Assembly (NCBI GenBank): GCA_963775425.1
Contig: CAVZJB010000011.1
Span: 992,001 to 1,056,000 of the forward strand
Source: an uncultured delta proteobacterium
Lineage (GTDB): Bacteria; Myxococcota; UBA727; VGSZ01
DNA length: 64,000 bases
Direction: 5' to 3'
The first letter of the stretch is position 1, and the number at the start of each line of letters is the position of its first letter. Below the pieces are notes generated by a model. That model made no database searches, was not told the DNA's origin, and was given only the letters and a program-made list of their open reading frames with translations. Made by a program: the position numbers and the translations under genes. This document shows, piece by piece, positions 1-64,000 of this stretch.

Positions 1-1248
1 CTGGCCACCTCGGGCGGCGCCGACGTGGTGTGGACCGCCGCGCAGAAGCTCAACCTCACCTACTGCGTGAGCAGCGCCTTCGGCTCGACCAAGCAGGCGG
101 CGGTGACGCAGGCGATGGTGGGGGCGACGGCGGCGTGGGAGGCCGCCACCGACGTGCACTTCGTCCACGACGCCTCGCAGGACGGCTCCTGCACCGCGTC
201 CAACAACAACGTGCTGTTCGACGTGAACCCCGTGAACGCCGGCGGCCAATACATCGCGCGCAGCTTCTTCCCGGACAGCGGCCGCTCGGCGCGCAACGTG
301 CTCATCAATCCCTCGGGCTTCCAGCTCTCCGCGCCGCTCACGCTCACCGGCGTCCTGCGCCACGAGCTCGGGCACGTCCTCGGCTTCCGCCACGAGCACA
401 CGCGCCCCGAGGCGGGCGCGTGCTTCGAGGACAACAACTGGCGGCCACTGACGCCGTACGACAGCGCGTCCGTGATGCACTATCCGCAGTGCAACGGCAC
501 CGGCGACGGCTCGCTGTCGCTCACCGCTCTCGACAAGGAGGGCGCGGCGTCGGTGTACGGCGCGTCGGGTACGCCGCCGCCGCCGCCGCCCGAGGGGAAC
601 GCGCGCACGACGTCGTCGAGCGGCAGCGTGGGGCAGGGACAGGAGGCGCAGGTCGGCTCGTTCGCGGTCGTCGAGGGGTCCACGTTCACGGCGACGATGA
701 GCGGCACGGGCAATCCCAATCTCTACGTGCAGTTCGGCGCGCCGCCGACGACGACGTCGTACACGTGTCGGCCGTACACCAACGGCGCGAACGAGACGTG
801 CACGGTGACCGTGCCCGCCGGCGCCACCGAGGCCTACGTCATGGTGCGCGGCTACGCGTCGGCGACGTACACCGTGAACGTCTCGTGGCTCGAGCCCGAC
901 GGCGCCGCGCCTCCTCCTCCTCCTCCGCCGCCGTCGACCTCGGGGACGGAGCAGACCGACACGCAGAGCGGCTCCGTCGCCCGCCGGCAGAACGCGACGT
1001 TCCCGGCGTACAGCGTGGTGGGCGGCACGCACTTCACCGCGACCATGACGGGCAGCGGCGACCCGGACCTCTACGTGCGCTTCGGTGCGGCGCCGAGCAC
1101 GTCGAGCTACGACTGCCGCCCCTACGTCAACGGCGCCACGGAGAGCTGTGACCTCACCGTCCCAGACGGGCAGACCACGGCGTTCGTCATGGTGCGCGGC
1201 TACACCGCGGCGACGTACGCGGTGACCGTGACGTACACGACGCCCTAG
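1..1248 (+). CDS. Secreted zinc metalloprotease (metzincin, M57/matrixin-like) with two C-terminal PPC domains; 5' truncated by the window edge
   Basis: HELGHVLGFRHEH (HExxHxxGxxH) and Met-turn SVMHY; two repeated domains (GTGNPNLYVQFG, GSGDPDLYVRFG, each with CRPY..G..E.C) joined by poly-Pro linkers; frame open from base 1. Confidence 0.85.
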   Translation: MATSGGADVVWTAAQKLNLTYCVSSAFGSTKQAAVTQAMVGATAAWEAATDVHFVHDASQDGSCTASNNNVLFDVNPVNAGGQYIARSFFPDSGRSARNVLINPSGFQLSAPLTLTGVLRHELGHVLGFRHEHTRPEAGACFEDNNWRPLTPYDSASVMHYPQCNGTGDGSLSLTALDKEGAASVYGASGTPPPPPPEGNARTTSSSGSVGQGQEAQVGSFAVVEGSTFTATMSGTGNPNLYVQFGAPPTTTSYTCRPYTNGANETCTVTVPAGATEAYVMVRGYASATYTVNVSWLEPDGAAPPPPPPPPSTSGTEQTDTQSGSVARRQNATFPAYSVVGGTHFTATMTGSGDPDLYVRFGAAPSTSSYDCRPYVNGATESCDLTVPDGQTTAFVMVRGYTAATYAVTVTYTTP

Positions 1249-1310
1249 GCCCGTCGACGTACGCGCGGCGACGGACGACGGGAGGCGTCGTGGAGTGATG
1301 CGATGCACGC

Positions 1311-3029
1311 ATGCGCACCACGATGCTCGCCCTCCTGTTCGTCACCGCCTGGGCGGGAAGCGCGCGCGCCGACGACGTGTGGACCACGCCGTTTCCCGGC
1401 GGCGCGCACCTGCACCGCTTCGGGGGCGGCCAGGACGTGAACGTGCTCGTCGTGGACCTGTGCGCGCCGGGGATCAGCGTGCGCACGACGGCGGCCGGCG
1501 AGAAGGGGCGCACGGTGTCGTCGTTCGGCGCGCTCGCCGGCGCCGCCGCGGCCACCAACGGGGACTTCTTCGATGGCAGCTTCAACCCCGACGGACCGGC
1601 GATGCACGCCGGCAACGCGTGGGGCGGCGTCGATCACGGCTACGTCGCGCCGGTGGCCTTCGGCGACGCGCTCGTCGACATCCCGCACCACGCGAGCACG
1701 AGCGGGCCCGCGGCCGGGGCGCGCGAGGTGGTGGGCGGGCACCCCACGCTCCTCGACGACGGCGCGGTGGTCGGCAACCCCGGCGATCCGCTGTGCACCA
1801 ACCGCCACCCGCGCACGATGGTGGGCGTGACGCAGGATCACACGCACTTGATCATGGCCGTCGTCGACGGGAGGCGCGCGGGCGCGGCGGGGATGACGTG
1901 CGACGAGGAGGCGGCGCTGCTCGCGGAATTCGGCGCGTTCGACGCGGTGAACCTCGACGGCGGCGGCTCGAGCGACATGTGGATCGGCGCGGAGGGCGGC
2001 GTGCAGAACCGGCCGTCCGACGGCGGCGAGCGCGCCGTCGGCGATCACCTGGCGATCATGGCCGCGGGCGCGGGGCCGTCGCCGCAATGCCCGACGCCGC
2101 CGTCGTTTCGCGCGGAATTCGTGGCGCAGTCGTGGCCGTACGCGAGCCTGCCGCCGGTGCAGATCTACGAAGGTGACGTCGTGGACGGCTCCATCGACCT
2201 GCGGAACACGGGGACGGAGGCGTGGGGGCCGGACACCAAGCTCGCGCCCATCCCGCGCGATGTCGCGTCGCCGCTGGCGGCGCCGTCGTGGTTGTCGCCG
2301 ACGCGGATCTCCAGCCCGGGCGCCGTCGCGCCCGGCGAGGTCGGCCACTTCGCGCTGCCGCTCGCAGGGAACGCGGCCGGCGACTACGACCAGTTCTTCG
2401 GCCTGGTGCAGGAGGGCGTGACGTGGTTCGCCGACGCGGGCGGCCCGGGCGACCACCTGCTCGAGGTGCGGGTGACGGTGCTGCCGCGTCCGGCGTTCCG
2501 CGGCCGCGTGGTGGCGGTGGACATCCCCGATGCGGTGGAGCTCGACGACGTCGTGGAGGCGCACGTCGACGTCGAGAACACCGGGAGCTCGATGTGGGAC
2601 GACACGGTGCGGCTGGCGCCGACGCCGCGCGACGTGGCGTCGCCGCTCGCGGCGGACTCGTGGCTGTCGCCCGCGCGCGTGACCACCGCGGACGGGCCGG
2701 TGGCGCCGGGGGAGACGGGGCGGTTCACCTTCGAGATCCACGGCGCGGCCCTCGGTCACGTGGACCAGACCTTCGCCCTCGTCGCCGAGGGGGTCACGTG
2801 GCTGGCGGACAGCGGCGGCCCCGCCGACGACGCGATCACCGCGTCCGTCGACGTCGTGGAGCCGGGCGCGCTGCCGCCGGAGGACCCCGCCGTCGACGAC
2901 GACCCCGCCGTCGGCGGTCGCGGGGCGGCGCAGGTGCGCAACGGCTGCGCGGCGGGCGGGCTGCCGGCGCCGCTGGTGCTCCTCGTGGCGCTCCTCGCCC
3001 GGCGTCGATCCCGACGGGATCCGTCGTAG
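1311..3029 (+). CDS. Phosphodiester glycosidase (NAGPA-like) protein with two Ig-like (NBR1-type) repeats and MYXO-CTERM-like tail
   Basis: Signal peptide; TNGDFF, RHPRTMVG, VVDGR, AVNLDGGGSS motifs; repeated N(T)G..W...LAP.PRDVASPLAA.SWLSP.R; ends in GCAA, a hydrophobic helix and RRRSRR. Confidence 0.8.
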   Translation: MRTTMLALLFVTAWAGSARADDVWTTPFPGGAHLHRFGGGQDVNVLVVDLCAPGISVRTTAAGEKGRTVSSFGALAGAAAATNGDFFDGSFNPDGPAMHAGNAWGGVDHGYVAPVAFGDALVDIPHHASTSGPAAGAREVVGGHPTLLDDGAVVGNPGDPLCTNRHPRTMVGVTQDHTHLIMAVVDGRRAGAAGMTCDEEAALLAEFGAFDAVNLDGGGSSDMWIGAEGGVQNRPSDGGERAVGDHLAIMAAGAGPSPQCPTPPSFRAEFVAQSWPYASLPPVQIYEGDVVDGSIDLRNTGTEAWGPDTKLAPIPRDVASPLAAPSWLSPTRISSPGAVAPGEVGHFALPLAGNAAGDYDQFFGLVQEGVTWFADAGGPGDHLLEVRVTVLPRPAFRGRVVAVDIPDAVELDDVVEAHVDVENTGSSMWDDTVRLAPTPRDVASPLAADSWLSPARVTTADGPVAPGETGRFTFEIHGAALGHVDQTFALVAEGVTWLADSGGPADDAITASVDVVEPGALPPEDPAVDDDPAVGGRGAAQVRNGCAAGGLPAPLVLLVALLARRRSRRDPS

Positions 3030-3084
3030 GGGGGACGAGCGACGAACCGATGGTGGCCTTTGCCGCGGCGCCTAGGGTGCGCGC

Positions 3085-4215
3085 ATGCGCTCGTTCCTCC
3101 TCGCTGTCGTCGCCGCGGCGCTCCTCGGGGCGTGCAACAACGCCGTCAATCCCCTCACCGGCCGCGCACCGGCTTCGAGGGGGAGCGACGGCGGTGTCCC
3201 CGACAGCGCCGGGGACGGCGCGGACGACGCAGGCGCGGGCGCGGGCGCGGGCGACGGCGACGGTGACGGCGCGGGTGACGGCGCGGGCGACGGCGCGGGC
3301 GACGGCGCGGGCGACGGCGCGGGCGACGGGAGCGGCGGGGGAGCCGGCAACGGGACCGGTGGCGGCGCGGGCGACGGGAGCGGCGGGGGAGCCGGCAACG
3401 GGACCGGTGGCGGTGCCGGGGCGGGTGCCGGGGCGGGTGACGGGGCGGGTGACGGGGCGGGTGACGGCGCGGGCGACGACGGTGCCGCGGTGGCGCCGGC
3501 GTTCTGCGAGTCGTTCGCGGCGTTGAACGCGCGAAGCGTCGAGGGAAGCGCGCTGCAGGACATCGTGCGTCACCTGCCCGACGATCAGGTCGACACGTAC
3601 TGCGATCCCGACCGCGTCACCTGCGCGCACGAGGTCACGCACGGCATCCACGCGTACCTGCGCAACCACCACCAAAGCGCCGTGCGACAAAACGCGTTCT
3701 ACATCCTCGCGGACCGCGCCTGCTTCGTCGACGAGCCCGACATCTGGAAGCACGACGCAAACGCGTTCGTCCCCCAGGCGCTGCGCGGGTTTCGCTACGA
3801 CACGTACCTCGCCGGCCAGAGCGCGTGGGACGACACGCCGCTGTACCTGTGGGACGAGTGGAACGCCTACATCAACGGCGGCGAGGCCGCGCTCTCGCTC
3901 TACGACGAGGGCCTGTGGGGCACGGAGTGGCGCGACCAGTCCGGCGTCACCGAATTCATCGCCTACGGCACCGCCGTCGCCATGGCCGCCGAAGCGCTCG
4001 ACACGCACCACGAAGACCTCGACGCCATGCTCGCCTACCTCGTGCGCCGCTCTTTCGCCCTCCACCGACGCTTCACCGCCATCTCCGAATTCCAGAGTGA
4101 CGACGTCGACGCCGCCGTCGACATCCTCCGCACCGGCGACGCCGCCGCGCCGCTGCGCGACTACTGGACGCGCACGTTCGGCGACGCGTGGGTCGAGGCC
4201 ACCCTCGCGCCGTAG
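3085..4215 (+). CDS. Lipoprotein with Gly/Asp/Ala repeat stalk and putative HExxH metallopeptidase domain
   Basis: Lipobox LGAC; (GDGA)n low-complexity linker; HEVTH plus downstream DEWNAY. Confidence 0.65.
   Translation: MRSFLLAVVAAALLGACNNAVNPLTGRAPASRGSDGGVPDSAGDGADDAGAGAGAGDGDGDGAGDGAGDGAGDGAGDGAGDGSGGGAGNGTGGGAGDGSGGGAGNGTGGGAGAGAGAGDGAGDGAGDGAGDDGAAVAPAFCESFAALNARSVEGSALQDIVRHLPDDQVDTYCDPDRVTCAHEVTHGIHAYLRNHHQSAVRQNAFYILADRACFVDEPDIWKHDANAFVPQALRGFRYDTYLAGQSAWDDTPLYLWDEWNAYINGGEAALSLYDEGLWGTEWRDQSGVTEFIAYGTAVAMAAEALDTHHEDLDAMLAYLVRRSFALHRRFTAISEFQSDDVDAAVDILRTGDAAAPLRDYWTRTFGDAWVEATLAP
3230..3477 (+). repeat. Coding tandem repeat: 12-bp GDGA units plus a duplicated GDGSGGGAGNGTGGGA block
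   Basis: ggcgacggcgcg units repeated; ggcgacgggagcggcgggggagccggcaacgggaccggt occurs twice. Confidence 0.85.
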
Positions 4216-4232
4216 GGTGGTAGCTTGCGCGG

Positions 4233-5108
4233 ATGATTCATTGCCCTCAGTGCGGGAAAGCCTGCGCCGACTCGTTCAAGTTCTGCCTCGGCTGCGGCGC
4301 GGACCTCGGCGCCGCGGTCGATCTGCAAAGCGCGATCGAGCAGCCGACCTTCAGCGCGCGGCGCCCCTCGGTCCCGCCGCCGCCGCGGGAGCCCACCAAG
4401 CGCACGCGCGGGATCATCCACGCGTACACGGGCGCGCAATTCGTCGGGCGCCTGCTCGGCATGATCTTCACGGCCATCGGCCTCGTCATGTTCCTCGCCT
4501 TCGGTACCGACATGATCTTCGACGTCGCCGTCAGCGTCGCCGGCAAGCCCGTCAAGGGCGTCGTCACCGGCGTCCACACGCTCAGCAGCGTACGCGTCAA
4601 CCACTCGCACCCGCGCGTCATCGAGTTCAGCTTCGACGGTCATCACGGCGCATCGAGCACGCTCGACTTCTCCCGCTTCCGCGACTTCCAGCCCGGCTCG
4701 CCCGTCGACGTCGACGCCGTCCCCGGTTGGCCGGCGGCCGCGCGTGTGCACGGCACCATGCGGAGCCCCGTGGGGTGGTTCGGCTTGTTCCCGCTGCCGT
4801 TCCTCGGCGTCGGGCTCATCGCCTTGTTCATCGCGGTGCGCTCCAACCGCCGCGAGATCCGCGCGTTTCGCTTCGGCGTCGCCGCCGTCGGCCGCGTGAA
4901 GTCCATCGGGCTCGACCGCAGCGTGCGCGTCAACGGACGCAGCCCCACGCTGCTCTCCTGGGAGTTCGACGTCGCCGGCAAGACCTACGGCGGGTCGCTC
5001 TCGCACATGGACGGCGGCGTGCTGCGGCCGCTCGTCGCCGCGGACCACACCGTCGCCGTCGTCTACGACCCGAAGGACCCGCGCGCGAACACGCTTTACG
5101 TCGTCTGA
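4233..5108 (+). CDS. Zinc-ribbon membrane protein with two DUF3592-like OB modules
   Basis: CPQCG...FCLGCG double zinc ribbon; two TM helices; C-terminal VVYDPKDPRAN motif. Confidence 0.7.
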   Translation: MIHCPQCGKACADSFKFCLGCGADLGAAVDLQSAIEQPTFSARRPSVPPPPREPTKRTRGIIHAYTGAQFVGRLLGMIFTAIGLVMFLAFGTDMIFDVAVSVAGKPVKGVVTGVHTLSSVRVNHSHPRVIEFSFDGHHGASSTLDFSRFRDFQPGSPVDVDAVPGWPAAARVHGTMRSPVGWFGLFPLPFLGVGLIALFIAVRSNRREIRAFRFGVAAVGRVKSIGLDRSVRVNGRSPTLLSWEFDVAGKTYGGSLSHMDGGVLRPLVAADHTVAVVYDPKDPRANTLYVV

Positions 5109-5338
5109 AGCTCAGCGAAGCGTGCCGTGGATGACGCGGGGGACGAGCCCCCACGCCACGCGCGACGACGCGCTCAGGTCCAGGCGGCGCTGGTTCCGCG
5201 CGCTCGTCCGCCGTCACGTCCTCGCGGCCTACAAGGTCGGCGGCACCACGCCGCTCGCGTGAGCGCGCTTCCAGTCAGCGCTGACCGCATTGACACGCGC
5301 GCGTCCTCGCCCAAAAACGCCGCCTCCCCGGGGGTCCC

Positions 5339-6295
5339 ATGCGTTCACTCTGCTCTCGCCATGTCCTCGCGCTCGCCGTCGTCGCGGGCGGCGTCGCGCT
5401 CGCCGGCTGCGGCCAGGAGCCCGTGCAGGTGGTGAAGAACCGGCCGCCGCTCGCCGTCGCCGGCGCCGACGTCGCCGTGCAGCGCGGGGCGCCGGTGTCG
5501 TTCGACGGCAGCGCGTCGAGCGATCCCGACGGCAGCATCGCGTCGTTGTCCTGGGACTTCGGCGACGGCGTCGGCGGCGACGGCGCGCTCGCGTCCCACA
5601 TCTACAACGCCGGCGGCGCGTACACCGTCACGCTCACCGTGAAGGACGACGACGGCGCCGCGGCCACGGACAGCCTGGTGGTCACCGTCGACGACAACGA
5701 GCCGCCGGTCGCCGTCGTCACCGTCACGCCGGAGACGGCGGCGGCGGGGCAGAGCGTCCGCTTCGACGGCAGCGGCTCGAGCGACGCCGACGGCGTCATC
5801 GCCACCTACGACTGGGACTTCGGCGACGGCGAGGCGGGCGCCGGCCCCGTGTTCGATCACGCCTTCGCCGCCGGCGGCAGTTACGACGTCGTCCTCACGG
5901 TGCACGACGACCGCGGTGCGGAGGCGTCGGCCACGCTCACGTACATCGTCACGGACACGGTCGACTACGGCGGCCAGTGGAGCTGGACCCTCGTCGACCC
6001 CACGCAGCGCGACGGCGGCCTCGTGTGCGGGACGTTCGAGGACTCCATGCTCGACATCCTCACCAGCCCGCCGCAGATCACGGTCACCGAGAGCGCCGGC
6101 AGCACGAGCCTCACCTACGCCGGGTCGCTCGCGGATACGCACTTCGACGTGAGCAACACGCAGTTCGGCATCGTGCAGGAGATCGTCGCGGACTTCGATT
6201 CGCCCACGTCGTTCACCGGCGTGTACAAGATCGATCCCGGCTTCGGCTCCGGCTGCGACGACCGCGCCGTGGTCGGGACCAAGGTGTCGAACTGA
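5339..6295 (+). CDS. PKD-domain lipoprotein
   Basis: Lipobox LAGC; two PKD domains (FDGSASSDPDG..WDFGDG; YDWDFGDG). Confidence 0.85.
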   Translation: MRSLCSRHVLALAVVAGGVALAGCGQEPVQVVKNRPPLAVAGADVAVQRGAPVSFDGSASSDPDGSIASLSWDFGDGVGGDGALASHIYNAGGAYTVTLTVKDDDGAAATDSLVVTVDDNEPPVAVVTVTPETAAAGQSVRFDGSGSSDADGVIATYDWDFGDGEAGAGPVFDHAFAAGGSYDVVLTVHDDRGAEASATLTYIVTDTVDYGGQWSWTLVDPTQRDGGLVCGTFEDSMLDILTSPPQITVTESAGSTSLTYAGSLADTHFDVSNTQFGIVQEIVADFDSPTSFTGVYKIDPGFGSGCDDRAVVGTKVSN

Positions 6296-7227
6296 TGCGC
6301 GCGCGCGTCTGTGCGCTGGCCGCGCTGCTCTCTGTCGCCGCCTGTGGGCGACCCGTGCCGGACCAGGCCAGCGCGCCGCCGGCGGTGGCCATCGTGGCGC
6401 CGAGCGAGGCGTTCGCCGGCGACGACGTCACGTTCGACTCGAGCGCGTCCGATGACGGCAGCGTGGTGTCCCTGCGTTGGGACTTCGGCGACGGCGACAG
6501 CGCCGAGGGCGCGCGGGTGACGCACGTGTACGCCGAGGCGGGCGGCTACGTGGTCGCGCTCACCGCCGTCGACGACGACGGCGAGACCGGGAAGGCCGAG
6601 CAGGTGCTGACCGTCAGCGCGCCGCACCCGGTGGCGTCCTTCGCGGTGTCGACGGCGAGCGCGGCGGTAGGCACCGCGGTGACGTTCGACGCCGGCGGCT
6701 CCCGCGGCCCCGCGCCGCTCGTCCACTACGCGTGGACGTTCGGGGACGGCGACAGCGCGGACGGCGTCGTCGTCAGCCACGCCTTCTTGCGCACCGGCAC
6801 CTTCCACGTCGGGCTCACCGTCACGGACGACGCGGGCGCCGACGACCACACCGCCGTCGACGTCGACGTGGTCCCGGTCGACGTCAGCGGCACGTGGACG
6901 TTGTCGGCGTCGCCGTCGCCGTACGCGTGCGCGAGCTACGCCGCGCCCTTCCCCGAGAGCTCGCTCGTGCTCGGCGCCGACGCCTCCGGGGCGGTGACCG
7001 CCACGGGCGCGTCGGGCCGCGTCTACGCAGGCACCGTCGACGGCGCCGCGCTCTCCCTGCGCGGGACGGTCACGCTCGACGCTGGCTCCTGCGGCAGCGC
7101 CCCCGTCGACGTCGCCCTCGACGCCGTCGTCGACGGCGACACGCTCGACGGCCACGCCACGGCCTACTTCGACCTCGCCGTCGGCTGCCAGTGCTCGGCG
7201 GGCTTCACGGTCCACGGCACGCGCTGA
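6295..7227 (+). CDS. PKD-domain lipoprotein, paralog of the upstream gene
   Basis: TGATG overlap with the upstream stop; lipobox VAAC; WDFGDG and WTFGDG PKD motifs; beta-rich Cys-containing C-terminal domain. Confidence 0.8.
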   Translation: MRARVCALAALLSVAACGRPVPDQASAPPAVAIVAPSEAFAGDDVTFDSSASDDGSVVSLRWDFGDGDSAEGARVTHVYAEAGGYVVALTAVDDDGETGKAEQVLTVSAPHPVASFAVSTASAAVGTAVTFDAGGSRGPAPLVHYAWTFGDGDSADGVVVSHAFLRTGTFHVGLTVTDDAGADDHTAVDVDVVPVDVSGTWTLSASPSPYACASYAAPFPESSLVLGADASGAVTATGASGRVYAGTVDGAALSLRGTVTLDAGSCGSAPVDVALDAVVDGDTLDGHATAYFDLAVGCQCSAGFTVHGTR

Positions 7228-7230
7228 AAG

Positions 7231-7385
7231 GCTGACGAAAAACAAGGCTCGTAGCAGCACTCGGCGAAGCCGCCCACAAGGTGGCTCGCCGCGCGGAGTA
7301 CCTGGCGAGGCACGTCGGCGCGCAAGAACCGCTGCAGGTTGTGAGGAAACGGCGGGACGAGCGGTGTTGTGATCCCGCTATCAGC
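7231..7385. mobile_element. Putative MITE / palindromic element (about 155 bp)
   Basis: Ends GCTGA...TCAGC; left end GGCTGACGAAAAA; colinear imperfect complementary arms around GTACC-TGGCGA-GGCAC; directly after a stop codon. Confidence 0.45.
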
Positions 7386-7762
7386 GCACACGTGGCGGGT
7401 TCGTGCGGGTCGTGTGCGCGCCGACGTGCCTCGATGCGACGTCGGCGCGGACTTCAGGCGGTGAGCTTCGCGAAGGCTAGACAACGTCGCCACCGCCGGA
7501 GCTCCTTTCCGCTCCGCCGTGTGGCCGTCGCACCGTCTCCTTCCGGGTGGCTCGGATCAACGGTCCCTCGTCGCCACTCGCGGCGCTCTCGATGACGCGG
7601 ATCCCGATGGATCACGTTACGCGTCAGCCTCTGACTCGGCGGGACGGCGCTTGTCGCGCCGCCACGAATGTCTATGCCGCGCGCCCTCGGCGCCTTTGTC
7701 GCCCCCCCCTTGTGCGGCGCGTCGGACGGCACCGCAACGACGACGGCGCCGGGCTTTCCGAC

Positions 7763-7786
7763 GCGGGGGACAAGCCCCCGCCCTAC
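7763..7786 (-). repeat. GTAG-type REP element
   Basis: Minus strand reads GTAGGGCGGGGGCTTGTCCCCCGC: GTAG tetranucleotide followed by a perfect 7-bp GC-rich stem. Confidence 0.65.
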
Positions 7787-7796
7787 GGGTGGTCCG

Positions 7797-7912
7797 TGGA
7801 GCCGACGTCGCGAGTGGCACGTCGATGGAGCCGACGTCGCGAATGGCACGTCGATGGAGCCGACGTCGCGAATGGCACGTCGATGGAGCCGACGTCGCGA
7901 ATGGCACGTCGA
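7797..7912. repeat. Intergenic tandem repeat, 4 x 29 bp
   Basis: TGGAGCCGACGTCGCGA(A/G)TGGCACGTCGA at 7797, 7826, 7855, 7884, head-to-tail with no spacers. Confidence 0.95.
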
Positions 7913-7951
7913 CGGCCGGCGCCTCGCGCGTCCGGGTGGTACGATCACGGC

Positions 7952-8728
7952 ATGCGACACGCGCTCTTCTTCGCTGCATCGGCCGCGCTCCTCTCCGCAG
8001 GCGCGGGGCGGGCGCAGGACTGCCGCACGCCCGACGAGGTGCTCGCGGGCATCGTCATCCCCGCCGACGGCACGAGCGGCGTCCCCACCAACGTCACGCC
8101 GTTCGTCGGCACCGGCGGCGCGCTCGAGCTCCTGCTCGTCGGCGACGACGGCAACGAGGTCCCCGCGCAGATCGAGGCCATCGCCGTGGGCGAGCCGGGC
8201 GGCATCGGCGTCGGCGCCGCGGGCACCATCAAGCGCATCGTCCCCGCCGGCGACCTCAACCCCGGTGAGAACATCACCGTCGTCGCCGACGGCGCCGCGG
8301 TCACCCACTTCACCGTCGGCACCGGCCGCGACGACCAGGCACCGCTCGCGCCGGACGCCAGCGTCGGCGAGAGCTGCAACAGCCAGGCAGCCGCCTCCAT
8401 CACCGTCGGCGTCGCCACCGACGACGCCGTGCTCTTCGTCGGCGTCGTCGACGGCCAGCCCACGCTCGGCGCCGGCGCACGCTTCGACGGCGCGTCGTCG
8501 GGCAGCGGACAGCTCGTGGTGTTCGGCAGCGGCTCGGCGGACGTGAACGTCGCCGGCGTCGACCTCGCCGGCAACGTCGGCGCGTCCACGCCCGTCAAGG
8601 TGCAGTTCCCCGACCTCCCCGCGCTGTGCGCGTGCACGTCGTCGTCGTCGGGCCCGGGCGCGCTCGGCGCTGCCGCGGGCGTGGTGCTCGGTGCGGTCTT
8701 CTTGCGCCCGCGGCGTCGAGCGCCCTGA
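7952..8728 (+). CDS. Secreted Ig-like protein with MYXO-CTERM-like tail
   Basis: Signal peptide MRHALFFAASAALL; PADG.SGVPTN and DLAGN motifs; ends in CACTS, a hydrophobic helix and RPRRR. Confidence 0.7.
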   Translation: MRHALFFAASAALLSAGAGRAQDCRTPDEVLAGIVIPADGTSGVPTNVTPFVGTGGALELLLVGDDGNEVPAQIEAIAVGEPGGIGVGAAGTIKRIVPAGDLNPGENITVVADGAAVTHFTVGTGRDDQAPLAPDASVGESCNSQAAASITVGVATDDAVLFVGVVDGQPTLGAGARFDGASSGSGQLVVFGSGSADVNVAGVDLAGNVGASTPVKVQFPDLPALCACTSSSSGPGALGAAAGVVLGAVFLRPRRRAP

Positions 8729-8753
8729 CGGTCGCGGGGCGTCGCCCCTCGCG

Positions 8754-9773
8754 TCAGGCGGCGGCGCCGTCCGAGGTCTCGGCGGGGGCGCGGCGCAGGA
8801 GCGGGTTCGTGAGCTCCGGGATGTGCGCGGCCCAGTACTTGCGAAAGCGCTGTTGCATCTTGTCGGCGCCGACGAGGACGCGGCGGTGCGACGGGTCGAG
8901 GTCGCGCCACACGGGGAAGTAGTCGTCGGTGGAGCCCTCGAAGATCTTCTTGGCGATGAAGTGGCGCACGACGCCGTCGAAGGCGCGCGCGACCAGCGGC
9001 AGCCGCGGCGTGGCCACGATGAGGTGAAAGAGCGTTTTCTTCGCGCCCTGCGGCAACGGCGCCGCGATGAAGCGCGCGATCTTTCGCTCGTTGAATTCCA
9101 GCGTGCCGAAGATGGCCGAGGCGCCGGCGTAGTCGATGGTGGTGCCGACGCGCGCGCCGTTGTTGAGCGTCTGGCGGATGCGAAAGGCCCAGCGGTGCGG
9201 CTCGTCCGCGATCTCGTCGACGTGGCAGTCCACGAAGTCCACCTTGTGGATGGTGCGGAAGTGCTGCAGGTCCGTGGCGTTTTCCAGGATGTGCAGCGCG
9301 TGCGTCTCGAAGCGCTGGCTCTTGTGCACCACGCCCCAGCCGGCGTCGTGCATCTCCGGCATGTCGGGGAGCGCGTACGACGGCGTGTCGCCGTGGTGCA
9401 CCCAGAGCCAGCCGAGGTGCTCCACCACCGGCACCGTCGAGACCTTCGCGGTCGGCGGGATGCGCTCGCCGTCCTCGAGATAGGGGATGCCGGTGCACGC
9501 CCCGGACGTGGAGAACGTCCACGCGTGGAACGGACACACGATCTCCTCGGCGGCCACGCGCCCGCACGCGAGCGACGCGCCCATGTGCGGACAGAAGCGA
9601 TCCATCGCGCTCAGCGCGCCGCTCCGGGTGCGAAACACGACGAGCTTGCGCCCGCACACGTCGGCCTCGAGGAGCCCGCCGCGCCGCAGGCTCCGCGACG
9701 GGGCCACCGCGTACCAGGCGGCCGGGTAGACGTCGGTGGCGAGCTCGTTGAGGCGCAGGTTGCGGGGCTCCAT
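8754..9773 (-). CDS. Rieske non-heme iron oxygenase alpha subunit (KshA/VanA-like)
   Basis: CPHMGASL...CPFHAW Rieske motif; ENATDLQHFRTIH mononuclear Fe motif. Confidence 0.85.
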   Translation of the reverse strand: MEPRNLRLNELATDVYPAAWYAVAPSRSLRRGGLLEADVCGRKLVVFRTRSGALSAMDRFCPHMGASLACGRVAAEEIVCPFHAWTFSTSGACTGIPYLEDGERIPPTAKVSTVPVVEHLGWLWVHHGDTPSYALPDMPEMHDAGWGVVHKSQRFETHALHILENATDLQHFRTIHKVDFVDCHVDEIADEPHRWAFRIRQTLNNGARVGTTIDYAGASAIFGTLEFNERKIARFIAAPLPQGAKKTLFHLIVATPRLPLVARAFDGVVRHFIAKKIFEGSTDDYFPVWRDLDPSHRRVLVGADKMQQRFRKYWAAHIPELTNPLLRRAPAETSDGAAA

Positions 9774-9906
9774 GCGCTCGCGCTGTAGCGACGCGAGGCG
9801 CCGGCGGCAATCCGCGTGCCGTCGTCGAGCGCGCCTGCGTTCGATCGTGCTTCGCAGGCGGCGTCTCACGTGGCCCCGGGGGACCGCCGCGGCGTACGCT
9901 GCGCGC

Positions 9907-12141
9907 ATGGTCGAGGATCCCGACGAGCTCGGTGCCGGGAGCGCCATCGGCGGCTACGTCGTCGAAGGCGTGCTCGGCCGCGGCGGTGCCGGCGTCGTCT
10001 ACGCCTGCCGAGATCCCGGGCTCGACCGGCGCGTCGCGGTGAAGGTGCTGCGCCGCGACGTCGCCGGCGACGAGAACACCGCGCGCTTCGAGCGGGAGCG
10101 GCGCGCGCTCGCCAAGGTGCAGTCGCCCCACGTCGTCAGCATCTTCTCGGCGGGCGAGTGCTCGGCCGGGACGTTCTTCGCCATGGAGCTCCTCGACGGG
10201 CCGAGCCTCGCCGCCAGGCTCGCGTCGGGGCCTTTGCCCGTGGGCATGGCGGTGTCGGTGGCGCTCGACGTCGCGCGGGGGCTGCGCGACGCCGCGGCCG
10301 CCGGCATCGTCCACCGCGACGTGAAGCCCGCCAACATCGTGCTCACCTCGGCCGGCGCCGTGCTCACCGACTTCGGCCTCGCGCGGCCCGTCGTGGGCGA
10401 CGCGCAGATCACGAGCACCGGCATCATCATGGGGACGCCGCACTACCTCGCGCCCGAGGTCATCCGCGGCGACGCGCCCACGGTGAGCACAGACGCGTAC
10501 GCCCTCGGCGCTGTGATCTACGAGATGCTCACCGGGCGCCCGCCGTTCCACGGCCCGAGCGCCGTGGAGATCCTGTCGGCCCACGTCGACGCCGAGGTCC
10601 CGCCGCTCCTCGACAAGCGCCCGGATTGTCCGATGGCGCTCGCCCAGCTCGTGCACCGCATGCTCGGCAAGAACCCCGTCACCCGGCTGGGCGACGCCGA
10701 CGAGATCATCACGCAGCTCGTGATGCTCCACGCCTCCCTCGACGCGCCCGTCGACGACAGCCTCGACGAGACCCTCGACGCCAGCATCAACGACGACGGG
10801 CTCGCGCTCGTCAGCGGCGCCGTGCTCGTCGCCGACGTCGAGGCCGCCACCGCCACGCCCGCCGCGTCCGCTACGCCCGCCGCGTCCGCTACGCCCACTT
10901 CGCCCACTTCGCCCGCTACGTCTGCTACGTCCGCTACGTCCGCTGCGTCCGTTGCGTCCGTTGGCTCCGGACCCGCGGCGGGAGCGCCGCCCGCGGTGCA
11001 GACCGGCGCGCTCCTCATGGACAGTATGCCCGCGCCCGCGATCTCGCGGACGGCGCCGTTCGTGAGCGACCCGCCCGCCGCCGACCCGCCCGAGCCCGGC
11101 CCGCCGTCGCTCGACTCGTGGGTGAACGCCGCGCCCGGGTTGGCGTCGGCGAGCCCGCCGCCGGAGCTGTCGTCGCCGGCGGTGCCCGCGCCGCCGCGCG
11201 AGGCGTCGTCGCCGGCCGCGGAGGCGCGCACGCCCGACACGTCCCCGGGCGCCGTGCCGGAGAGCGCTTCGCTCGACGCCACCGTGCCGCTCGTCGACGG
11301 CGTCGGGCCCCGCGGCGACACGCTTGCGTCGAGGGCCGCGGTCCTGTGGTCGTCGGCGTCGGCGCGGGCGGAGCCGGCGCTGGCGTTCGTGTCGTCGCTC
11401 CTGTGGCGCGTCGCGTCCGCCGTGCGCCCGCTCCTGCAGCGGGTGGAGCCGGCGTCGCGGGCGGCGTTCGCGCGCTTTCGGGCTTCACCGCCGGCGCTGA
11501 AGGCAGGCATGGCCGCGGCCGTCGTGGTGGTGGCCGTCGTCGTCGTGCTTGTCGCGTCCAGCGGCCCCACGCCGCTCGAGCGCATCGGCAAGGGCGATGC
11601 CGCCGCCGTGCTCGCCGACAACGAAGCGCTCACCGACCGCACGCCCGAGGACGACGTGGTGCGCGGCCACGCACTGTTCGCCCTCGGCCGCTTTGACGAC
11701 GCGTTCGCGTCGTGGGGGAAGGCGGCCGAGCACGGCGCCCCCGACGCCTACGCCCGCTCCGCGGCGTTGGCGCAGCTCGACAACGAGGACGCGGCCGCGC
11801 CGGTGCGCATGTTGCGCGACTGGCCGGAGGCCTCGCTCGACGACGACCTGCGCGCCATGGCCAACGGGCCGCTCGGCTGGCGCGTGCATTGGGCGCTCAC
11901 GCTCCTCGAGGATCGCAAGGCCCTCGGCGACGTCGACGCCGAAGCGATCGCCATCAAGGAGCTCGGCGAAGGCGCCACCTGTGAGCGTCGCCGCGTCGGG
12001 CTCGACCGCCTCGGCCGCCTCGGCAAGACCGACGCGGCCCTCGCGGCCATCGAGCACGCGCGGCGCTCCCGCGGCAACGCGTGCATGCGCAGGGACTTCA
12101 GGGCGGCCGCCGCCGAGGTGCGCAGGCGCCACGCCGGCTGA
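9907..12141 (+). CDS. Hanks-type Ser/Thr protein kinase with TM segment and helical C-terminal domain
   Basis: LGRGGAG, VAVK, HRDVKPAN, DFG, GTPHYLAPE; long Pro/Ala/Ser linker; poly-Val TM helix. Confidence 0.93.
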   Translation: MVEDPDELGAGSAIGGYVVEGVLGRGGAGVVYACRDPGLDRRVAVKVLRRDVAGDENTARFERERRALAKVQSPHVVSIFSAGECSAGTFFAMELLDGPSLAARLASGPLPVGMAVSVALDVARGLRDAAAAGIVHRDVKPANIVLTSAGAVLTDFGLARPVVGDAQITSTGIIMGTPHYLAPEVIRGDAPTVSTDAYALGAVIYEMLTGRPPFHGPSAVEILSAHVDAEVPPLLDKRPDCPMALAQLVHRMLGKNPVTRLGDADEIITQLVMLHASLDAPVDDSLDETLDASINDDGLALVSGAVLVADVEAATATPAASATPAASATPTSPTSPATSATSATSAASVASVGSGPAAGAPPAVQTGALLMDSMPAPAISRTAPFVSDPPAADPPEPGPPSLDSWVNAAPGLASASPPPELSSPAVPAPPREASSPAAEARTPDTSPGAVPESASLDATVPLVDGVGPRGDTLASRAAVLWSSASARAEPALAFVSSLLWRVASAVRPLLQRVEPASRAAFARFRASPPALKAGMAAAVVVVAVVVVLVASSGPTPLERIGKGDAAAVLADNEALTDRTPEDDVVRGHALFALGRFDDAFASWGKAAEHGAPDAYARSAALAQLDNEDAAAPVRMLRDWPEASLDDDLRAMANGPLGWRVHWALTLLEDRKALGDVDAEAIAIKELGEGATCERRRVGLDRLGRLGKTDAALAAIEHARRSRGNACMRRDFRAAAAEVRRRHAG
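10853..10965 (+). repeat. Coding 9-bp/18-bp tandem repeats in the kinase linker (PAASAT, PTS, SAT, ASV)
   Basis: ccgctacgc / cccacttcg / ccgctacgt / ccgttgcgt units. Confidence 0.7.
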
Positions 12142-12145
12142 CGCG

Positions 12146-13072
12146 TCACCGCGCGGCGGCGTCGTCGCGAGCGCAGGGGCGCGCGCCCGCGGTCATCGCC
12201 TTACGCACCCGGGCGAGCGGCGCGGCGTCGTCGAAGCGGACGTCGTCGCCGTCGGCCACCACGCCGAGGCGGCGAAAGAGCGCGTCGGTGTCGACGTCGC
12301 CGGGGGCGTCGGCGAGGCGAGAGTAGAGCGCGCGCAGGGCGTAGCCGCCGGTGGCGTCGTCGGCGACGGCGACCACCCTGGACGCGGCCCACGAGGCGCG
12401 CCCGTTGCCGCCGGCGTCGAGGAGGCCGCGCACGGCGTCGCGTACGCTCTCGCGATTGTCCGAAGCCGCGCGGATGTCGACGTCGACGAGCAGCCAATAC
12501 AGCGCGCCGCCCCAATACGTGCGCGCCCAGCCCGGCGAGCGATCGAGGCCGTGGTCGAGCGCCCCCGGCCGGCCCTTCGGCATCATCGCCAGCCACGTCG
12601 ACCACACCTGCTTGGCGTCGATGCGACAGGCCTGCGCGCGCGCGACGGGCTCGAGGTACGTCGACAAGCCCTCCTGCATCCAGCGGTGGCGCAGCGCGAG
12701 GTCGGGCATGGCCGCGTGGAACATCTCGTGGACCATCACCCAGTCGTCGTCGAGGACGGCCGGCGGCGTGTCGCGCCCGACGAAGACCTTGAGGAAGCGG
12801 CCGTCCTGGTGCTGGCCGAAGTACACGCGGCCCCCGGGCTCGAGGACCACCGTGATGCGCAGGTCGGGCACGGGGAACTCGCCGAGATAGCCGGCGACCA
12901 CGGCCTCGGAGCGCAACACCCAGCGCTCGATCTCCACGGTGTCGAGCGCGCCGGGCTCGCCGACGACGTCGACGACGAAGTCCGCGTCGTGGGTGTGGAC
13001 CTTGTCCGAGCTCACCGGCGCCGTCGCGCACGCCGCCGCCGCCACCGCCGCGAGCGCTGCCAACGGGCGCAC
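12146..13072 (-). CDS. Lipoprotein zinc peptidase, M61/gluzincin-like
   Basis: AAAC lipobox; HEMFH ... WMQEGLSTY ... RTYWGGA. Confidence 0.75.
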   Translation of the reverse strand: MRPLAALAAVAAAACATAPVSSDKVHTHDADFVVDVVGEPGALDTVEIERWVLRSEAVVAGYLGEFPVPDLRITVVLEPGGRVYFGQHQDGRFLKVFVGRDTPPAVLDDDWVMVHEMFHAAMPDLALRHRWMQEGLSTYLEPVARAQACRIDAKQVWSTWLAMMPKGRPGALDHGLDRSPGWARTYWGGALYWLLVDVDIRAASDNRESVRDAVRGLLDAGGNGRASWAASRVVAVADDATGGYALRALYSRLADAPGDVDTDALFRRLGVVADGDDVRFDDAAPLARVRKAMTAGARPCARDDAAAR

Positions 13073-13074
13073 GC

Positions 13075-13599
13075 TCAGCCCGGATCGACGAGGGTGACGG
13101 CGAGCGTTGCCACGTCGACGTGGACGTCGACGGCGCGCGGGGCGCCGCCGCAGGAGACACCGGTGTGCACGATGACCTCGGTGGCGCCGTCATCGACCAG
13201 CAGGGGGATTGTCACGGTGGTGGAGCTGGCGAGGTCGGCGCCGTCGAAGCCGAGCTCGCCGTCGACCGTGGCGCCCTCGGCCACCGCCTCGGTCGAGAGG
13301 GTGACGCCGCTGAGCTGGCCGCGCAGCGTGAGGACGAGGTTCAGGTCGGCGCCCAGGACCGTCGCGTTCGCGGACAGGAGCTGGTCGAGGTCGGCGCCGG
13401 GAGAGCACACGGCGGGCTCGGGGAGGAGGTCGACGACGCAGTAGCCGAGGCACGCGGACAGAGATCCTGCAGCGCCCGCGAGCGCCGCCCGCTTCGCCAG
13501 CGTCTCCAGCCGCTGCTGCGCGCGCGCGCGCACGGTCGCCGGCGGCGCGGCCGCGGGAGGCGCGGGGAGCACCTCGGGCATCAGCGTCTTCTTCGTCAC
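13075..13599 (-). CDS. Putative lipoprotein B of the B12-radical SAM operon
   Basis: GTGA overlap with the upstream stop; RARAQQRL leader, LSAC lipobox, GYCVVDLLPEPAVCSP, GATEVIVHTGVSC; paralog of 13596..14168. Confidence 0.7.
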   Translation of the reverse strand: MTKKTLMPEVLPAPPAAAPPATVRARAQQRLETLAKRAALAGAAGSLSACLGYCVVDLLPEPAVCSPGADLDQLLSANATVLGADLNLVLTLRGQLSGVTLSTEAVAEGATVDGELGFDGADLASSTTVTIPLLVDDGATEVIVHTGVSCGGAPRAVDVHVDVATLAVTLVDPG

Positions 13600-14168
13600 G
13601 GGGTGACGTCCTCGGGGGCGGGGCTCAAGAACCCGTTTTGGTCGAGGCCGTCGAGGTTGAACGAGATGCGGACGGCGCGCGCGTCGTCGTCGCAGCTCAC
13701 GCCGGTGTCGATGGTGACGTCGGTGGCGCCTTCGTCGGGGTTGATGTTGAGGGTGACGTTGCGCGAGAGCGCGAGGCTCGCGGCGTCGAACTGGGGATCG
13801 CCGGCGAGGGCGCCGCCGGTGACGGTGAAGACGTCGGCGAGCTCGAGGCCCGTCCGGCCCGCGTTCAGCGAGAACGTGACCACGATGGGCGAGCCCGCCT
13901 GCACCGACGTGAAGAACCAGACGCTGACGTCCTCGGTGTCGGGCGAGCACACGGTGGCCGGGAAGCCCGGCGGCGGGCTCGGCACGGGATCGCAGCCTGC
14001 GCACACCGGCGAGACCGCGGCAGACACCAGGAACGCGGCGCCGCCCTTGAGCGCGGTGAGGCGCCTGCGGGCGCGCTCGCGCGGGTCGACCAGGGGTGCG
14101 CGGGCCGCGGCCGGCGCGGGCTCTCCCCCGGGCGGGCGCGCGCGCTTGTCGTCGTCGCGCCCGCTCAT
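13596..14168 (-). CDS. Putative lipoprotein A of the B12-radical SAM operon
   Basis: ATGA overlap with the rSAM stop; RERARRRL leader, CAGC lipobox-like, CDPVPSPP..TVCSP, GATDVTIDTGVSC. Confidence 0.7.
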   Translation of the reverse strand: MSGRDDDKRARPPGGEPAPAAARAPLVDPRERARRRLTALKGGAAFLVSAAVSPVCAGCDPVPSPPPGFPATVCSPDTEDVSVWFFTSVQAGSPIVVTFSLNAGRTGLELADVFTVTGGALAGDPQFDAASLALSRNVTLNINPDEGATDVTIDTGVSCDDDARAVRISFNLDGLDQNGFLSPAPEDVTP

Positions 14169-15808
14169 ACCGTCTCCAGTCGTGCGCGCTGCAGCGGTGT
14201 GGCGACGACGTCGCCGAGCTCGGTCAGCGGGCGGCCACGGCCGATGCGCGCCTGCAGCGTGGAGGCGAGCGCGCGGCACTGCGCCCACAGCGACGCCTCG
14301 GTGGCGCGAAGGCCCGTGGAGAGCTCCCTGACGAACGCGTCGTCGCGCGACCTGGACGGCGCGCCGGCCTTCACGTGATCGATGACGGCGCGCAGCCCGC
14401 GCACGGTGTCCGAGGCGAGCGCGGCGCAGAGGGCCTTGCCCTCGGCGAGCCACGCGGGATCGAAGATGTCGTCGTGGAAGCGGCGCGCGACCTCGACGTC
14501 GAAGCGCATGCCCATGATGTGGTTGGCGAGCGCGCCGGCGGCGAAGTTGCGCGCGTGGAACGCGGCGAGGGCCAGGCGGAAGACGCGGTCGATGGTCTCG
14601 TCGCGCAGGTCATAGTCGTGCTGCAACCAGTCGCCGCGCGCGCGCCCCTCCATCTGCATGCGGTGTAGCAGCGGCGTGCCCGCGTAGAGCTCGACGCGCC
14701 CGAAGTTGAACGGCAGCTCCCGCGCCCACTCCATGAACGCCAGGTTGTCTTCGAGGGACTCGAGCGTGGTGTCCGGGTCGAAGATGAGCATGTTGAAGCA
14801 GGTATAGAGGTCGAGGGCGCGCACGACGTCGATGGCGTGGTGGTTCTGCTTGGGCTTCACCCAGCGACGAAGCGTGACGAGGCCCTGCTCGGAGTCGGTC
14901 TCGACGCCGACGTAGCAGCGGATGCAGCCGAGCCGGTCGCGCAAGACGCGGAACAGGTCCTCGTGCACGTCGGTGGGCCGCGCCTTCACCACGGTGGCGA
15001 AGCGTCCCACCCCGCGACGCTCGAGGGCGTCCGCCAGCGCGTGGAAGCGCTCGAGGTTCGCCTGCTTCGAAGGCAGGAAGAAGTTGTCGTCGTGAAAGAC
15101 GAAGATCTCGATGCCGCGCTCGCGCTGCATCTCCACCATCTCGGCTGCGACGTCGTCCGGCTCGCGCACGCGGTAGCGCTTGCCGGGCAGCGTTTGCTCG
15201 TGCCAGGCGGCGATGCAGCAGAAGGTGCAGTTGGCGTAGCAGCCGCGGCTGCCGACGATGGGCGCGATGCCGTGGCCGAAGCAGCGCGCGGGCTCGCCGC
15301 TGCGGTCCGGCCGCGGGAGCGTGGCGAGGTCGGGGAGGCGCGCGTGCTCGCCGAGGCTCACGCGCGTCCCGCCGTCGACGCGGGAGGCGACGCCGGCGAC
15401 GCCGTCGACGGGGCGATCGTGGGCGACGGCGTCGACGAGCGCGACCAGGGTCTCCTCCGCCTCCTGGCGGCACACCGAGTCCAGCTCGGCGAAATTCTCG
15501 AGGAGCTCCTGCGCGGCGAAGGTGGCGAAGTGGCCGCCGGCGGTGATGTGGCCGCGGTAGCCGCCGCTCCTGAGCGCCATGGCGACGGCGAGCATGTCGA
15601 GCGCGCGCCACTGAAACGCCAGCGACAGCCCGACGACGGCCGGCGGCTCCGGCGCTTCGAGGATCGCCGCCAACACGGCGGCGAAGTGCGTCTCGTGATG
15701 AAACGGCAGGATCTCGGTGCGCACCCCCGCCGCCCGCAGCGACGACGCGAGGTAGCGCAGCGAGAGGTTCTCTTCTATCTCGGGACCGACCAGGGCGACC
15801 CACGGCAT
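14165..15808 (-). CDS. Cobalamin (B12)-binding radical SAM enzyme (class B methyltransferase-like)
   Basis: N-terminal LSLRYLASSL..GGHFAT..QEAEET B12-binding domain; SRGCYANCTFC (CxxxCxxC); FHDDNF; GVET; YAGTPL. Confidence 0.9.
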   Translation of the reverse strand: MPWVALVGPEIEENLSLRYLASSLRAAGVRTEILPFHHETHFAAVLAAILEAPEPPAVVGLSLAFQWRALDMLAVAMALRSGGYRGHITAGGHFATFAAQELLENFAELDSVCRQEAEETLVALVDAVAHDRPVDGVAGVASRVDGGTRVSLGEHARLPDLATLPRPDRSGEPARCFGHGIAPIVGSRGCYANCTFCCIAAWHEQTLPGKRYRVREPDDVAAEMVEMQRERGIEIFVFHDDNFFLPSKQANLERFHALADALERRGVGRFATVVKARPTDVHEDLFRVLRDRLGCIRCYVGVETDSEQGLVTLRRWVKPKQNHHAIDVVRALDLYTCFNMLIFDPDTTLESLEDNLAFMEWARELPFNFGRVELYAGTPLLHRMQMEGRARGDWLQHDYDLRDETIDRVFRLALAAFHARNFAAGALANHIMGMRFDVEVARRFHDDIFDPAWLAEGKALCAALASDTVRGLRAVIDHVKAGAPSRSRDDAFVRELSTGLRATEASLWAQCRALASTLQARIGRGRPLTELGDVVATPLQRARLETV

Positions 15809-15962
15809 GGCGGCGATGGTACCAGGGATCCGGCGCCGCGCCCGCGCCGCGCCGCTCGCGTCGGTGTCCGCGCGCCGGCCTTTTCGGCCGCACGGCCGGC
15901 GCGCCTGGGCCGAACGCCGGCCGACCGTTGAACCCCGGGAGACATCGCGCCAACGTCGCCGC

Positions 15963-17350
<1,388 letters not shown>

Positions 17351-17354
<4 letters not shown>

Positions 17355-18130
17355 GCGCTCGACGCGGCATCCTCGACTGGGGCATCGGCGGCGTCGGCGT
17401 GCTGCGCGCGCTGCGGGAGCGCGGCGTCGACGACGACGTCGTGTACCTCTCCGACGCCGGCGTCGTCCCCTACGGCAAGCAGGGGCGCGCCGCGCTGCGC
17501 ACACGCCTCGCGCAGGTGGCGGCGCTGTTCGCGCGCGAAGGCGCCGCCGACGTCGTCGTCGCCTGCAACGCCGCGAGCTGCGCGCTCGACGGCGACGACG
17601 AGATGTTCGAGACCCCGAGCGGGAGCGTCGTCCTTCACGGCATCGTCCCCGCGGCCGTCGCGGCGGCGGCGGCGTCTCCTGCGCGGCGGATCGGCGTCCT
17701 CGGCGGCGGCCGGACCATCGCTTCGGGCGTGTACCAGGAGCGCTTGCCCGCGGCGGGGGCGCGCGCGTTGCGCTTCGCCGTCGCGCAGCCGCTGTCGGCC
17801 TTCGTGGAGGCGGGCCGCCTCGACGGCGACGACGTCGTCGCGGCCGTCCGCGCTGCCCTCGACGCCCTCGGCGACGTCGACGCGGTGCTCCTCGCGTGCA
17901 CGCACTACCCGGCGCTCGCGCCCGTCTTCGCGCGGCTCGGCGCAGCCCCGCTGCTCGATCCCGCGGCGCACGTCGCCGTCCCGCCCCGCGCCGCGCGCGC
18001 GCGAGGCGCCCCCGGCGCGTCGCTTCGCTTCCTGACCACGGGCGATCCCGCCGCGGCGCGGGTGTCGGCGTCGCGCGCGTTCGGCGTCGACGTCGGCGAC
18101 GCACGGCGCGTCGGGCTCGATTTCGCCTGA
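17351..18130 (+). CDS. murI: Glutamate racemase (Asp/Glu racemase family)
   Basis: DWGIGG, PYG, ACNAAS and LACTHYP with both catalytic Cys; GTGA overlap with the upstream gene. Confidence 0.8.
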
Positions 18131-18175
18131 GCCGCGGTCGTCGTGGAGCGCGGGCCCGTTCGGCGCGCGGCGGGC

Positions 18176-19561
18176 TCAGGGGTAGTCGGAGACGAACGCC
18201 GGGCGGTGCGCGGACGGGTTCTTCGGGTCCGGGGCGACGCCGAGCGCCCGCCAGTCTTCCTCGACGAAGAGGGCATACTCGTCGCCGAGCTTCACGAGCG
18301 CGAAGTCGTCGAGGGCCGCGTGCTCCTCGGGCAGGTGCGCGACGCGAAAGACGCGCTGTCCTTCGCGCGCGTCGACGAACTGTCGTGCGCGAAGCCCGGT
18401 GCGCTCGGCGAGATAGAGCTCGAGCCCGTGGTGCGCGACGAGGAGGTCGGCGGGTGAGACGAAGCGCTCGATGTCGTGTACGTCGTCGTCGAAGCGGGAC
18501 CAGCGGGGGAACGACCGCGCGAGCCCGTCGTCGAGCACCACCGGCGCGGAGAAGAGCACGAGCGCGGCCGCCGCCGCCGCGAAAGCGCACGGGCCGCGCG
18601 TCGCCACGGCGGCCACGAAAGGCACCCAGATGAGCGGCGCCGCGAGCACGATGCGCCAGGTGAAGCCCGCGGGGCCCGCCAGGAGCCACGGGCACAGCGC
18701 CACCGCCGCGAGCACGACGCCCGCGTCGTAGACCGCGCGCGCCCCGGCGTCCCCCGCGCGGGAACGCCCGCCGGCGTAGGCGGCGACGCCGACGAGCGAC
18801 ACGATGAAGGCGGCGACGAGCGCGAAGCTCTCGCCGGCGACGTGGGCATAGAAGGCGAGGAAGCGCGCCGGCGTCGTCGTGAAGCGCGACCACGCAAGGA
18901 AAAACGGCCCGGCGCGGTCGAAGACCAGGAAGAACAGCCCGAGCATCAGCGCGTTTGCGCCGGCGACGGCGGCCGCGCGTCGCACCGTGAGGCGCCGCAG
19001 GAGCCACGCGAGCGCGAACGCACAGACGAACACGACGGCGAGCTTGTGTGTGACGAGCGCGAGCGCCGCGAGCGCCACGGCGAACGCGAGGCGCGCGCGC
19101 CGGCCGCGCGCGCCGACGACGAGCAGCGCGGCGCCGAGCAGCAGCGCGATGCTCGCGGCCGTCTTTTCGTACTCGAACACAAGCTCGCGCAGCGGCGCCG
19201 ACGACGCGAGCGCCGCCGTCGAGGCGCCGGCCACCGCCCACGCGTGACGCGGCCGCGCCTCATGGACGGCGACGAGCCGGGCGCCGAGCGCCCCGCCGAG
19301 CACCACCAGCAGGGCCCACGTCACCGCCACCGAGGCGCGCAGCGCGTCGAGCGCCGGGACGCCGAGCGCGGTCAGGAGCGCCGGCGGCAGGAACACCGGC
19401 GACCAGTCCTTGAAGTAGAAGCCCGCGCCCGACGCGAGCGACTCGATCTGACGGAGATAGAAGTAACCGTCGACGCCCGGCGGGTCCGGGAAGCGGAGGA
19501 TCGCCGTGAACAGGGCCGCGGCGAGCAGGAGCACCGCCGCTGCAGCGAGCGCCGGCGCCAT
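18176..19561 (-). CDS. Polytopic membrane protein, possibly a GT-C-fold glycosyltransferase
   Basis: Many TM helices; PPGVDGYFY in the first external loop; C-terminal soluble domain. Confidence 0.55.
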   Translation of the reverse strand: MAPALAAAAVLLLAAALFTAILRFPDPPGVDGYFYLRQIESLASGAGFYFKDWSPVFLPPALLTALGVPALDALRASVAVTWALLVVLGGALGARLVAVHEARPRHAWAVAGASTAALASSAPLRELVFEYEKTAASIALLLGAALLVVGARGRRARLAFAVALAALALVTHKLAVVFVCAFALAWLLRRLTVRRAAAVAGANALMLGLFFLVFDRAGPFFLAWSRFTTTPARFLAFYAHVAGESFALVAAFIVSLVGVAAYAGGRSRAGDAGARAVYDAGVVLAAVALCPWLLAGPAGFTWRIVLAAPLIWVPFVAAVATRGPCAFAAAAAALVLFSAPVVLDDGLARSFPRWSRFDDDVHDIERFVSPADLLVAHHGLELYLAERTGLRARQFVDAREGQRVFRVAHLPEEHAALDDFALVKLGDEYALFVEEDWRALGVAPDPKNPSAHRPAFVSDYP

Positions 19562-19587
19562 CGGGACGCGGGCGTGCTCGTCCTGCG

Positions 19588-20532
19588 TCAACGGCAGCGG
19601 TTGGTGTCGAAGTCCATCTTGAGCACCTGCCACGTGCCCGCGAGCTTGACCTCGAGGTGACCGTTGTCCACGCGCCACGCGCCGTCGACCTGCGACCTGC
19701 TCCAGGGGTATTCGCCCGGCTCTTCGACGTCGAGCTGGCCGTTCTCCCCGAAGAAGTACTCGTTCCTGCCGCGCGTGCAGGAGCCGGCGTCGAGGATGCG
19801 GGCGGCGGTGGCGTCACCCGGCGTGCGCGTGTCTTCGAGGCGCTTGAGGACGGCGACGTTTTGCGCGTCGGTCTTCGACAGCGCGCGCATGGTGGGCAGC
19901 GGGTGATACCAGGCGCGCGAGCCGTAGTACGCCTTGAGCCACGGCGTGTGGAAGTCGCCCTTGCCGCGCTGGGCGAACACCGAGTTGCGCAGGAGCTTGA
20001 GCTCGATGAGCGGCTTGTCCCTGAGCGCGTCGACGTCGACGGTTTTGTCGAGCGGCAGGCGGTAGTCGGGCAGCGCCTTCATCTCGTCGGGCGTGAGGCG
20101 CGTGATGTGCGCGAGGTCGACCGTGCGCGCCCCCGCGTCGCCACCCATGGCGTGCTCGCGCTTCAGGATGGCGCGCGCGTTGTCGAGGTCGACGCCGGCG
20201 ACGACCTTCTCCGGTTTGTCGAGCGCCTTGTACCAGGAGCGCGACTCGAAGTAGTCGCGCAGCCAGCGCGTCTTGAACGGCACGCCGTACTGCGCGTAGA
20301 TGGAATTGCGCATCAGCTTGAGCTTGACGAGGGGCGCACCGGTGAGCGCGCCTTGCGCGAGCGGCTTGCCGAGCGGCACTTTCACGTCGGGCAGCGCGGC
20401 GAGCTGCGCGCGCGTGAGCGCGTCCGCCGCCGCCGCGGTCGCGGGCCACGACGCGCCCTCGTCGCCGCGCGCGCCCCCGGCGCCGAAGACGAAGACGGCA
20501 GCCACGAGGAGCGCGCGCAGGGAATTCGTCAT
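19588..20532 (-). CDS. Secreted protein with two YARHG domains
   Basis: Signal peptide; LKLMRNSIYAQYG..F...WL..YF..RSWY and LKLLRNSVFAQRG...WL..YY..RAWY. Confidence 0.8.
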   Translation of the reverse strand: MTNSLRALLVAAVFVFGAGGARGDEGASWPATAAAADALTRAQLAALPDVKVPLGKPLAQGALTGAPLVKLKLMRNSIYAQYGVPFKTRWLRDYFESRSWYKALDKPEKVVAGVDLDNARAILKREHAMGGDAGARTVDLAHITRLTPDEMKALPDYRLPLDKTVDVDALRDKPLIELKLLRNSVFAQRGKGDFHTPWLKAYYGSRAWYHPLPTMRALSKTDAQNVAVLKRLEDTRTPGDATAARILDAGSCTRGRNEYFFGENGQLDVEEPGEYPWSRSQVDGAWRVDNGHLEVKLAGTWQVLKMDFDTNRCR

Positions 20533-20610
20533 GGCCGCGAGCGTAGCCGCGGCACGGGCGCGGGTGAACACCGAACCCGCGCGCACGCCGCGGCGCGTCC
20601 GCGGCCGGGG

Positions 20611-22488
20611 TCAGCGAGCCGCGGGAGCGGCCGCGCGGACGAGCGCGAGGACCTCGGCGACGACCTCGTCGAGCGTCTTGCCGGTGGTGTCGACGATGAC
20701 GGCGTCGTCCGCGGGCTTGAGAGGCGCCACCGGCCGTTCGCTGTCCTGCTTGTCGCGGGCGATGATCTCGGCGAGGACCTGCTTGTACGCGGCCCCTTCG
20801 CCGGCGGCGAGGACGTCGGCGTCGCCCCGCTCGATGAGCTCCTTCGTGCGGCGCCGCGCGCGCTCCTCGGGGCTCGCCGTCACGAACGCCTTCACGGGCG
20901 CGTCCGGGAAGACGACGGTCCCGATGTCGCGGCCCTCGAGCACCGCCCCGGGCGCGCGCCGGCCCAGCGACCGCTGCAGCTCGAGCAGCGCGTCGCGCAC
21001 CGGCGGGTGACGGCTCACGGCCGAGGCCGCCGCGCTGACGTCGGGGGCGCGAATGGCCTCGGAGACGTCTTCGTCGCCGACGAACACGGAATTCACGCCG
21101 TCGTGCCACGCGAAGCGCAGCGACGACGCGAGCTCGCGCGCGATGACGGCGAGCGCGTCTCCGTCATCGACGCTGACGCTCCGGCGCAGGGCGAGGAGGG
21201 CCACCGAGCGATAGATGGCGCCGGTGTCGACGAGGGCGAGCCCGGAGCGCTCGGCGACGAGCTTGGCGACGGTGCTCTTGCCCGCGCCCGCGGGGCCGTC
21301 GAGCGCCACCACGAGCGAGGCGGCGTGTGCGCTCGCCGTGGCCGCGCCCGCGGAGCCGGCGGCGGCGGGGTGACCGGCGAGCATGTCGTCGAGGGCGGCG
21401 AACAGCTTGTCGTTCTCCTCGGGGGTGCCGACGCTGATCCGCACAGAGTGGCGGAGGTCGTAGTTGGCGACGGGGCGCACGATCACGCCGCGCCGGAGCA
21501 GCTCCGTGTTCACGCTCGGCACGTCGGGGAGGGCGCCGCCGACGCGGGCGAGCACGAAGTTCCCTTGCGACGGCGCCACCGAGAAGCCGCGCTTCTCGAG
21601 GCCGGCGGCGAGCCGCGGCAGCTCGTGCGTGTTGTGGGCGCGCGAGCGCTCGACGTGGGCGTTGTCGTCGAGCGCGGCGAGGGCTGCGGCCTGCGACAGC
21701 GCGCTGGTGTTGAACGCGTCGCGCAGCCGATTGAGCACGTCGGCGAGCGCAGGGTCGCAGACGGCGTAGCCGACGCGCAGGGACGCGAGCCCGAAGATCT
21801 TGGAGAACGTGCGCAGCACCGCGGTGCGCGGCCGCTTCTGCACCCAGGTGATCCCGTCGGGGTATTGCGGGTCCGTGACGTACTCGGCGTAGGCCTCGTC
21901 GAGGACCACGACGACGTCGGGCGGGACGCGGGCGAAGAACGCGTCGAGGTCGGCGGCGGAGAAGGCGCGACCGGTGGGGTTGTTGGGGTTGGCGAGGAAG
22001 CAGAGCTTGGCGGTGGGGTCGGCGCGGGCGGCGTCGGCCATCTTCTCGAGGTCGTAGCCGAGGTCGGGCAGGAGCGGAACCGCGAGCTCCTCGCGCCCCA
22101 TGCCGCGGGCGGCGATGCGGTAGCACACGAAGCTCGGCCACGCGTTGAGCAGCTTCTCGCCGACGTCGAGGACGGAGCGGGCGAAGAGGTCGATGAGCTC
22201 GTTGGTGCCGTTGCCGAGCACGATCTGCGCGGTGGTGACGCCGTGCCTCTTATGGCGCCTGGCGAGGCGCTCCTTCAGGTAGAAGCCGCCGGCGTCGGGG
22301 TAGAGGTGGACCTTTTGCAGTGTTCGCTCGATCGCCTTGAGCGCGAGCGGCGACGGGCCGAGGCAGTTCTCGTTGGACGCGAGCTTGGCGATGTCCTTCA
22401 CGCCGTACTCGCGCTCGGTTTCCTCGATGGGCTTGCCCGGCACGTACGGGACGAGCTTGTCGAAGAACGGCGCGACGAGCGGACGCAT
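20611..22488 (-). CDS. hisC-cmk: Histidinol-phosphate aminotransferase fused to cytidylate kinase (HisC-Cmk)
   Basis: KLASNEN, NPNNPTG, DEAY, RTFSKIFGLASLRVGY (PLP Lys); Ala-rich linker; LDGPAGAGKST, DTGAIYR, EGRDIGTVVFPDA; one frame with no stop. Confidence 0.9.
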   Translation of the reverse strand: MRPLVAPFFDKLVPYVPGKPIEETEREYGVKDIAKLASNENCLGPSPLALKAIERTLQKVHLYPDAGGFYLKERLARRHKRHGVTTAQIVLGNGTNELIDLFARSVLDVGEKLLNAWPSFVCYRIAARGMGREELAVPLLPDLGYDLEKMADAARADPTAKLCFLANPNNPTGRAFSAADLDAFFARVPPDVVVVLDEAYAEYVTDPQYPDGITWVQKRPRTAVLRTFSKIFGLASLRVGYAVCDPALADVLNRLRDAFNTSALSQAAALAALDDNAHVERSRAHNTHELPRLAAGLEKRGFSVAPSQGNFVLARVGGALPDVPSVNTELLRRGVIVRPVANYDLRHSVRISVGTPEENDKLFAALDDMLAGHPAAAGSAGAATASAHAASLVVALDGPAGAGKSTVAKLVAERSGLALVDTGAIYRSVALLALRRSVSVDDGDALAVIARELASSLRFAWHDGVNSVFVGDEDVSEAIRAPDVSAAASAVSRHPPVRDALLELQRSLGRRAPGAVLEGRDIGTVVFPDAPVKAFVTASPEERARRRTKELIERGDADVLAAGEGAAYKQVLAEIIARDKQDSERPVAPLKPADDAVIVDTTGKTLDEVVAEVLALVRAAAPAAR

Positions 22489-22667
22489 GGCCCCCGATAC
22501 AAAGGCCACGCCGTCCGCGCAACGCTCCCGGGGCGTGGCGCGCGGGGCCGCGCCTGCGGCGACGCTCGAAAAGGGGTACGCGCGCATGTCTCGAGCCCGG
22601 GTCGCCGGCCGCGCCGTCGTCGAGCTTGCCCGGTTGACGCTCGCCCGCGGCAGCGGGAGACGGCGCC

Positions 22668-23236
22668 ATGGCGACGCTCGACCTCGACGCGGCCACCGCG
22701 GAGCACCCGGTGCAGATCGGGCGTTACACCGTGGTCGGCCTGATCGGGCGCGGTGGGATGGGCGATGTCTACGAGGCGCTCGACGGCGCGCACGGCGACC
22801 GCGTACGCGGACGCGGCGCCGTCCACGTGGCTGCTCCCGGTCCTTCACCAGCTCGCGGCGCTGTCGGCGTGCGCGAGCTGGGGCGAGCTCGACGACGCCG
22901 AGAGGAGGGTGCTGCGGCCGAACATCGAGGCGAGCCTCACGGCGCTGAAGAAGCTCGCGGCCCACGCCGGTGAACTTCGCGCACCGCGTGCTGCTCATCG
23001 AAGGCGAGCTCGCGCGCATCGACGGGCGCACCGGCGAGGCGGTGTCCCGCTTCGACGAGGCGATCCGGCTGGCGACGGCGGGGGAGTGGACGGGCGAGAT
23101 CGCTGTCGGCCACGAGCTTCGCGCGCGCGTGTCCGAAAACGCGGCCGACGCCGAGCGGCACCGACGCACCGCGCGCGACGTCTACGACCGCTGGGGCGCG
23201 CGGGTGAAGGTCGCGCTCCTCGACTCCGGGGCGTGA
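22668..23236 (+). pseudogene. Remnant of a large Ser/Thr kinase-AAA-TPR protein with internal deletion and frameshifts
   Basis: IGRYTVVGLIGRGGMGDVYEALD (kinase subdomain I only), then out-of-frame LKKLAAHA / NFAHRVLLIEGELARI..EAIRLA..YDRWGARVKV, typical of the distal part of such proteins. Confidence 0.75.
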
Positions 23237-23270
23237 GCCGAAAGGCTGGGAAGACGCGTGCTCGTCGTGC

Positions 23271-23993
23271 TCACGTGCGCAGCGCCTCGACGTCGAGGGC
23301 CGCGGCATCGAGCCGCGTCCACCACGGCTCTTTCTTGAACCACGTGCGCTGCCGCCGCGCATATTGGCGCGTGCGCACCGCCGTCCGCGCCACGGCCTCG
23401 TCGAGCGTGCAGCGCCCGTCGACGAGGGCGAGCGCCTCGGCGACGCCGAGCGTGTCGAGCAGGCGGTGCGCGGGGCCGAGCCGCTCGCGCAGCGCGCGGG
23501 CCTCGCCGGCGAGCCCGGCGTCGAACATCGCGCGCGCTCGCGTGGCGATGCGCGGCTCGAGGAACGGAAGCGGCGCGTCCACGAGGAACCAGCGCGCGTG
23601 CACGCGGGGCGCCCGGCGGAGCATCGCGTCCATGTCGCGCGGCGCGCCGGGCGGGTCGAGGCCGAGCCGCCAGGCGCGCAGGTAGAGGCCCGTGCCGCCG
23701 ACGAGGACGGGGACGCGGCCGCGCGCGGCGATCTCGGCGGCGAGCGTGTCGGCGCGATCCGAAAACGCCGCGGCGGTCATCGTGTCCTCGGGCGGCACCG
23801 CGCCGTACAGGTGATGCGGGACGCGCGCGCGCTCGTCCGCCGACGGCGCCGCCGTGGCGATGGGCATGCCCGCGTAGATCTGCCGGCTGTCCGCGCAGAC
23901 GATCTCGCCGCCGACGCGCTCGGCCAGCGCGAGCGCGAGCGCGCTCTTCCCCGACGCCGTCGGCCCGGCAATCACGAGCGGCGTCGTCGTCAT
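23271..23993 (-). CDS. miaA: tRNA dimethylallyltransferase, unusually short (240 aa)
   Basis: GPTASGKS, ADSRQIY, PHHL, VGGTGLY, TRQYARRQRTWF; ATGA-coupled to mutL. Confidence 0.88.
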   Translation of the reverse strand: MTTTPLVIAGPTASGKSALALALAERVGGEIVCADSRQIYAGMPIATAAPSADERARVPHHLYGAVPPEDTMTAAAFSDRADTLAAEIAARGRVPVLVGGTGLYLRAWRLGLDPPGAPRDMDAMLRRAPRVHARWFLVDAPLPFLEPRIATRARAMFDAGLAGEARALRERLGPAHRLLDTLGVAEALALVDGRCTLDEAVARTAVRTRQYARRQRTWFKKEPWWTRLDAAALDVEALRT

Positions 23994-25855
23994 CCCCGGT
24001 CGAACCATCGCGCGAGCTCCTCGTAGCGCACGGTGCGCACCACGGGCCGGCCGTGGGGGCAGTGGGCGCCGAGGTCGATGGCGTCGAGGTCGCGCAACAA
24101 GGCCCGCACGGAGTCGGCGGACACGGCGTCGCCGGCGCGCACGGCGGCGTGGCACGCCAGGCGGGCGCAGACGCGGTCGACGCGGTCGTCGAGGGCGGCG
24201 GAGCCGCCGGTGCTCGCGAGCTCCGCCAGGGCGTCGCGCGCGATGACCTCCGCCTTCTTGCCGTCGAGGCCGGGCGGCACGGCTTTGACGACGGCGGTGC
24301 GCGGGCCGAACGGCTCGACGACGAGGCCGTGCCGCTCGAGCAGCGCGCGGCCCTCGGCGTCGTCGAGGGCGCTCATCTCGAGCGCGGACAGGTCGATGGT
24401 GAGCGGGATGAGCAGCGGCTGCGACGGCGCGTTGCCCTCGAGCTTTCGCGCTCGCAAGCGCTCGAACACCACGCGCTCGTGGGCCGCGTGCTGGTCGATG
24501 ACGACCATCCCCTCGGGCGCCTCGAGCACGAGGTACGTGGCCCCCACCTGGCCGACGACGCGCAGCGCCGCGAACGAAGCGGACCCGCCGCTGCCCGCCA
24601 CCGGCAACAGAGAGAGCGGCCGCGTCAGCCGCCCGTCGACGGCCCCGCCGGTGTCGCCCGCTCCCTGGGAGCCGGTGTGCAGCGGGGACGAGGGCCCGCG
24701 CGCCGCGCCGAAGCGCGCGAGCGCGTCGCGGACGCGGGCGCGGTGGGCGTCGACGAGCCCGCCCCCCGTGGGCTCGACGCCGCCGGCGGCGTCGCCGGAG
24801 AGCACCATGATGCGCGGCCGGATCGCCGCCGGCGCCGCCTTCAGCCACGGCGTGCTCGCGAGGAAGTCGGACAGGAGCGCGATCACGTGGCCGTTCACCC
24901 GGCGCGGGTCGACGAAGCGCACCTCGGCCTTGCGCGGGTGCACGTTGACGTCGACGAGGGACGGGTCGATGCGGATGTCGAGCGCCACGATGGGCTGGCG
25001 CCCGACCTCGAGGAGCGTGCGAAACGCGGCCCGCACCGCGCCCACGAGGCCGCGGTCGGCGACCGGGCGCCCGTTGACGCTCAGGCGAACGCCGGCGAGG
25101 TCGCGGCGCGTCTCCAGCGGCGCCACCACGTAGCCCGTCAGGCCGAGGAGCTCCGTCGACGCTTCGAAAGGAAAGAGGTGCGGGCGCACGTGCTTGCCGA
25201 GGCAGCGCACGGCGCGCTCGATGCGCAGCGGGTCCGACGCCGCCGCCGGCGCCCCCGGCAGGTCGAGGGCGACCTTGCCGTCGACGGTCACGCGAAACGA
25301 CACCTGCGGCAGGCACAGCGCCGCCGCCGCGACGGCGTCTTCGATGTGACCGGCCTCGGTGCGCGCCGCCTTCAGGAACTTCCGGCGCGCGGGCGTGTTG
25401 AAGAACAGGTCCTCGACGTCGATGCGCGTCCCCGCCGGCGCCCCCGCCTCGCCCACGTGCGTGACGCGCCCGCCCTCTACGGCGACCTCGTGGGCGGCGT
25501 CCGCGCCCGGCGGCCGGGTGAGCAGGCGCACCCGGGCGACGGAGGCGATGGCGGCGAGGGCCTCGCCGCGGAAGCCGAAGCTGCCGATGTGCAGGAGATC
25601 GTCGGCGACGTCGAGCTTGCTCGTTGCGTGCCGCGAGAAGCACAGCACGGCGTCGGCGGCGTCCATGCCGTCGCCGTCGTCGATCACGGTGATGCGCTCC
25701 ACGCCGCCGCCGGCGACCTCGACGTCCACCCGCGCGGCGCCCGCGTCGAGCGCGTTTTCGACGAGCTCCTTGACCACCGACGCCGGCCGCTCCACCACCT
25801 CGCCGGCCGCGATCTGGTCGGCGACGCGCGCCTCGAGGACGTGGATGCTTCCCAC
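23990..25855 (-). CDS. mutL: DNA mismatch repair endonuclease MutL
   Basis: IAAGEVVERPASVVKELVENALDAG, GFRGEAL, DVNVHP, DQHAAHER, ACH, CPHGRP. Confidence 0.97.
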   Translation of the reverse strand: MGSIHVLEARVADQIAAGEVVERPASVVKELVENALDAGAARVDVEVAGGGVERITVIDDGDGMDAADAVLCFSRHATSKLDVADDLLHIGSFGFRGEALAAIASVARVRLLTRPPGADAAHEVAVEGGRVTHVGEAGAPAGTRIDVEDLFFNTPARRKFLKAARTEAGHIEDAVAAAALCLPQVSFRVTVDGKVALDLPGAPAAASDPLRIERAVRCLGKHVRPHLFPFEASTELLGLTGYVVAPLETRRDLAGVRLSVNGRPVADRGLVGAVRAAFRTLLEVGRQPIVALDIRIDPSLVDVNVHPRKAEVRFVDPRRVNGHVIALLSDFLASTPWLKAAPAAIRPRIMVLSGDAAGGVEPTGGGLVDAHRARVRDALARFGAARGPSSPLHTGSQGAGDTGGAVDGRLTRPLSLLPVAGSGGSASFAALRVVGQVGATYLVLEAPEGMVVIDQHAAHERVVFERLRARKLEGNAPSQPLLIPLTIDLSALEMSALDDAEGRALLERHGLVVEPFGPRTAVVKAVPPGLDGKKAEVIARDALAELASTGGSAALDDRVDRVCARLACHAAVRAGDAVSADSVRALLRDLDAIDLGAHCPHGRPVVRTVRYEELARWFDRG

Positions 25856-25902
25856 GCGCGCACTCTACCGCGCGCCCGCGTCAGGGACGCGCGCCGGAGC
25901 GG

Positions 25903-26838
25903 TCAGCGCGAGAGCAGGGCCGCGATGACGACGGCGGCGACGGCGGCGGCGATGGAGGCGCCGAGCACGAGACCCTGCACGAAGGCCCGGCGCGTGGCGG
26001 ACCTCACCGTGGCGACGAGCGCCGGCGGGATGGCGTCCTCGATGGTCTTTTCGTCGAGCACCGACACCATCGGCCCTTGCCCGGCCGGCTCCGGCGTCGC
26101 CGCCGCAGGCTGCTGCGGCCGCGGCGCGCGCTGGATGCGCATGGTCTCTTCTTCGTCCGGGGCCCTCGCCGGCCACGGCGGGGCGGGGCGCGGCGCACGG
26201 GCAGGCGCGGGCGCCGGCGGCGCGGGAGCCGGCGCCGGGCTCGCCGCCGGCGTCGCGGGGCGCCCCGGGGCCGCCGTCATGCGCAGCGACGCCTCGAGGT
26301 CGATGTCGATGGCGGCGAGCTCCTCCTTCGCCGGCGCGCGCACGTGCCGGCGCGACGCCTCGAGATCGATCTCGATGGCCTCGGCGGCGTCGGCCGCGCC
26401 GCCGCCCTGGGCGCCGGAGCCGAGGGAGTACAGCCGCTGCAGCAGCTCGCGCACCCGCGCCTCGGGCGCCAGGTGCGCCTGGAAGTTCACGAGGAGCTTG
26501 TCGAGGAGGGCGTTCGTGTCGGGATCGGTGATCAGCACGTGCAGCACGCCGTGGGGGTCGCGGCGGACGGGGCAGGCCAGGGCGTCTCTGAGCTGGTGCG
26601 CCGTGGAGTGCAGCAGGTGCACCGCCACCGGACGCTCGAGCACGTCGGGGCCGGCCACCGGGATACCGGAGATGCGCGCGAGCTCGTCGAAGAGCCGTCG
26701 GGCGTCGGCGCCGGCGGCGACGAGCCGGCCGGTGTACGACGTGGGACCGCCCGGGGGCGAGCTGGTCGCGCGCTGGGCGATCTCCCGCGTGAGGACACCA
26801 CGCGCGATGAGGGTTTCGATGACGTCGGACGAAGGCAC
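25903..26838 (-). CDS. Protein with GspE/PilB N-terminal-like (T2SSE_N) domain, Pro-rich linker and C-terminal TM
   Basis: LIARGVLT, ELARISGIP, ACPVR..G.LHVLITDP pattern; hydrophobic C-terminus. Confidence 0.55.
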   Translation of the reverse strand: MPSSDVIETLIARGVLTREIAQRATSSPPGGPTSYTGRLVAAGADARRLFDELARISGIPVAGPDVLERPVAVHLLHSTAHQLRDALACPVRRDPHGVLHVLITDPDTNALLDKLLVNFQAHLAPEARVRELLQRLYSLGSGAQGGGAADAAEAIEIDLEASRRHVRAPAKEELAAIDIDLEASLRMTAAPGRPATPAASPAPAPAPPAPAPARAPRPAPPWPARAPDEEETMRIQRAPRPQQPAAATPEPAGQGPMVSVLDEKTIEDAIPPALVATVRSATRRAFVQGLVLGASIAAAVAAVVIAALLSR

Positions 26839-26901
26839 GGAAGCGATGCTACAGCGGGTCGGGCCCGGGTTGGAGGGCCGCGGGGCGCGCGAGCACGGCC
26901 C

Positions 26902-28281
26902 TCATCCGATGATCCCGCGCTCGCGACACACTTCTTTCGAGAGCTCGTGGACGTTCAGCCGCATGCCCACCTTGTGCATCAAGGCGCGCAGCCCGGCGAG
27001 CACCCGCACATAGAAGATGATCTCGCGGGGCGGCGCCCAGCTCTTGATGCTGGGGTTGTCGAGGACGAACCGCAGCGCCTGCTCCTGCACCTTCCACGTG
27101 CCGAAGTCGGTGATCCGGTTGCTCGTGAGGGGCTCGAACAGCAGCGAGAGCCACTCGTAGACCACCTCGGGGTCCACGCCCTTGTCCATGAAGCCGAGCT
27201 TGCGCCAGGTGGCCTGGAGCGCGTCGATGTCATGTTTCCACAAGCCTGCAAGCAAGCGGAGTTGGTCGTCCATCACCTCGAGCGGGTAGTCGCGCACGCA
27301 GCCGAGGTCGAGGAGCCCGATGGGCGGGACGCCGTCCACCGCTTCGGTGCTTGTCAAAACGAGGAAGTTGCCCGGGTGCGGGTCCGCGTGGAGCGCACCG
27401 TGGCGGTGGATCATCTCGAGGTACGCCCGCAGCAGGCGCCGGCCCTGGATGGTCTTCTGCTCGGGGGTGGCGTCGCGCAGCCAGTCCTCGAGCCGCTCCC
27501 CCTCGAAGAGCTCCATCACGAGCACCTGCTTGCGGGACAGCTCGTGTACCGGGATGGGCACGCGCACGCCCTCGACGTCCTTGAGCACCACCTGGAAGCG
27601 CTCGAGGTTCCCCGCCTCGTTCAGGTAGTCGCTCTCCCGCTGGATGACGCTGGTGATCTCCTCGAGGTACGCGTCCACGCGCTCCTTGGGGAGCTGCGCG
27701 CGTGCGAGCACGAGCAGCGACCCGAGGTTCTTCATGTCGCTCTCGATGGTCCCCGCGATGCCCGGGTATTGCACCTTGACGGCGACGTCGACGCCGTCGC
27801 GGGTGCGCGCGCGGTGCACCTGGCCGATGCTGGCGGCGCCGATGGGTGTCTCGGAGAAGCTCTCGAACACCTCGTCGAGGGGCTGCTCGAGGGCCTTCTC
27901 CACCTCGGCCTTCACGGTGGCGAAGTCCATCGGCGGCGCCGAGTGCTGAAGCTGCGAGAGCTGCTCGACCACCTCGGGGGGCAACAGCTCCGGGTCGGTG
28001 GCGAGCATCTGCCCGACCTTCATGGCGGCGCCCTTGAGCTCGCCGAGGGTGCGGGTCACCTGCTCGGCGCTGCGCTGCAGCGCCTTCTTCTCCGCGGTGG
28101 CGGCCGAGGTCTCGTTCGAAAACGCCGACGTCACCTTCTGCGTCAGGTGGCGCGCGGCCACCGACGCGGACAGCCCCGTGAGCTTGGCGAAGCGCGAAAA
28201 GCGCGACGACGTCGGCGCCTGGGGCGCGGGCCCCGGCGGCTCAGGCGCGGTGGGCTTCTTCGGCGGCGGCTCGGCGGGCAT
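26902..28281 (-). CDS. ABC1/AarF/UbiB family atypical kinase
   Basis: KGAAMKVGQ, AASIGQVHRA, VAVKVQYPG, HADPHPGN, LLDLG. Confidence 0.92.
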   Translation of the reverse strand: MPAEPPPKKPTAPEPPGPAPQAPTSSRFSRFAKLTGLSASVAARHLTQKVTSAFSNETSAATAEKKALQRSAEQVTRTLGELKGAAMKVGQMLATDPELLPPEVVEQLSQLQHSAPPMDFATVKAEVEKALEQPLDEVFESFSETPIGAASIGQVHRARTRDGVDVAVKVQYPGIAGTIESDMKNLGSLLVLARAQLPKERVDAYLEEITSVIQRESDYLNEAGNLERFQVVLKDVEGVRVPIPVHELSRKQVLVMELFEGERLEDWLRDATPEQKTIQGRRLLRAYLEMIHRHGALHADPHPGNFLVLTSTEAVDGVPPIGLLDLGCVRDYPLEVMDDQLRLLAGLWKHDIDALQATWRKLGFMDKGVDPEVVYEWLSLLFEPLTSNRITDFGTWKVQEQALRFVLDNPSIKSWAPPREIIFYVRVLAGLRALMHKVGMRLNVHELSKEVCRERGIIG

Positions 28282-28295
28282 GCGGGGGGAACATA

Positions 28296-29207
28296 TCAGC
28301 GGCGCACCCGCGGCGCCGCGGCCACGAGCGCGCGGGTATAGGAGTGCTCGGGCGCCTCGAAGAGCTGCTCGGTGGGGCGGAGCTCCACCAGGGCGCCGTG
28401 CTGGAGCACGCCGACGCGGTCGGCGAGCGAGCGGGCGGCCGCGAGGTCCTTGCAGAGCACGAGGAGCGCCGCCCTGCGCTCGTTGCGCAACACCGCGAGC
28501 GTCTCGAGGATGGCCGCGCGCTCCGACGGGTCCAGGCCTCCCGCGGGCTCGTCGACGACGAGCACGGACGGCTCCGCCAGCAGCGCCCGCGCCAACGCCA
28601 CCCGCTTCTTCTGCCCCGCCGACAGCGTGCTCGCGCGCCGGCCGAGGACGGCGGGGTCGAGGTGGACGCGGGCGAGGGCGGCGGCGAAGCGCTCGCGGCG
28701 CGGGCCCCGGCCGGCGAGCCGCAAGGCGTCGTCGGCGAGGGTGAGGGTCTCGGCGACGGGGAGGCGGGGGTCGATGCCGGCCTCGGGGTCGTCGAAGAGC
28801 ACCTGGAGGTTCCTGCGCACCGCGAGGCCGCGCGAGAGGTGCGCCTTGTGGGCGTTGATGCCGTCGACCTCGATGGCGCCGCTGCTCGGTTTGAGCAGGC
28901 GCGCGCACGCGTACGCCACCGTCGACTTGCCGGCGCCGTCCTCGCCGACGAGCGCGAGCGCGCTGCCGGTGTCGACGTCGAAGGTGAGGTGATCGAGGAC
29001 GTGCACGGCGGCCTCGTCGCGCGCGCCGAGGGCGAAGAACAGGAAGCGCGCGAGGTCAGGCAGGTCGCGTGTCGCCTGCGGCGTGGCCGGCGCGCTCCCC
29101 GCGACGCTGTGCTTGACGACGAGGTCGCGGAAGCGCAGCGCGGGCGGGGCGACCCCGGCCGCCGGCGCGGCGCTCGCGGCGTCGTCGTCGCTCGGGCCCA
29201 CGCTCAA
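28296..29207 (-). CDS. Oligopeptide-type ABC ATPase (OppF/DppF-like), degenerate Q-loop and H-loop
   Basis: GEDGAGKST, LSAGQKKR, VVDEP, PEHSYTRALV; VLFDDP instead of FQDP and LCKDL instead of SHDL; start uncertain (TTGA overlap). Confidence 0.8.
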   Translation of the reverse strand: MSVGPSDDDAASAAPAAGVAPPALRFRDLVVKHSVAGSAPATPQATRDLPDLARFLFFALGARDEAAVHVLDHLTFDVDTGSALALVGEDGAGKSTVAYACARLLKPSSGAIEVDGINAHKAHLSRGLAVRRNLQVLFDDPEAGIDPRLPVAETLTLADDALRLAGRGPRRERFAAALARVHLDPAVLGRRASTLSAGQKKRVALARALLAEPSVLVVDEPAGGLDPSERAAILETLAVLRNERRAALLVLCKDLAAARSLADRVGVLQHGALVELRPTEQLFEAPEHSYTRALVAAAPRVRR

Positions 29208-29626
29208 TGGATGGGCTCGGCGGCCGGCCCCTTCGTCTCGGGCGCGGCCTCGCCAGTGTCGGGCACGCACACGCCCGACCGGCACGCGGCCTCGCGAGCG
29301 GAGCACGAGGGATCGTCGCTCATCTGCTGCGCGCACTGGACGGCCGCGCAGACGGGCGTGCGGCGCGCGGTGAGCGCGGCGACGTGGTCTTTGCGCACGC
29401 CGGTCTGCGCGCCGAGGGCGTTGCAGCCACAGCAGTCAACGGTGGTGAGGGTGCAGTCGGCGTCGCTGGTGCAGCGGCGATCGTCGTCGAGGACGTGCGG
29501 ATCGGGTGCGGCCTTGGCGGCGGCCACGGCGGTGTCGGTGGCGCTCGGGCCGGGCGCGGGCGGCGGCGTTTGTTTCTGGCACGCGGCGAAGCAGACGAGG
29601 GCGGCGGCGATGACGACGATGCGCAT
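29204..29626 (-). CDS. Small Cys-rich lipoprotein
   Basis: FAAC lipobox; CTSDADC..CCGC..C..C..C..C..C with 10 further Cys. Confidence 0.75.
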   Translation of the reverse strand: MRIVVIAAALVCFAACQKQTPPPAPGPSATDTAVAAAKAAPDPHVLDDDRRCTSDADCTLTTVDCCGCNALGAQTGVRKDHVAALTARRTPVCAAVQCAQQMSDDPSCSAREAACRSGVCVPDTGEAAPETKGPAAEPIH

Positions 29627-29696
29627 GCGCCGGAACGTAGCACGGCTCCCGAGCCGCGACGCACAACCTCCGGCGACGCCGCGGGGGCCGCTCAGC

Positions 29697-30578
29697 TCAC
29701 CCGCGGCGCTGGGCGTCGCGCAGCGTCGCCCCGACGACGTGCAGCGCGACGGTGGCGGCGACGAGCATGCCGGCGGGCAACAGGAAGGTGAGCGGCGCGA
29801 CCGACATGGCGTCGGCGCCGGCGGCGATGAGCGTGCCGAGCGACACCGAGGGCGCCTCGACGCCGAAGCCGAGGAACGAGAAGAAGCCCTCGGCGGCGAG
29901 CGCGCTCGGCAGCGCGAGCACCGCGTACGCGAGCAGCGAGCCGGTGGTGTGCGGGACCACGTGTCGCACGAGCACGCGTCGCCGGGGGACGCCGAGCACG
30001 CGCGCGGCCTCGACGAACGGACGGTGTCGGAGCGCGGCGAGGCGGGCGTGGACGACGCGCGCGAGGGTGAGCCACTCGATGCTGGCGATGCAGACGACGA
30101 GGATGATCCGGGCGTCGAGCAGGCGATCGAGCGCGACGGGGAGCGAAGGGCGCGCCGAGCGCACGATGACGACGAGGGTGACGACGAAGAGCGTGTAGGG
30201 CGCGACCTTGAGCGAGTCGACGACGCGCATCATGGCGTTGTCGATCCTGCGCGGCATCACCGCGGCGAGCGCGCCCCAGATGACGCCGAGCAGGAGGGCG
30301 ACGGCGGTGGCGGAGACGCAGACCGCGGCGCTGGTGGCGAGGCCGCGGAGCGTCGCGACGGCGAGGTCGGCGCCGTCGGCGGCGGTGCCGAGGAGGTGTC
30401 CCGACGACGGCGGCGCGGCGCAACACGATCCCGCGTGCGGGGGAAAGAACAGCCCGCACGCGGCGAGGACGACGAGCAGCGCGAGCACCGCGAAGCTGAG
30501 GACGACGGGACGGGAGAAGCGCTGTGGCTTGGCCTCGCTCCAGCTCGGCCGGTGCCTGGGGTCGGCGACGGCGTTCAT
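29697..30578 (-). CDS. Oligopeptide ABC permease OppC/DppC-like
   Basis: HLLGT..DG.D, IDNAMMRVVD, FVEAARVLG EAA loop, RHVVP, SFLGFG. Confidence 0.88.
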   Translation of the reverse strand: MNAVADPRHRPSWSEAKPQRFSRPVVLSFAVLALLVVLAACGLFFPPHAGSCCAAPPSSGHLLGTAADGADLAVATLRGLATSAAVCVSATAVALLLGVIWGALAAVMPRRIDNAMMRVVDSLKVAPYTLFVVTLVVIVRSARPSLPVALDRLLDARIILVVCIASIEWLTLARVVHARLAALRHRPFVEAARVLGVPRRRVLVRHVVPHTTGSLLAYAVLALPSALAAEGFFSFLGFGVEAPSVSLGTLIAAGADAMSVAPLTFLLPAGMLVAATVALHVVGATLRDAQRRG

Positions 30579-31501
30579 CGGGCGCCTCGCACGCGCGGGT
30601 CGAGGGTGCCGTACAGGAGGTCGGCGGCGAGGTTGGCGACGAGGATGAGCAGCGCGTAGCCGAGGGCGCCGCCGAGCAGGACGTTGTAGTCGCGGGCGAC
30701 GGCGGCGTCGATGACGACGGGGCCGAGGCCGGGGAGGTCGAAGACGCGCTCGACGGCGATGCCGCCCATGATGACGGCGCTCGACATCGGGCCGAGGCCG
30801 GCGACGACGGGGAGGAGCGCGAGGCGCAGCGCCCTTGCGCGGGCCCAGCGCGGGGAGACGCCGCGGGCGACGTCGGCGCGGACGCGCGCGGTGGCCTCGG
30901 GGGCGCGCAGCGCGTTCATGGTGACGCGGGCGATCTGGGCCGCGAACGCGAGCGCGAGGGCGGCGGCGGGGACGATCCACGTGGTCTTCGACAGGAGGCG
31001 CGCGGGCGTGAAGAGGCCGAGGGTGAGGGCGCCTACGAGGACGAAGAAGGGCGCGATGACGAAGCCGGGCATGGCTTCGACCACGGCGACGCCGGCGCGG
31101 ACGGCGCGCTGGCGGATGCCGGGCGCGGCGGTGGACAGGACGAGGCCCGCGCCGACGCCGACGGCGAGGGCGACGGCGAGGGCGAGGGCGGTGAGCGCGA
31201 TGGTGGAGGGCAGGGCGTTGGTGACGATGTCGAGGACGGGGGTGTTGTCGCGGAGCGATCGGCCGGTGCAACCGTCGACGTCGAAGCGCATCCACGTGGT
31301 GGTGGCGGCGATCATCTGCACGTATGCGGGCTCGCGCACGTCGCACGATGACGACAGCGCGCTCTCGACGACGGCGGGGAGCTTGCGCCACGGGTCGAAC
31401 GGCCCGTTCGGCGCCGCGCGCACGAGGAGCAACGCCGGTGCGAACGTCGCCACCAGCACGAACGGGATCGCCAGGATCCGCCGCAGCCCATAGACGATCA
31501 C
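30575..31501 (-). CDS. Oligopeptide ABC permease OppB/DppB-like
   Basis: YGLRRIL, APNGPF, GRSL, ARGVS, VERVFDLPGLG, RDYNVLLG, ADLLYGTLDPRVR. Confidence 0.88.
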   Translation of the reverse strand: MIVYGLRRILAIPFVLVATFAPALLLVRAAPNGPFDPWRKLPAVVESALSSSCDVREPAYVQMIAATTTWMRFDVDGCTGRSLRDNTPVLDIVTNALPSTIALTALALAVALAVGVGAGLVLSTAAPGIRQRAVRAGVAVVEAMPGFVIAPFFVLVGALTLGLFTPARLLSKTTWIVPAAALALAFAAQIARVTMNALRAPEATARVRADVARGVSPRWARARALRLALLPVVAGLGPMSSAVIMGGIAVERVFDLPGLGPVVIDAAVARDYNVLLGGALGYALLILVANLAADLLYGTLDPRVRGAR

Positions 31502-31650
31502 GCCGCCCCCTCGACGCCGCTTTCGTGGGGCGCGCCGTCGCCCGCCTCGTCGTGGGGCGTGCCCTGGCGGCGCGCGCGGAGCGGCCCGCCCGCGTCGACG
31601 GACGCGCGGCCCTCGGGGAGGCCGTGCCCGCACATCCACGGGGCGGTCAT
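31498..31650 (-). CDS. Possible 50-aa ORF coupled at both ends between oppA and oppB
   Basis: ATGA overlap with the oppA stop and GTGA overlap with the oppB start; no recognisable motif. Confidence 0.25.
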   Translation of the reverse strand: MTAPWMCGHGLPEGRASVDAGGPLRARRQGTPHDEAGDGAPHESGVEGAA

Positions 31651-33290
31651 CGGGCCCCCCCGGGCGAGCCGTCGACGTCGACGTCGACGGTGACGTCGCG
31701 CAGCTCCAGCGCGGTCGGCACCAGGCCCTTCACCTCGGGGGCCACCAGCGCGCCGCCCTTCGGGCCCGGCACGAAGTCCGACGCCCGCGAAAGCGTCGGC
31801 GCCAGCCCCGGCGGCAGCGCGCCGTCGAGGAGCGCGTCCACGGCGCCCGCCCGATACAGGTGCAGCGCCGTGGTCGGCCGCTTCACCCGGATCAGCTCCA
31901 CCCGCTCGACACCCGCGCGCTTTCGCTCGAACGACGTCGACGAGCGCGCGAGCTCGATGCGCTCGGGCTCGTGCAGCACCAGGCGGAAAGGTCCGCTCGT
32001 CGGCATCGCCTCCGGCACCGTCCACGCCCGCCCGAGCTCGTCTACGCTCCGCGGCGGGACCGGACGCATCACGGGCTCGGCGAACGCCAACAGCGCCTCG
32101 TCGAGCGGCGCCGCGAGCCCGATCTCGACCGTCTCGTCGTCGACGGCGTGGGCGTCCAACAGCCCCGGGTCGAACGCGAGGTCCTGCTCGGGCAGCCACG
32201 CGCGCGCCCCGGGATCGTCGACGCGCTCCACGAAGTACCAGCGGCGCTCGCGCACGGTGTCGTCGAGGTTCGCCGACGACAGCCAGCCCGAGATCCCCGT
32301 CTTCACGTCGATGGCGAGGCACGTCGGCGCCGCGGCGTCCGCGAAGCGGTCGTTGCCGCGCTCCACCACCTCCACGACGTCGTCGTCCGCGAGCAGCGCG
32401 CGCGCCGGCGCGTCCTCGTCGGGTCCCACGCGCAACGTCGGTGAGACGCCGCCGCGATCGACGACGTGCACGAGCCCCACCGCCGGGATGTGCACAGCGA
32501 CGTCGCTCGCCCGCGCCCACCCCGTGGCTCCGCCCGCCGCCCGCAACTGCACCAGCGTCACCGCCGGCTGCCTGCCGTGCCGCGGCAGCTCGCGCATGCC
32601 CGCCACCACCGCCGTCTCTCCGGCGAGCAGGGCGCCCACCGCCGGCGCGTCGAGGTCCGCCGTGGAATGAAGCGGCACCGCGACGCCACAGCAAGGGGTG
32701 CGCTCGTTGGTGTCGAACACGCGCACCGCGGTGCCGGCCGGGAGCTCCGCGTCGGAGACCACGGCCCCCGGCCCCTCGGTGAACACCGAGTAGGGCGCGG
32801 GCCTGCCGTGCGCGCCGCCGTGCGCCACGCGCAACAGCGCGCCGCGCGCGAGGTCGGCGCCGTTCTTGATCACCGACAGCGGCGTCGGGTCCGCCGTCCC
32901 CGTCGACGGGCGCAGGGCGCGTCGCCATGACCAGACCACCTCGGGCGCGCCGAGGTGCGTGTTGTCCGAGAAGCGCGCGTCCTTCTCCAGGTGCAGGCGC
33001 AGCCGGTCGCCGACCACCTCCCACGACGTCGCCAGCGAGGGGCGCGGCTCCCCGCCGGCAGGCTCCACGAGGGCCGCGAAGAGCTGTCGCGCGAGCGCGC
33101 GCTCCACCGGCGTCGTCGCGCGCGCGGGGTCGAGCTCGGCAACGTCGTCGACGATGTGCAGCCGCAGGCGATCCGTCCGCGCGCCCGCGCGCCCGAAGCG
33201 CTCGCCGGGCGCCAGGCCGCAGGCGACGACGGCGAGCGCGGCCAGGACGACACCGCAACGGGCGGGCCGGACGAGGGCAATGCGGCGCAT
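31647..33290 (-). CDS. Atypical family-5 solute-binding lipoprotein (OppA-like) with SH3-like insertions and truncated distal domain
   Basis: VVAC lipobox; ELDPA, PSLATSWE, DARFSD, VWSWRRAL; insert with SH3b-like patterns (LRVGP...LL....VEVVE, TGWAR..DV, SGWLS..NL); AVDDETVEI, TSGPFRL; ends soon after LYRAGAVD. Confidence 0.75.
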   Translation of the reverse strand: MRRIALVRPARCGVVLAALAVVACGLAPGERFGRAGARTDRLRLHIVDDVAELDPARATTPVERALARQLFAALVEPAGGEPRPSLATSWEVVGDRLRLHLEKDARFSDNTHLGAPEVVWSWRRALRPSTGTADPTPLSVIKNGADLARGALLRVAHGGAHGRPAPYSVFTEGPGAVVSDAELPAGTAVRVFDTNERTPCCGVAVPLHSTADLDAPAVGALLAGETAVVAGMRELPRHGRQPAVTLVQLRAAGGATGWARASDVAVHIPAVGLVHVVDRGGVSPTLRVGPDEDAPARALLADDDVVEVVERGNDRFADAAAPTCLAIDVKTGISGWLSSANLDDTVRERRWYFVERVDDPGARAWLPEQDLAFDPGLLDAHAVDDETVEIGLAAPLDEALLAFAEPVMRPVPPRSVDELGRAWTVPEAMPTSGPFRLVLHEPERIELARSSTSFERKRAGVERVELIRVKRPTTALHLYRAGAVDALLDGALPPGLAPTLSRASDFVPGPKGGALVAPEVKGLVPTALELRDVTVDVDVDGSPGGAR

Positions 33291-33422
33291 CTCCCCGGAG
33301 CATGCGTCGTCGACACGCCCCCGCACAACTCGACGGCCCGCACGGGGTAGAGTCGACGCCGACCGGAGGGAGCGGCGACGCTCACCGCCTTCGCAGGCGG
33401 CGCGTCGGGCCGCAGGTGATCG

Positions 33423-36400
33423 GTGATGAGGATTGCGACGTCGGCCATCCAGGAGCGCGATCGCGTCCTCGCGGACGCGCGGGCGCGCGTGCCTCGCCGC
33501 GGCGCGGGAAACGACGCCCGCATCGGAGACCTCCTCGACGTCGTGCACCGCGCCTTTGTCGCCACGCTCTCCGGCGCGGGTGTGCACCCGGGCACCGTCG
33601 ACGGGCTGCGCGGCAGCTTCGGGGCGGGCGCGCTCGTCGCCGGCGCGCAGGCGGTGGCCGACGCGCTGCGCGGCCTGGCCGAGAGCCTCGACGAGAGCCC
33701 GCCGGCGCTGCAGGCGGAGCGCGCGGCCATCAGCGACGCCCTCGACACGCTGCTCGGCCTGTTCGATCCCGACGGCGGCGATCTCCTCGACATCGACGTC
33801 GTCGAGGCGCGGCCGACGCTGGTGCAGGCGCTCTCGGAGCTCGCCAAGGGTCCGCCGTCGTCGCTCGAGGCCGCCGCCGTGCGCCCGCGTGCGCTCCTGC
33901 GCGTGCGCGCCGGGACCGCGGCCGCGGCGCGCGCGCTCGAGAGCGCGAGCATCGCGACGCTCGCCTCCACCGGCTTGCTCGCCCAGCCGAGCGCCCCCGA
34001 CGAGGCGCTCTTCGGCGCCGCCGGCGACGCCGCGGACGCCGTCGACCGCCTCGTGCGCGCCGCGGGCGTGCTGGCGGCGGGGGCGGGCGCGCACGCCGCG
34101 GAGCTCTGCTTCGCCGTCGTCGTCGTCGGCGACGAGCCCCCCGGGCCCGACGGCATCAGCGCCGTCGACGCCGTGGTGCGCGCGGGCGGGCTCCTCAGCG
34201 AGCCGGGGCTCCTCGCCCTCGACGCCGCCGCGTGGAGCGCCGCCGGCGCCGGCCTCGCGGCGGTGCCGGGCAAGCCGGGCATCGTCGAGCCCACGGCGGC
34301 GTTCGGGTACGACCGCTGGGAGCTGTCGACGCTGCTCGTGCGGCCGCGGCTCGTCGGCCGCGACGACGAGATTGGCCGCCTGACGCGGCTGTTGACGGAG
34401 CCGTCGGCCAACGACGCGCCGATGCTCGTGTCCATCCATGGGCCCGCGGGCATCGGCAAGACCTCGCTCGTGCGCGCCGCCCTGGCGGCGGCGGGGTTCG
34501 ACGACGACAGCGCGGCGGTCCTGTGGGGCGCGGCCGACGCGCTGTCGCCGACGCCGTACGCGGCGGTAGCGGCGATGCTGCGCGCGCTCGCCGGGGCGCC
34601 GGCGGGACTCAGCCGCGCCGCCGAGCGCGTGCGCCGCCTGCTCGAGGGGTTGGCCGCTCACCTGCCTGCGCGCGACGCGGCCGAGCTGGGCTCGCTGGTG
34701 CCCGTCGTCGTCACGCTGCTCGGCGCCGGCGACGACGACGCCACGGACCTCGACGACCGCGCGCCGCGCGCGCTCCGCACGGCGCTGCGCCGCGCGTTGC
34801 TCCTCGTCGCCGAGGGCCTGCTCGCCCGCGCGGACGACGAGCGCCCCGCCGTGTTCGTGGTGCCGGGCGCAGAGGCCGTCGACGGGCCCACGCGCGACGC
34901 GCTGGCGTTCACCGCGGCGCGCCTCGGGGGGCGCGCGCGGGTGGTGCTGTTGTCGTCGACGAAGGCGAAGCAGCCTCCGGGCTTCGAGAGCGGCTTTCGC
35001 GCGGAGCGCATGGAGCTCGGCGGGCTCTCGGCGGCGGTGGGGCGCGAGCTGTGCGGCCTGTTGCTCGATCGCCCCGGGCACGACGACGAGCTCGGCGCGC
35101 TCGTGGAGCGGGCGCGCGGCTCGCCGCTCGCGTTGATGCACGCGGTGCGCTTCGCCGTCGAGGGCGGCCTGTTGCGGCGCCGGGACAACCGCTGGGACGC
35201 CGGCGGCGTCGACGCGCGGGACATCCCGGCGCGCCTCGATCGCCTGCTGCGCGGGCGCGTCGAGCGGCTGCCGGTGCACGCCCGCCGGCTGCTGGCCGGG
35301 TGCGCGACCTTGGGGCTGACGCTGCTGCCGGCGGCGGTGGAGCTCGTCGGCGTGCGGCTCGGGCAGTCGCGGGACGAGGTGGCGCGCTCGCTGGCGTTCC
35401 TCGTCGACACGGGCTTCCTCGTGCGGACCTCGGTGCGGCCGGCGGCGCCGGTGTTCAAGGACGCCGTCGACGACGATCGGCCGCTGGCGTTCGAGCACCC
35501 GCTGTTGCGCGCGGCGGCCATCGCCGCCGTCGACGACGACGAGAAGCGCCGGCTGCACGCGTACGCCGCCGCCGCGCTCGAGGCGGTGGCGCCGTCGGGC
35601 GCGCAGGCGCTCGCGCCGGCGCTCGCGCGCCACCACCGGCTCGCGGGGAACGCCGACGACGCACGGGAGCGCCTGGCGGCGGCGGCGCGGCGCAGCGCGC
35701 GGCTCGACGACCGCCGCGGGGCGGCCGCGCTCGCGCGGGAGGGGCTCGCGCTGTGCGGCGACGATCCCGCGGCGTCGTTTCCGTTCTACCTGGAGCTGTG
35801 CGCCATCAAGGAGGACGGCTCGCGCGCGCAGCGGGACGCCCTGCGCGCGCTGGTCCGCTGCGCCGAGCGCTCCGGGGATCCGCGCCTGCGCGGCGAGGCG
35901 CTGATGCGCGTCGCCCGCTTCGACCTCGCCTCGGGCGACCTCGCGCTCGCCGAGAGCGCCGCCGCCGGCGCCGTCGCCGACCTCGCCCCCGACGTCGCTC
36001 CCGCCCTCGCCCCCGACCTCGCTGTCGCCCGCGCCCCCGCGGCGCCGCGCTCCTTGGAGGCCGGCACGCCGGACGCCCCCAGCGCGCCGCCGCGTGCGCC
36101 GCCGCCGCGCCCCCTCGAGGCCGGCGCGCCCGGGCGCAGAAAGCTCGCCCAGGCGCTGCGGCTCCTCGCGCTCGTGCGCTTCCACCGGCGCGACCTCGAG
36201 GGCGCCGCCGCGGCGCTCGCGGCGGCGCGGGCGTACACCCCGGCGAGCGACCGAAGGGGCCTCGCCGTCCTCGAGCACAACGAGGGGCTCGTGCTCCTCG
36301 AGCGCGGCGACGCGGTCGGCGCCGTCGAGCACCTCCTGGTCGCCCGCGCGCACCGCGTGGCCACCGCCGACGTCGCCGGCGAGGCCGCGTGCCTCGACGG

Positions 36401-37208
36401 CATCGCCGGCGCCTACGTCCGCCGCGGCCGCGCCGCCACCGCGCTGGCCCTCCTCGAAAACGCCGTGCGTCTGCGCGAGCGGATCGGAGACGGCGCCGGC
36501 CGCGCCTACTCGAAGCGCACCCAGGCCGACGTCCTGCTCACCGTCGGCGACGCGTCCGCCGCGTCCGCCGCCGCCGACGAAGCGCGCGCCCTCGCCAGGG
36601 AGCACGGCATCGATCGCCTCGAGGTCGGCGCCGCCCTCGCCGGCGTCCGCGCCCGCCTCGCCGCCGGCGAGGTCCAGGGCGCCGAAGCGCTCCTCGAGTC
36701 CGTCCGCCGTCGCGCGCGCGATCCGGCGGCGAGCGCCGAGGTCTGTCTGCTCGCGGCGCGCGTGCGCTTGTTGCGCGCCGCGTCGGCCACCGGCGCGGCG
36801 CGGGATCGGCTGTTGAAGACGGCGCTGTCGCGGGCGCAGGAGGCGGTCGCCCTCGGCGAGGAGCACGGCCTCGCCGCCGTCCAGGCCTGCGGCATGGCCG
36901 CCGCGGGCGAGGCCTTGCTCGAAAGCGGCGACAAGAACGGCGCGCTGACCTTTACGCAGCGCGCCGCGGAGCTCCTGGACGACGCCGGGGGCGCCCTCCC
37001 GCCCATCGAGGACGTCCTCGGCGCCTACGCCCGCGCCCTCGACGCCCTCGGCGACGAAGAGGAGGCCGCCGACGTCCGCTCCCGCGCCGCCGCGGCCCTC
37101 GACGAGCGCTGCGCCCGGCTCCCGCCCGCGGCGCGGGCCCGCTTCTGGGCGGCGCCGTCACGCGCTGCGTTGCGGGGTGAACGAGCGGACCCTGCGGGCG
37201 TGCGTTAG
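33423..37208 (+). CDS. Large STAND-type AAA ATPase-TPR protein with degenerate N-terminal region
   Basis: LVGRDDE, GPAGIGKTSL Walker A, ARGSPL, RVERLP, FEHPLLR, then TPR-like helices. Confidence 0.8.
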   Translation: MMRIATSAIQERDRVLADARARVPRRGAGNDARIGDLLDVVHRAFVATLSGAGVHPGTVDGLRGSFGAGALVAGAQAVADALRGLAESLDESPPALQAERAAISDALDTLLGLFDPDGGDLLDIDVVEARPTLVQALSELAKGPPSSLEAAAVRPRALLRVRAGTAAAARALESASIATLASTGLLAQPSAPDEALFGAAGDAADAVDRLVRAAGVLAAGAGAHAAELCFAVVVVGDEPPGPDGISAVDAVVRAGGLLSEPGLLALDAAAWSAAGAGLAAVPGKPGIVEPTAAFGYDRWELSTLLVRPRLVGRDDEIGRLTRLLTEPSANDAPMLVSIHGPAGIGKTSLVRAALAAAGFDDDSAAVLWGAADALSPTPYAAVAAMLRALAGAPAGLSRAAERVRRLLEGLAAHLPARDAAELGSLVPVVVTLLGAGDDDATDLDDRAPRALRTALRRALLLVAEGLLARADDERPAVFVVPGAEAVDGPTRDALAFTAARLGGRARVVLLSSTKAKQPPGFESGFRAERMELGGLSAAVGRELCGLLLDRPGHDDELGALVERARGSPLALMHAVRFAVEGGLLRRRDNRWDAGGVDARDIPARLDRLLRGRVERLPVHARRLLAGCATLGLTLLPAAVELVGVRLGQSRDEVARSLAFLVDTGFLVRTSVRPAAPVFKDAVDDDRPLAFEHPLLRAAAIAAVDDDEKRRLHAYAAAALEAVAPSGAQALAPALARHHRLAGNADDARERLAAAARRSARLDDRRGAAALAREGLALCGDDPAASFPFYLELCAIKEDGSRAQRDALRALVRCAERSGDPRLRGEALMRVARFDLASGDLALAESAAAGAVADLAPDVAPALAPDLAVARAPAAPRSLEAGTPDAPSAPPRAPPPRPLEAGAPGRRKLAQALRLLALVRFHRRDLEGAAAALAAARAYTPASDRRGLAVLEHNEGLVLLERGDAVGAVEHLLVARAHRVATADVAGEAACLDGIAGAYVRRGRAATALALLENAVRLRERIGDGAGRAYSKRTQADVLLTVGDASAASAAADEARALAREHGIDRLEVGAALAGVRARLAAGEVQGAEALLESVRRRARDPAASAEVCLLAARVRLLRAASATGAARDRLLKTALSRAQEAVALGEEHGLAAVQACGMAAAGEALLESGDKNGALTFTQRAAELLDDAGGALPPIEDVLGAYARALDALGDEEEAADVRSRAAAALDERCARLPPAARARFWAAPSRAALRGERADPAGVR

Positions 37209-37313
37209 TCTCGGATGTGACGGACGCAACTTCGTGCGGATCCCGTCGACAATGTGGGTGTCGCTCCTACGTGACCCCACCATGAGAGGCCCCAGGGTGG
37301 GGCCGGAGGCAGC

Positions 37314-38330
37314 ATGCGCTTGTTTTCGATCTTCGCTCTTTTGACCCTCGGGTCGACCGCCGCCCTGGCGCAGACCACGCCGCCGGCCGAATGGACGTGC
37401 ACGGCGAGCTTCTTCGGCAGCGACGACGGCTGCGACTGCGGGTGCGGAGCGCAGGATCCGGACTGCGCGGACAACACGGTCGCGTCCTGCGAGTTCAACC
37501 AGTGTCCGAACGACACCGAGGGCCCGACGACCGCCGACGCGACGCAGTGCGCCGCCGGCACCTGCGGCGACGGCATCAAGGACAAGGGCGAGACCTGCGA
37601 TGACGGCGACGCCGCCGCGGGCGGCGGCTGCTCCGCCGACTGCCAGACCGTCGAGGACGGCTCCACCTGCACCGTCGGCGCCGGCTGCCACACGAGCAAC
37701 ACCTGTGGTGACGGCTTCAAGGACCCCGACGAGGAGTGCGACGACGGCAACGCCACCGCGAACGACGGCTGCTCCGACACCTGCGCCGTCGAGGACGGCT
37801 TCGTCTGCGGCCACCACGCGCTCGGCGGCCCCTGCCATGCCGTGGTCTGCGGCGACGGCAACAAGGAAGGCGCCGAGGAGTGCGACGACGGCAACACCGC
37901 CGACGGCGACGGCTGCTCCTCCACCTGCACCCGCGAGGTGCCCGCGGGCTGGACCTGCGACGCCAGCTTCTTTGGCGCCGACGACGGCTGCGACTGCGGC
38001 TGCGGCGCCGTCGACACCGACTGCGCCAGCCCCGCGCTTGCCGACTGCGAGTTCGGCAGCGCTTGCGGCACCATCGACCAGGTCGATCCCAACGACACCA
38101 CCCAGTGCCTCGCCGGCGGCGAGGGTGAGGGCGAGGGCGAAGGCGAAGGCGAAGGCGAAGGCGAGGGCGAAGGCGACACCGGCGGCGAAGGCGAAGGCGA
38201 AGGCGACACCGGCGGCGGCGGCTGCTCCGGCATCGGCAGCGGCCACGCCGACGGCGCGCTCCCGTGGGCCGCGCTCGGCCTCGGCCTGCTCGGCGCCGCC
38301 ACGACCGTGCGCCGCCGTCGACGGCGCTGA
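37314..38330 (+). CDS. Myxococcus Cys-rich repeat (DUF4215) surface protein with GE repeat and MYXO-CTERM tail
   Basis: Three CGDG..E.CDDG...GCS..C repeats; two WTC.ASFFG.DDGCDCGCGA.D.DC modules; (GE)n; GGCS, TM helix, RRRRRR. Confidence 0.9.
   Translation: MRLFSIFALLTLGSTAALAQTTPPAEWTCTASFFGSDDGCDCGCGAQDPDCADNTVASCEFNQCPNDTEGPTTADATQCAAGTCGDGIKDKGETCDDGDAAAGGGCSADCQTVEDGSTCTVGAGCHTSNTCGDGFKDPDEECDDGNATANDGCSDTCAVEDGFVCGHHALGGPCHAVVCGDGNKEGAEECDDGNTADGDGCSSTCTREVPAGWTCDASFFGADDGCDCGCGAVDTDCASPALADCEFGSACGTIDQVDPNDTTQCLAGGEGEGEGEGEGEGEGEGEGDTGGEGEGEGDTGGGGCSGIGSGHADGALPWAALGLGLLGAATTVRRRRRR
38118..38204 (+). repeat. Coding hexamer repeat GGCGA(A/G) encoding (GE)n
   Basis: Runs of ggcgaa/ggcgag. 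Confidence 0.85.
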
Positions 38331-38355
38331 GCCGAAGGGCTAATGCGGCGCGTGC

Positions 38356-39312
38356 ATGCCTCGCACGCGCCGCATCGCCCTGGTGGGACATCCGCACGTC
38401 GTCGTGGCGCGCGGAAACAACGGCGAGCCCGTGTTCCACGACGACAGTGATTACGAGGCGTACCTGGGGCTGCTCCGCGACATGGTTCGGGAGCAGCTCT
38501 TCGTGCTTTATGCCTGGTGCTTGATGAAGAGCGAGGTGCGGCTCGTCATCTCGCCGCACCGCCTCCCGCTCGCCCAGGTGGTGCAGCGTCTGCACACCGC
38601 GCACGCGCGCCGCATCAACCAGCGCACCCGCCGCTCCGGCCACCTCTTCGAGGGGCGCTTTCGCTCCATGCTCATCCCGCGCGCGCGCATCGCCGACGCC
38701 GTCCGCTGGGTGCACCTGTGGCCCGTGCGCGTGGAGCGCGTGCGGCGCGCCGAGACCTATCCGTGGTCGAGCCACCGCAGCTACGTCGCGCGCGGCGACG
38801 AGTGGGGCGACCTCGTCGACGCCTGGGCCGTCCTCGAGACCTGGGGCGCGACGCTGCCTGCCGCCCAGCGCGGCTTCGGGCGCTTCGTCGAGCAGGCGGC
38901 GCTCGACGACGACGAGCTCGGCATCCGCGAGGTGATGGCCGGCGTCGGCGGCGACCGGCAGTTCGCCGAGGACGTGCTCGCCGAGGCCGGCGTCGTGTGG
39001 CGCGGGCGGCGGCGCCCGGCGCTGCAGACGCTCGCGCGGCGCGTCTCGCTCCTCATGAACGTCCACGTCGACGACCTCGTCAGCCCCGCACGCCAGCAGG
39101 AGCTCGTCATGGCCCGCCGGCTCCTGGCGACGAGCGCCGTGCGCGAGGCGGGCAGGTCCGTCACCGAGGTCGCGGACTTCCTCAAGCGCGACAAGGGGCA
39201 GGTCTCGCGCCTGGTGGCGCAGGGCATGTCGCAGATGCGCAGCGACCCCGCGTTCCGCGCGCTCCTCGGCGCCATGAAGCAGCGCGGGAACGTCGCCGCC
39301 ACCGTCGAGTGA
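38356..39312 (+). CDS. RAYT/IS200-like Y1 transposase-fold protein with C-terminal HTH; catalytic residues substituted
   Basis: MPR..R, ARGNN...F.DD.DY, YAWCLM, SGHLFEGRFRS, YPWSSHRSY; KSEVRL where NHxH is expected; WVHLWPVR where YIHLNPVR is expected; DnaA_C/TrpR-like HTH SVTEVADFLKRDKGQVSRLV. Confidence 0.8.
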   Translation: MPRTRRIALVGHPHVVVARGNNGEPVFHDDSDYEAYLGLLRDMVREQLFVLYAWCLMKSEVRLVISPHRLPLAQVVQRLHTAHARRINQRTRRSGHLFEGRFRSMLIPRARIADAVRWVHLWPVRVERVRRAETYPWSSHRSYVARGDEWGDLVDAWAVLETWGATLPAAQRGFGRFVEQAALDDDELGIREVMAGVGGDRQFAEDVLAEAGVVWRGRRRPALQTLARRVSLLMNVHVDDLVSPARQQELVMARRLLATSAVREAGRSVTEVADFLKRDKGQVSRLVAQGMSQMRSDPAFRALLGAMKQRGNVAATVE

Positions 39313-39431
39313 CGCCGACCTCGCGGTCGCTCCGCCGCGGCGGCGGCGGCAAACGCCTGAGAATGTCGCGCGCGCGACAAAGCCGCCGTCGCGCGGTGTG
39401 CGCGCGAGGTCCCGCGTCCTATCGAGGACGC

Positions 39432-40676
39432 ATGCCTCCCCGCACTTCCTCCGCGCGCGCCGCCCTCGACCTCGTCATCGGCGTCTCGCTGGCGCTGGCG
39501 GCGGCGGCGTGTGCGCCCGCCGACCCGAGCGACGATCCCGCCGACTGGGACGTGGACACGTCCGTCGCCTGGGAGCCCGCCGTCAGCGCCGCGCACTTCG
39601 TGGTGCCCTCGGACGCGCTGCCCGTCGTCACCAACGCGTCCAACAACAACGTCGCCATCGCGTTCTTCGAAGGGCGCCTGTTCCTCGCGTGGCGCACCGC
39701 GCCCACGCACTGGGCGTCCGACGCCACCGAGATGCACATCGTCTCGTCGGGCGACGGCGGCGTCACCTGGCAGGACGAGGCGTCCTTCTCGCTCGGCACC
39801 GACATGCGCGAGCCGCAGCTCTTCGTCGTCGACGGCGTGCTGCACTTCACGTGCTTTCAGGCGGGCACCAACACGTTCGCGTTCGAGCCGAAGCAGAAGT
39901 GGAAGAGCCGCCGCACGAGCGACGGCGCGTGGGCGGAGCTCGAGAAGTGGGGCGACGACCCCACCGAGGTGCCCTGGGAGATCAAGGTGCGCGGGGGCCG
40001 CGCGTTCATGACCTCGTACTCGGGCAACCACTACGGCTCCGGTCCGTCCGACGTGCGCGTCCACCTGAAGGTCTCGGACGACGGCGAGCGCTGGAGCGAC
40101 GTCGGCGCCGCCGACGTCTACGCCGGGGGCTGCTCGGAGGCAGGCTTCGAGATTGACGCCGACGGCTCCGCGTGGACCGTGCTGCGCAACGAGGACGGCG
40201 ACGACACCGGCTTCGGCTCGCTCGTGTGCCACGCGCCCGCGTCCGACCTGTCGGCGTGGGACTGCCCCGCCGCCGCCGACCCCGAGCGCTACGACTCGCC
40301 GCGGATGCTCCGGCACGGCGACGACATCTACCTCGTCGCCCGCCGCGACATCGACGGCCCCTTCGACGAGGGGCGGACGGACCTCGATCTGCAGCAGCAG
40401 CGCGACGTCTACGCCGCCGACTACTGGACGCGGCCCAAGCGCACGTCGCTGTATCGCATCGACAAGGCGCAGCGGAGGGTCGTCCGCGTCATGGACCTGC
40501 CGTCCGCGGGCGACACCGCCTTCGCCTCCATCCGCCGCACGGGACCGGACTCGTTCCTCGTCGCCAACTACACCTCGCCCGTCGACGACCCCAATCGCAC
40601 GTGGCTCGAAGGCCAGGGCGCGCCCGACGGTACGAGCATCTATCTCATCCAGCTCGTCTTCACGCCCTCCGGCTGA
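39432..40676 (+). CDS. Sialidase/BNR-like beta-propeller lipoprotein
   Basis: AAAC lipobox; Asp-box-like SGDGGVTW and SDDGERW; DMREP; SAGDTAF. Confidence 0.7.
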   Translation: MPPRTSSARAALDLVIGVSLALAAAACAPADPSDDPADWDVDTSVAWEPAVSAAHFVVPSDALPVVTNASNNNVAIAFFEGRLFLAWRTAPTHWASDATEMHIVSSGDGGVTWQDEASFSLGTDMREPQLFVVDGVLHFTCFQAGTNTFAFEPKQKWKSRRTSDGAWAELEKWGDDPTEVPWEIKVRGGRAFMTSYSGNHYGSGPSDVRVHLKVSDDGERWSDVGAADVYAGGCSEAGFEIDADGSAWTVLRNEDGDDTGFGSLVCHAPASDLSAWDCPAAADPERYDSPRMLRHGDDIYLVARRDIDGPFDEGRTDLDLQQQRDVYAADYWTRPKRTSLYRIDKAQRRVVRVMDLPSAGDTAFASIRRTGPDSFLVANYTSPVDDPNRTWLEGQGAPDGTSIYLIQLVFTPSG

Positions 40677-40791
40677 CACGGGCGAGTGGGAGGGTGTGCC
40701 CCGACGTGCGCCGGACGCGCGCGGCCGTCGTGGAGTAGCCTCGGTGGTTCCCCGCAGGGCGGGCTCGTGCCCGCTTCGAGGAGGCGCCAGG

Positions 40792-42438
40792 ATGAACCGC
40801 ATCGCCGTCGTCGTCGGCCTCGCTCTCGCTCCGCTGTCGTCATGCGACTGCCTCGGGCCGGCGGCGGCTCCGCCGCCCCCGACGCCGCCCGCGGTGAACA
40901 CCAATCCGCTCACCACGGCGCTGCCCAGTGAGGCGCGGCGGCTGTCGCAGGCGGAGATCGATCGCACGCTGCGTGACGTGTTGAAGGAGCCGTCGCAGGC
41001 GGGGTCGCGGCTGCTCGACACCGACAAATTCACGCCCTACGACAACGACTACACCGTGCAGCAGACGTCGGCGGCGCTCGTCGACTCGCTCGAGGCGCTC
41101 TCCGTCGACGTCGCCCAGCGCACGCTCGCCAACCCCGATTCGCGCGCGGCGGTCATCCCGTGCACGCCGGTGGCGCCCGACGACGCCGACTGCTTCCGCC
41201 AGGTGGTCACCACCGTCGGCAAGCGCATGCTGCGCCGCCCGCTCGACGCCGACGAGGTGGAGACGTACATGCCGCTGCTCGCGTACGCCACCGAGGAGAG
41301 CCCGTACTACGAGACCGGGTTCGACACGGCCGTCGAGGTCCTCCTGCGCGCGTTCCTCATGGACCCCGAGTTCCTCTACCGCATCGAGGCCGGCGTCCCC
41401 ACCGGCGAGGAGGGCGTGGTGCGCCTCACGCCGTACGAGATCGCGACGCGCATGAGCTACACGCTGTGGGGCTCGGCCCCGGACGACGCCCTGCTCGCCG
41501 AGGCCGACGCGGGCCGCCTCGACGACGCCGACGCGCGCAAGGCGTCCGCCGAGCGCATGTTGCAGGACGACAAGGCCAAGGAGCAGATGGAGCGCTTCCA
41601 CGCCATGTGGCTCGGCTACCGCGCCATCCCCACGCCGCCGGACCTCGCATCGCGCTTCGCGCAGGAGACCAACGCGCTGATCGACCGCGTCGTCTTCGAC
41701 GACAAGCGCGACTACCTCGACCTCTTCACGCTCGAGGAGACCTTCGTCGACGACACGCTCGCCGACCACTACGGCCTGCCGCACCCCGCGACGTCGCCGG
41801 AGCCGGGCTGGGTGAGCCTCGAGGGCACGCAGCGCGCCGGCATCCTGTCGCAGGGCGCGGTGCTCGCGAGCTTCTCCAAGTTCGCCGACACGAGCCCCAC
41901 GCAGCGCGGGATCCTCGTGCGCAACCGCCTGCTCTGCAAAAACATCGATCCGCCCCCGCCGGGCGTGAACGTCGATCAGCCGCCGCCGCCGGACGGCGAC
42001 GTCGTGTGCAAGGTCGATCGCTACAAGACGCACACGTCGTCACCGTCGTGCAACGCCTGCCACAGCCAGATGGATCCCATCGGCTTCGGCCTCGAGAACT
42101 ACGACATCGAGGGCCGCTTCCGCGAGCACGACGACGACAACCCCGACTGCGCCATCGACGGCGTCGGCGAGCTCCCCGGCTACGGGCAGTTCTCCGGGCC
42201 CAAGGAGCTCGCGCACCTGCTCGTGGACAACTCGCTCGTGGGCCCGTGCTTCGTGAAGCAGCTCACCTCGTACGAGGCCGGCCGCCCGCTCACGGACGAC
42301 GAGCAGAAGGTCGTCAACGCCTGGAACGACGACTTCGACGCCGCAGGACACAAGCTCGATCAATTGCTCGTCGATCAGATCGGCGGGGAGCAGTTCGCCA
42401 CCAAGAGAGAGCCCGCCGACGAGGGAGGTGCGCCATGA
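40792..42438 (+). CDS. DUF1592/DUF1588/DUF1595 (PSD/PSCyt) domain lipoprotein
   Basis: RRLS..E, RRPL, PEFLYR, YEIATRMSY.LW...PD, RAGIL.Q, TSPTQRG, CNACH..MDPIGFGLENYD. Confidence 0.88.
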   Translation: MNRIAVVVGLALAPLSSCDCLGPAAAPPPPTPPAVNTNPLTTALPSEARRLSQAEIDRTLRDVLKEPSQAGSRLLDTDKFTPYDNDYTVQQTSAALVDSLEALSVDVAQRTLANPDSRAAVIPCTPVAPDDADCFRQVVTTVGKRMLRRPLDADEVETYMPLLAYATEESPYYETGFDTAVEVLLRAFLMDPEFLYRIEAGVPTGEEGVVRLTPYEIATRMSYTLWGSAPDDALLAEADAGRLDDADARKASAERMLQDDKAKEQMERFHAMWLGYRAIPTPPDLASRFAQETNALIDRVVFDDKRDYLDLFTLEETFVDDTLADHYGLPHPATSPEPGWVSLEGTQRAGILSQGAVLASFSKFADTSPTQRGILVRNRLLCKNIDPPPPGVNVDQPPPPDGDVVCKVDRYKTHTSSPSCNACHSQMDPIGFGLENYDIEGRFREHDDDNPDCAIDGVGELPGYGQFSGPKELAHLLVDNSLVGPCFVKQLTSYEAGRPLTDDEQKVVNAWNDDFDAAGHKLDQLLVDQIGGEQFATKREPADEGGAP

Positions 42439-44104
42439 AGTCCCTGAAGCTTCGCCGTCGCACGTTCCTGCGGGGCGCCCTCGGCGCCGCCGTCGGCCTC
42501 CCCGTCCTCGAGTGCATGCTCGACGGAAACGGCAACCTCCTCGACCGCGCCCTCGGCGGCAAGGCGCGCGCGCAGTCCACCGGGATCCCGCGGCGCTACG
42601 GCATCGTGTTCGCCGGACAGGCCATCGGCGCCGACGGCACGCAGCGCAACAAGCAGCGCCTGAACGGCACCATCACCACCGAGGACGGGCACTTCATCGT
42701 CCCCGGCTCCACCGACGCAAACGGCGACTTCATCGCCGACACCAGCGGCTCGCTCGCGCCGGGCGGCGCGGTGCCCACGCCGCTGTTGCCGCTGCAGGCG
42801 GCGGGGCTCCTGGGCGACGTGTCGCTCGTCTCCGGGCTCGCCATCCCCTGGGTGCGCGGCGGCACCTTTGCCTCGGACGGCAGCGACGTGCCGCCCGGCG
42901 GCGCGTTCCGCGACTTCCACGGCGGCGGCGCGAGCCCGCTGTTGTCCGGCGTGCGTTCGCGCTCGTCGTCGTTCACGGCGCAAGGCGCGACGTCCGATCA
43001 GATCGTGGCGGCGCTGTCGGCGGCGGAGACGCCCACGTTCCCGAACGGCCTGGTGCTGCGAGCGCAGCCGAGCTTCTACCTGTCGGGCTTCGACTTCGCC
43101 GGCCGCGAGTTCATCTCGTACACGAGCGCGGGCAACGGCGGGCGCATCGCGGCGCAGACCAACCCGCGGGTGGCGTGGAATTCGCTGTTCTCCGGCTTCG
43201 TCCCCGACGACGCCGCGGCGGCGGCCATCCAGGACTTCACGCAGCGCAAGCGCATCAGCGTGCTCGACCTCGTCACCGCCAAGCGCGAGCGCATCCTGTC
43301 CAAGGTGGGCGCGGCCGACAAGATCCGGCTCGGCGCGCACTTCGATCAACTGCGCGCGCTCGAGCAGCGCATCCAGGCCATCCCGCCGCCGACGACGGGG
43401 ACGTGTCAGCCGCTGCCGGACCCCGGCGATCCGCCGGGCGTCGGCGGCGACAACAACGGCAGCGGCTTCGACCCCAACGACCCCACCAACCAGATCGGGC
43501 AGAACACCGGGTTCTCGGGCGAGGACGTGCGCACGCAGGTGATGGTGGACCTCATCCACATGGCCTTCGTCTGCGACCTCACGCGCACGGCCACGCTGCA
43601 GATCACCGCGTTCCAGTCGCACATGAACGTGCGCGCCATCGTGCCGACCGTGCAATCGCTCATCGGCCGCAGCGACGTCGACATCCGCGCCGACATCCAC
43701 GAAAACGGCCACAACGGCGACCCGGACAACAAGGGGCAGCTCCACGTGAGCGGCGTGCTCGCTTGGCACCTGTCGTTCTACGCGCGGCTGCTGCAGAAGC
43801 TGAAGGACACACCGGAGGGGGCGGGCAACGTGCTCGACAACACGTGCCTCGTGTTCATGCCCGAGGCCGGTCACGGCACGCAGCTCAACGACGACACCTC
43901 ACCGTTCGCCACGCACTCCGTCGAGGACATGGTGCTCCTCGTCGGCGGCCGCGCCGGCGGGCTCGCGCCGGGGCGCCACATCAGCACGCTGGGCGCGGCG
44001 ACGCCGGTGCACCCGGCGCAGGTGCTGCTCGCCTGCATGCAGTCCGCAGGGTTCACCGGTGACACCTTCGGCGAGGTGAGCGGCGCCTTCGGCGGTGTGT
44101 TCGG

Positions 44105-44108
<4 letters not shown>
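42435..44108 (+). CDS. DUF1552 domain protein with Tat signal
   Basis: LRRRTFLRG..A.VGLP.LE.M; SVLD.V; LRALEQRI; AFVCDLTR.AT; VLDNT; ATGA-coupled to the DUF1592 gene. Confidence 0.88.
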
Positions 44109-45527
<1,419 letters not shown>

Positions 45528-45649
45528 CGGCGGCTGCTCCGGCGGCTCGACGAAGAACGTGCCGTCGGAGGCGACCGGGCCGCTGTTGGTGGGCACCGCG
45601 CGCGCGGGCCGGTGACCTGCAGTGGTAGCGCCCCGCACGCGGCCGCACC

Positions 45650-45856
45650 CCGCGCCCAAGGCGCTCTACTTCACCGTGCGCGACCTCGACGCCGTGCACG
45701 CGCGCGCGGCCGCCCTCGGCTGCCGCTCCAACGTGGAGGTCCACGGCGTGCGCGGCGGCGACCTCACCGTGCGGGGGCGAGCGCTCCTTCTACGTCGACG
45801 ATCCGTGCAACGACCAGCTCTGCTTCGTGGAAGAGGGCACCATCTACCCGGGCTGA
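45650..45856 (+). pseudogene. C-terminal remnant of a VOC/glyoxalase family gene
   Basis: LYFTVRDLDAVHARAAALG, then after a frameshift GERSFYVDDPC...LCFVEEGTIYPG-stop; N-terminal half missing. Confidence 0.6.
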
Positions 45857-46593
45857 GACGGCGCGGGCTCCTCGGTGCGCGGCCCGGCGTTGCGCGCGCG
45901 ACGGACGAGGACCGCCAACACCCACACGACCAGGCAGACGAGGTTCACCGCGCCGAGGAGCCGCGGGTGTCCGGCGCCGGCGGCGACGGCGACGCGGTAC
46001 AGGCCCGTCGAGAGCAGGCCGAGGTTGCCGAGCGTGGCCGACGCCCACGCGCCCGCGGTGGTGCGGATGCCGTCGTCGTCGACGGCGTGGGGGACGCCGA
46101 AGAAGCGAGGCACCGCCGCCGCGTACCGGTCCCAGGGCTCGCCGAGCTCCTCGCGGAGCGCGCCCTCCTCGTAAGCCGCCACGGCGACGAAGCTCGCGGT
46201 GAAGGCGACGACGAGCACGGCGGCGACGACGGGTGCGAGGTAGGGGACGACGGCGGCGGCGTAGAACAGCGACGCCCCGACGTAGAGCGGGTGGCGCATC
46301 AAGCGGAACGGGCCGCCGGTGACCACGCGCTTGCTGGCGCCCTGGCCGTAGACCACGCTGCCGAGCCGCGCCTCGCCCGAGGCGCGAAACAGGAACGCCA
46401 CCAGCGAGACCACGCCCGTGGCGAGGAACACGGGCTTGATGCCAAGGAGCACGTCGGTGGACGCGAGCACCCGATGCTCCGCGCCGAGCTGGGGGTGGCG
46501 CAGCATGAAGAGCGCGACGGCCACCGCGGCGCCGAAGAAGCCCACGATGACCGCGAGCCGGTAGCGGAACAGGGCGGCGCCGAGGCCGTTCAT
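45844..46593 (-). CDS. Isoprenylcysteine carboxyl methyltransferase / PEMT family membrane protein
   Basis: VVTGGPFRLMRHPLYVG, EEGAL..ELG..W..Y...VPRF. Confidence 0.8.
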   Translation of the reverse strand: MNGLGAALFRYRLAVIVGFFGAAVAVALFMLRHPQLGAEHRVLASTDVLLGIKPVFLATGVVSLVAFLFRASGEARLGSVVYGQGASKRVVTGGPFRLMRHPLYVGASLFYAAAVVPYLAPVVAAVLVVAFTASFVAVAAYEEGALREELGEPWDRYAAAVPRFFGVPHAVDDDGIRTTAGAWASATLGNLGLLSTGLYRVAVAAGAGHPRLLGAVNLVCLVVWVLAVLVRRARNAGPRTEEPAPSQPG

Positions 46594-48116
46594 GACGCCC
46601 CCGCGAGGGATCCGCTGCGCAACGCCTCGCGCGTGCGCGAAGCGACGATGAGGCCGATGGGGCCGAGCACGACGAGCACGCTGACGAGCGTGAGGTACGC
46701 GGCCGGCGCGTGCACGATCGGTGCGAGCAGCACGGGAACGCCGCAGCCGACGACGCCGACGGCGAGGAAGGCGGCGGTGGCCACGAGGTCCATCCCCTGG
46801 ATGCGCACGCCGTGCTTGCGCAGGCCGTGGCCCATCACGAGGGCGCCGACGAGCGCTCCCCCGGAGTTTCCGATCATGAAGCCCACGACGGGGCCGTAGT
46901 GCTCACCGGCGAAGGGGAGCTGTGCGCCGAAGTGGAAGCCGACCGCGGTGAAGGCGACGGTGGCGGCGACGCGCACGAAGTTGGAGATGGCGAGCGGCGC
47001 GCTGTCGCCGAGGGCCATCAGCGCGCGCGCCGAAGACTCCTGGAGGAACATGCACCACGAGGTGACGACGAGGAACTGCACCATCCAACCGGCGTCGACG
47101 TAGACGTCGCGGTACAGGAGCTGGAAGAACGCGGGCGCGGTCATGGCGGCGCCGAGGAAGAGCACGGCGGCCGCGGGCAGGAGGATGGCGCGCGCGTGGC
47201 GCAGGTCGGCGGCGAAGCGCGCGGGCGACTCGCGGAAGCGCTCGGACAGCGCGGGCAGGAGCACGGAGTAGGTGACGCGCTCGCCCATCTGCGACGGCAC
47301 CTGCACGATCATCTGGGCGAGGCCGTAGATGCCGATGACGCCCATGCCCTCGAGGCGGCCGAGGGCGAAGACGTCGTAGCGGGTGCCGATGAAGAAGAAG
47401 ATGGTGGAGAAGAACACCCAGCGGCCGAAGGTGAAGATCTCGACGGCCGCGGTCTTGTCCCAACGCAGGCGGTTGAGCGGGCCCGGGAGGAAGAAGTGCG
47501 TCATGCCGCAGCGGACGGCGGCGCTCATGACGGAGGCGACGACGAGGGCGACCGCGGAGTGGGTGAGGAAGCCGACGGGGACGGACACGCACAGGCCGAC
47601 GACCTGGGTGGTGAGGTCCATGGCCACGATGCGGCCGACGTCGAGGTGACGGCTGGCCTGCGCGCTCTTGGTGGACTCGAGGCCGTTGAAGAGCGCCTGC
47701 GAGGCGCACAGCGGCAGGAGCCACAGCAGCTCCGAGCGGCCGTAGAAGATGGACGCGGGCCAGGCGACGCCGCACGCGACGGCGAAGAGGACGAAGCCGC
47801 GGCCGACGTGGAGCGTCCACGCCGTGTCGAGGAATTGCCGGTCGTCGCCGCGGGGGCTGCGGACGATGGCCTGCCAGACGCCCACGTCGGACACGAGCGT
47901 GAGCCCGGTGGTGACGGCGACGACGATGGCCATGAGGCCGAACGCGTCGGGGTCGAGCAGGCGCGTGAGGATGAGGTTCGACGCGAGCCGCAGCACCTGC
48001 GACACGAGCTGCCCGCCGAGGGAGAACGCGGTGCCCTTGGCCGCCCGCGAACCGAGCGCGCCCTTCTTGGCGGGTCCGGCGGGTCCGGCGGCGCCGGCCC
48101 CGGGCGCGCCGTTCAC
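46590..48116 (-). CDS. Wzx-type oligosaccharide flippase (PST family)
   Basis: LILTRLLDPDAFGLMA, SDVG, TAWTL, FGRW, GIYGLA; many TM helices. Confidence 0.88.
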   Translation of the reverse strand: MNGAPGAGAAGPAGPAKKGALGSRAAKGTAFSLGGQLVSQVLRLASNLILTRLLDPDAFGLMAIVVAVTTGLTLVSDVGVWQAIVRSPRGDDRQFLDTAWTLHVGRGFVLFAVACGVAWPASIFYGRSELLWLLPLCASQALFNGLESTKSAQASRHLDVGRIVAMDLTTQVVGLCVSVPVGFLTHSAVALVVASVMSAAVRCGMTHFFLPGPLNRLRWDKTAAVEIFTFGRWVFFSTIFFFIGTRYDVFALGRLEGMGVIGIYGLAQMIVQVPSQMGERVTYSVLLPALSERFRESPARFAADLRHARAILLPAAAVLFLGAAMTAPAFFQLLYRDVYVDAGWMVQFLVVTSWCMFLQESSARALMALGDSAPLAISNFVRVAATVAFTAVGFHFGAQLPFAGEHYGPVVGFMIGNSGGALVGALVMGHGLRKHGVRIQGMDLVATAAFLAVGVVGCGVPVLLAPIVHAPAAYLTLVSVLVVLGPIGLIVASRTREALRSGSLAGAS

Positions 48117-49306
48117 GGATGCCCCTCGCCCGCCGCCGCGTCGACGGCGCCCGCCGGCGTGTTCCCCGGCGACGGCGGCGCGAGCCCGGTCGTCAGCGGG
48201 CCCGGGAAGCCCTCGACGACCGCGTGGTGCGCCTCGTGGCCGTTGCCGTCGACGTCGATGTCGAGCGGATCGACGTCCACCCACGCGGCGCCGTCGTGCA
48301 CCTGCGCCCACGTGCGCGCCGCACCGGCCGTGAGCCCGTCCCCGGCGACGCCGGACACCACGCGCGCCGGGTGGCCGAGCGCGCGCATGCACGCGACGAC
48401 GAGGGCGGCGCCGCCCTGGTCGTACGCCCCGACCTTCACGGTCCACAAGGCCGACGGCGGCCCCGCCCCGCGTTCGGCGGCGAGCCTGGGCTTTACCGCG
48501 AGCGCGACGGCTCGCGCGGCGTCGAGCACGGGCGCGTCCACGCCCGCCTGCAGCTTGCACCAACGCACCACGCTCCTCGTCGACGACTCGATGAACGGCG
48601 CGCGCGCCGTGTCGCGCGGCTGCACCGGGTCCGCCGCCGTCACGAGCACGGCCCCCGCGGGCGGCGCGCCCGCGGTGAGCGCGTTCGACGCACCGGGGGC
48701 GCCGGCGTCCCGCTCGGCGCGGCCGCCGACGGCGCCGTCGACGACGAGCGGCCGCCCGGCCGGGTCGGTGAGCGCGCCGCCCGCGGTGACGCGCGCCGGG
48801 ATGAACACGGCGTCCTCGAGGTCCACGAGCGTGACGTCGCGCGCGCGTGTGGGATGGAGGTGATGCAGCACGTCGAGGACGACCACGGACTTGTCCGGCA
48901 GCACCAGCGTCTCGTCGTCGCCGCGCGAGAACATCACGATCTTGCCCTGGTTTTCGCCGCCCTTGTCCCAGCGGCGCAGCTCCACGTAGCGTTTGCCCGA
49001 CGGGCCTTCGCGCCGGTAGCTGGCCGAGAGCACGAAGCCCTCGGCGTCGAGCTCCGCGAGCGACATCGCCGCGTCCTTCACGCCCACGATCTTGTGGAAG
49101 CGCTGCACGAGCTCGCCGCCCTCGGCGTTCTTGCGGAACACCTCGTGGACGTCGTCGGCCTCCTTGCCGTCGACGAAGACGACACGGTCGCGCTCCTCGA
49201 TCTTCTCGGTGTGACACGCCGGCAACAGCGCCATCACGAGCGCCGCCGAGAGCGGCGCGCACCGAAGCGCGACCGGAGGGAGCGGGCGCTTGCGGATTGC
49301 GTTCAA
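48113..49306 (-). CDS. Transglutaminase-like lipoprotein lacking the catalytic Cys/His
   Basis: LPAC lipobox; MRALGHPARVVSG, TWAQV, WVDVDP; GAYDQGGA where GxCxxxA is expected; start uncertain. Confidence 0.65.
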   Translation of the reverse strand: MNAIRKRPLPPVALRCAPLSAALVMALLPACHTEKIEERDRVVFVDGKEADDVHEVFRKNAEGGELVQRFHKIVGVKDAAMSLAELDAEGFVLSASYRREGPSGKRYVELRRWDKGGENQGKIVMFSRGDDETLVLPDKSVVVLDVLHHLHPTRARDVTLVDLEDAVFIPARVTAGGALTDPAGRPLVVDGAVGGRAERDAGAPGASNALTAGAPPAGAVLVTAADPVQPRDTARAPFIESSTRSVVRWCKLQAGVDAPVLDAARAVALAVKPRLAAERGAGPPSALWTVKVGAYDQGGAALVVACMRALGHPARVVSGVAGDGLTAGAARTWAQVHDGAAWVDVDPLDIDVDGNGHEAHHAVVEGFPGPLTTGLAPPSPGNTPAGAVDAAAGEGHP

Positions 49307-50151
49307 GGCTTCACCCGGTCTGCTTTGGAGCCCACCTTCACCACGCTCTCGTGCTCCACCACCGAGTGGGGCGGCACGCTGTGCACCAGCCACACGTTGC
49401 CTCCGACGATGCTGTGGTGCCCCACCACCGTCTCGCCTCCGAGGATGGTAGCGCCTGCGTAGATGGTGACGTGGTCCTCGATGGTCGGGTGTCGCTTTTG
49501 ATCCTGCAGCCGCCGCGTGACGCTCAACGCGCCGAGCGACACACCCTGGTAGATCTTCACATGGTCGCCGATGACCGTGGTCTCACCGATGACCACCCCG
49601 GTGCCGTGGTCGATGTAGAAGCTCTTGCCGATGGTGGCGCCCGGGTGGATGTCGATGCCGGTGCGGCCGTGGACGTCCTCGCTCATCATGCGCGCGAGCA
49701 GGCGCACGTCGTGCTTCCAGAACCAGTGCGCCACGCGGTGCACGGCGATGGCTCGCGCGCCCGGGTAGGCCAGGATGATCTCTTCCTTGGTGCGCGCGGC
49801 GGGGTCCCCGTCGAGGAGCGCCTGGATGTCGAGCACGAGCTCCGCGCGCAGCTCGGGGAGCTGCTCGAGGAAGGCGATGGCGATGGCGCTCGGGTCGGGG
49901 GCGCCCCCCAGGCGCACCTGCTCCGTGAGCGCCTGCGCCACCCGCACCACGCGGCTGCCGGTGACGAAGTCGATGTTCTCCTCGGTCAGGTGCGCGTCGC
50001 GGATGAAACCCGGGAAGCAGAGCTCCTCGATCTCGAGCAGGATCTCCGCCACCTGCGCCCGCGACGGCAGCGACACGCCGCCGACGTGGTTCACGCCGCC
50101 CTCGCGATAGCTCTCGACGATGCGCGCCGTGATGTCCTTGAAGGAGCTCAC
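49303..50151 (-). CDS. cysE: Serine O-acetyltransferase
   Basis: GDPAA, YPG, TGIDIHPGATIG, IDHGTGVVIGET, KRHPTI. Confidence 0.92.
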   Translation of the reverse strand: MSSFKDITARIVESYREGGVNHVGGVSLPSRAQVAEILLEIEELCFPGFIRDAHLTEENIDFVTGSRVVRVAQALTEQVRLGGAPDPSAIAIAFLEQLPELRAELVLDIQALLDGDPAARTKEEIILAYPGARAIAVHRVAHWFWKHDVRLLARMMSEDVHGRTGIDIHPGATIGKSFYIDHGTGVVIGETTVIGDHVKIYQGVSLGALSVTRRLQDQKRHPTIEDHVTIYAGATILGGETVVGHHSIVGGNVWLVHSVPPHSVVEHESVVKVGSKADRVKP

Positions 50152-51146
50152 GCGATGAAGTCCAGGGTCTCGGCGCCCTTGGGCCGGACCTTCTGCGTGC
50201 GCAGCCACTCGTCGTTGAACAGGCGCGACTGATAGCGCGAGCCGCCGTCGCACAGCACGGTGACGACGGTGGAGCCCTTGCCGAGCTTGCGCGCGAGCTT
50301 CACGGCGCCGACGCAGTTGATGCCGGCGGTGCCGCCGACGAAGAGGCCGTCCTTGCGCAGGAGCCAATGCACCATCTCGGCAGCCTCGACGTCGGTGCCG
50401 CGGAAGGCGCCGTCGAGCTTGGCCCTCTTGAAGTTGGCGGTGATGCGGCGGATGCCGATGCCCTCGAGAAACGAGCTGCCCTCCGCGTCCAGGGTGCCCG
50501 CGGTGACGTGCGAATACAGCGACGAGCCGCCGCAATCGACGACGTAACACTGCACCTTCTCGCTCCGGCTCTTCAGATAGGAAGTGACACCACCGATGGT
50601 GCCGCCGGTTCCCGACGCGCAGATGAAGCCGTCGATCTTGCCGTCCGTCTGGGCCCAGATCTCGGGGCCGGTGCCCTGGAAGTGGGCGTCGGCGTTGTCG
50701 GTGTTCTCGAACTGGTTGGCCCAGAAGCCGCCGAGCTCCTCCGCGCGCCCGCGGGCGCGGTGGTAGTAGTTGTTGGCGTCGGCGAACGGCGCCGGCGCCA
50801 CCAACTCCACCTCGGCGCCGAGCGCGCGCAGGAGCGACACCTTCTCGTCGCTCTGGTTGTTGGGCATCACGATGACGCAGCGGTAGCCGCGGGCGCGCGC
50901 CATCAAGGCGAGGCCGATGCCGGTGTTGCCGGCGGTGCCTTCGACGATGGTGCCGCCGGGCGCGAGCTTCCCGCTCTTCTCCGCGCCTTCGACCATGAAC
51001 CTGGCCGCGCGATCCTTGATGCTGCCGCCGGGGTTCAGGTGCTCCGCCTTGGCGAGGATGGCGCAGCCGGTCTCCTTCGACAGGCTCGGGATCTCGACGA
51101 GCGATGTGTTGCCGACGCTGCCCGGAAAGCCATGCGCGATGTTCAT
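50148..51146 (-). CDS. cysK: Cysteine synthase
   Basis: NPGGSIKDR (PLP Lys), EGTAGNTGIGL, NQF.N, SGTGGT, EGIG. Confidence 0.92.
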   Translation of the reverse strand: MNIAHGFPGSVGNTSLVEIPSLSKETGCAILAKAEHLNPGGSIKDRAARFMVEGAEKSGKLAPGGTIVEGTAGNTGIGLALMARARGYRCVIVMPNNQSDEKVSLLRALGAEVELVAPAPFADANNYYHRARGRAEELGGFWANQFENTDNADAHFQGTGPEIWAQTDGKIDGFICASGTGGTIGGVTSYLKSRSEKVQCYVVDCGGSSLYSHVTAGTLDAEGSSFLEGIGIRRITANFKRAKLDGAFRGTDVEAAEMVHWLLRKDGLFVGGTAGINCVGAVKLARKLGKGSTVVTVLCDGGSRYQSRLFNDEWLRTQKVRPKGAETLDFIA

Positions 51147-51153
51147 GTGACCG

Positions 51154-52020
51154 TCATAGCGCTTTGGTCTCCGCGAGCAACGACCGGTACGCGGCGTAGC
51201 GCTCCGCGGGCACGCGTCCCTCGTCGACTGCGCGGCGGACGGCACAACCAGGCTCTTCCTCGTGCAGGCAGTCGCGGAAGCGGCAGCCCTCGACGACGGG
51301 GGCGAAGCCGGGGAAGTACGCGGCGAGGTCGAGCGGCTCGATATCGACGAGGCCGTACTCGCGCACACCCGGCGTGTCCACGATCTCGCCCCCGCCATCG
51401 AGGCGCACGAGCGTCGACGCGGTCGTGGTGTGGCGGCCGGCGCCGGTGGCCGACGACAAATCACGCGTCGGAAGTCCGAGCGAAGGCACCAGCGAATTCA
51501 ACAGCGAGCTCTTCCCGACGCCGGACGGCCCGACGAACGCCCCGCGCCCGTGCTCGGCGAGGAACGCGCGCACGGCGTCCACGCCCTGTCCCGTCCTCGC
51601 GCTCACGAGGAACACCGGGAGCTCACCGGCCGCGCGCGCGGTGAGCGCGTCGCCGACGCCGGAGGCGTCCTCGAGGTCGATCTTGTTGATCACGAGCGCG
51701 GGCCGTACGCCCGCGGCGCGCGCCGCGACGCTCGCGCGATCGACGAGGCCGGCCTTGGCCGGCGGATCGAGCGCGGCCACCACGAGGAGGACGTCGAGGT
51801 TGGCGGCGACCACGTGCACGCCTCCCCCGGGGGAGCGACGGCGCAGCTCCGTGCGGCGCGGCACGAGCACGGGGGCGCGGTCGGCGCCCTCTGCGAGCTG
51901 CACTTCGTCGCCCACCACGAGCCCGCTCTTGCGTGGAACACGAACGCGCCGGCGCTCTCCGGAGCGCAGCTCGATCTCCACGGCGACGCCGAGGTGGGTG
52001 ACGATGGTTCCTTCAAGCAT
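51154..52020 (-). CDS. rsgA: Ribosome small subunit-dependent GTPase A
   Basis: NKID, GPSGVGKSS, GRHTTT, DTPG, CRFRDCLHEEEPGC. Confidence 0.95.
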   Translation of the reverse strand: MLEGTIVTHLGVAVEIELRSGERRRVRVPRKSGLVVGDEVQLAEGADRAPVLVPRRTELRRRSPGGGVHVVAANLDVLLVVAALDPPAKAGLVDRASVAARAAGVRPALVINKIDLEDASGVGDALTARAAGELPVFLVSARTGQGVDAVRAFLAEHGRGAFVGPSGVGKSSLLNSLVPSLGLPTRDLSSATGAGRHTTTASTLVRLDGGGEIVDTPGVREYGLVDIEPLDLAAYFPGFAPVVEGCRFRDCLHEEEPGCAVRRAVDEGRVPAERYAAYRSLLAETKAL

Positions 52021-52179
52021 CCGTAATCTCTTGCGAATCGAAGCGGACGGCGCGCGCGGGAAAAAGGGGGGATTGCGTAGGGAGCTCCGCTTCACCGCGT
52101 CCGGACGCGAGTTTTCGGCTTGACGGCGAGGGCTGTTCGCGCCAAATGGGCGCACCTCTCAAGCGACCGGAGCCCTGCG

Positions 52180-52452
52180 ATGACCAAGAACGACCTTGTG
52201 GATCTCATCTGCCAGAAGAACGATCAGCTCACGAAGAAGGCGGGCGGCGAGATCCTCGACGCCATCTTCGACACCCTCGCCACGACCATCAAGAAGGACG
52301 AGAAGTTCACGTACCCGGGCTTCGGCACGTTCGTGGTCCGCAAGCGCAAGGCCCGCGACGGCATCGACCCGCGCACGCGCGAGAAGATCAAGATCCCGGC
52401 CTCCAAGACGGTGGGCTTCAAGCCCGCCAAGGCCTTCAAAGAGACGCTCTGA
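52180..52452 (+). CDS. hup: HU family DNA-binding protein
   Basis: MTKNDLV, GFGTF.VRKRKAR.G.DPRT.E.IKIPA.K.V.FKP; GGAG upstream. Confidence 0.93.
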   Translation: MTKNDLVDLICQKNDQLTKKAGGEILDAIFDTLATTIKKDEKFTYPGFGTFVVRKRKARDGIDPRTREKIKIPASKTVGFKPAKAFKETL

Positions 52453-52495
52453 ACGAGCGGTAGAACGAGCGACACATCACGAGCCCATTGTGGGG

Positions 52496-52527
52496 GAAGC
52501 GAGCGGCCTTTCGGGGCCGCTCGCTTC
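52496..52527 (+). terminator. Strong stem-loop downstream of hup (likely terminator)
   Basis: GAAGCGAGCGGCC-TTTCGG-GGCCGCTCGCTTC: 13-bp perfect stem with UUCG-type loop; weak U tract. Confidence 0.65.
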
Positions 52528-52546
52528 GTCTGTAGCATGTGCGCCG

Positions 52547-52948
52547 GTGGGAGCGCTCGAAGACGCCCTGGCCCTCTCGCGCGACGGCGACGTCGCCGGC
52601 GCCGCCGACGTCTTGCGACAGGCGCAGCGGGCGGGGCCGCTGCCGGACGCCGCCCTCTCGCTGCTGTTCCAGCTCGTCACCAAGACGGCGCCCACCGACG
52701 AGGGGCTCGCCGTCGCCACCACCGCGCTCGAGGCGGCGACGACGCCGCGGGCGCGCTCGCAGTGGGCCGTGCGCCGGGGGCTCCTGCGCGTCGAGCGGGG
52801 CGACCGGGCGGGCGCGCTCGCGGATCTGCAGTGGGTGATGAAGCTGAAGGCCAACGAGGGTCACGTCGAGCAGGCGCGCGCCGCGTTGTTGCGGGTGGCG
52901 GCGTTGCCGAAGGGCCGCGACCGGACGGAGCGGCCTCGCGACAAGTGA
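52547..52948 (+). CDS. Small TPR-like helical protein
   Basis: RRGLLRVERGDRAGALADL TPR pattern; start uncertain. Confidence 0.55.
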   Translation: MGALEDALALSRDGDVAGAADVLRQAQRAGPLPDAALSLLFQLVTKTAPTDEGLAVATTALEAATTPRARSQWAVRRGLLRVERGDRAGALADLQWVMKLKANEGHVEQARAALLRVAALPKGRDRTERPRDK

Positions 52949-52951
52949 CGG

Positions 52952-53383
52952 TCAATCCCCGAGCGGGATGGGGCGGCCGAGCACGTCGAGGGCCCAGCGA
53001 GCGGCCGACGGGACGTCGCCGAAGACCTCGTGGGCGCCCACGGGGGCAAGACGCACCACCGCCGACAGCACCGCGCGCTGCACCGGGCCGGGCAGCACGA
53101 ACGCGGTGCCCTTGATGTAGGCCTCGCGGCGCGCGGCCTCCGCCTTCAGCCACGCGCCGGCCTCGCGCACGCGCTCGAAGGGCAGGGCGGCGCCGTCCCG
53201 GGCGTCGATGATGAGGACGAAGGCCCGCGTCCGGTCCAGGAGCGCCGATGCGTGTGCGAAGAAGCCGGCGAAGGCTTCCTTGTCGGGGGCGCCGACGAAG
53301 CGCATGAGCACCACGGGGAACGCCGTGTCGTCGACGATGATGCCGTTGCGCTGGCCGGGATCGGCCCCCATCCTCGTGGTCAT
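52952..53383 (-). CDS. STAS/SEC14 (SpoIIAA-like) domain protein
   Basis: FPVVLMRF, FVLIIDAR, GTAFV..GPVQRAVL, VF.D...AARW. Confidence 0.65.
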   Translation of the reverse strand: MTTRMGADPGQRNGIIVDDTAFPVVLMRFVGAPDKEAFAGFFAHASALLDRTRAFVLIIDARDGAALPFERVREAGAWLKAEAARREAYIKGTAFVLPGPVQRAVLSAVVRLAPVGAHEVFGDVPSAARWALDVLGRPIPLGD

Positions 53384-53513
53384 TCGTCCCGAGCTTTCCC
53401 CGGCCTGCACGCACACTCCAAGCGGCCCGCCGGCTGTCTCGCGGTGAGACGGCAGCGTCCGGCAGCTCCGCGCCTCCGCGCGCGAAGAGCGGATCTGTAG
53501 ACTCAAGCTCGCG

Positions 53514-54281
53514 TTGCGCTACGCCGACGATCTTGCTTACGTGCACCACACGGGCTTCGCCGACCTCGCACGCGGCGCCGCTCGCTTTGTCGTCGAGGAG
53601 CTCTTGCCGCGCGCAGGCATCACCGAGGGGACCGTCGTCGATCTCGGCTGCGGTAGCGGCATCGTCCTGCGCGCGTTGCAGGACGCCGGCTACCGCGCCG
53701 CCGGCGTCGACCTCTCGCCGGCGATGGTCGCGCTCGCAAAGAAGGCGGCGCCCCGCGCCAAGCTCGTGTGCGCCTCGCTCTACGACGTCGACCTGCGCGC
53801 GCTCGCGCCGGGCGGTTGCGCCGCCGTGCTCGCCGTCGGCGAGCCGCTGTCCTACGGCGACGAGCCGCTCGCGCCGTTGTTCCGCCGCGTGCGCGCTGCG
53901 CTCGCCGACGGTGGCGTCTTCACGTTCGACGTCATCGTCGACGGCCCCGGCCCGCCGCTCACCCGGCGCGCGTGGATGGCCGGCGCGGACTGGGCGTGCC
54001 TCGTCGACACGGTCGAGGACGCGCGGCGCACGTCGCTGTCTCGCGACATCACGACGTTTCGAGCAGCGCGATCGACGGCTCCCGCGGGTCGCCGCACGAC
54101 GCTGTACGAGCGCGCGCGCGAGGTGCATCACGTGCGCGTGCTCCGCCGGCGTGACGTCGAGCGCATGCTGCGCGCGGCCGGCTTTCGCGTGCGCGTGCTC
54201 ACGCGCTACGGCGCGCATCCCCTGGCAGTGCGGCGACGCGCCTTCCTGTGCACCGCCGCCGGGCGAAGAGGCAGAAGATGA
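53514..54281 (+). CDS. Class I SAM-dependent methyltransferase
   Basis: VVDLGCGSG, GVDLSPAM, AL.DGGVF.FD. Confidence 0.85.
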   Translation: MRYADDLAYVHHTGFADLARGAARFVVEELLPRAGITEGTVVDLGCGSGIVLRALQDAGYRAAGVDLSPAMVALAKKAAPRAKLVCASLYDVDLRALAPGGCAAVLAVGEPLSYGDEPLAPLFRRVRAALADGGVFTFDVIVDGPGPPLTRRAWMAGADWACLVDTVEDARRTSLSRDITTFRAARSTAPAGRRTTLYERAREVHHVRVLRRRDVERMLRAAGFRVRVLTRYGAHPLAVRRRAFLCTAAGRRGRR

Positions 54282-55189
54282 CGAACCGGGCCTTGGCGCT
54301 GCCGCCGGAGCGCACCGTGCGCTTCGCGGCCTACGCCGTGCTCTACCTCGGCTGGGGCTCGACGTACCTCGCCATGCGCATCGCGCTGCAGACGATGCCG
54401 CCTTTCGTCGTCGCCGGCGCACGCTTCCTCGTCGCCGCGCTCATCCTGTTCGCCGTGCTGCACCTGCGCGGGAGCCCGTGGCCCACGCGGCGGCAGTGGG
54501 GCGTCGCGGCGCTGTCGTCGCTGTTCCTGCTCGTGCTCGGCAACGCCGGCGTCCTGTGGGGCCTCAAGATGGTGCCCTCCGGCGTCGCGGCGCTCTTCGT
54601 CTCCACGGTCCCGCTCTGGCTCGCGGTGCTCTCGCGCTCCATCAACGGGCGCGCGGCGGCGGGGCTCGGCCTCGGGCTGTGCGGCGTCGCCGTCCTCGCG
54701 GGGCCGACGCCGCTCGCGGGCGCCGACCGCTTCAACCCGGTGGGCGTCGTCATCCTGCTCCTGTCGTCGGTGTCGTGGGCCGCGGGCTCCCTGCTGCAGC
54801 GCAGGTCGACGGCGCCGGCGGGCACGGCCTCGGCAGCGCAGATGCTCTGCGGCGGTGTGATGCTCTGCGCGCTCGCGTTCGCGACCGGCGAGGCCCGCGA
54901 CGTCCACGTGCTCACGGGCGCGTCGCGCGCCTCGTGGATGGCGCTCGCATACCTGACGATCCTCGGGAGCCTCGTGGGCATGACCGCCTATACGTGGCTG
55001 ATGGCGCGCGAAGAGCCCGCGCGCGTCGGCACGTATGCGTACGTCAACCCCGTCGTGGCCGTGCTCCTCGGCAGGCTCCTCGCCGACGAAGCGTTCACGC
55101 CGCGCACGGCGGTCGCGGGCGCGCTCATCCTCGCGGGCGTCGTCGTCATCGTCAGCACGGCGCGCAGGCCACTCAACCGCGCGGCTTGA
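54278..55189 (+). CDS. EamA/DMT family transporter (YedA-like)
   Basis: [31 protein letters not shown]; about 10 TM helices. Confidence 0.9.
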
Positions 55190-56168
55190 ACGTCGAGACC
55201 TTCTGGAGCTCCTCGAACAGGCGCTTCTCTTCGTCCGTGGGCGTGGTGGGCACGACGATGCGCAGCTCGACCGTGAGGCTGCCGCGGCCGCCGGTGCGCT
55301 TGGGGAGCCCCTTGTCCTTGAGGCGCAGCTTGGAGCCGCCCTGCGTGCCCGCGGGCACTTTGAGCTGCACCTCGCCGTCGAGCGTGTCGAACGGGACCTT
55401 GGCGCCGAACACGGCCTCCCACGGCGCGATGTGCAGCGTGGCCTTGAGGTTGTGGCCGTCGACCTCGAAGCGCGCGTGGTGCGCGAGCGTCACCTTCAAC
55501 AGCAGGTCGCCGTCGGGCGCGTTGACGCCCTTTCCGCCCTGACCGGCGAGGCGGATCCTGGTGCCGCCGGTGGTCCCCGGCGGGATCTTGACGCTGAAGG
55601 AGCGGTTCTCGACGCGGCGCCCTCCGTCGGGCTGGATGATCGTCTCCTGGAGCGACACGGGCTTGGTGGCGCCCTGATACGCATCCTCGAGGCTGATCTC
55701 GATCTCGGCTTCGTGATTCTCGCCGCGTCGCCGCAGCTCCTGCTCGAAGCCCGCCGAGAACGGCGCCCGGCGCGCGCGCCGCCCGCCCCCGGCTGCAGCG
55801 CCGCCGCCGGCGCCGAAGAACGCCTCGAAGAAGTCGGAGAACGACCCGGGGACCTCGCCGCCGGCGCCGCCGGGGCCGCGGGCCCCGCCGAAGTTGAAGT
55901 CGACGTTCTGCCACCCCGGCGGCGGCCGCACCTCGTCGCCCGGGTGAAAGGAGCTGCCGAGCTGATCGTACTTCTTGCGCTTGTCGGGATCCTTCAGGAC
56001 CTCGTACGCCTCGCCAATCTGCTTGAACTTGTCCTCGGCGCCCTTCGCCTTGTTGATGTCCGGGTGGTACTTCTTCGAGAGCTTGCGGTAGGCCTTCTTG
56101 ATCTCGTCCTGCGACGCCGTCCGCTGCACACCGAGAGTCTCGTAGTAGTCTTGGAATTGCATAGACAC
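55173..56168 (-). CDS. cbpA: Class II DnaJ co-chaperone (CbpA-like)
   Basis: J domain with HPD, G/F region, no Zn finger, DnaJ_C domain. Confidence 0.85.
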
Positions 56169-56233
56169 GCGTAATCTAGGCGCCCGCCCCGCTTCGACAA
56201 TCCCCTGGCGCGGTCGTGTGCTAATCCCCTTCG

Positions 56234-56611
56234 GTGCGCGTCGCGTCCGGTTCCCCCTACGAGGACACCATCGGCTTCTCGCGCGCGGTGCGGGCGGGGG
56301 ACCGCGTCCTCGTGAGCGGCACCGCGCCCATCTGGCCCGACGGCTCGTGTGACGCTTCGCCCTATGCGCAGGCGCGCCGCTGCCTCGAGATCATCCTTGA
56401 CGCCCTCAGGGCGGCCGGCGCCGCGCCCGAGCACGTGGTTCGCACGCGCATGTATCTCGCCGACGCCGCGGACGCCGCCGAGGTCGGCCGTGCACACGCC
56501 GAGGTGCTCGGCGCCGTGCGGCCGGCGGCGACCATGGTGGTCGTGAAGGCGCTCATCGACCCCCGCTGGAAGATCGAGATCGAAGCAGAAGCGGTCGTTG
56601 GCCCTCGATGA
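56234..56611 (+). CDS. RidA/YjgF family protein
   Basis: [32 protein letters not shown]. Confidence 0.9.
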
Positions 56612-56917
56612 CGTCGGCCAACGCGCTCGCGCACCACTGGGGCATGCCCATCCACCTCGCCATCGCGGTGGCGTCGGCGGCGTCGTGGGTCGTGGTGTTT
56701 TGGGGCGTGTCGTCGCGGCTGCCGGCGCTCGAAGGTTGGCGCGCGCGGCTGGCGGCGGTGTTGTGGCCGGTCGGCCTCGTCGCGTCCTTCCTCGTCGCCA
56801 TCAGCCGAGCCCACCGCCGACGCTCTCCGGCTGCTCATCGGCACCGACGAGAGCGTCTACCTCTTCGTCGTCGACCCGGCTTCCGGGCGCGTCCTCCACG
56901 AAAGCGCCCTGTACTGA
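56608..56917 (+). pseudogene. Probable internally deleted or frameshifted membrane protein remnant
   Basis: Two TM helices from a coupled ATG, then a protein-like tail LLIGTDESVYLFVVDPASGRVLHESALY-stop in another frame. Confidence 0.4.
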
Positions 56918-56951
56918 GCGCGCCCTCTGCGCGAGATGCGCGAGTCAGCCA

Positions 56952-59900
56952 TCAGAGCTCGTCGAAGCCAACGTCGAAGAGGCCGCTGGCGGCGTCGGGG
57001 CGCGGGTCGCCGTCGAGGTCGGTGGCGGTGGCGCCGGCGGCGTCTTCGGCGTCGATGCAAGCGTTGGCGACGTCGTCGACGAGGTGGAAGTCCGCGGTGA
57101 ACAGGCACGCGCGCCCGAAGGCGTCGTCGAGCCCGACGGCGCTGCACGTGCTCGGGTCGACAGGATCGAACGCGACGCCGGCGCACGTCGACGCGCCGGC
57201 GACCGCGTCGGCGACGGCGCACGTCGTGAGGTCCACGCCGTCGCCGCCGTCGTCGAGGACGGCCGCGGCGGCGAACCCGGTGACCACGGTCAGCTCGAGC
57301 GTGGCCGACGCCGAGACCGCCGCCGCGTCGGTGCGCAGGCCGGCCCCGTCGGCGGCGCCGAGCGCGCCCGTGGATCCGAGCGTCGAGCGCGTGATCACGG
57401 CGGCGCCGTCGACGATGCCCAGGCCGTCGCCGCTGTCGACGGCGACGCGCGAGTCGTCGAGCTCCAGCGCGCCGTCGAGATCGAGGTCGAGCGCCGCGCC
57501 GCCGAGCGCAACGCCCGTGGTCACCGCCGCGTCGAGGCGCGCCCCGGTGAACGCACCGGCGCGCACGCGGACGGCCGACGCCGACGCCTTGACGCAGTCG
57601 GTGCGCGTGAAGTCAGCCGTCACGACGAGGTCCGACGCCTCCACGTCGGCGCCCGCCCCGACCGAGACACCAACCGGATCGCACGTGCCGGTGACGGCCA
57701 TGGACCCTCCGAAGAAGATGGGCGCGGCCGTGCCGTCGATGATCAACGCCGTCGCCGACGCCGGTCCCGCGTCCGGCGCCGCGAGCCCTGCGGCGAGGTC
57801 GACGTCCGTGAACGTCGCGGCGCAGCCGTCGCAGTGAAGCGCCACCTGCGCGCCCGGCACCGCAGGGTCCACGGCGAAGGACGCGTCGTCCACCAGCACC
57901 GTGTCGTCGGCGGCGGCGTCGAGCGTCACGCAGGTGACGTCGCCGGTCCCGGCGCCGCCGTCGGCGCAGGTGATCGACGTCGGCGCACCGGCGACCCGCG
58001 CGAACGTCGCGGGGTTACGGCCGCCCCACAGCGTACGCCGCAGCGCCAGCGTCGCCGGCCCCGGCGCCGCCGGCGGCGCGGGCGTCTCGGTGAACGCGCC
58101 GCCGACGGCGACGAGGTCCCTGGCCTGCGCGTCGGCGAGCGCGAACGCGTTTTCGAAGGTGAGGCAGGGCGCCGCGACGCTGCCGCAGGCCGGGTCGTCG
58201 GTGGCGCCGGCGTCGTCCGGGGCGACCACGATGTGCTCGGCGCCGGGGAGCACGAAGAGCGTGACGCTCACGGGCGGCGACGTCTTGCCGCGCGGATCGG
58301 TGGCCACCACCTCATAGGTCGCGCTGTTGTCGCCGCCGTCACCGCGCGTGTCGTCGAGGAGCGCCTTCAGCGACGGCGCGGTCGGCGCGGGATCGGTGCC
58401 CGAGAGCGTGGCTGGGAAGAGCGCGGCGTCGCCCGCCGTCAAGGTCCACGCGACGCCGACGTTGTCGAAGTCGGGGTCGCTGGCGTCGACATGCAGCGCG
58501 AAGTCGTCGCCGGCGACGGCTGTGAACGTCGAGACCGGCGCGCTCACGACCGGCGGCTGGTCCACGAAGTCGACGACGACGGTGACGACGTCGGGCGCGC
58601 TCGTGTCCTGGCCGTCACTCACCGTGAGGGAAAACGCGTACGCGCCCGCCACCGGGGCCTGGAAGGTGACGAACGCCCCCGAGAGCGCGCCGGCGCCGCC
58701 CGTGACGTCGGGGCCCTGCGTCTGCGTCCACACGAAGCTCGCGGGATCAATGGCATCGCCGTCGGGGTCGAAGGAGGCCGAGCCGTCGAGCGCCACCGTC
58801 TCCACGGCGTCCGGTTGATCGGCGCCCGCGTCGGCGACGGGCGCGCGGTTGGCGCTGGTGACGGTGACGGTGGCCGACCCCGTGTCGAGGCCGTCGCTCA
58901 CCGTCACCTGGAGCACGTAGCAGGCGCCCGCGGTGCAGAGCGCGGGATCGGTCACCGCGGTCTTCTCCGTCGGCGTGAACGTGGGCGTGGCGGTGGCGCC
59001 GCCGGTGAGGACGCCGCCGCCGCCCGCGGGCGCGTCGACGATCTGCCACTGGAAGGTGAGCCCCGCGACATCGAAGGGGTCGACGTCCGAGGCGAACGCC
59101 TGCAGCGCCACCGCCGTGCCGTTTTGCACCGCGACGCCCGCGGCGGCGTCGGCGCCGTCGGCGGTGACGGTGTCGACGGTGGGGGCGGCGTTGTCGACGC
59201 CGATGCTGACCGTGGCGGGCGCGCCGGTGGCGCCGTCGCCGTCGGTGACGACGAGCTGCACCGTCCAGGCGCCGCGGCCGCGGAGCGTGAGCGCCGGCGC
59301 CTCCACGTCGGCGGAGGCGGGCGAAAAGATCGAGACGCCGCCGGCCGGGCCGTCGATCACGGACCACGAAAACGACGCGATGCCGTCGGCGTTGACGCCC
59401 GCGCCGCCGGCGGTGTCGGGATCCGTGGACGCGCTCCCGTCGAGCTGCACGGTGCCGCCGCTCGCGATCTGCGCGGCGTCGACGGAGATGACGGCGACGG
59501 GGCGCACGTTCTCCGGCGGCGGCCCCGCGGCCGCCTCCACCACCAGCGACGCCGTAGCCGTGCCCCCAAGCGCGTTGTTCGCGGCGTCGACGTCGGCGAC
59601 GGTGACCTCGACGAGGTAGGTGCCCGGGACCGGCGCGGTGAACAGCGGCGTGGCCGTGGCCGCGCCCGAGAGGCACGCGTCCGGCGACGCGAGGCACGCC
59701 TCGCCGCCGGGCGTGGCGTCGGCGACGCGCCAGGACAACGTGACGCCGTCGCCGTCGGCGTCGTCGGCGGCGGCGGACAGGGCGCTTGCGGCGCCGGCGG
59801 TGGCGGCCAGCGGCGAGGGCGTGACGACGGTGACGGTGGGGGCGCGGTCGGTGGCGACGAGGAACACGTCCGCGCTCGCGACGAGGGCGCCGTCTCCCGC

Positions 59901-61190
59901 GGTGACGCGCAGCAGGTAGCAGGCGTCGGCGTTCGTCGCGCACTGCGCGGGATCGCTGACGGTGGTGCGCGCGCTCGGTGTGACGCGCACCTGGGCGGTG
60001 TCGGCGCCGTCGAGGGCGGCGTCGGCGCCCGCGGGGGCGTGCACGAGCGACCACAGGAACGAGACCGGGTCGCCGTCGATGTCGACGGCGGAGGCCACCA
60101 CCGACACGGCGCTGCCCGCCACCGTGCTCGCGACGTCCGGCGCGGTGAGCACGGGAGGGCTGTCGTCCACGGCGACGGTGACGCTGGCGTCGGCGCTCAC
60201 GCCGTCGGTGTCGGTGACGACGAGCCCCACGGTGTAGACGCCGGGCCGCTGCGCCGTGAAGCCGGTCTGTTCGGCCTCGGGGGCGTCGAGCTGGGCGACG
60301 CCCGCGGCAGGCCCGACCGGATCGTGCCAGGACAACGTGAGCGCGTCGCCGTCGGGATCGCTCGAGCCCGCGGCCGACAGCGTGACGACGTCGCCGCTGT
60401 GCACGCGCACGCCGGCGGCGGACGCGGAGCTCACGGCGACGGCGACGGGGGCGCGGTTTTCGGCCGTGAGCGTGAGGCGCGCGGGCGCGCTTTGCAGGTC
60501 GCCGTCGTCGACGACGAGCTCCACGGCGTAGGTGCCCTTGTGGTCCGGCGTGAACGCCACGGCGGACGCGGCGGCGTCGTCGAAGCAGGCGCTGCCGTCG
60601 CCGGCGGCGCAGGCGGAGCCGGCGGGCGCGGAGGCGGCGCGCCAGGAAAACGCGAGGGTGGACCCGGGCTCGTCGTCGGCCGAGCCGATGAGCGCGGCCG
60701 CGACGTGATCGGGCGTGGAGGCGGGGCCGCTGACGGCGGCCACGGGCGCGGCGTTCACGTGCACGTCGACGAGCGCGGGCGCGCTCTCGTCGGTGCCGTC
60801 GTCGACGACGAGCTGCACGAAGATGTGCCCGCCCGTGGCCGGCGCCACGAAGCTCGCCTTGGCCTCCGAGGCGTCCGTGATGGCGACGACGCTGCCGCCG
60901 GCCGCCGACCACTGGAAGGTGAGCGTGTCGCCGTCGGGGTCGACGGAGCCGCTGCCGTCGAGGGCGACGACGTCGCCGGCGTGGGCCTCGAGGTTGGCGG
61001 CGGCCGTCTTGGCGATGGGCGCCTGGTTGGGCTGCGCCTCGGCGGCCAGCCGCGGACAGCCCGCGCCGAGCGCGACCAGCGCGACGAGGCCCGCGACCGC
61101 GGCCGCGCCGAGGGGCGCGCCCGGCGCGGCCGGCGACGGAGCGCGGCGCGAAGCTTCGAAGTGCGGCGATGGGGAGGGCGAAGTGCGCAT
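56952..61190 (-). CDS. Giant surface lipoprotein with about nine PKD/Ig-like repeats and a C-terminal beta-helix-like region
   Basis: GAGC lipobox; repeated N.AP..LDGS.S.DPDGD.L...W...L.V.DG; CGSVAAPCLTF; C-terminal TDLDGDPR...FDVGFDE. Confidence 0.85.
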   Translation of the reverse strand: MRTSPSPSPHFEASRRAPSPAAPGAPLGAAAVAGLVALVALGAGCPRLAAEAQPNQAPIAKTAAANLEAHAGDVVALDGSGSVDPDGDTLTFQWSAAGGSVVAITDASEAKASFVAPATGGHIFVQLVVDDGTDESAPALVDVHVNAAPVAAVSGPASTPDHVAAALIGSADDEPGSTLAFSWRAASAPAGSACAAGDGSACFDDAAASAVAFTPDHKGTYAVELVVDDGDLQSAPARLTLTAENRAPVAVAVSSASAAGVRVHSGDVVTLSAAGSSDPDGDALTLSWHDPVGPAAGVAQLDAPEAEQTGFTAQRPGVYTVGLVVTDTDGVSADASVTVAVDDSPPVLTAPDVASTVAGSAVSVVASAVDIDGDPVSFLWSLVHAPAGADAALDGADTAQVRVTPSARTTVSDPAQCATNADACYLLRVTAGDGALVASADVFLVATDRAPTVTVVTPSPLAATAGAASALSAAADDADGDGVTLSWRVADATPGGEACLASPDACLSGAATATPLFTAPVPGTYLVEVTVADVDAANNALGGTATASLVVEAAAGPPPENVRPVAVISVDAAQIASGGTVQLDGSASTDPDTAGGAGVNADGIASFSWSVIDGPAGGVSIFSPASADVEAPALTLRGRGAWTVQLVVTDGDGATGAPATVSIGVDNAAPTVDTVTADGADAAAGVAVQNGTAVALQAFASDVDPFDVAGLTFQWQIVDAPAGGGGVLTGGATATPTFTPTEKTAVTDPALCTAGACYVLQVTVSDGLDTGSATVTVTSANRAPVADAGADQPDAVETVALDGSASFDPDGDAIDPASFVWTQTQGPDVTGGAGALSGAFVTFQAPVAGAYAFSLTVSDGQDTSAPDVVTVVVDFVDQPPVVSAPVSTFTAVAGDDFALHVDASDPDFDNVGVAWTLTAGDAALFPATLSGTDPAPTAPSLKALLDDTRGDGGDNSATYEVVATDPRGKTSPPVSVTLFVLPGAEHIVVAPDDAGATDDPACGSVAAPCLTFENAFALADAQARDLVAVGGAFTETPAPPAAPGPATLALRRTLWGGRNPATFARVAGAPTSITCADGGAGTGDVTCVTLDAAADDTVLVDDASFAVDPAVPGAQVALHCDGCAATFTDVDLAAGLAAPDAGPASATALIIDGTAAPIFFGGSMAVTGTCDPVGVSVGAGADVEASDLVVTADFTRTDCVKASASAVRVRAGAFTGARLDAAVTTGVALGGAALDLDLDGALELDDSRVAVDSGDGLGIVDGAAVITRSTLGSTGALGAADGAGLRTDAAAVSASATLELTVVTGFAAAAVLDDGGDGVDLTTCAVADAVAGASTCAGVAFDPVDPSTCSAVGLDDAFGRACLFTADFHLVDDVANACIDAEDAAGATATDLDGDPRPDAASGLFDVGFDEL

Positions 61191-61223
61191 GATCGATCTC
61201 ATGTTGTATCGTGCTCGACGTCG

Positions 61224-62463
61224 ATGCGACAAAACGCGGCACTCGTAGGACCCATTGCGGGTCTCATCGTCTTGTCCTTCTGCCCCGGCGCGCGCGCCGC
61301 CGCGTCGGCCACCTGTACGCTCAGCGGATCCCTCCGGGTCGCCACCGAGGCGCCGTTCGGCCCCAAGCGCACTGTGTGGAGGACGCTGCCCAAGGGCGCG
61401 CACGTCGAGGTCACCGACCAGGATCAGCTCGAGGTGCGCGTCGAGTCGGGGCGCGTGAAGGGCCACGTGCGCGCGGAGGTGTTGGAGGCCGTCTGCTCGC
61501 TCAGCATCGAGCCGCTCGATGCGCCCGCGCCCGCGCCCGCGCCTGCGCCGCCGCCGCCGCCGCCGCCGCGCCCACTTCGCCGATCGCGCGCGCGTGGTGG
61601 TGCTCGGCCTCGCCGCGGCGGGCCTCGACCCTGCCGCCCAGCGCGCCGCCGACGCCGCGCTCCTGTTCGAGGCCCGGCGCGACGCGCACATTGACGTCGT
61701 CGGGCCCGCCGACGCCGGCGCCGTCATCGACGCGGCAGCGCTCGAGAAGGCGCGGTCTTGCGAGGAGGTCGCGTGCGTCAAGCCCGCGGCCTCCGCGTTC
61801 GGCGCGCATCAGGTGCTCACGGCCGCGCTCCACGAGGGGCAGCTCACCATGACGCTCCTCGACGTCGTCAACGACAAGGTCAGAAACCGCGTGGTGCGCG
61901 CCGCCAAGGGCAATCTCGACGCCGCGGTGCGCTCGTCGACGGCGGCGGTCTACGGGGTGGCCGGCCACCTGCGCTTGTCGGAGCAGCCCGCCGGCGCCGA
62001 GGTCCTCGTCGACGGTGTCCCCGCGGGGCTCGCCCCGGTCGCCGACATCGCCGTCGAAAAGCCCGGCCCCCACGTCGTCAGCGTGCGGGGCGCCGGCCTC
62101 GTCCCCTTCGAAGAGACCGTCGAGGTCCGCGGGGGGGCCGACGTCGACGTCATCGTGCGCTCGGCCTCCGTCGCGTCCCTCGAGGACGAGCAGGTGTGGT
62201 GGCGCATCGGGGCCGGAGCCCTCGGCGCCGCGGGCGTCGTGGCGGCCGGCGGCGCGGGCGCGTTCTACGCGAGCGCCCTCGCGAGTGATCAGCGGCTCGA
62301 CAGCGTCGGGCGCAAGGCGTCGCAGGCGCAGCTCGACGCCATCACGAGCGAGACCGCGGCCGACGTCACCACCGCCGTCATCCTCGGGGCCGCGTCCGCC
62401 GTCCTCCTCGGGGGCGGCGCCGCCGCGTGGTTCCTGAACCCGGCGACGACGTCCTTGCCGTAG
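61224..62463 (+). pseudogene. SH3-like plus PEGA-domain membrane protein, frameshifted just after a (CCG)n tract near 61570
   Basis: Signal peptide and TLPKG..VEV...KGHV SH3-like pattern in one frame; VVVLGL..C..VAC..PAGAEVLVDG (PEGA) and TM helices in the next frame. Confidence 0.65.
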
Positions 62464-62495
62464 CGCCGGAGCGCCGGCGCTTCAGCTCGTCACGC

Positions 62496-63578
62496 TCAGC
62501 GTCCCGCGGCCTCGGCCGGCGCTTCGGCGTCGGCGGGCGCGGCGCCTTCGGCGGGTTGGTCGCCGGTGGCGAGGACGACGCCCGTGCCGATGAGCAGCGC
62601 CCCCACGCCGACCGCGGCGATGCCACCGCCGATCCAGGCGCTCGAGTCGGACTCAAATGGCCCGCGTCCCCCCCCTTGCGAGTAGATGCCGAACAGGAGC
62701 GGCACGTTGGGCACGCAGCTGTCCGCGTTGTCCTTGCCGCAGGGGATGCGGTTGAAGAAGCGGTCGTAGATGGCGGCGCCGGCGAAGACGCTGCTCACCG
62801 CGGCGATGACGCCGCCGCCCGCGGCGAGCGACCAACCGACGACGCTCGTGTCCGGTGCTTGCGGCGCCGCGGTCGGCGGCAAGGCCGGCTCGGTCTTCAC
62901 GACGTGATCGGGCTCTCCCACCGTGGGCGTCACCCCCACCGCGGGGCCCGCCGCCGACAGCGGCACGATCTCCGACGTCAACACGCCCGGCTTCACCTTG
63001 ATGGTCTTGGTGTAGGGCGCGCGGCCCTCCGCGGACACGATGAGCCTGTGCTCACCCGCGTCGACGAGCTCCTTCCATGGGGTCTTGCCCCTGGCGGCCC
63101 CGTCGAGGCTGACGTCGGCGCCGGGGACGTCGCTGTCGACGAGCAGGTAGCCGGAGCGCTGCGCCTTCTGGTTCTTGACGAAGTCCTTGGCGAACTCGAG
63201 GTCCTTGTCGGTCCGCCCCGGCAGCTCGAGCCGCTCCTCGCTGCCCAGGTTGGCGCCGTTGGACTTCACCGCCTGCACGATGAGCACGACCCCCGGGTCC
63301 TTGGCCTCGACGTCGATGACGAGGGCGACGGCGGCGCCGGTCATGGCCGCGATCTGGCCGGCGCACTGGTGCGTCCAGCCGGAGCAGCCGAGGGCGAGCT
63401 GGGCCTCGTCGAGCGTCACCGCCGGCGGCGGCGCCCACGAGCCCCCCTGCTTGTTCAGCTCCGCCGCTTCCCGCAGAGACTGCCGCCAGGAGGAAGGGAC
63501 GTCGCCGGTGGTGTGAACCAGGGCGACCCACTTCGACGGGGCGCCGGACAGCGCAAGCATGACCACCAGCGGAAGCAT
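62496..63578 (-). CDS. PEGA domain protein with C-terminal TM helices
   Basis: VDSDVPGADVSLDG..GKTP..GEHRL..EG..PY; LGC....CA.QI motif. Confidence 0.8.
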   Translation of the reverse strand: MLPLVVMLALSGAPSKWVALVHTTGDVPSSWRQSLREAAELNKQGGSWAPPPAVTLDEAQLALGCSGWTHQCAGQIAAMTGAAVALVIDVEAKDPGVVLIVQAVKSNGANLGSEERLELPGRTDKDLEFAKDFVKNQKAQRSGYLLVDSDVPGADVSLDGAARGKTPWKELVDAGEHRLIVSAEGRAPYTKTIKVKPGVLTSEIVPLSAAGPAVGVTPTVGEPDHVVKTEPALPPTAAPQAPDTSVVGWSLAAGGGVIAAVSSVFAGAAIYDRFFNRIPCGKDNADSCVPNVPLLFGIYSQGGGRGPFESDSSAWIGGGIAAVGVGALLIGTGVVLATGDQPAEGAAPADAEAPAEAAGR

Positions 63579-63591
63579 CGGCCGCAGTGTG

Positions 63592-64000
63592 TCACAACCG
63601 TCCCGCGAGGGGCCACACCTGGACCGGCTCGAAGCCGAGGCGGTCGCAGGCGATGAGGCGATACACGACGCCGTTCCGCTCCCCCTCGAAGGCGGTCTTG
63701 TGGGCGCGGGCCCCGTGGAGGTGGCCGTAGACGCACAGCTTGACGCCGTGCTCCTCGATGAGCCGGGAGTACGCCGTGTCCTTCTGCGCGCGATCGAACG
63801 GGGGGTAGTGGATGGCGGCGATGAGCGGGCGCTCCCCGGCGAGGGCCCGGCCCGCCTCGAGAGAGCTCTTCAGGCGTCCGACCTCGCGAAGGTAGATCTT
63901 GTCGTCGGCGGCGTCGAAGTCGAGGGCGCCGGGGCACGCCCACAGCCGGCTCCCGGCGACCACGACGTCGCCCAGGTCCACGGCGTCGTTCTGGAGCGCG
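63592..64000 (-). CDS. Calcineurin-like metallophosphoesterase; 5' part outside the window
   Basis: GSRLW, IYLRE..RL..SL, HYPP, CVYGHLHG. Confidence 0.8.
   Translation of the reverse strand, partial: ALQNDAVDLGDVVVAGSRLWACPGALDFDAADDKIYLREVGRLKSSLEAGRALAGERPLIAAIHYPPFDRAQKDTAYSRLIEEHGVKLCVYGHLHGARAHKTAFEGERNGVVYRLIACDRLGFEPVQVWPLAGRL

Follow-up and report, generated by a model that had tools for sequence, protein, structure and literature searches.

RAYT proteins are the textbook example of a domesticated bacterial transposase, and to our knowledge all described members keep an intact active site. They are characterised as domesticated by Bertels et al. (2017). For the E. coli protein TnpA_REP, Messing et al. 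(2012, PMC3479197) place Y115 and N119 in the active site, with H59/H61 and H123 retained as well; the protein cuts REP DNA with Mn2+, its Y1 fold binds REP hairpins, and its gene is flanked by REP sequences. The TIRYT proteins, or TnpA_REP-like subclass 2.1.2, join the Y1 HuH domain to a C-terminal Bac_DnaA_C-like HTH (Quentin et al., 2018, PMC6006769; Di Nocera et al., 2013, PMC3733652). In the former study, intact HuH and Y motifs were the criterion by which sequences were selected.

Here we describe a gene from a window of 64,000 nucleotides, by which we mean the whole stretch of DNA that was analysed, that encodes a relative of these proteins with a replaced catalytic centre (Table 1). 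The reading frame begins with an ATG that is confirmed as the start by the N-terminus MPR-x-RRI shared among the orthologs, and it runs without internal stop through an intact protein of 318 aa. All the motifs on which a preliminary description of the locus had relied are present in the translation: ARGNN (aa 18-22), YAWCLM (52-57), KSEVRL (58-63), GHLFEGRF (95-102), WVHLWP (118-123) and YPWSS (135-139). Its reading of KSEVRL in place of NHxHL and of WVHLWP in place of YIHLNP likewise agrees with the sequence, which has E60-V61-R62 for H-u-H and W118 for the Tyr nucleophile. Family matches in Pfam and NCBIfam are weak but present: Y1_Tnp (PF01797) matches aa 17-104 with E 2.9e-5 and 24.6 bits against a cut-off of 23, Bac_DnaA_C matches aa 227-284 with E 2.2e-4 and 21.6 bits, below its cut-off of 31.5, and REP_Tyr_transpos (NF047646) reaches 40.2 bits, below its equivalog cut-off of 80. 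The full-length DnaA model TIGR00362, whose cut-off is 343.9, reaches 18.6 bits and matches with its C-terminal positions only. Public annotations name the relatives of this protein 'transposase' or 'RayT'.

Table 1. Positions of the gene, its domains and key motifs, and an upstream neighbour, in window coordinates.
Feature	Position	Strand	Basis
Dead Y1/RAYT-like protein gene, 318 aa, with C-terminal DnaA-domain-IV-like HTH	38356..39312 (stop codon included)	+	ORF list
Dead Y1 (HUH-fold) domain, ~aa 1-145	38356..38790	+	Foldseek 4er8_A, Pfam Y1_Tnp
H14-V15; V15 at the invariant-His position of active relatives, H14 family-specific	38395..38400	+	Alignment
E60-V61-R62, formerly the H-u-H metal-binding motif	38533..38541	+	Sequence, family alignment
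W118-V-H-L-W122-P, formerly the Y-x-x-x-N-P nucleophile helix	38707..38724	+	Family alignment
Helical middle region joining both domains, ~aa 146-222	38791..39021	+	AF2 secondary structure
DnaA-domain-IV-like helix-turn-helix domain, ~aa 223-309	39022..39282	+	Foldseek, Pfam, DnaA alignment
Putative recognition helix R278-D-K-G-Q-V-S-R-L-V-A-Q-G290	39187..39225	+	Near-invariant in the family
STAND-type NTPase (AAA_16 + TPR), 1261 aa, upstream neighbour	33423..37208	+	Pfam, locus comparison

An AF2 model of the protein (pLDDT 89.1) was compared with solved structures by Foldseek. The N-terminal part matched E. coli TnpA_REP (4er8_A; E 2.7e-5, TM(target) 0.73, 151 columns), as well as the ISDra2, IS608 and IS200 transposases, and has the Y1 HUH fold, in which the nucleophile helix packs on a four-stranded sheet. 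The C-terminal domain superposed on the DNA-binding domain of DnaA bound to box DNA (3pvp_B) with a TM of 0.88 and an rmsd of 1.3 Å over 90 columns, and on 1j1v_A with a TM of 0.88. The C-terminal HTH, described before as intact, has thus kept the fold of DnaA domain IV; Bac_DnaA_C is found at E <= 0.01 in 25 of 26 alignment rows (24 family members and two active relatives). Between the two domains the model predicts helices at aa 156-160, 167-179 and 201-210, with pLDDT falling to 56 around aa 211-220, and this middle region has conserved motifs in the family consensus. Note that a profile search of the PDB sequences with the family alignment gave no match at E <= 0.01, so that the link between the protein and solved structures is one of fold comparison only.

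The extent of the active-site replacement became evident from 114 collected relatives of 41-87% identity, which we treat as the protein family, and from 128 active relatives of the same architecture, in which H-x-H and Tyr are present by selection. No family member has a histidine at either position of the HUH motif (0/114): position 60 is Glu in 110 and Ala in four, and position 62 is Arg throughout (114/114). The former nucleophile position 118 is occupied by W (49), S (42), N (8), A (6), G (4), Y (3) or D (2), so that Tyr is found in just three of the 114, and the loss that was read from the single protein is common to its close homologs. Four residues past the Tyr, all 128 active relatives have an Asn, while position 122 is Trp in 109 of the 114 family members and Asn in none. 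The N-terminal His had been reported as replaced by Val, and indeed V15 stands where 119 of 119 ungapped active rows have His; within the family this position is V in 52, L in 41 and I in 15. The Gln of the G-H-L-F-Q motif, kept in 115 of the 128 active relatives, is E99 in the 318-aa protein.

These replacements bear on the question whether the protein might still be an enzyme that has built a new site, for example from H14, E60 and H120 with Y135, Y143 or S138/S139 as nucleophile, and that processes DNA or another phosphodiester substrate for the host. H14 (108/108 ungapped rows), E60 (110/114), R62, H120, S139 and Y135/Y143 show little or no variation, and H14 is specific to the family, as the active relatives mostly have Tyr at this position. 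However, five or six conserved active-site positions have changed in concert, among them those of the two metal-binding His, of the Asn and of the Tyr. The former nucleophile position varies freely among W, S, N, A, G, Y and D, and a bulky Trp has taken the place of the Asn. In addition, Y135, Y143, S138/S139, H96 and H120 are conserved equally in the active relatives and are therefore not new acquisitions. We consider a new catalytic site quite improbable.

A profile search retrieved 771 proteins at E <= 1e-30. Among the best 150 of them, the matches that rank next after the family share its domain span, measure about 310-320 aa and carry HUH and Tyr; both motifs are kept in 128 of 149 aligned rows. 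A gap in profile score separates the weakest full-length family member (288 bits) from the best protein with HUH and Tyr (195 bits). In a tree of 20 family rows (14 sampled members and six cluster representatives, none with HUH and Tyr) and 132 relatives that share the architecture, of which 121 have HUH and Tyr, the family rows form one clade with an SH-like support of 100, and its stem is the longest internal branch, with 0.95 substitutions per site against a median of 0.12. Replacement of the entire active site took place in a single ancestor within the Myxococcota, that of an uncultured order: H-u-H gave way to E-u-R, Tyr to W or S, Asn to W, and the N-terminal His to V, L or I.

Within its own order the gene was found by full-length matches of at least 288 bits in 29 of 38 genomes, with one copy per genome, and in 21 of the 24 genomes that are at least 90% complete. 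It was not found in nine of the 38, three of them at least 90% complete, and is thus not universally required. The 263 other genomes of the phylum are without a comparable match, the best being a partial one of 139 bits, while canonical Y1 genes give up to seven matches per genome there. The order spans genomes of about 1.3 to 8 Mb and sampled flanks of 26-78% G+C, and sequence identity declines with kinship, from 69-77% within the taxonomic family to 36-50% across the order. No host is known in culture, the 22 named records all being MAGs. In six within-genus pairs with dS of 0.27-0.98, NG86 gave an omega of 0.058-0.122; for distant pairs, in which dS is saturated or compressed by G+C bias, the same method gives 0.27-0.37. 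A codon model (GY+F3X4+G4) fitted to 25 orthologs, all with intact reading frames, yielded a tree-wide omega of 0.087. The gene is inherited vertically, in one copy per genome, under strong purifying selection and without transposon ends.

These data can be set against the reading of the locus as an isolated transposase allele that lost its activity recently and is decaying into a pseudogene. Such a reading would agree with the public 'transposase' and 'RayT' annotations, with the weak Pfam and NCBIfam scores, and with the judgement of Quentin et al. (2018, PMC6006769) that Y1 sequences without HuH and Y motifs are probably non-functional. It is contradicted by a catalytic loss that extends to all 114 relatives, down to 41% identity, by an omega of 0.06-0.12 in close pairs and 0.087 tree-wide with intact frames in 25 orthologs, and by a single-copy, syntenic occurrence across an order. 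The lone decaying allele is refuted on these grounds, and we leave it a negligible probability. The preliminary description had named a dN/dS near 1 and homologs with an intact active site as the outcome that would speak for decay, and had called for syntenic orthologs to be sought; the ratio lies far from 1 and the orthologs are syntenic and single-copy.

The neighbourhood of the gene differs between the two parts of the order. In the large-genome part, five loci were compared, and in four of them (the window, L022, L024 and L025; L023 is the exception) the gene is preceded on the same strand by the STAND NTPase gene or a homolog of it (Pfam AAA_16 with 8.7e-16, whereas TPR_12 and nSTAND1 stay under their cut-offs). 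The small-genome family has an acyltransferase gene divergently upstream (eight loci) and an alanine racemase gene directly downstream on the same strand (seven loci), with GMP reductase/IMPDH-type, Trp/Tyr-tRNA synthetase, FtsK and carB-like genes also nearby. In all of 21 genome pairs the adjacent alanine racemase was less conserved than the Y1-like protein, and in all 21 the adjacent acyltransferase was more conserved. With different neighbours in the two parts, the context names no pathway.

The intergenic gaps around the gene measure 25 nt upstream and 119 nt downstream. An inverted-repeat search of positions 37800-39900 gave at best G+C-rich arms of 70-85% complementarity, which are chance-like and were rejected as transposon ends. 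A perfect 16-nt palindrome at 39364-39379 was discarded as a dispersed site, since the genome holds one copy and one site with a single mismatch and the reversed control gave an equal number. We also searched 220-nt upstream and downstream flanks of 17 orthologs for shared 9-mers with one mismatch allowed; the top words occurred in seven of 17 upstream and eight of 17 downstream flanks, against shuffled maxima of 6-7 in both cases, and no motif was retained. Several of the downstream flanks from small genomes consist of alanine-racemase coding sequence. In sum, neither the inverted-repeat search at the locus nor the flanks of 17 orthologs revealed a target site, an operator or a relic transposon end. 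An Rfam search of positions 33000-43000 returned only mir-598, a chance match of 29 bits against a gathering score of 69, and no RNA partner.

The gene had been described as free of flanking REP hairpins, and indeed no hairpin family was found beside it and the nearest copy of the genome's REP lies about 30 kb away. The REP element noted earlier at 7763-7786 is real and belongs to a GTAG-tagged family with 161 copies in the genome against none in the reversed control, but the proposed tie to the dead Y1 gene finds no support, as this REP family flanks two other Y1 genes. The abundance of these hairpins, the REP-flanked Y1 genes and the hairpin binding of the TnpA_REP Y1 fold reported by Messing et al. 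(2012, PMC3479197) might suggest that the protein is a REP- or hairpin-binding factor tied to the REP family or to active RAYTs, either as a non-cutting competitor that keeps REP mobilisation down or as an organiser of REP arrays. Against this, a search restricted to the GTAG REP found 0-9 copies in 40 relatives, most of which have the dead Y1 gene, and not one in the 21 small genomes of family f6, including the 14 that carry the gene; in several small genomes (G015, G019, G020, G022 and G031) this gene is the sole candidate or match for the query. Together with the distance of about 30 kb, these counts make a REP-bound function highly improbable.

The putative recognition helix hardly varies in the family: all 114 rows agree at K280, Q282, S284, R285, L286, V287, Q289 and G290, while the active relatives vary at the same positions. 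In the alignment with the genome's own DnaA, the helix falls on R-D-H-T-T-V, of which it keeps R-D and Val. One may ask whether the protein acts at the replication origin, with the HTH competing with DnaA at its boxes or assisting it there and the Y1 domain holding unwound single-stranded DNA. The superposition of the HTH on box-bound DnaA domains and the retention of the gene in reduced genomes would fit such a role. However, K-[AG]-Q stands in place of the H-T-T of this stretch, whose His and Thr contact bases in E. coli DnaA, and dnaA lies on another contig (C14) than the dead Y1 gene (C11). We regard an origin role as unlikely, in spite of the speculation of Quentin et al. (PMC6006769) that the DnaA-like domain targets the replication fork.

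The reading that we favour, and hold to be likely, is that a TIRYT-type Y1 transposase gave rise to this protein, which has been domesticated and no longer cuts, and which would bind DNA through its HTH in a regulatory role. The preliminary description had proposed exaptation as a hairpin-, ssDNA- or promoter-binding regulator; the domestication is now well supported by the family-wide loss, the low omega and the synteny, whereas the regulator itself is inferred. As the cutting residues are lost and one strongly conserved copy per genome is kept across an order, the product is most likely a DNA-binding host protein. Its HTH would bind one fixed double-stranded DNA motif, because the recognition helix stays the same throughout the family but differs among active relatives, and since the base-contacting residues differ from those of DnaA this motif is probably not the DnaA box. 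The disabled Y1 domain is probably a non-catalytic module, either a clamp for single strands or hairpins or a structural or partner-binding domain, and the old metal pocket would hold the conserved Glu-Arg pair together with the Trp residues of the former nucleophile helix. Because even the genomes of 1.3-2.5 Mb in the order keep the gene among housekeeping genes, the protein may most plausibly control a core process as a sequence-specific regulator of transcriptional or chromosomal type.

A bolder version, which we put forward tentatively and consider doubtful, would make the protein a two-handed DNA reader and a core chromosomal factor of the whole order. The frozen HTH would read a fixed double-stranded motif while the disabled HUH domain would keep its grip on single-stranded or hairpin DNA, and the protein would sense or stabilise unwound DNA at sites of replication, transcription or recombination. 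The sporadic representatives in the tree without HUH and Tyr might then reflect the same conversion repeated within this group of transposases, and if so an unrecognised class of bacterial DNA-binding proteins would hide under 'transposases' annotations.

For the favoured reading of a domesticated, non-cutting protein, the significance lies in a catalytic centre that is fully replaced in a gene that nevertheless behaves like a housekeeping gene across an order, so that the benefit to the host cannot be DNA cleavage. The family thereby offers a clean system for studying non-cutting roles of the Y1 fold and the DnaA-type HTH. The sequences dropped as 'non-functional' in HuH surveys include a strongly selected family, and the 'transposase' or 'RayT' labels on these genes mislead censuses of mobile elements in metagenome-assembled genomes. 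Our full-text literature searches brought up no account of a Y1/RAYT family that is conserved yet catalytically dead, although the additional files of excluded sequences of Quentin et al. (2018) could hold members.

Among known systems, the TldR proteins, nuclease-dead and RNA-guided transcription factors derived from TnpB (PMC10705468), provide an analogy only: there, too, a protein of IS200/IS605-type elements lost catalysis and is kept by the host apparently for DNA binding. The two are unrelated, as TnpB combines a RuvC fold with a guide RNA and the present protein an HUH fold with an HTH; between 33000 and 43000 there is no Rfam RNA family beyond the sub-threshold mir-598, and the gaps beside the gene are short. 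E. coli TnpA_REP (RAYT, YafM; 4ER8) shares the fold of the N-terminal domain and is likewise a single-copy gene kept by its host. The dead protein differs from it in that the catalytic residues are missing at the aligned motifs, no REP flanks the gene and an additional HTH domain is present.

DnaA domain IV (1J1V, 3PVP) has the same fold as the C-terminal domain, whose conserved positions Arg, Ala-Arg and R-D...V find their counterparts in the DnaA of this genome. The dead protein has neither an AAA+ domain nor other DnaA domains. The R-D-H-T-T-V of DnaA corresponds to R-D-K-G-Q-V in this protein and to R-D-K-[AG]-Q-[VI] in the family, and owing to the exchange of H-T-T for K-[AG]-Q a DNA motif different from that of DnaA is to be expected. 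The closest relatives in sequence are TIRYT-type proteins, with the same two-domain architecture and size and the shared motifs G-H-L-F-x-G-R-F, H-L-x-P and Y-P-W-S-S-H; the assignment to subclass 2.1.2 is one by architecture and not by the authors' list of sequences. At the dead gene no terminal inverted repeats were found, either in the locus search or in the flanks of 17 orthologs, and the family falls outside the intact HuH and Y motifs by which Quentin et al. delimited their set. In contrast to the TIRYT proteins, the dead family has all catalytic residues replaced and stands on a long stem branch, and its gene occurs once per genome, is specific to one order and vertically inherited, and encodes a recognition helix that is frozen rather than variable.

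The dead Y1 gene, which joins a Y1/RAYT-like domain devoid of the cutting residues to a DnaA-domain-IV-like helix-turn-helix (HTH), had been introduced in the preliminary description as an intact frame that has lost its catalytic residues, and both statements proved correct. The ORF list gives an uninterrupted frame for 318 amino acids with an ATG start, 25 nt behind the stop of the previous gene and 119 nt ahead of the next one, and because the orthologs have the same N-terminus, MPR-x-RRI, the start codon is regarded as fixed. According to Messing et al. (2012, PMC3479197), the active site of E. coli TnpA_REP comprises Y115, H59-M60-H61, N119, H123 and E161. As a comparison set we used 128 representatives of the nearest relatives, chosen for keeping H-x-H and Tyr. 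In these active relatives the Asn four residues past the Tyr is present in 128/128 cases, the N-terminal His of the 'Y-H-V' strand in 119/119 ungapped rows and the Gln of G-H-L-F-Q-G-R-F in 115 of 128. The dead Y1 protein has E60-V61-R62 in place of H-u-H, W118 in place of Tyr, W122 in place of Asn, V15 in place of the N-terminal His and E99 in place of Gln; the motifs outside the active site, G-H-L-F, R101, H120-L, P123 and Y-P-W-S-S-H, are common to it and the active relatives. Judged from these alignments the active site has been ablated, and the same substitutions recur throughout the dead family. Free variation at position 118 beside a fixed Arg and a near-fixed Glu would fit a site that had lost catalysis and taken on a structural role.

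Residues of the dead family (114 rows) at positions with an active-site role
Position	Role in active relatives	Residues in dead family
15	N-terminal His	V 52, L 41, I 15
60	First His of H-u-H	E 110, A 4
62	Second His of H-u-H	R 114
118	Tyr nucleophile	W 49, S 42, N 8, A 6, G 4, Y 3, D 2
122	Metal-binding Asn	W 109

Both halves of the protein are recognised weakly by sequence models. Pfam Y1_Tnp (PF01797) scores 24.6 bits over residues 17-104, above its cut-off of 23, and Bac_DnaA_C 21.6 bits over residues 227-284, below its cut-off of 31.5, as is NCBIfam REP_Tyr_transpos with 40.2 bits against 80. An AlphaFold2 model calculated with the alignment of the 114 relatives as input is confident (mean pLDDT 89.1, pTM 0.66). 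In a Foldseek search of the PDB its N-terminal domain matched 4er8_A, E. coli TnpA_REP with a REP hairpin bound (E 2.7e-5, TM 0.73, 151 columns), with further matches to the ISDra2, IS608 and IS200 transposases. The C-terminal domain matched 3pvp_B and 1j1v_A, DnaA DNA-binding domains on DnaA-box DNA, with TM 0.88 and an rmsd of 1.3 A over about 90 columns. In the model the Y1 and HTH folds are thus both retained, in line with the intact C-terminal HTH of the preliminary description.

At E <= 1e-3 a word-indexed protein search gave 125 proteins, of which about 117 are full-length relatives with 41-87% identity. These are metagenome-derived almost throughout, and the named ones, from Myxococcota or Deltaproteobacteria MAGs, are annotated 'transposase' or 'RayT'. 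The family alignment holds 114 of the 120 listed proteins, the truncated P0076, P0077, P0110 and P0118 and the distant, HUH-bearing P0119 and P0120 having been left out. With the profile of the dead family, 33,482 of 1.84 billion cluster representatives were matched at E <= 1e-3, and 771 of these at E <= 1e-30; the score drops from 288 bits (P0127) to 203 (P0128, a 185-aa fragment) and 195 (P0129). We aligned the query with 148 of the best 150 representatives, excluding the fragments P0110 and P0118. H-x-H and Tyr are both present in 128 of these 149 rows and both missing in 14, the query among them; the 14 include six full-length or nearly full-length family representatives as well as two fragments gapped at the HUH columns, which the script scored as lacking HUH. 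HUH alone is missing in four rows, one of them a fragment, and Tyr alone in three.

We built a FastTree tree of 152 rows from a sample of 14 family members and the 138 representatives with 270 aa or more. In it the family members group with P0121, P0122, P0125, P0126, P0127 and P0147 in a single 20-row clade that contains no active protein; the position of P0147 is unsure because it was flagged as a long branch. The clade has an SH-like support of 100, and no other internal branch is as long as its stem (0.95 versus a median of 0.12). The dead family has one origin, within the TIRYT group of Y1 transposases with a C-terminal Bac_DnaA_C-like HTH and TIRs. Since further inactive representatives, a small group of P0143, P0235, P0160 and P0222 and the singletons P0267, P0185 and P0150 (HUH and/or Tyr gone), sit apart from this clade among active ones, catalysis was probably lost several times in the Y1+DnaA_C group. 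Each of the 22 named records found in the species-genome collection is an uncultured MAG. One ortholog-bearing contig, L055, was deposited as 'Methanobacteriota archaeon' and is probably a mislabelled or contaminated bin; the other 21 are assigned to Myxococcota, Myxococcales, Myxococcaceae or Deltaproteobacteria, one merely to 'bacterium'.

The gene's own genome (8.26 Mb, 18 contigs, 94.6% complete) holds a single copy. The family profile was run over 301 genomes of the phylum, 38 in the same order and 263 outside, the latter including G195, which is flagged unpublished and enters that count alone. Within the order, 29 of the 38 genomes carry a full-length match of at least 288 bits, never more than one each; of the 24 genomes with a completeness of 90% or more, 21 do. 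Outside the order the top match is partial and reaches 139 bits, and canonical Y1 genes give up to 7 matches per genome. Identity to the query follows kinship, being 69-77% within its own family and 36-50% elsewhere in the order. The Nei-Gojobori omega for six within-genus pairs is 0.058-0.122 (dS 0.27-0.98); for more distant pairs, where dS is compressed by extreme G+C content, it is 0.27-0.37. With the codon model GY+F3X4+G4, fitted to 291 codons of 25 orthologs, omega is 0.087, and a lone broken allele is ruled out. Across the same seven genomes the dead Y1 protein is more similar than the adjoining alanine racemase and less similar than the adjoining acyltransferase, each in 21/21 pairs. 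The G+C content of the 223-nt upstream flanks varies between 26% and 78% within the order, and the C-terminal domain is nearly constant nonetheless. The gene is inherited vertically, in single copy and under purifying selection.

The syntenic orthologs that the preliminary description proposed to look for were compared at 17 loci of about 17 kb each. In f6, a family of the same order with genomes of about 1.3-3.4 Mb, a divergent acyltransferase gene lies upstream (8 loci) and alanine racemase directly downstream on the same strand (7 loci), in a neighbourhood that also holds GMP-reductase/IMPDH-type, Trp/Tyr-tRNA-synthetase, FtsK and carB-like genes. At three small-genome loci (L027, L028, L033) the conserved racemase coding start comes immediately after the TGA stop of the dead Y1 gene; the junction looks like a 4-nt GTGA stop/start overlap, suggesting that the two genes are translationally coupled. 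In the large-genome families a STAND-type NTPase gene lies upstream on the same strand at 4/5 loci, abutting the dead Y1 gene in two of them (L024, L025). Pfam detected no DNA-binding domain in this NTPase, which might act together with the HTH protein in signalling. Only in the query genome does a DUF4215 gene lie between the two; its product combines a stretch rich in (Gly-Glu)n with a hydrophobic C-terminal segment whose last residues are six arginines, a tail that we take to resemble the MYXO-CTERM type of sorting tail. The ORF downstream of the dead Y1 gene has no Pfam match at E <= 0.001, and a homolog lies 3' of the ortholog in L022 only.

Coordinates of the features discussed (L038 and L039 are the Y1 gene regions of contigs C18 and C3)
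Feature	Sequence	Position	Strand	Remark
GTAG-tagged REP hairpin	window	7763-7786	other	22-nt core 7765-7786 (G000:C11:999765-999786)
Short tandem repeats	window	7790-7860		
STAND-type NTPase gene	window	33423-37208	+	1261 aa; Pfam AAA_16 8.7e-16 + TPR
DUF4215 cysteine-rich repeat gene	window	37314-38330	+	between STAND and dead Y1 genes
Dead Y1 gene	window	38356-39312	+	
Perfect 16-nt palindrome	window	39364-39379		in 119-nt gap 3' of dead Y1 gene
Downstream ORF	window	39432-40676	+	414 aa; signal-peptide-like N-terminus
Small REP-flanked Y1 gene, contig C18	L038	724-1941	+	D-H-V-H-L kept
REP copies	L038	1008-1032, 1352-1376		
Short tandem repeats	L038	1030-1300		
Small REP-flanked Y1 gene, contig C3	L039	1048-2070	+	D-H-V-H-V kept

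As the preliminary description had stated, no REP hairpins flank the gene: a search of its flanks found no credible inverted repeats bracketing it, and no word common to the ortholog flanks exceeded shuffled controls. The gene is without transposon ends. The palindrome 3' of it, which could serve locally as an operator or as the stem of a terminator, occurs once in the genome besides one site with 1 mismatch, the same count as for the reversed control.

The distant hairpin in the window is a real REP, with 161 copies of its core in the genome at <= 2 mismatches (71 forward, 90 reverse) and 0 for the reversed control. The proposed link to the dead Y1 protein was rejected. REP copies flank both other Y1_Tnp genes (C18:22803-23069 and C3:259587-259844), the REP has 0-9 copies in each of 40 relatives, and the protein is not considered tied to it because 14 of the 21 f6 genomes, all 21 with 0 copies, carry the gene. 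The REP looks like a genus-level expansion. In the C18 ORF, I-R-C-V-L-E-N-P stands at the expected Y-x-x-x-N-P, with Cys replacing the nucleophile Tyr, and no Tyr helix is recognisable in the C3 ORF; the genome's REP-associated transposases may also be impaired. Tandem repeats with a recurring 'gagccgacgtcgcgaa(t/c)gg'-type unit adjoin REP copies at two places, in the window and 5' of the C18 gene, and may form with them a composite REP/BIME-like array.

With regard to a mode of action, the dead Y1 protein reads R-D-K-G-Q-V-S-R-L-V opposite R-D-H-T-T-V of the genome's own DnaA. K280, Q282, S284, R285, L286, V287, Q289 and G290 are invariant in 114/114 dead-family rows, and among active relatives these positions vary widely. 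We propose that the protein binds double-stranded DNA via its DnaA-IV-like HTH. The replaced His and Thr presumably contact DnaA-box bases in the E. coli DnaA-DNA structure, and for this reason the predicted motif differs from the DnaA box. An active TIRYT would be matched to its particular ends, whereas the dead family appears locked onto one target. The Y1 domain, with conserved arginines at R3, R6, R62, R93, R101, R117, R125, R130 and R131, may still bind single-stranded DNA or hairpins, or it may have a structural role or bind a partner, and E60/R62 might pack against W118/W122 in the old metal pocket. The retention of the gene next to housekeeping genes in reduced genomes leads us to prefer a role in a core process, as a regulator or an architectural factor.

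The exaptation suggested initially agrees with the single-copy, vertically inherited, selected gene without transposon ends. That it is a domesticated transposase is strongly supported; that its product is a DNA-binding regulator is plausible. In full-text literature searches and in passages from Bertels 2017, Quentin 2018, Messing 2012 and Altae-Tran 2023 we found no description of a conserved dead Y1 family. In Quentin et al. (2018, PMC6006769), sequences without HuH/Y motifs were dropped as probably non-functional (722/924 kept), TnpA_REP-like subclass 2.1.2 is defined by a C-terminal Bac_DnaA_C-like HTH, an architecture that the active relatives match, and this subclass is equated with the TIRYTs of Di Nocera et al. 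(2013, PMC3733652). The TnpB-derived TldR offers an analogy only, being likewise a dead transposon protein kept as a DNA binder. The closest known group is the TIRYTs of subclass 2.1.2, whose architecture and ancestry the dead Y1 protein shares, but because the defining HuH, Tyr and TIR features are missing it is not filed as a functional TIRYT.
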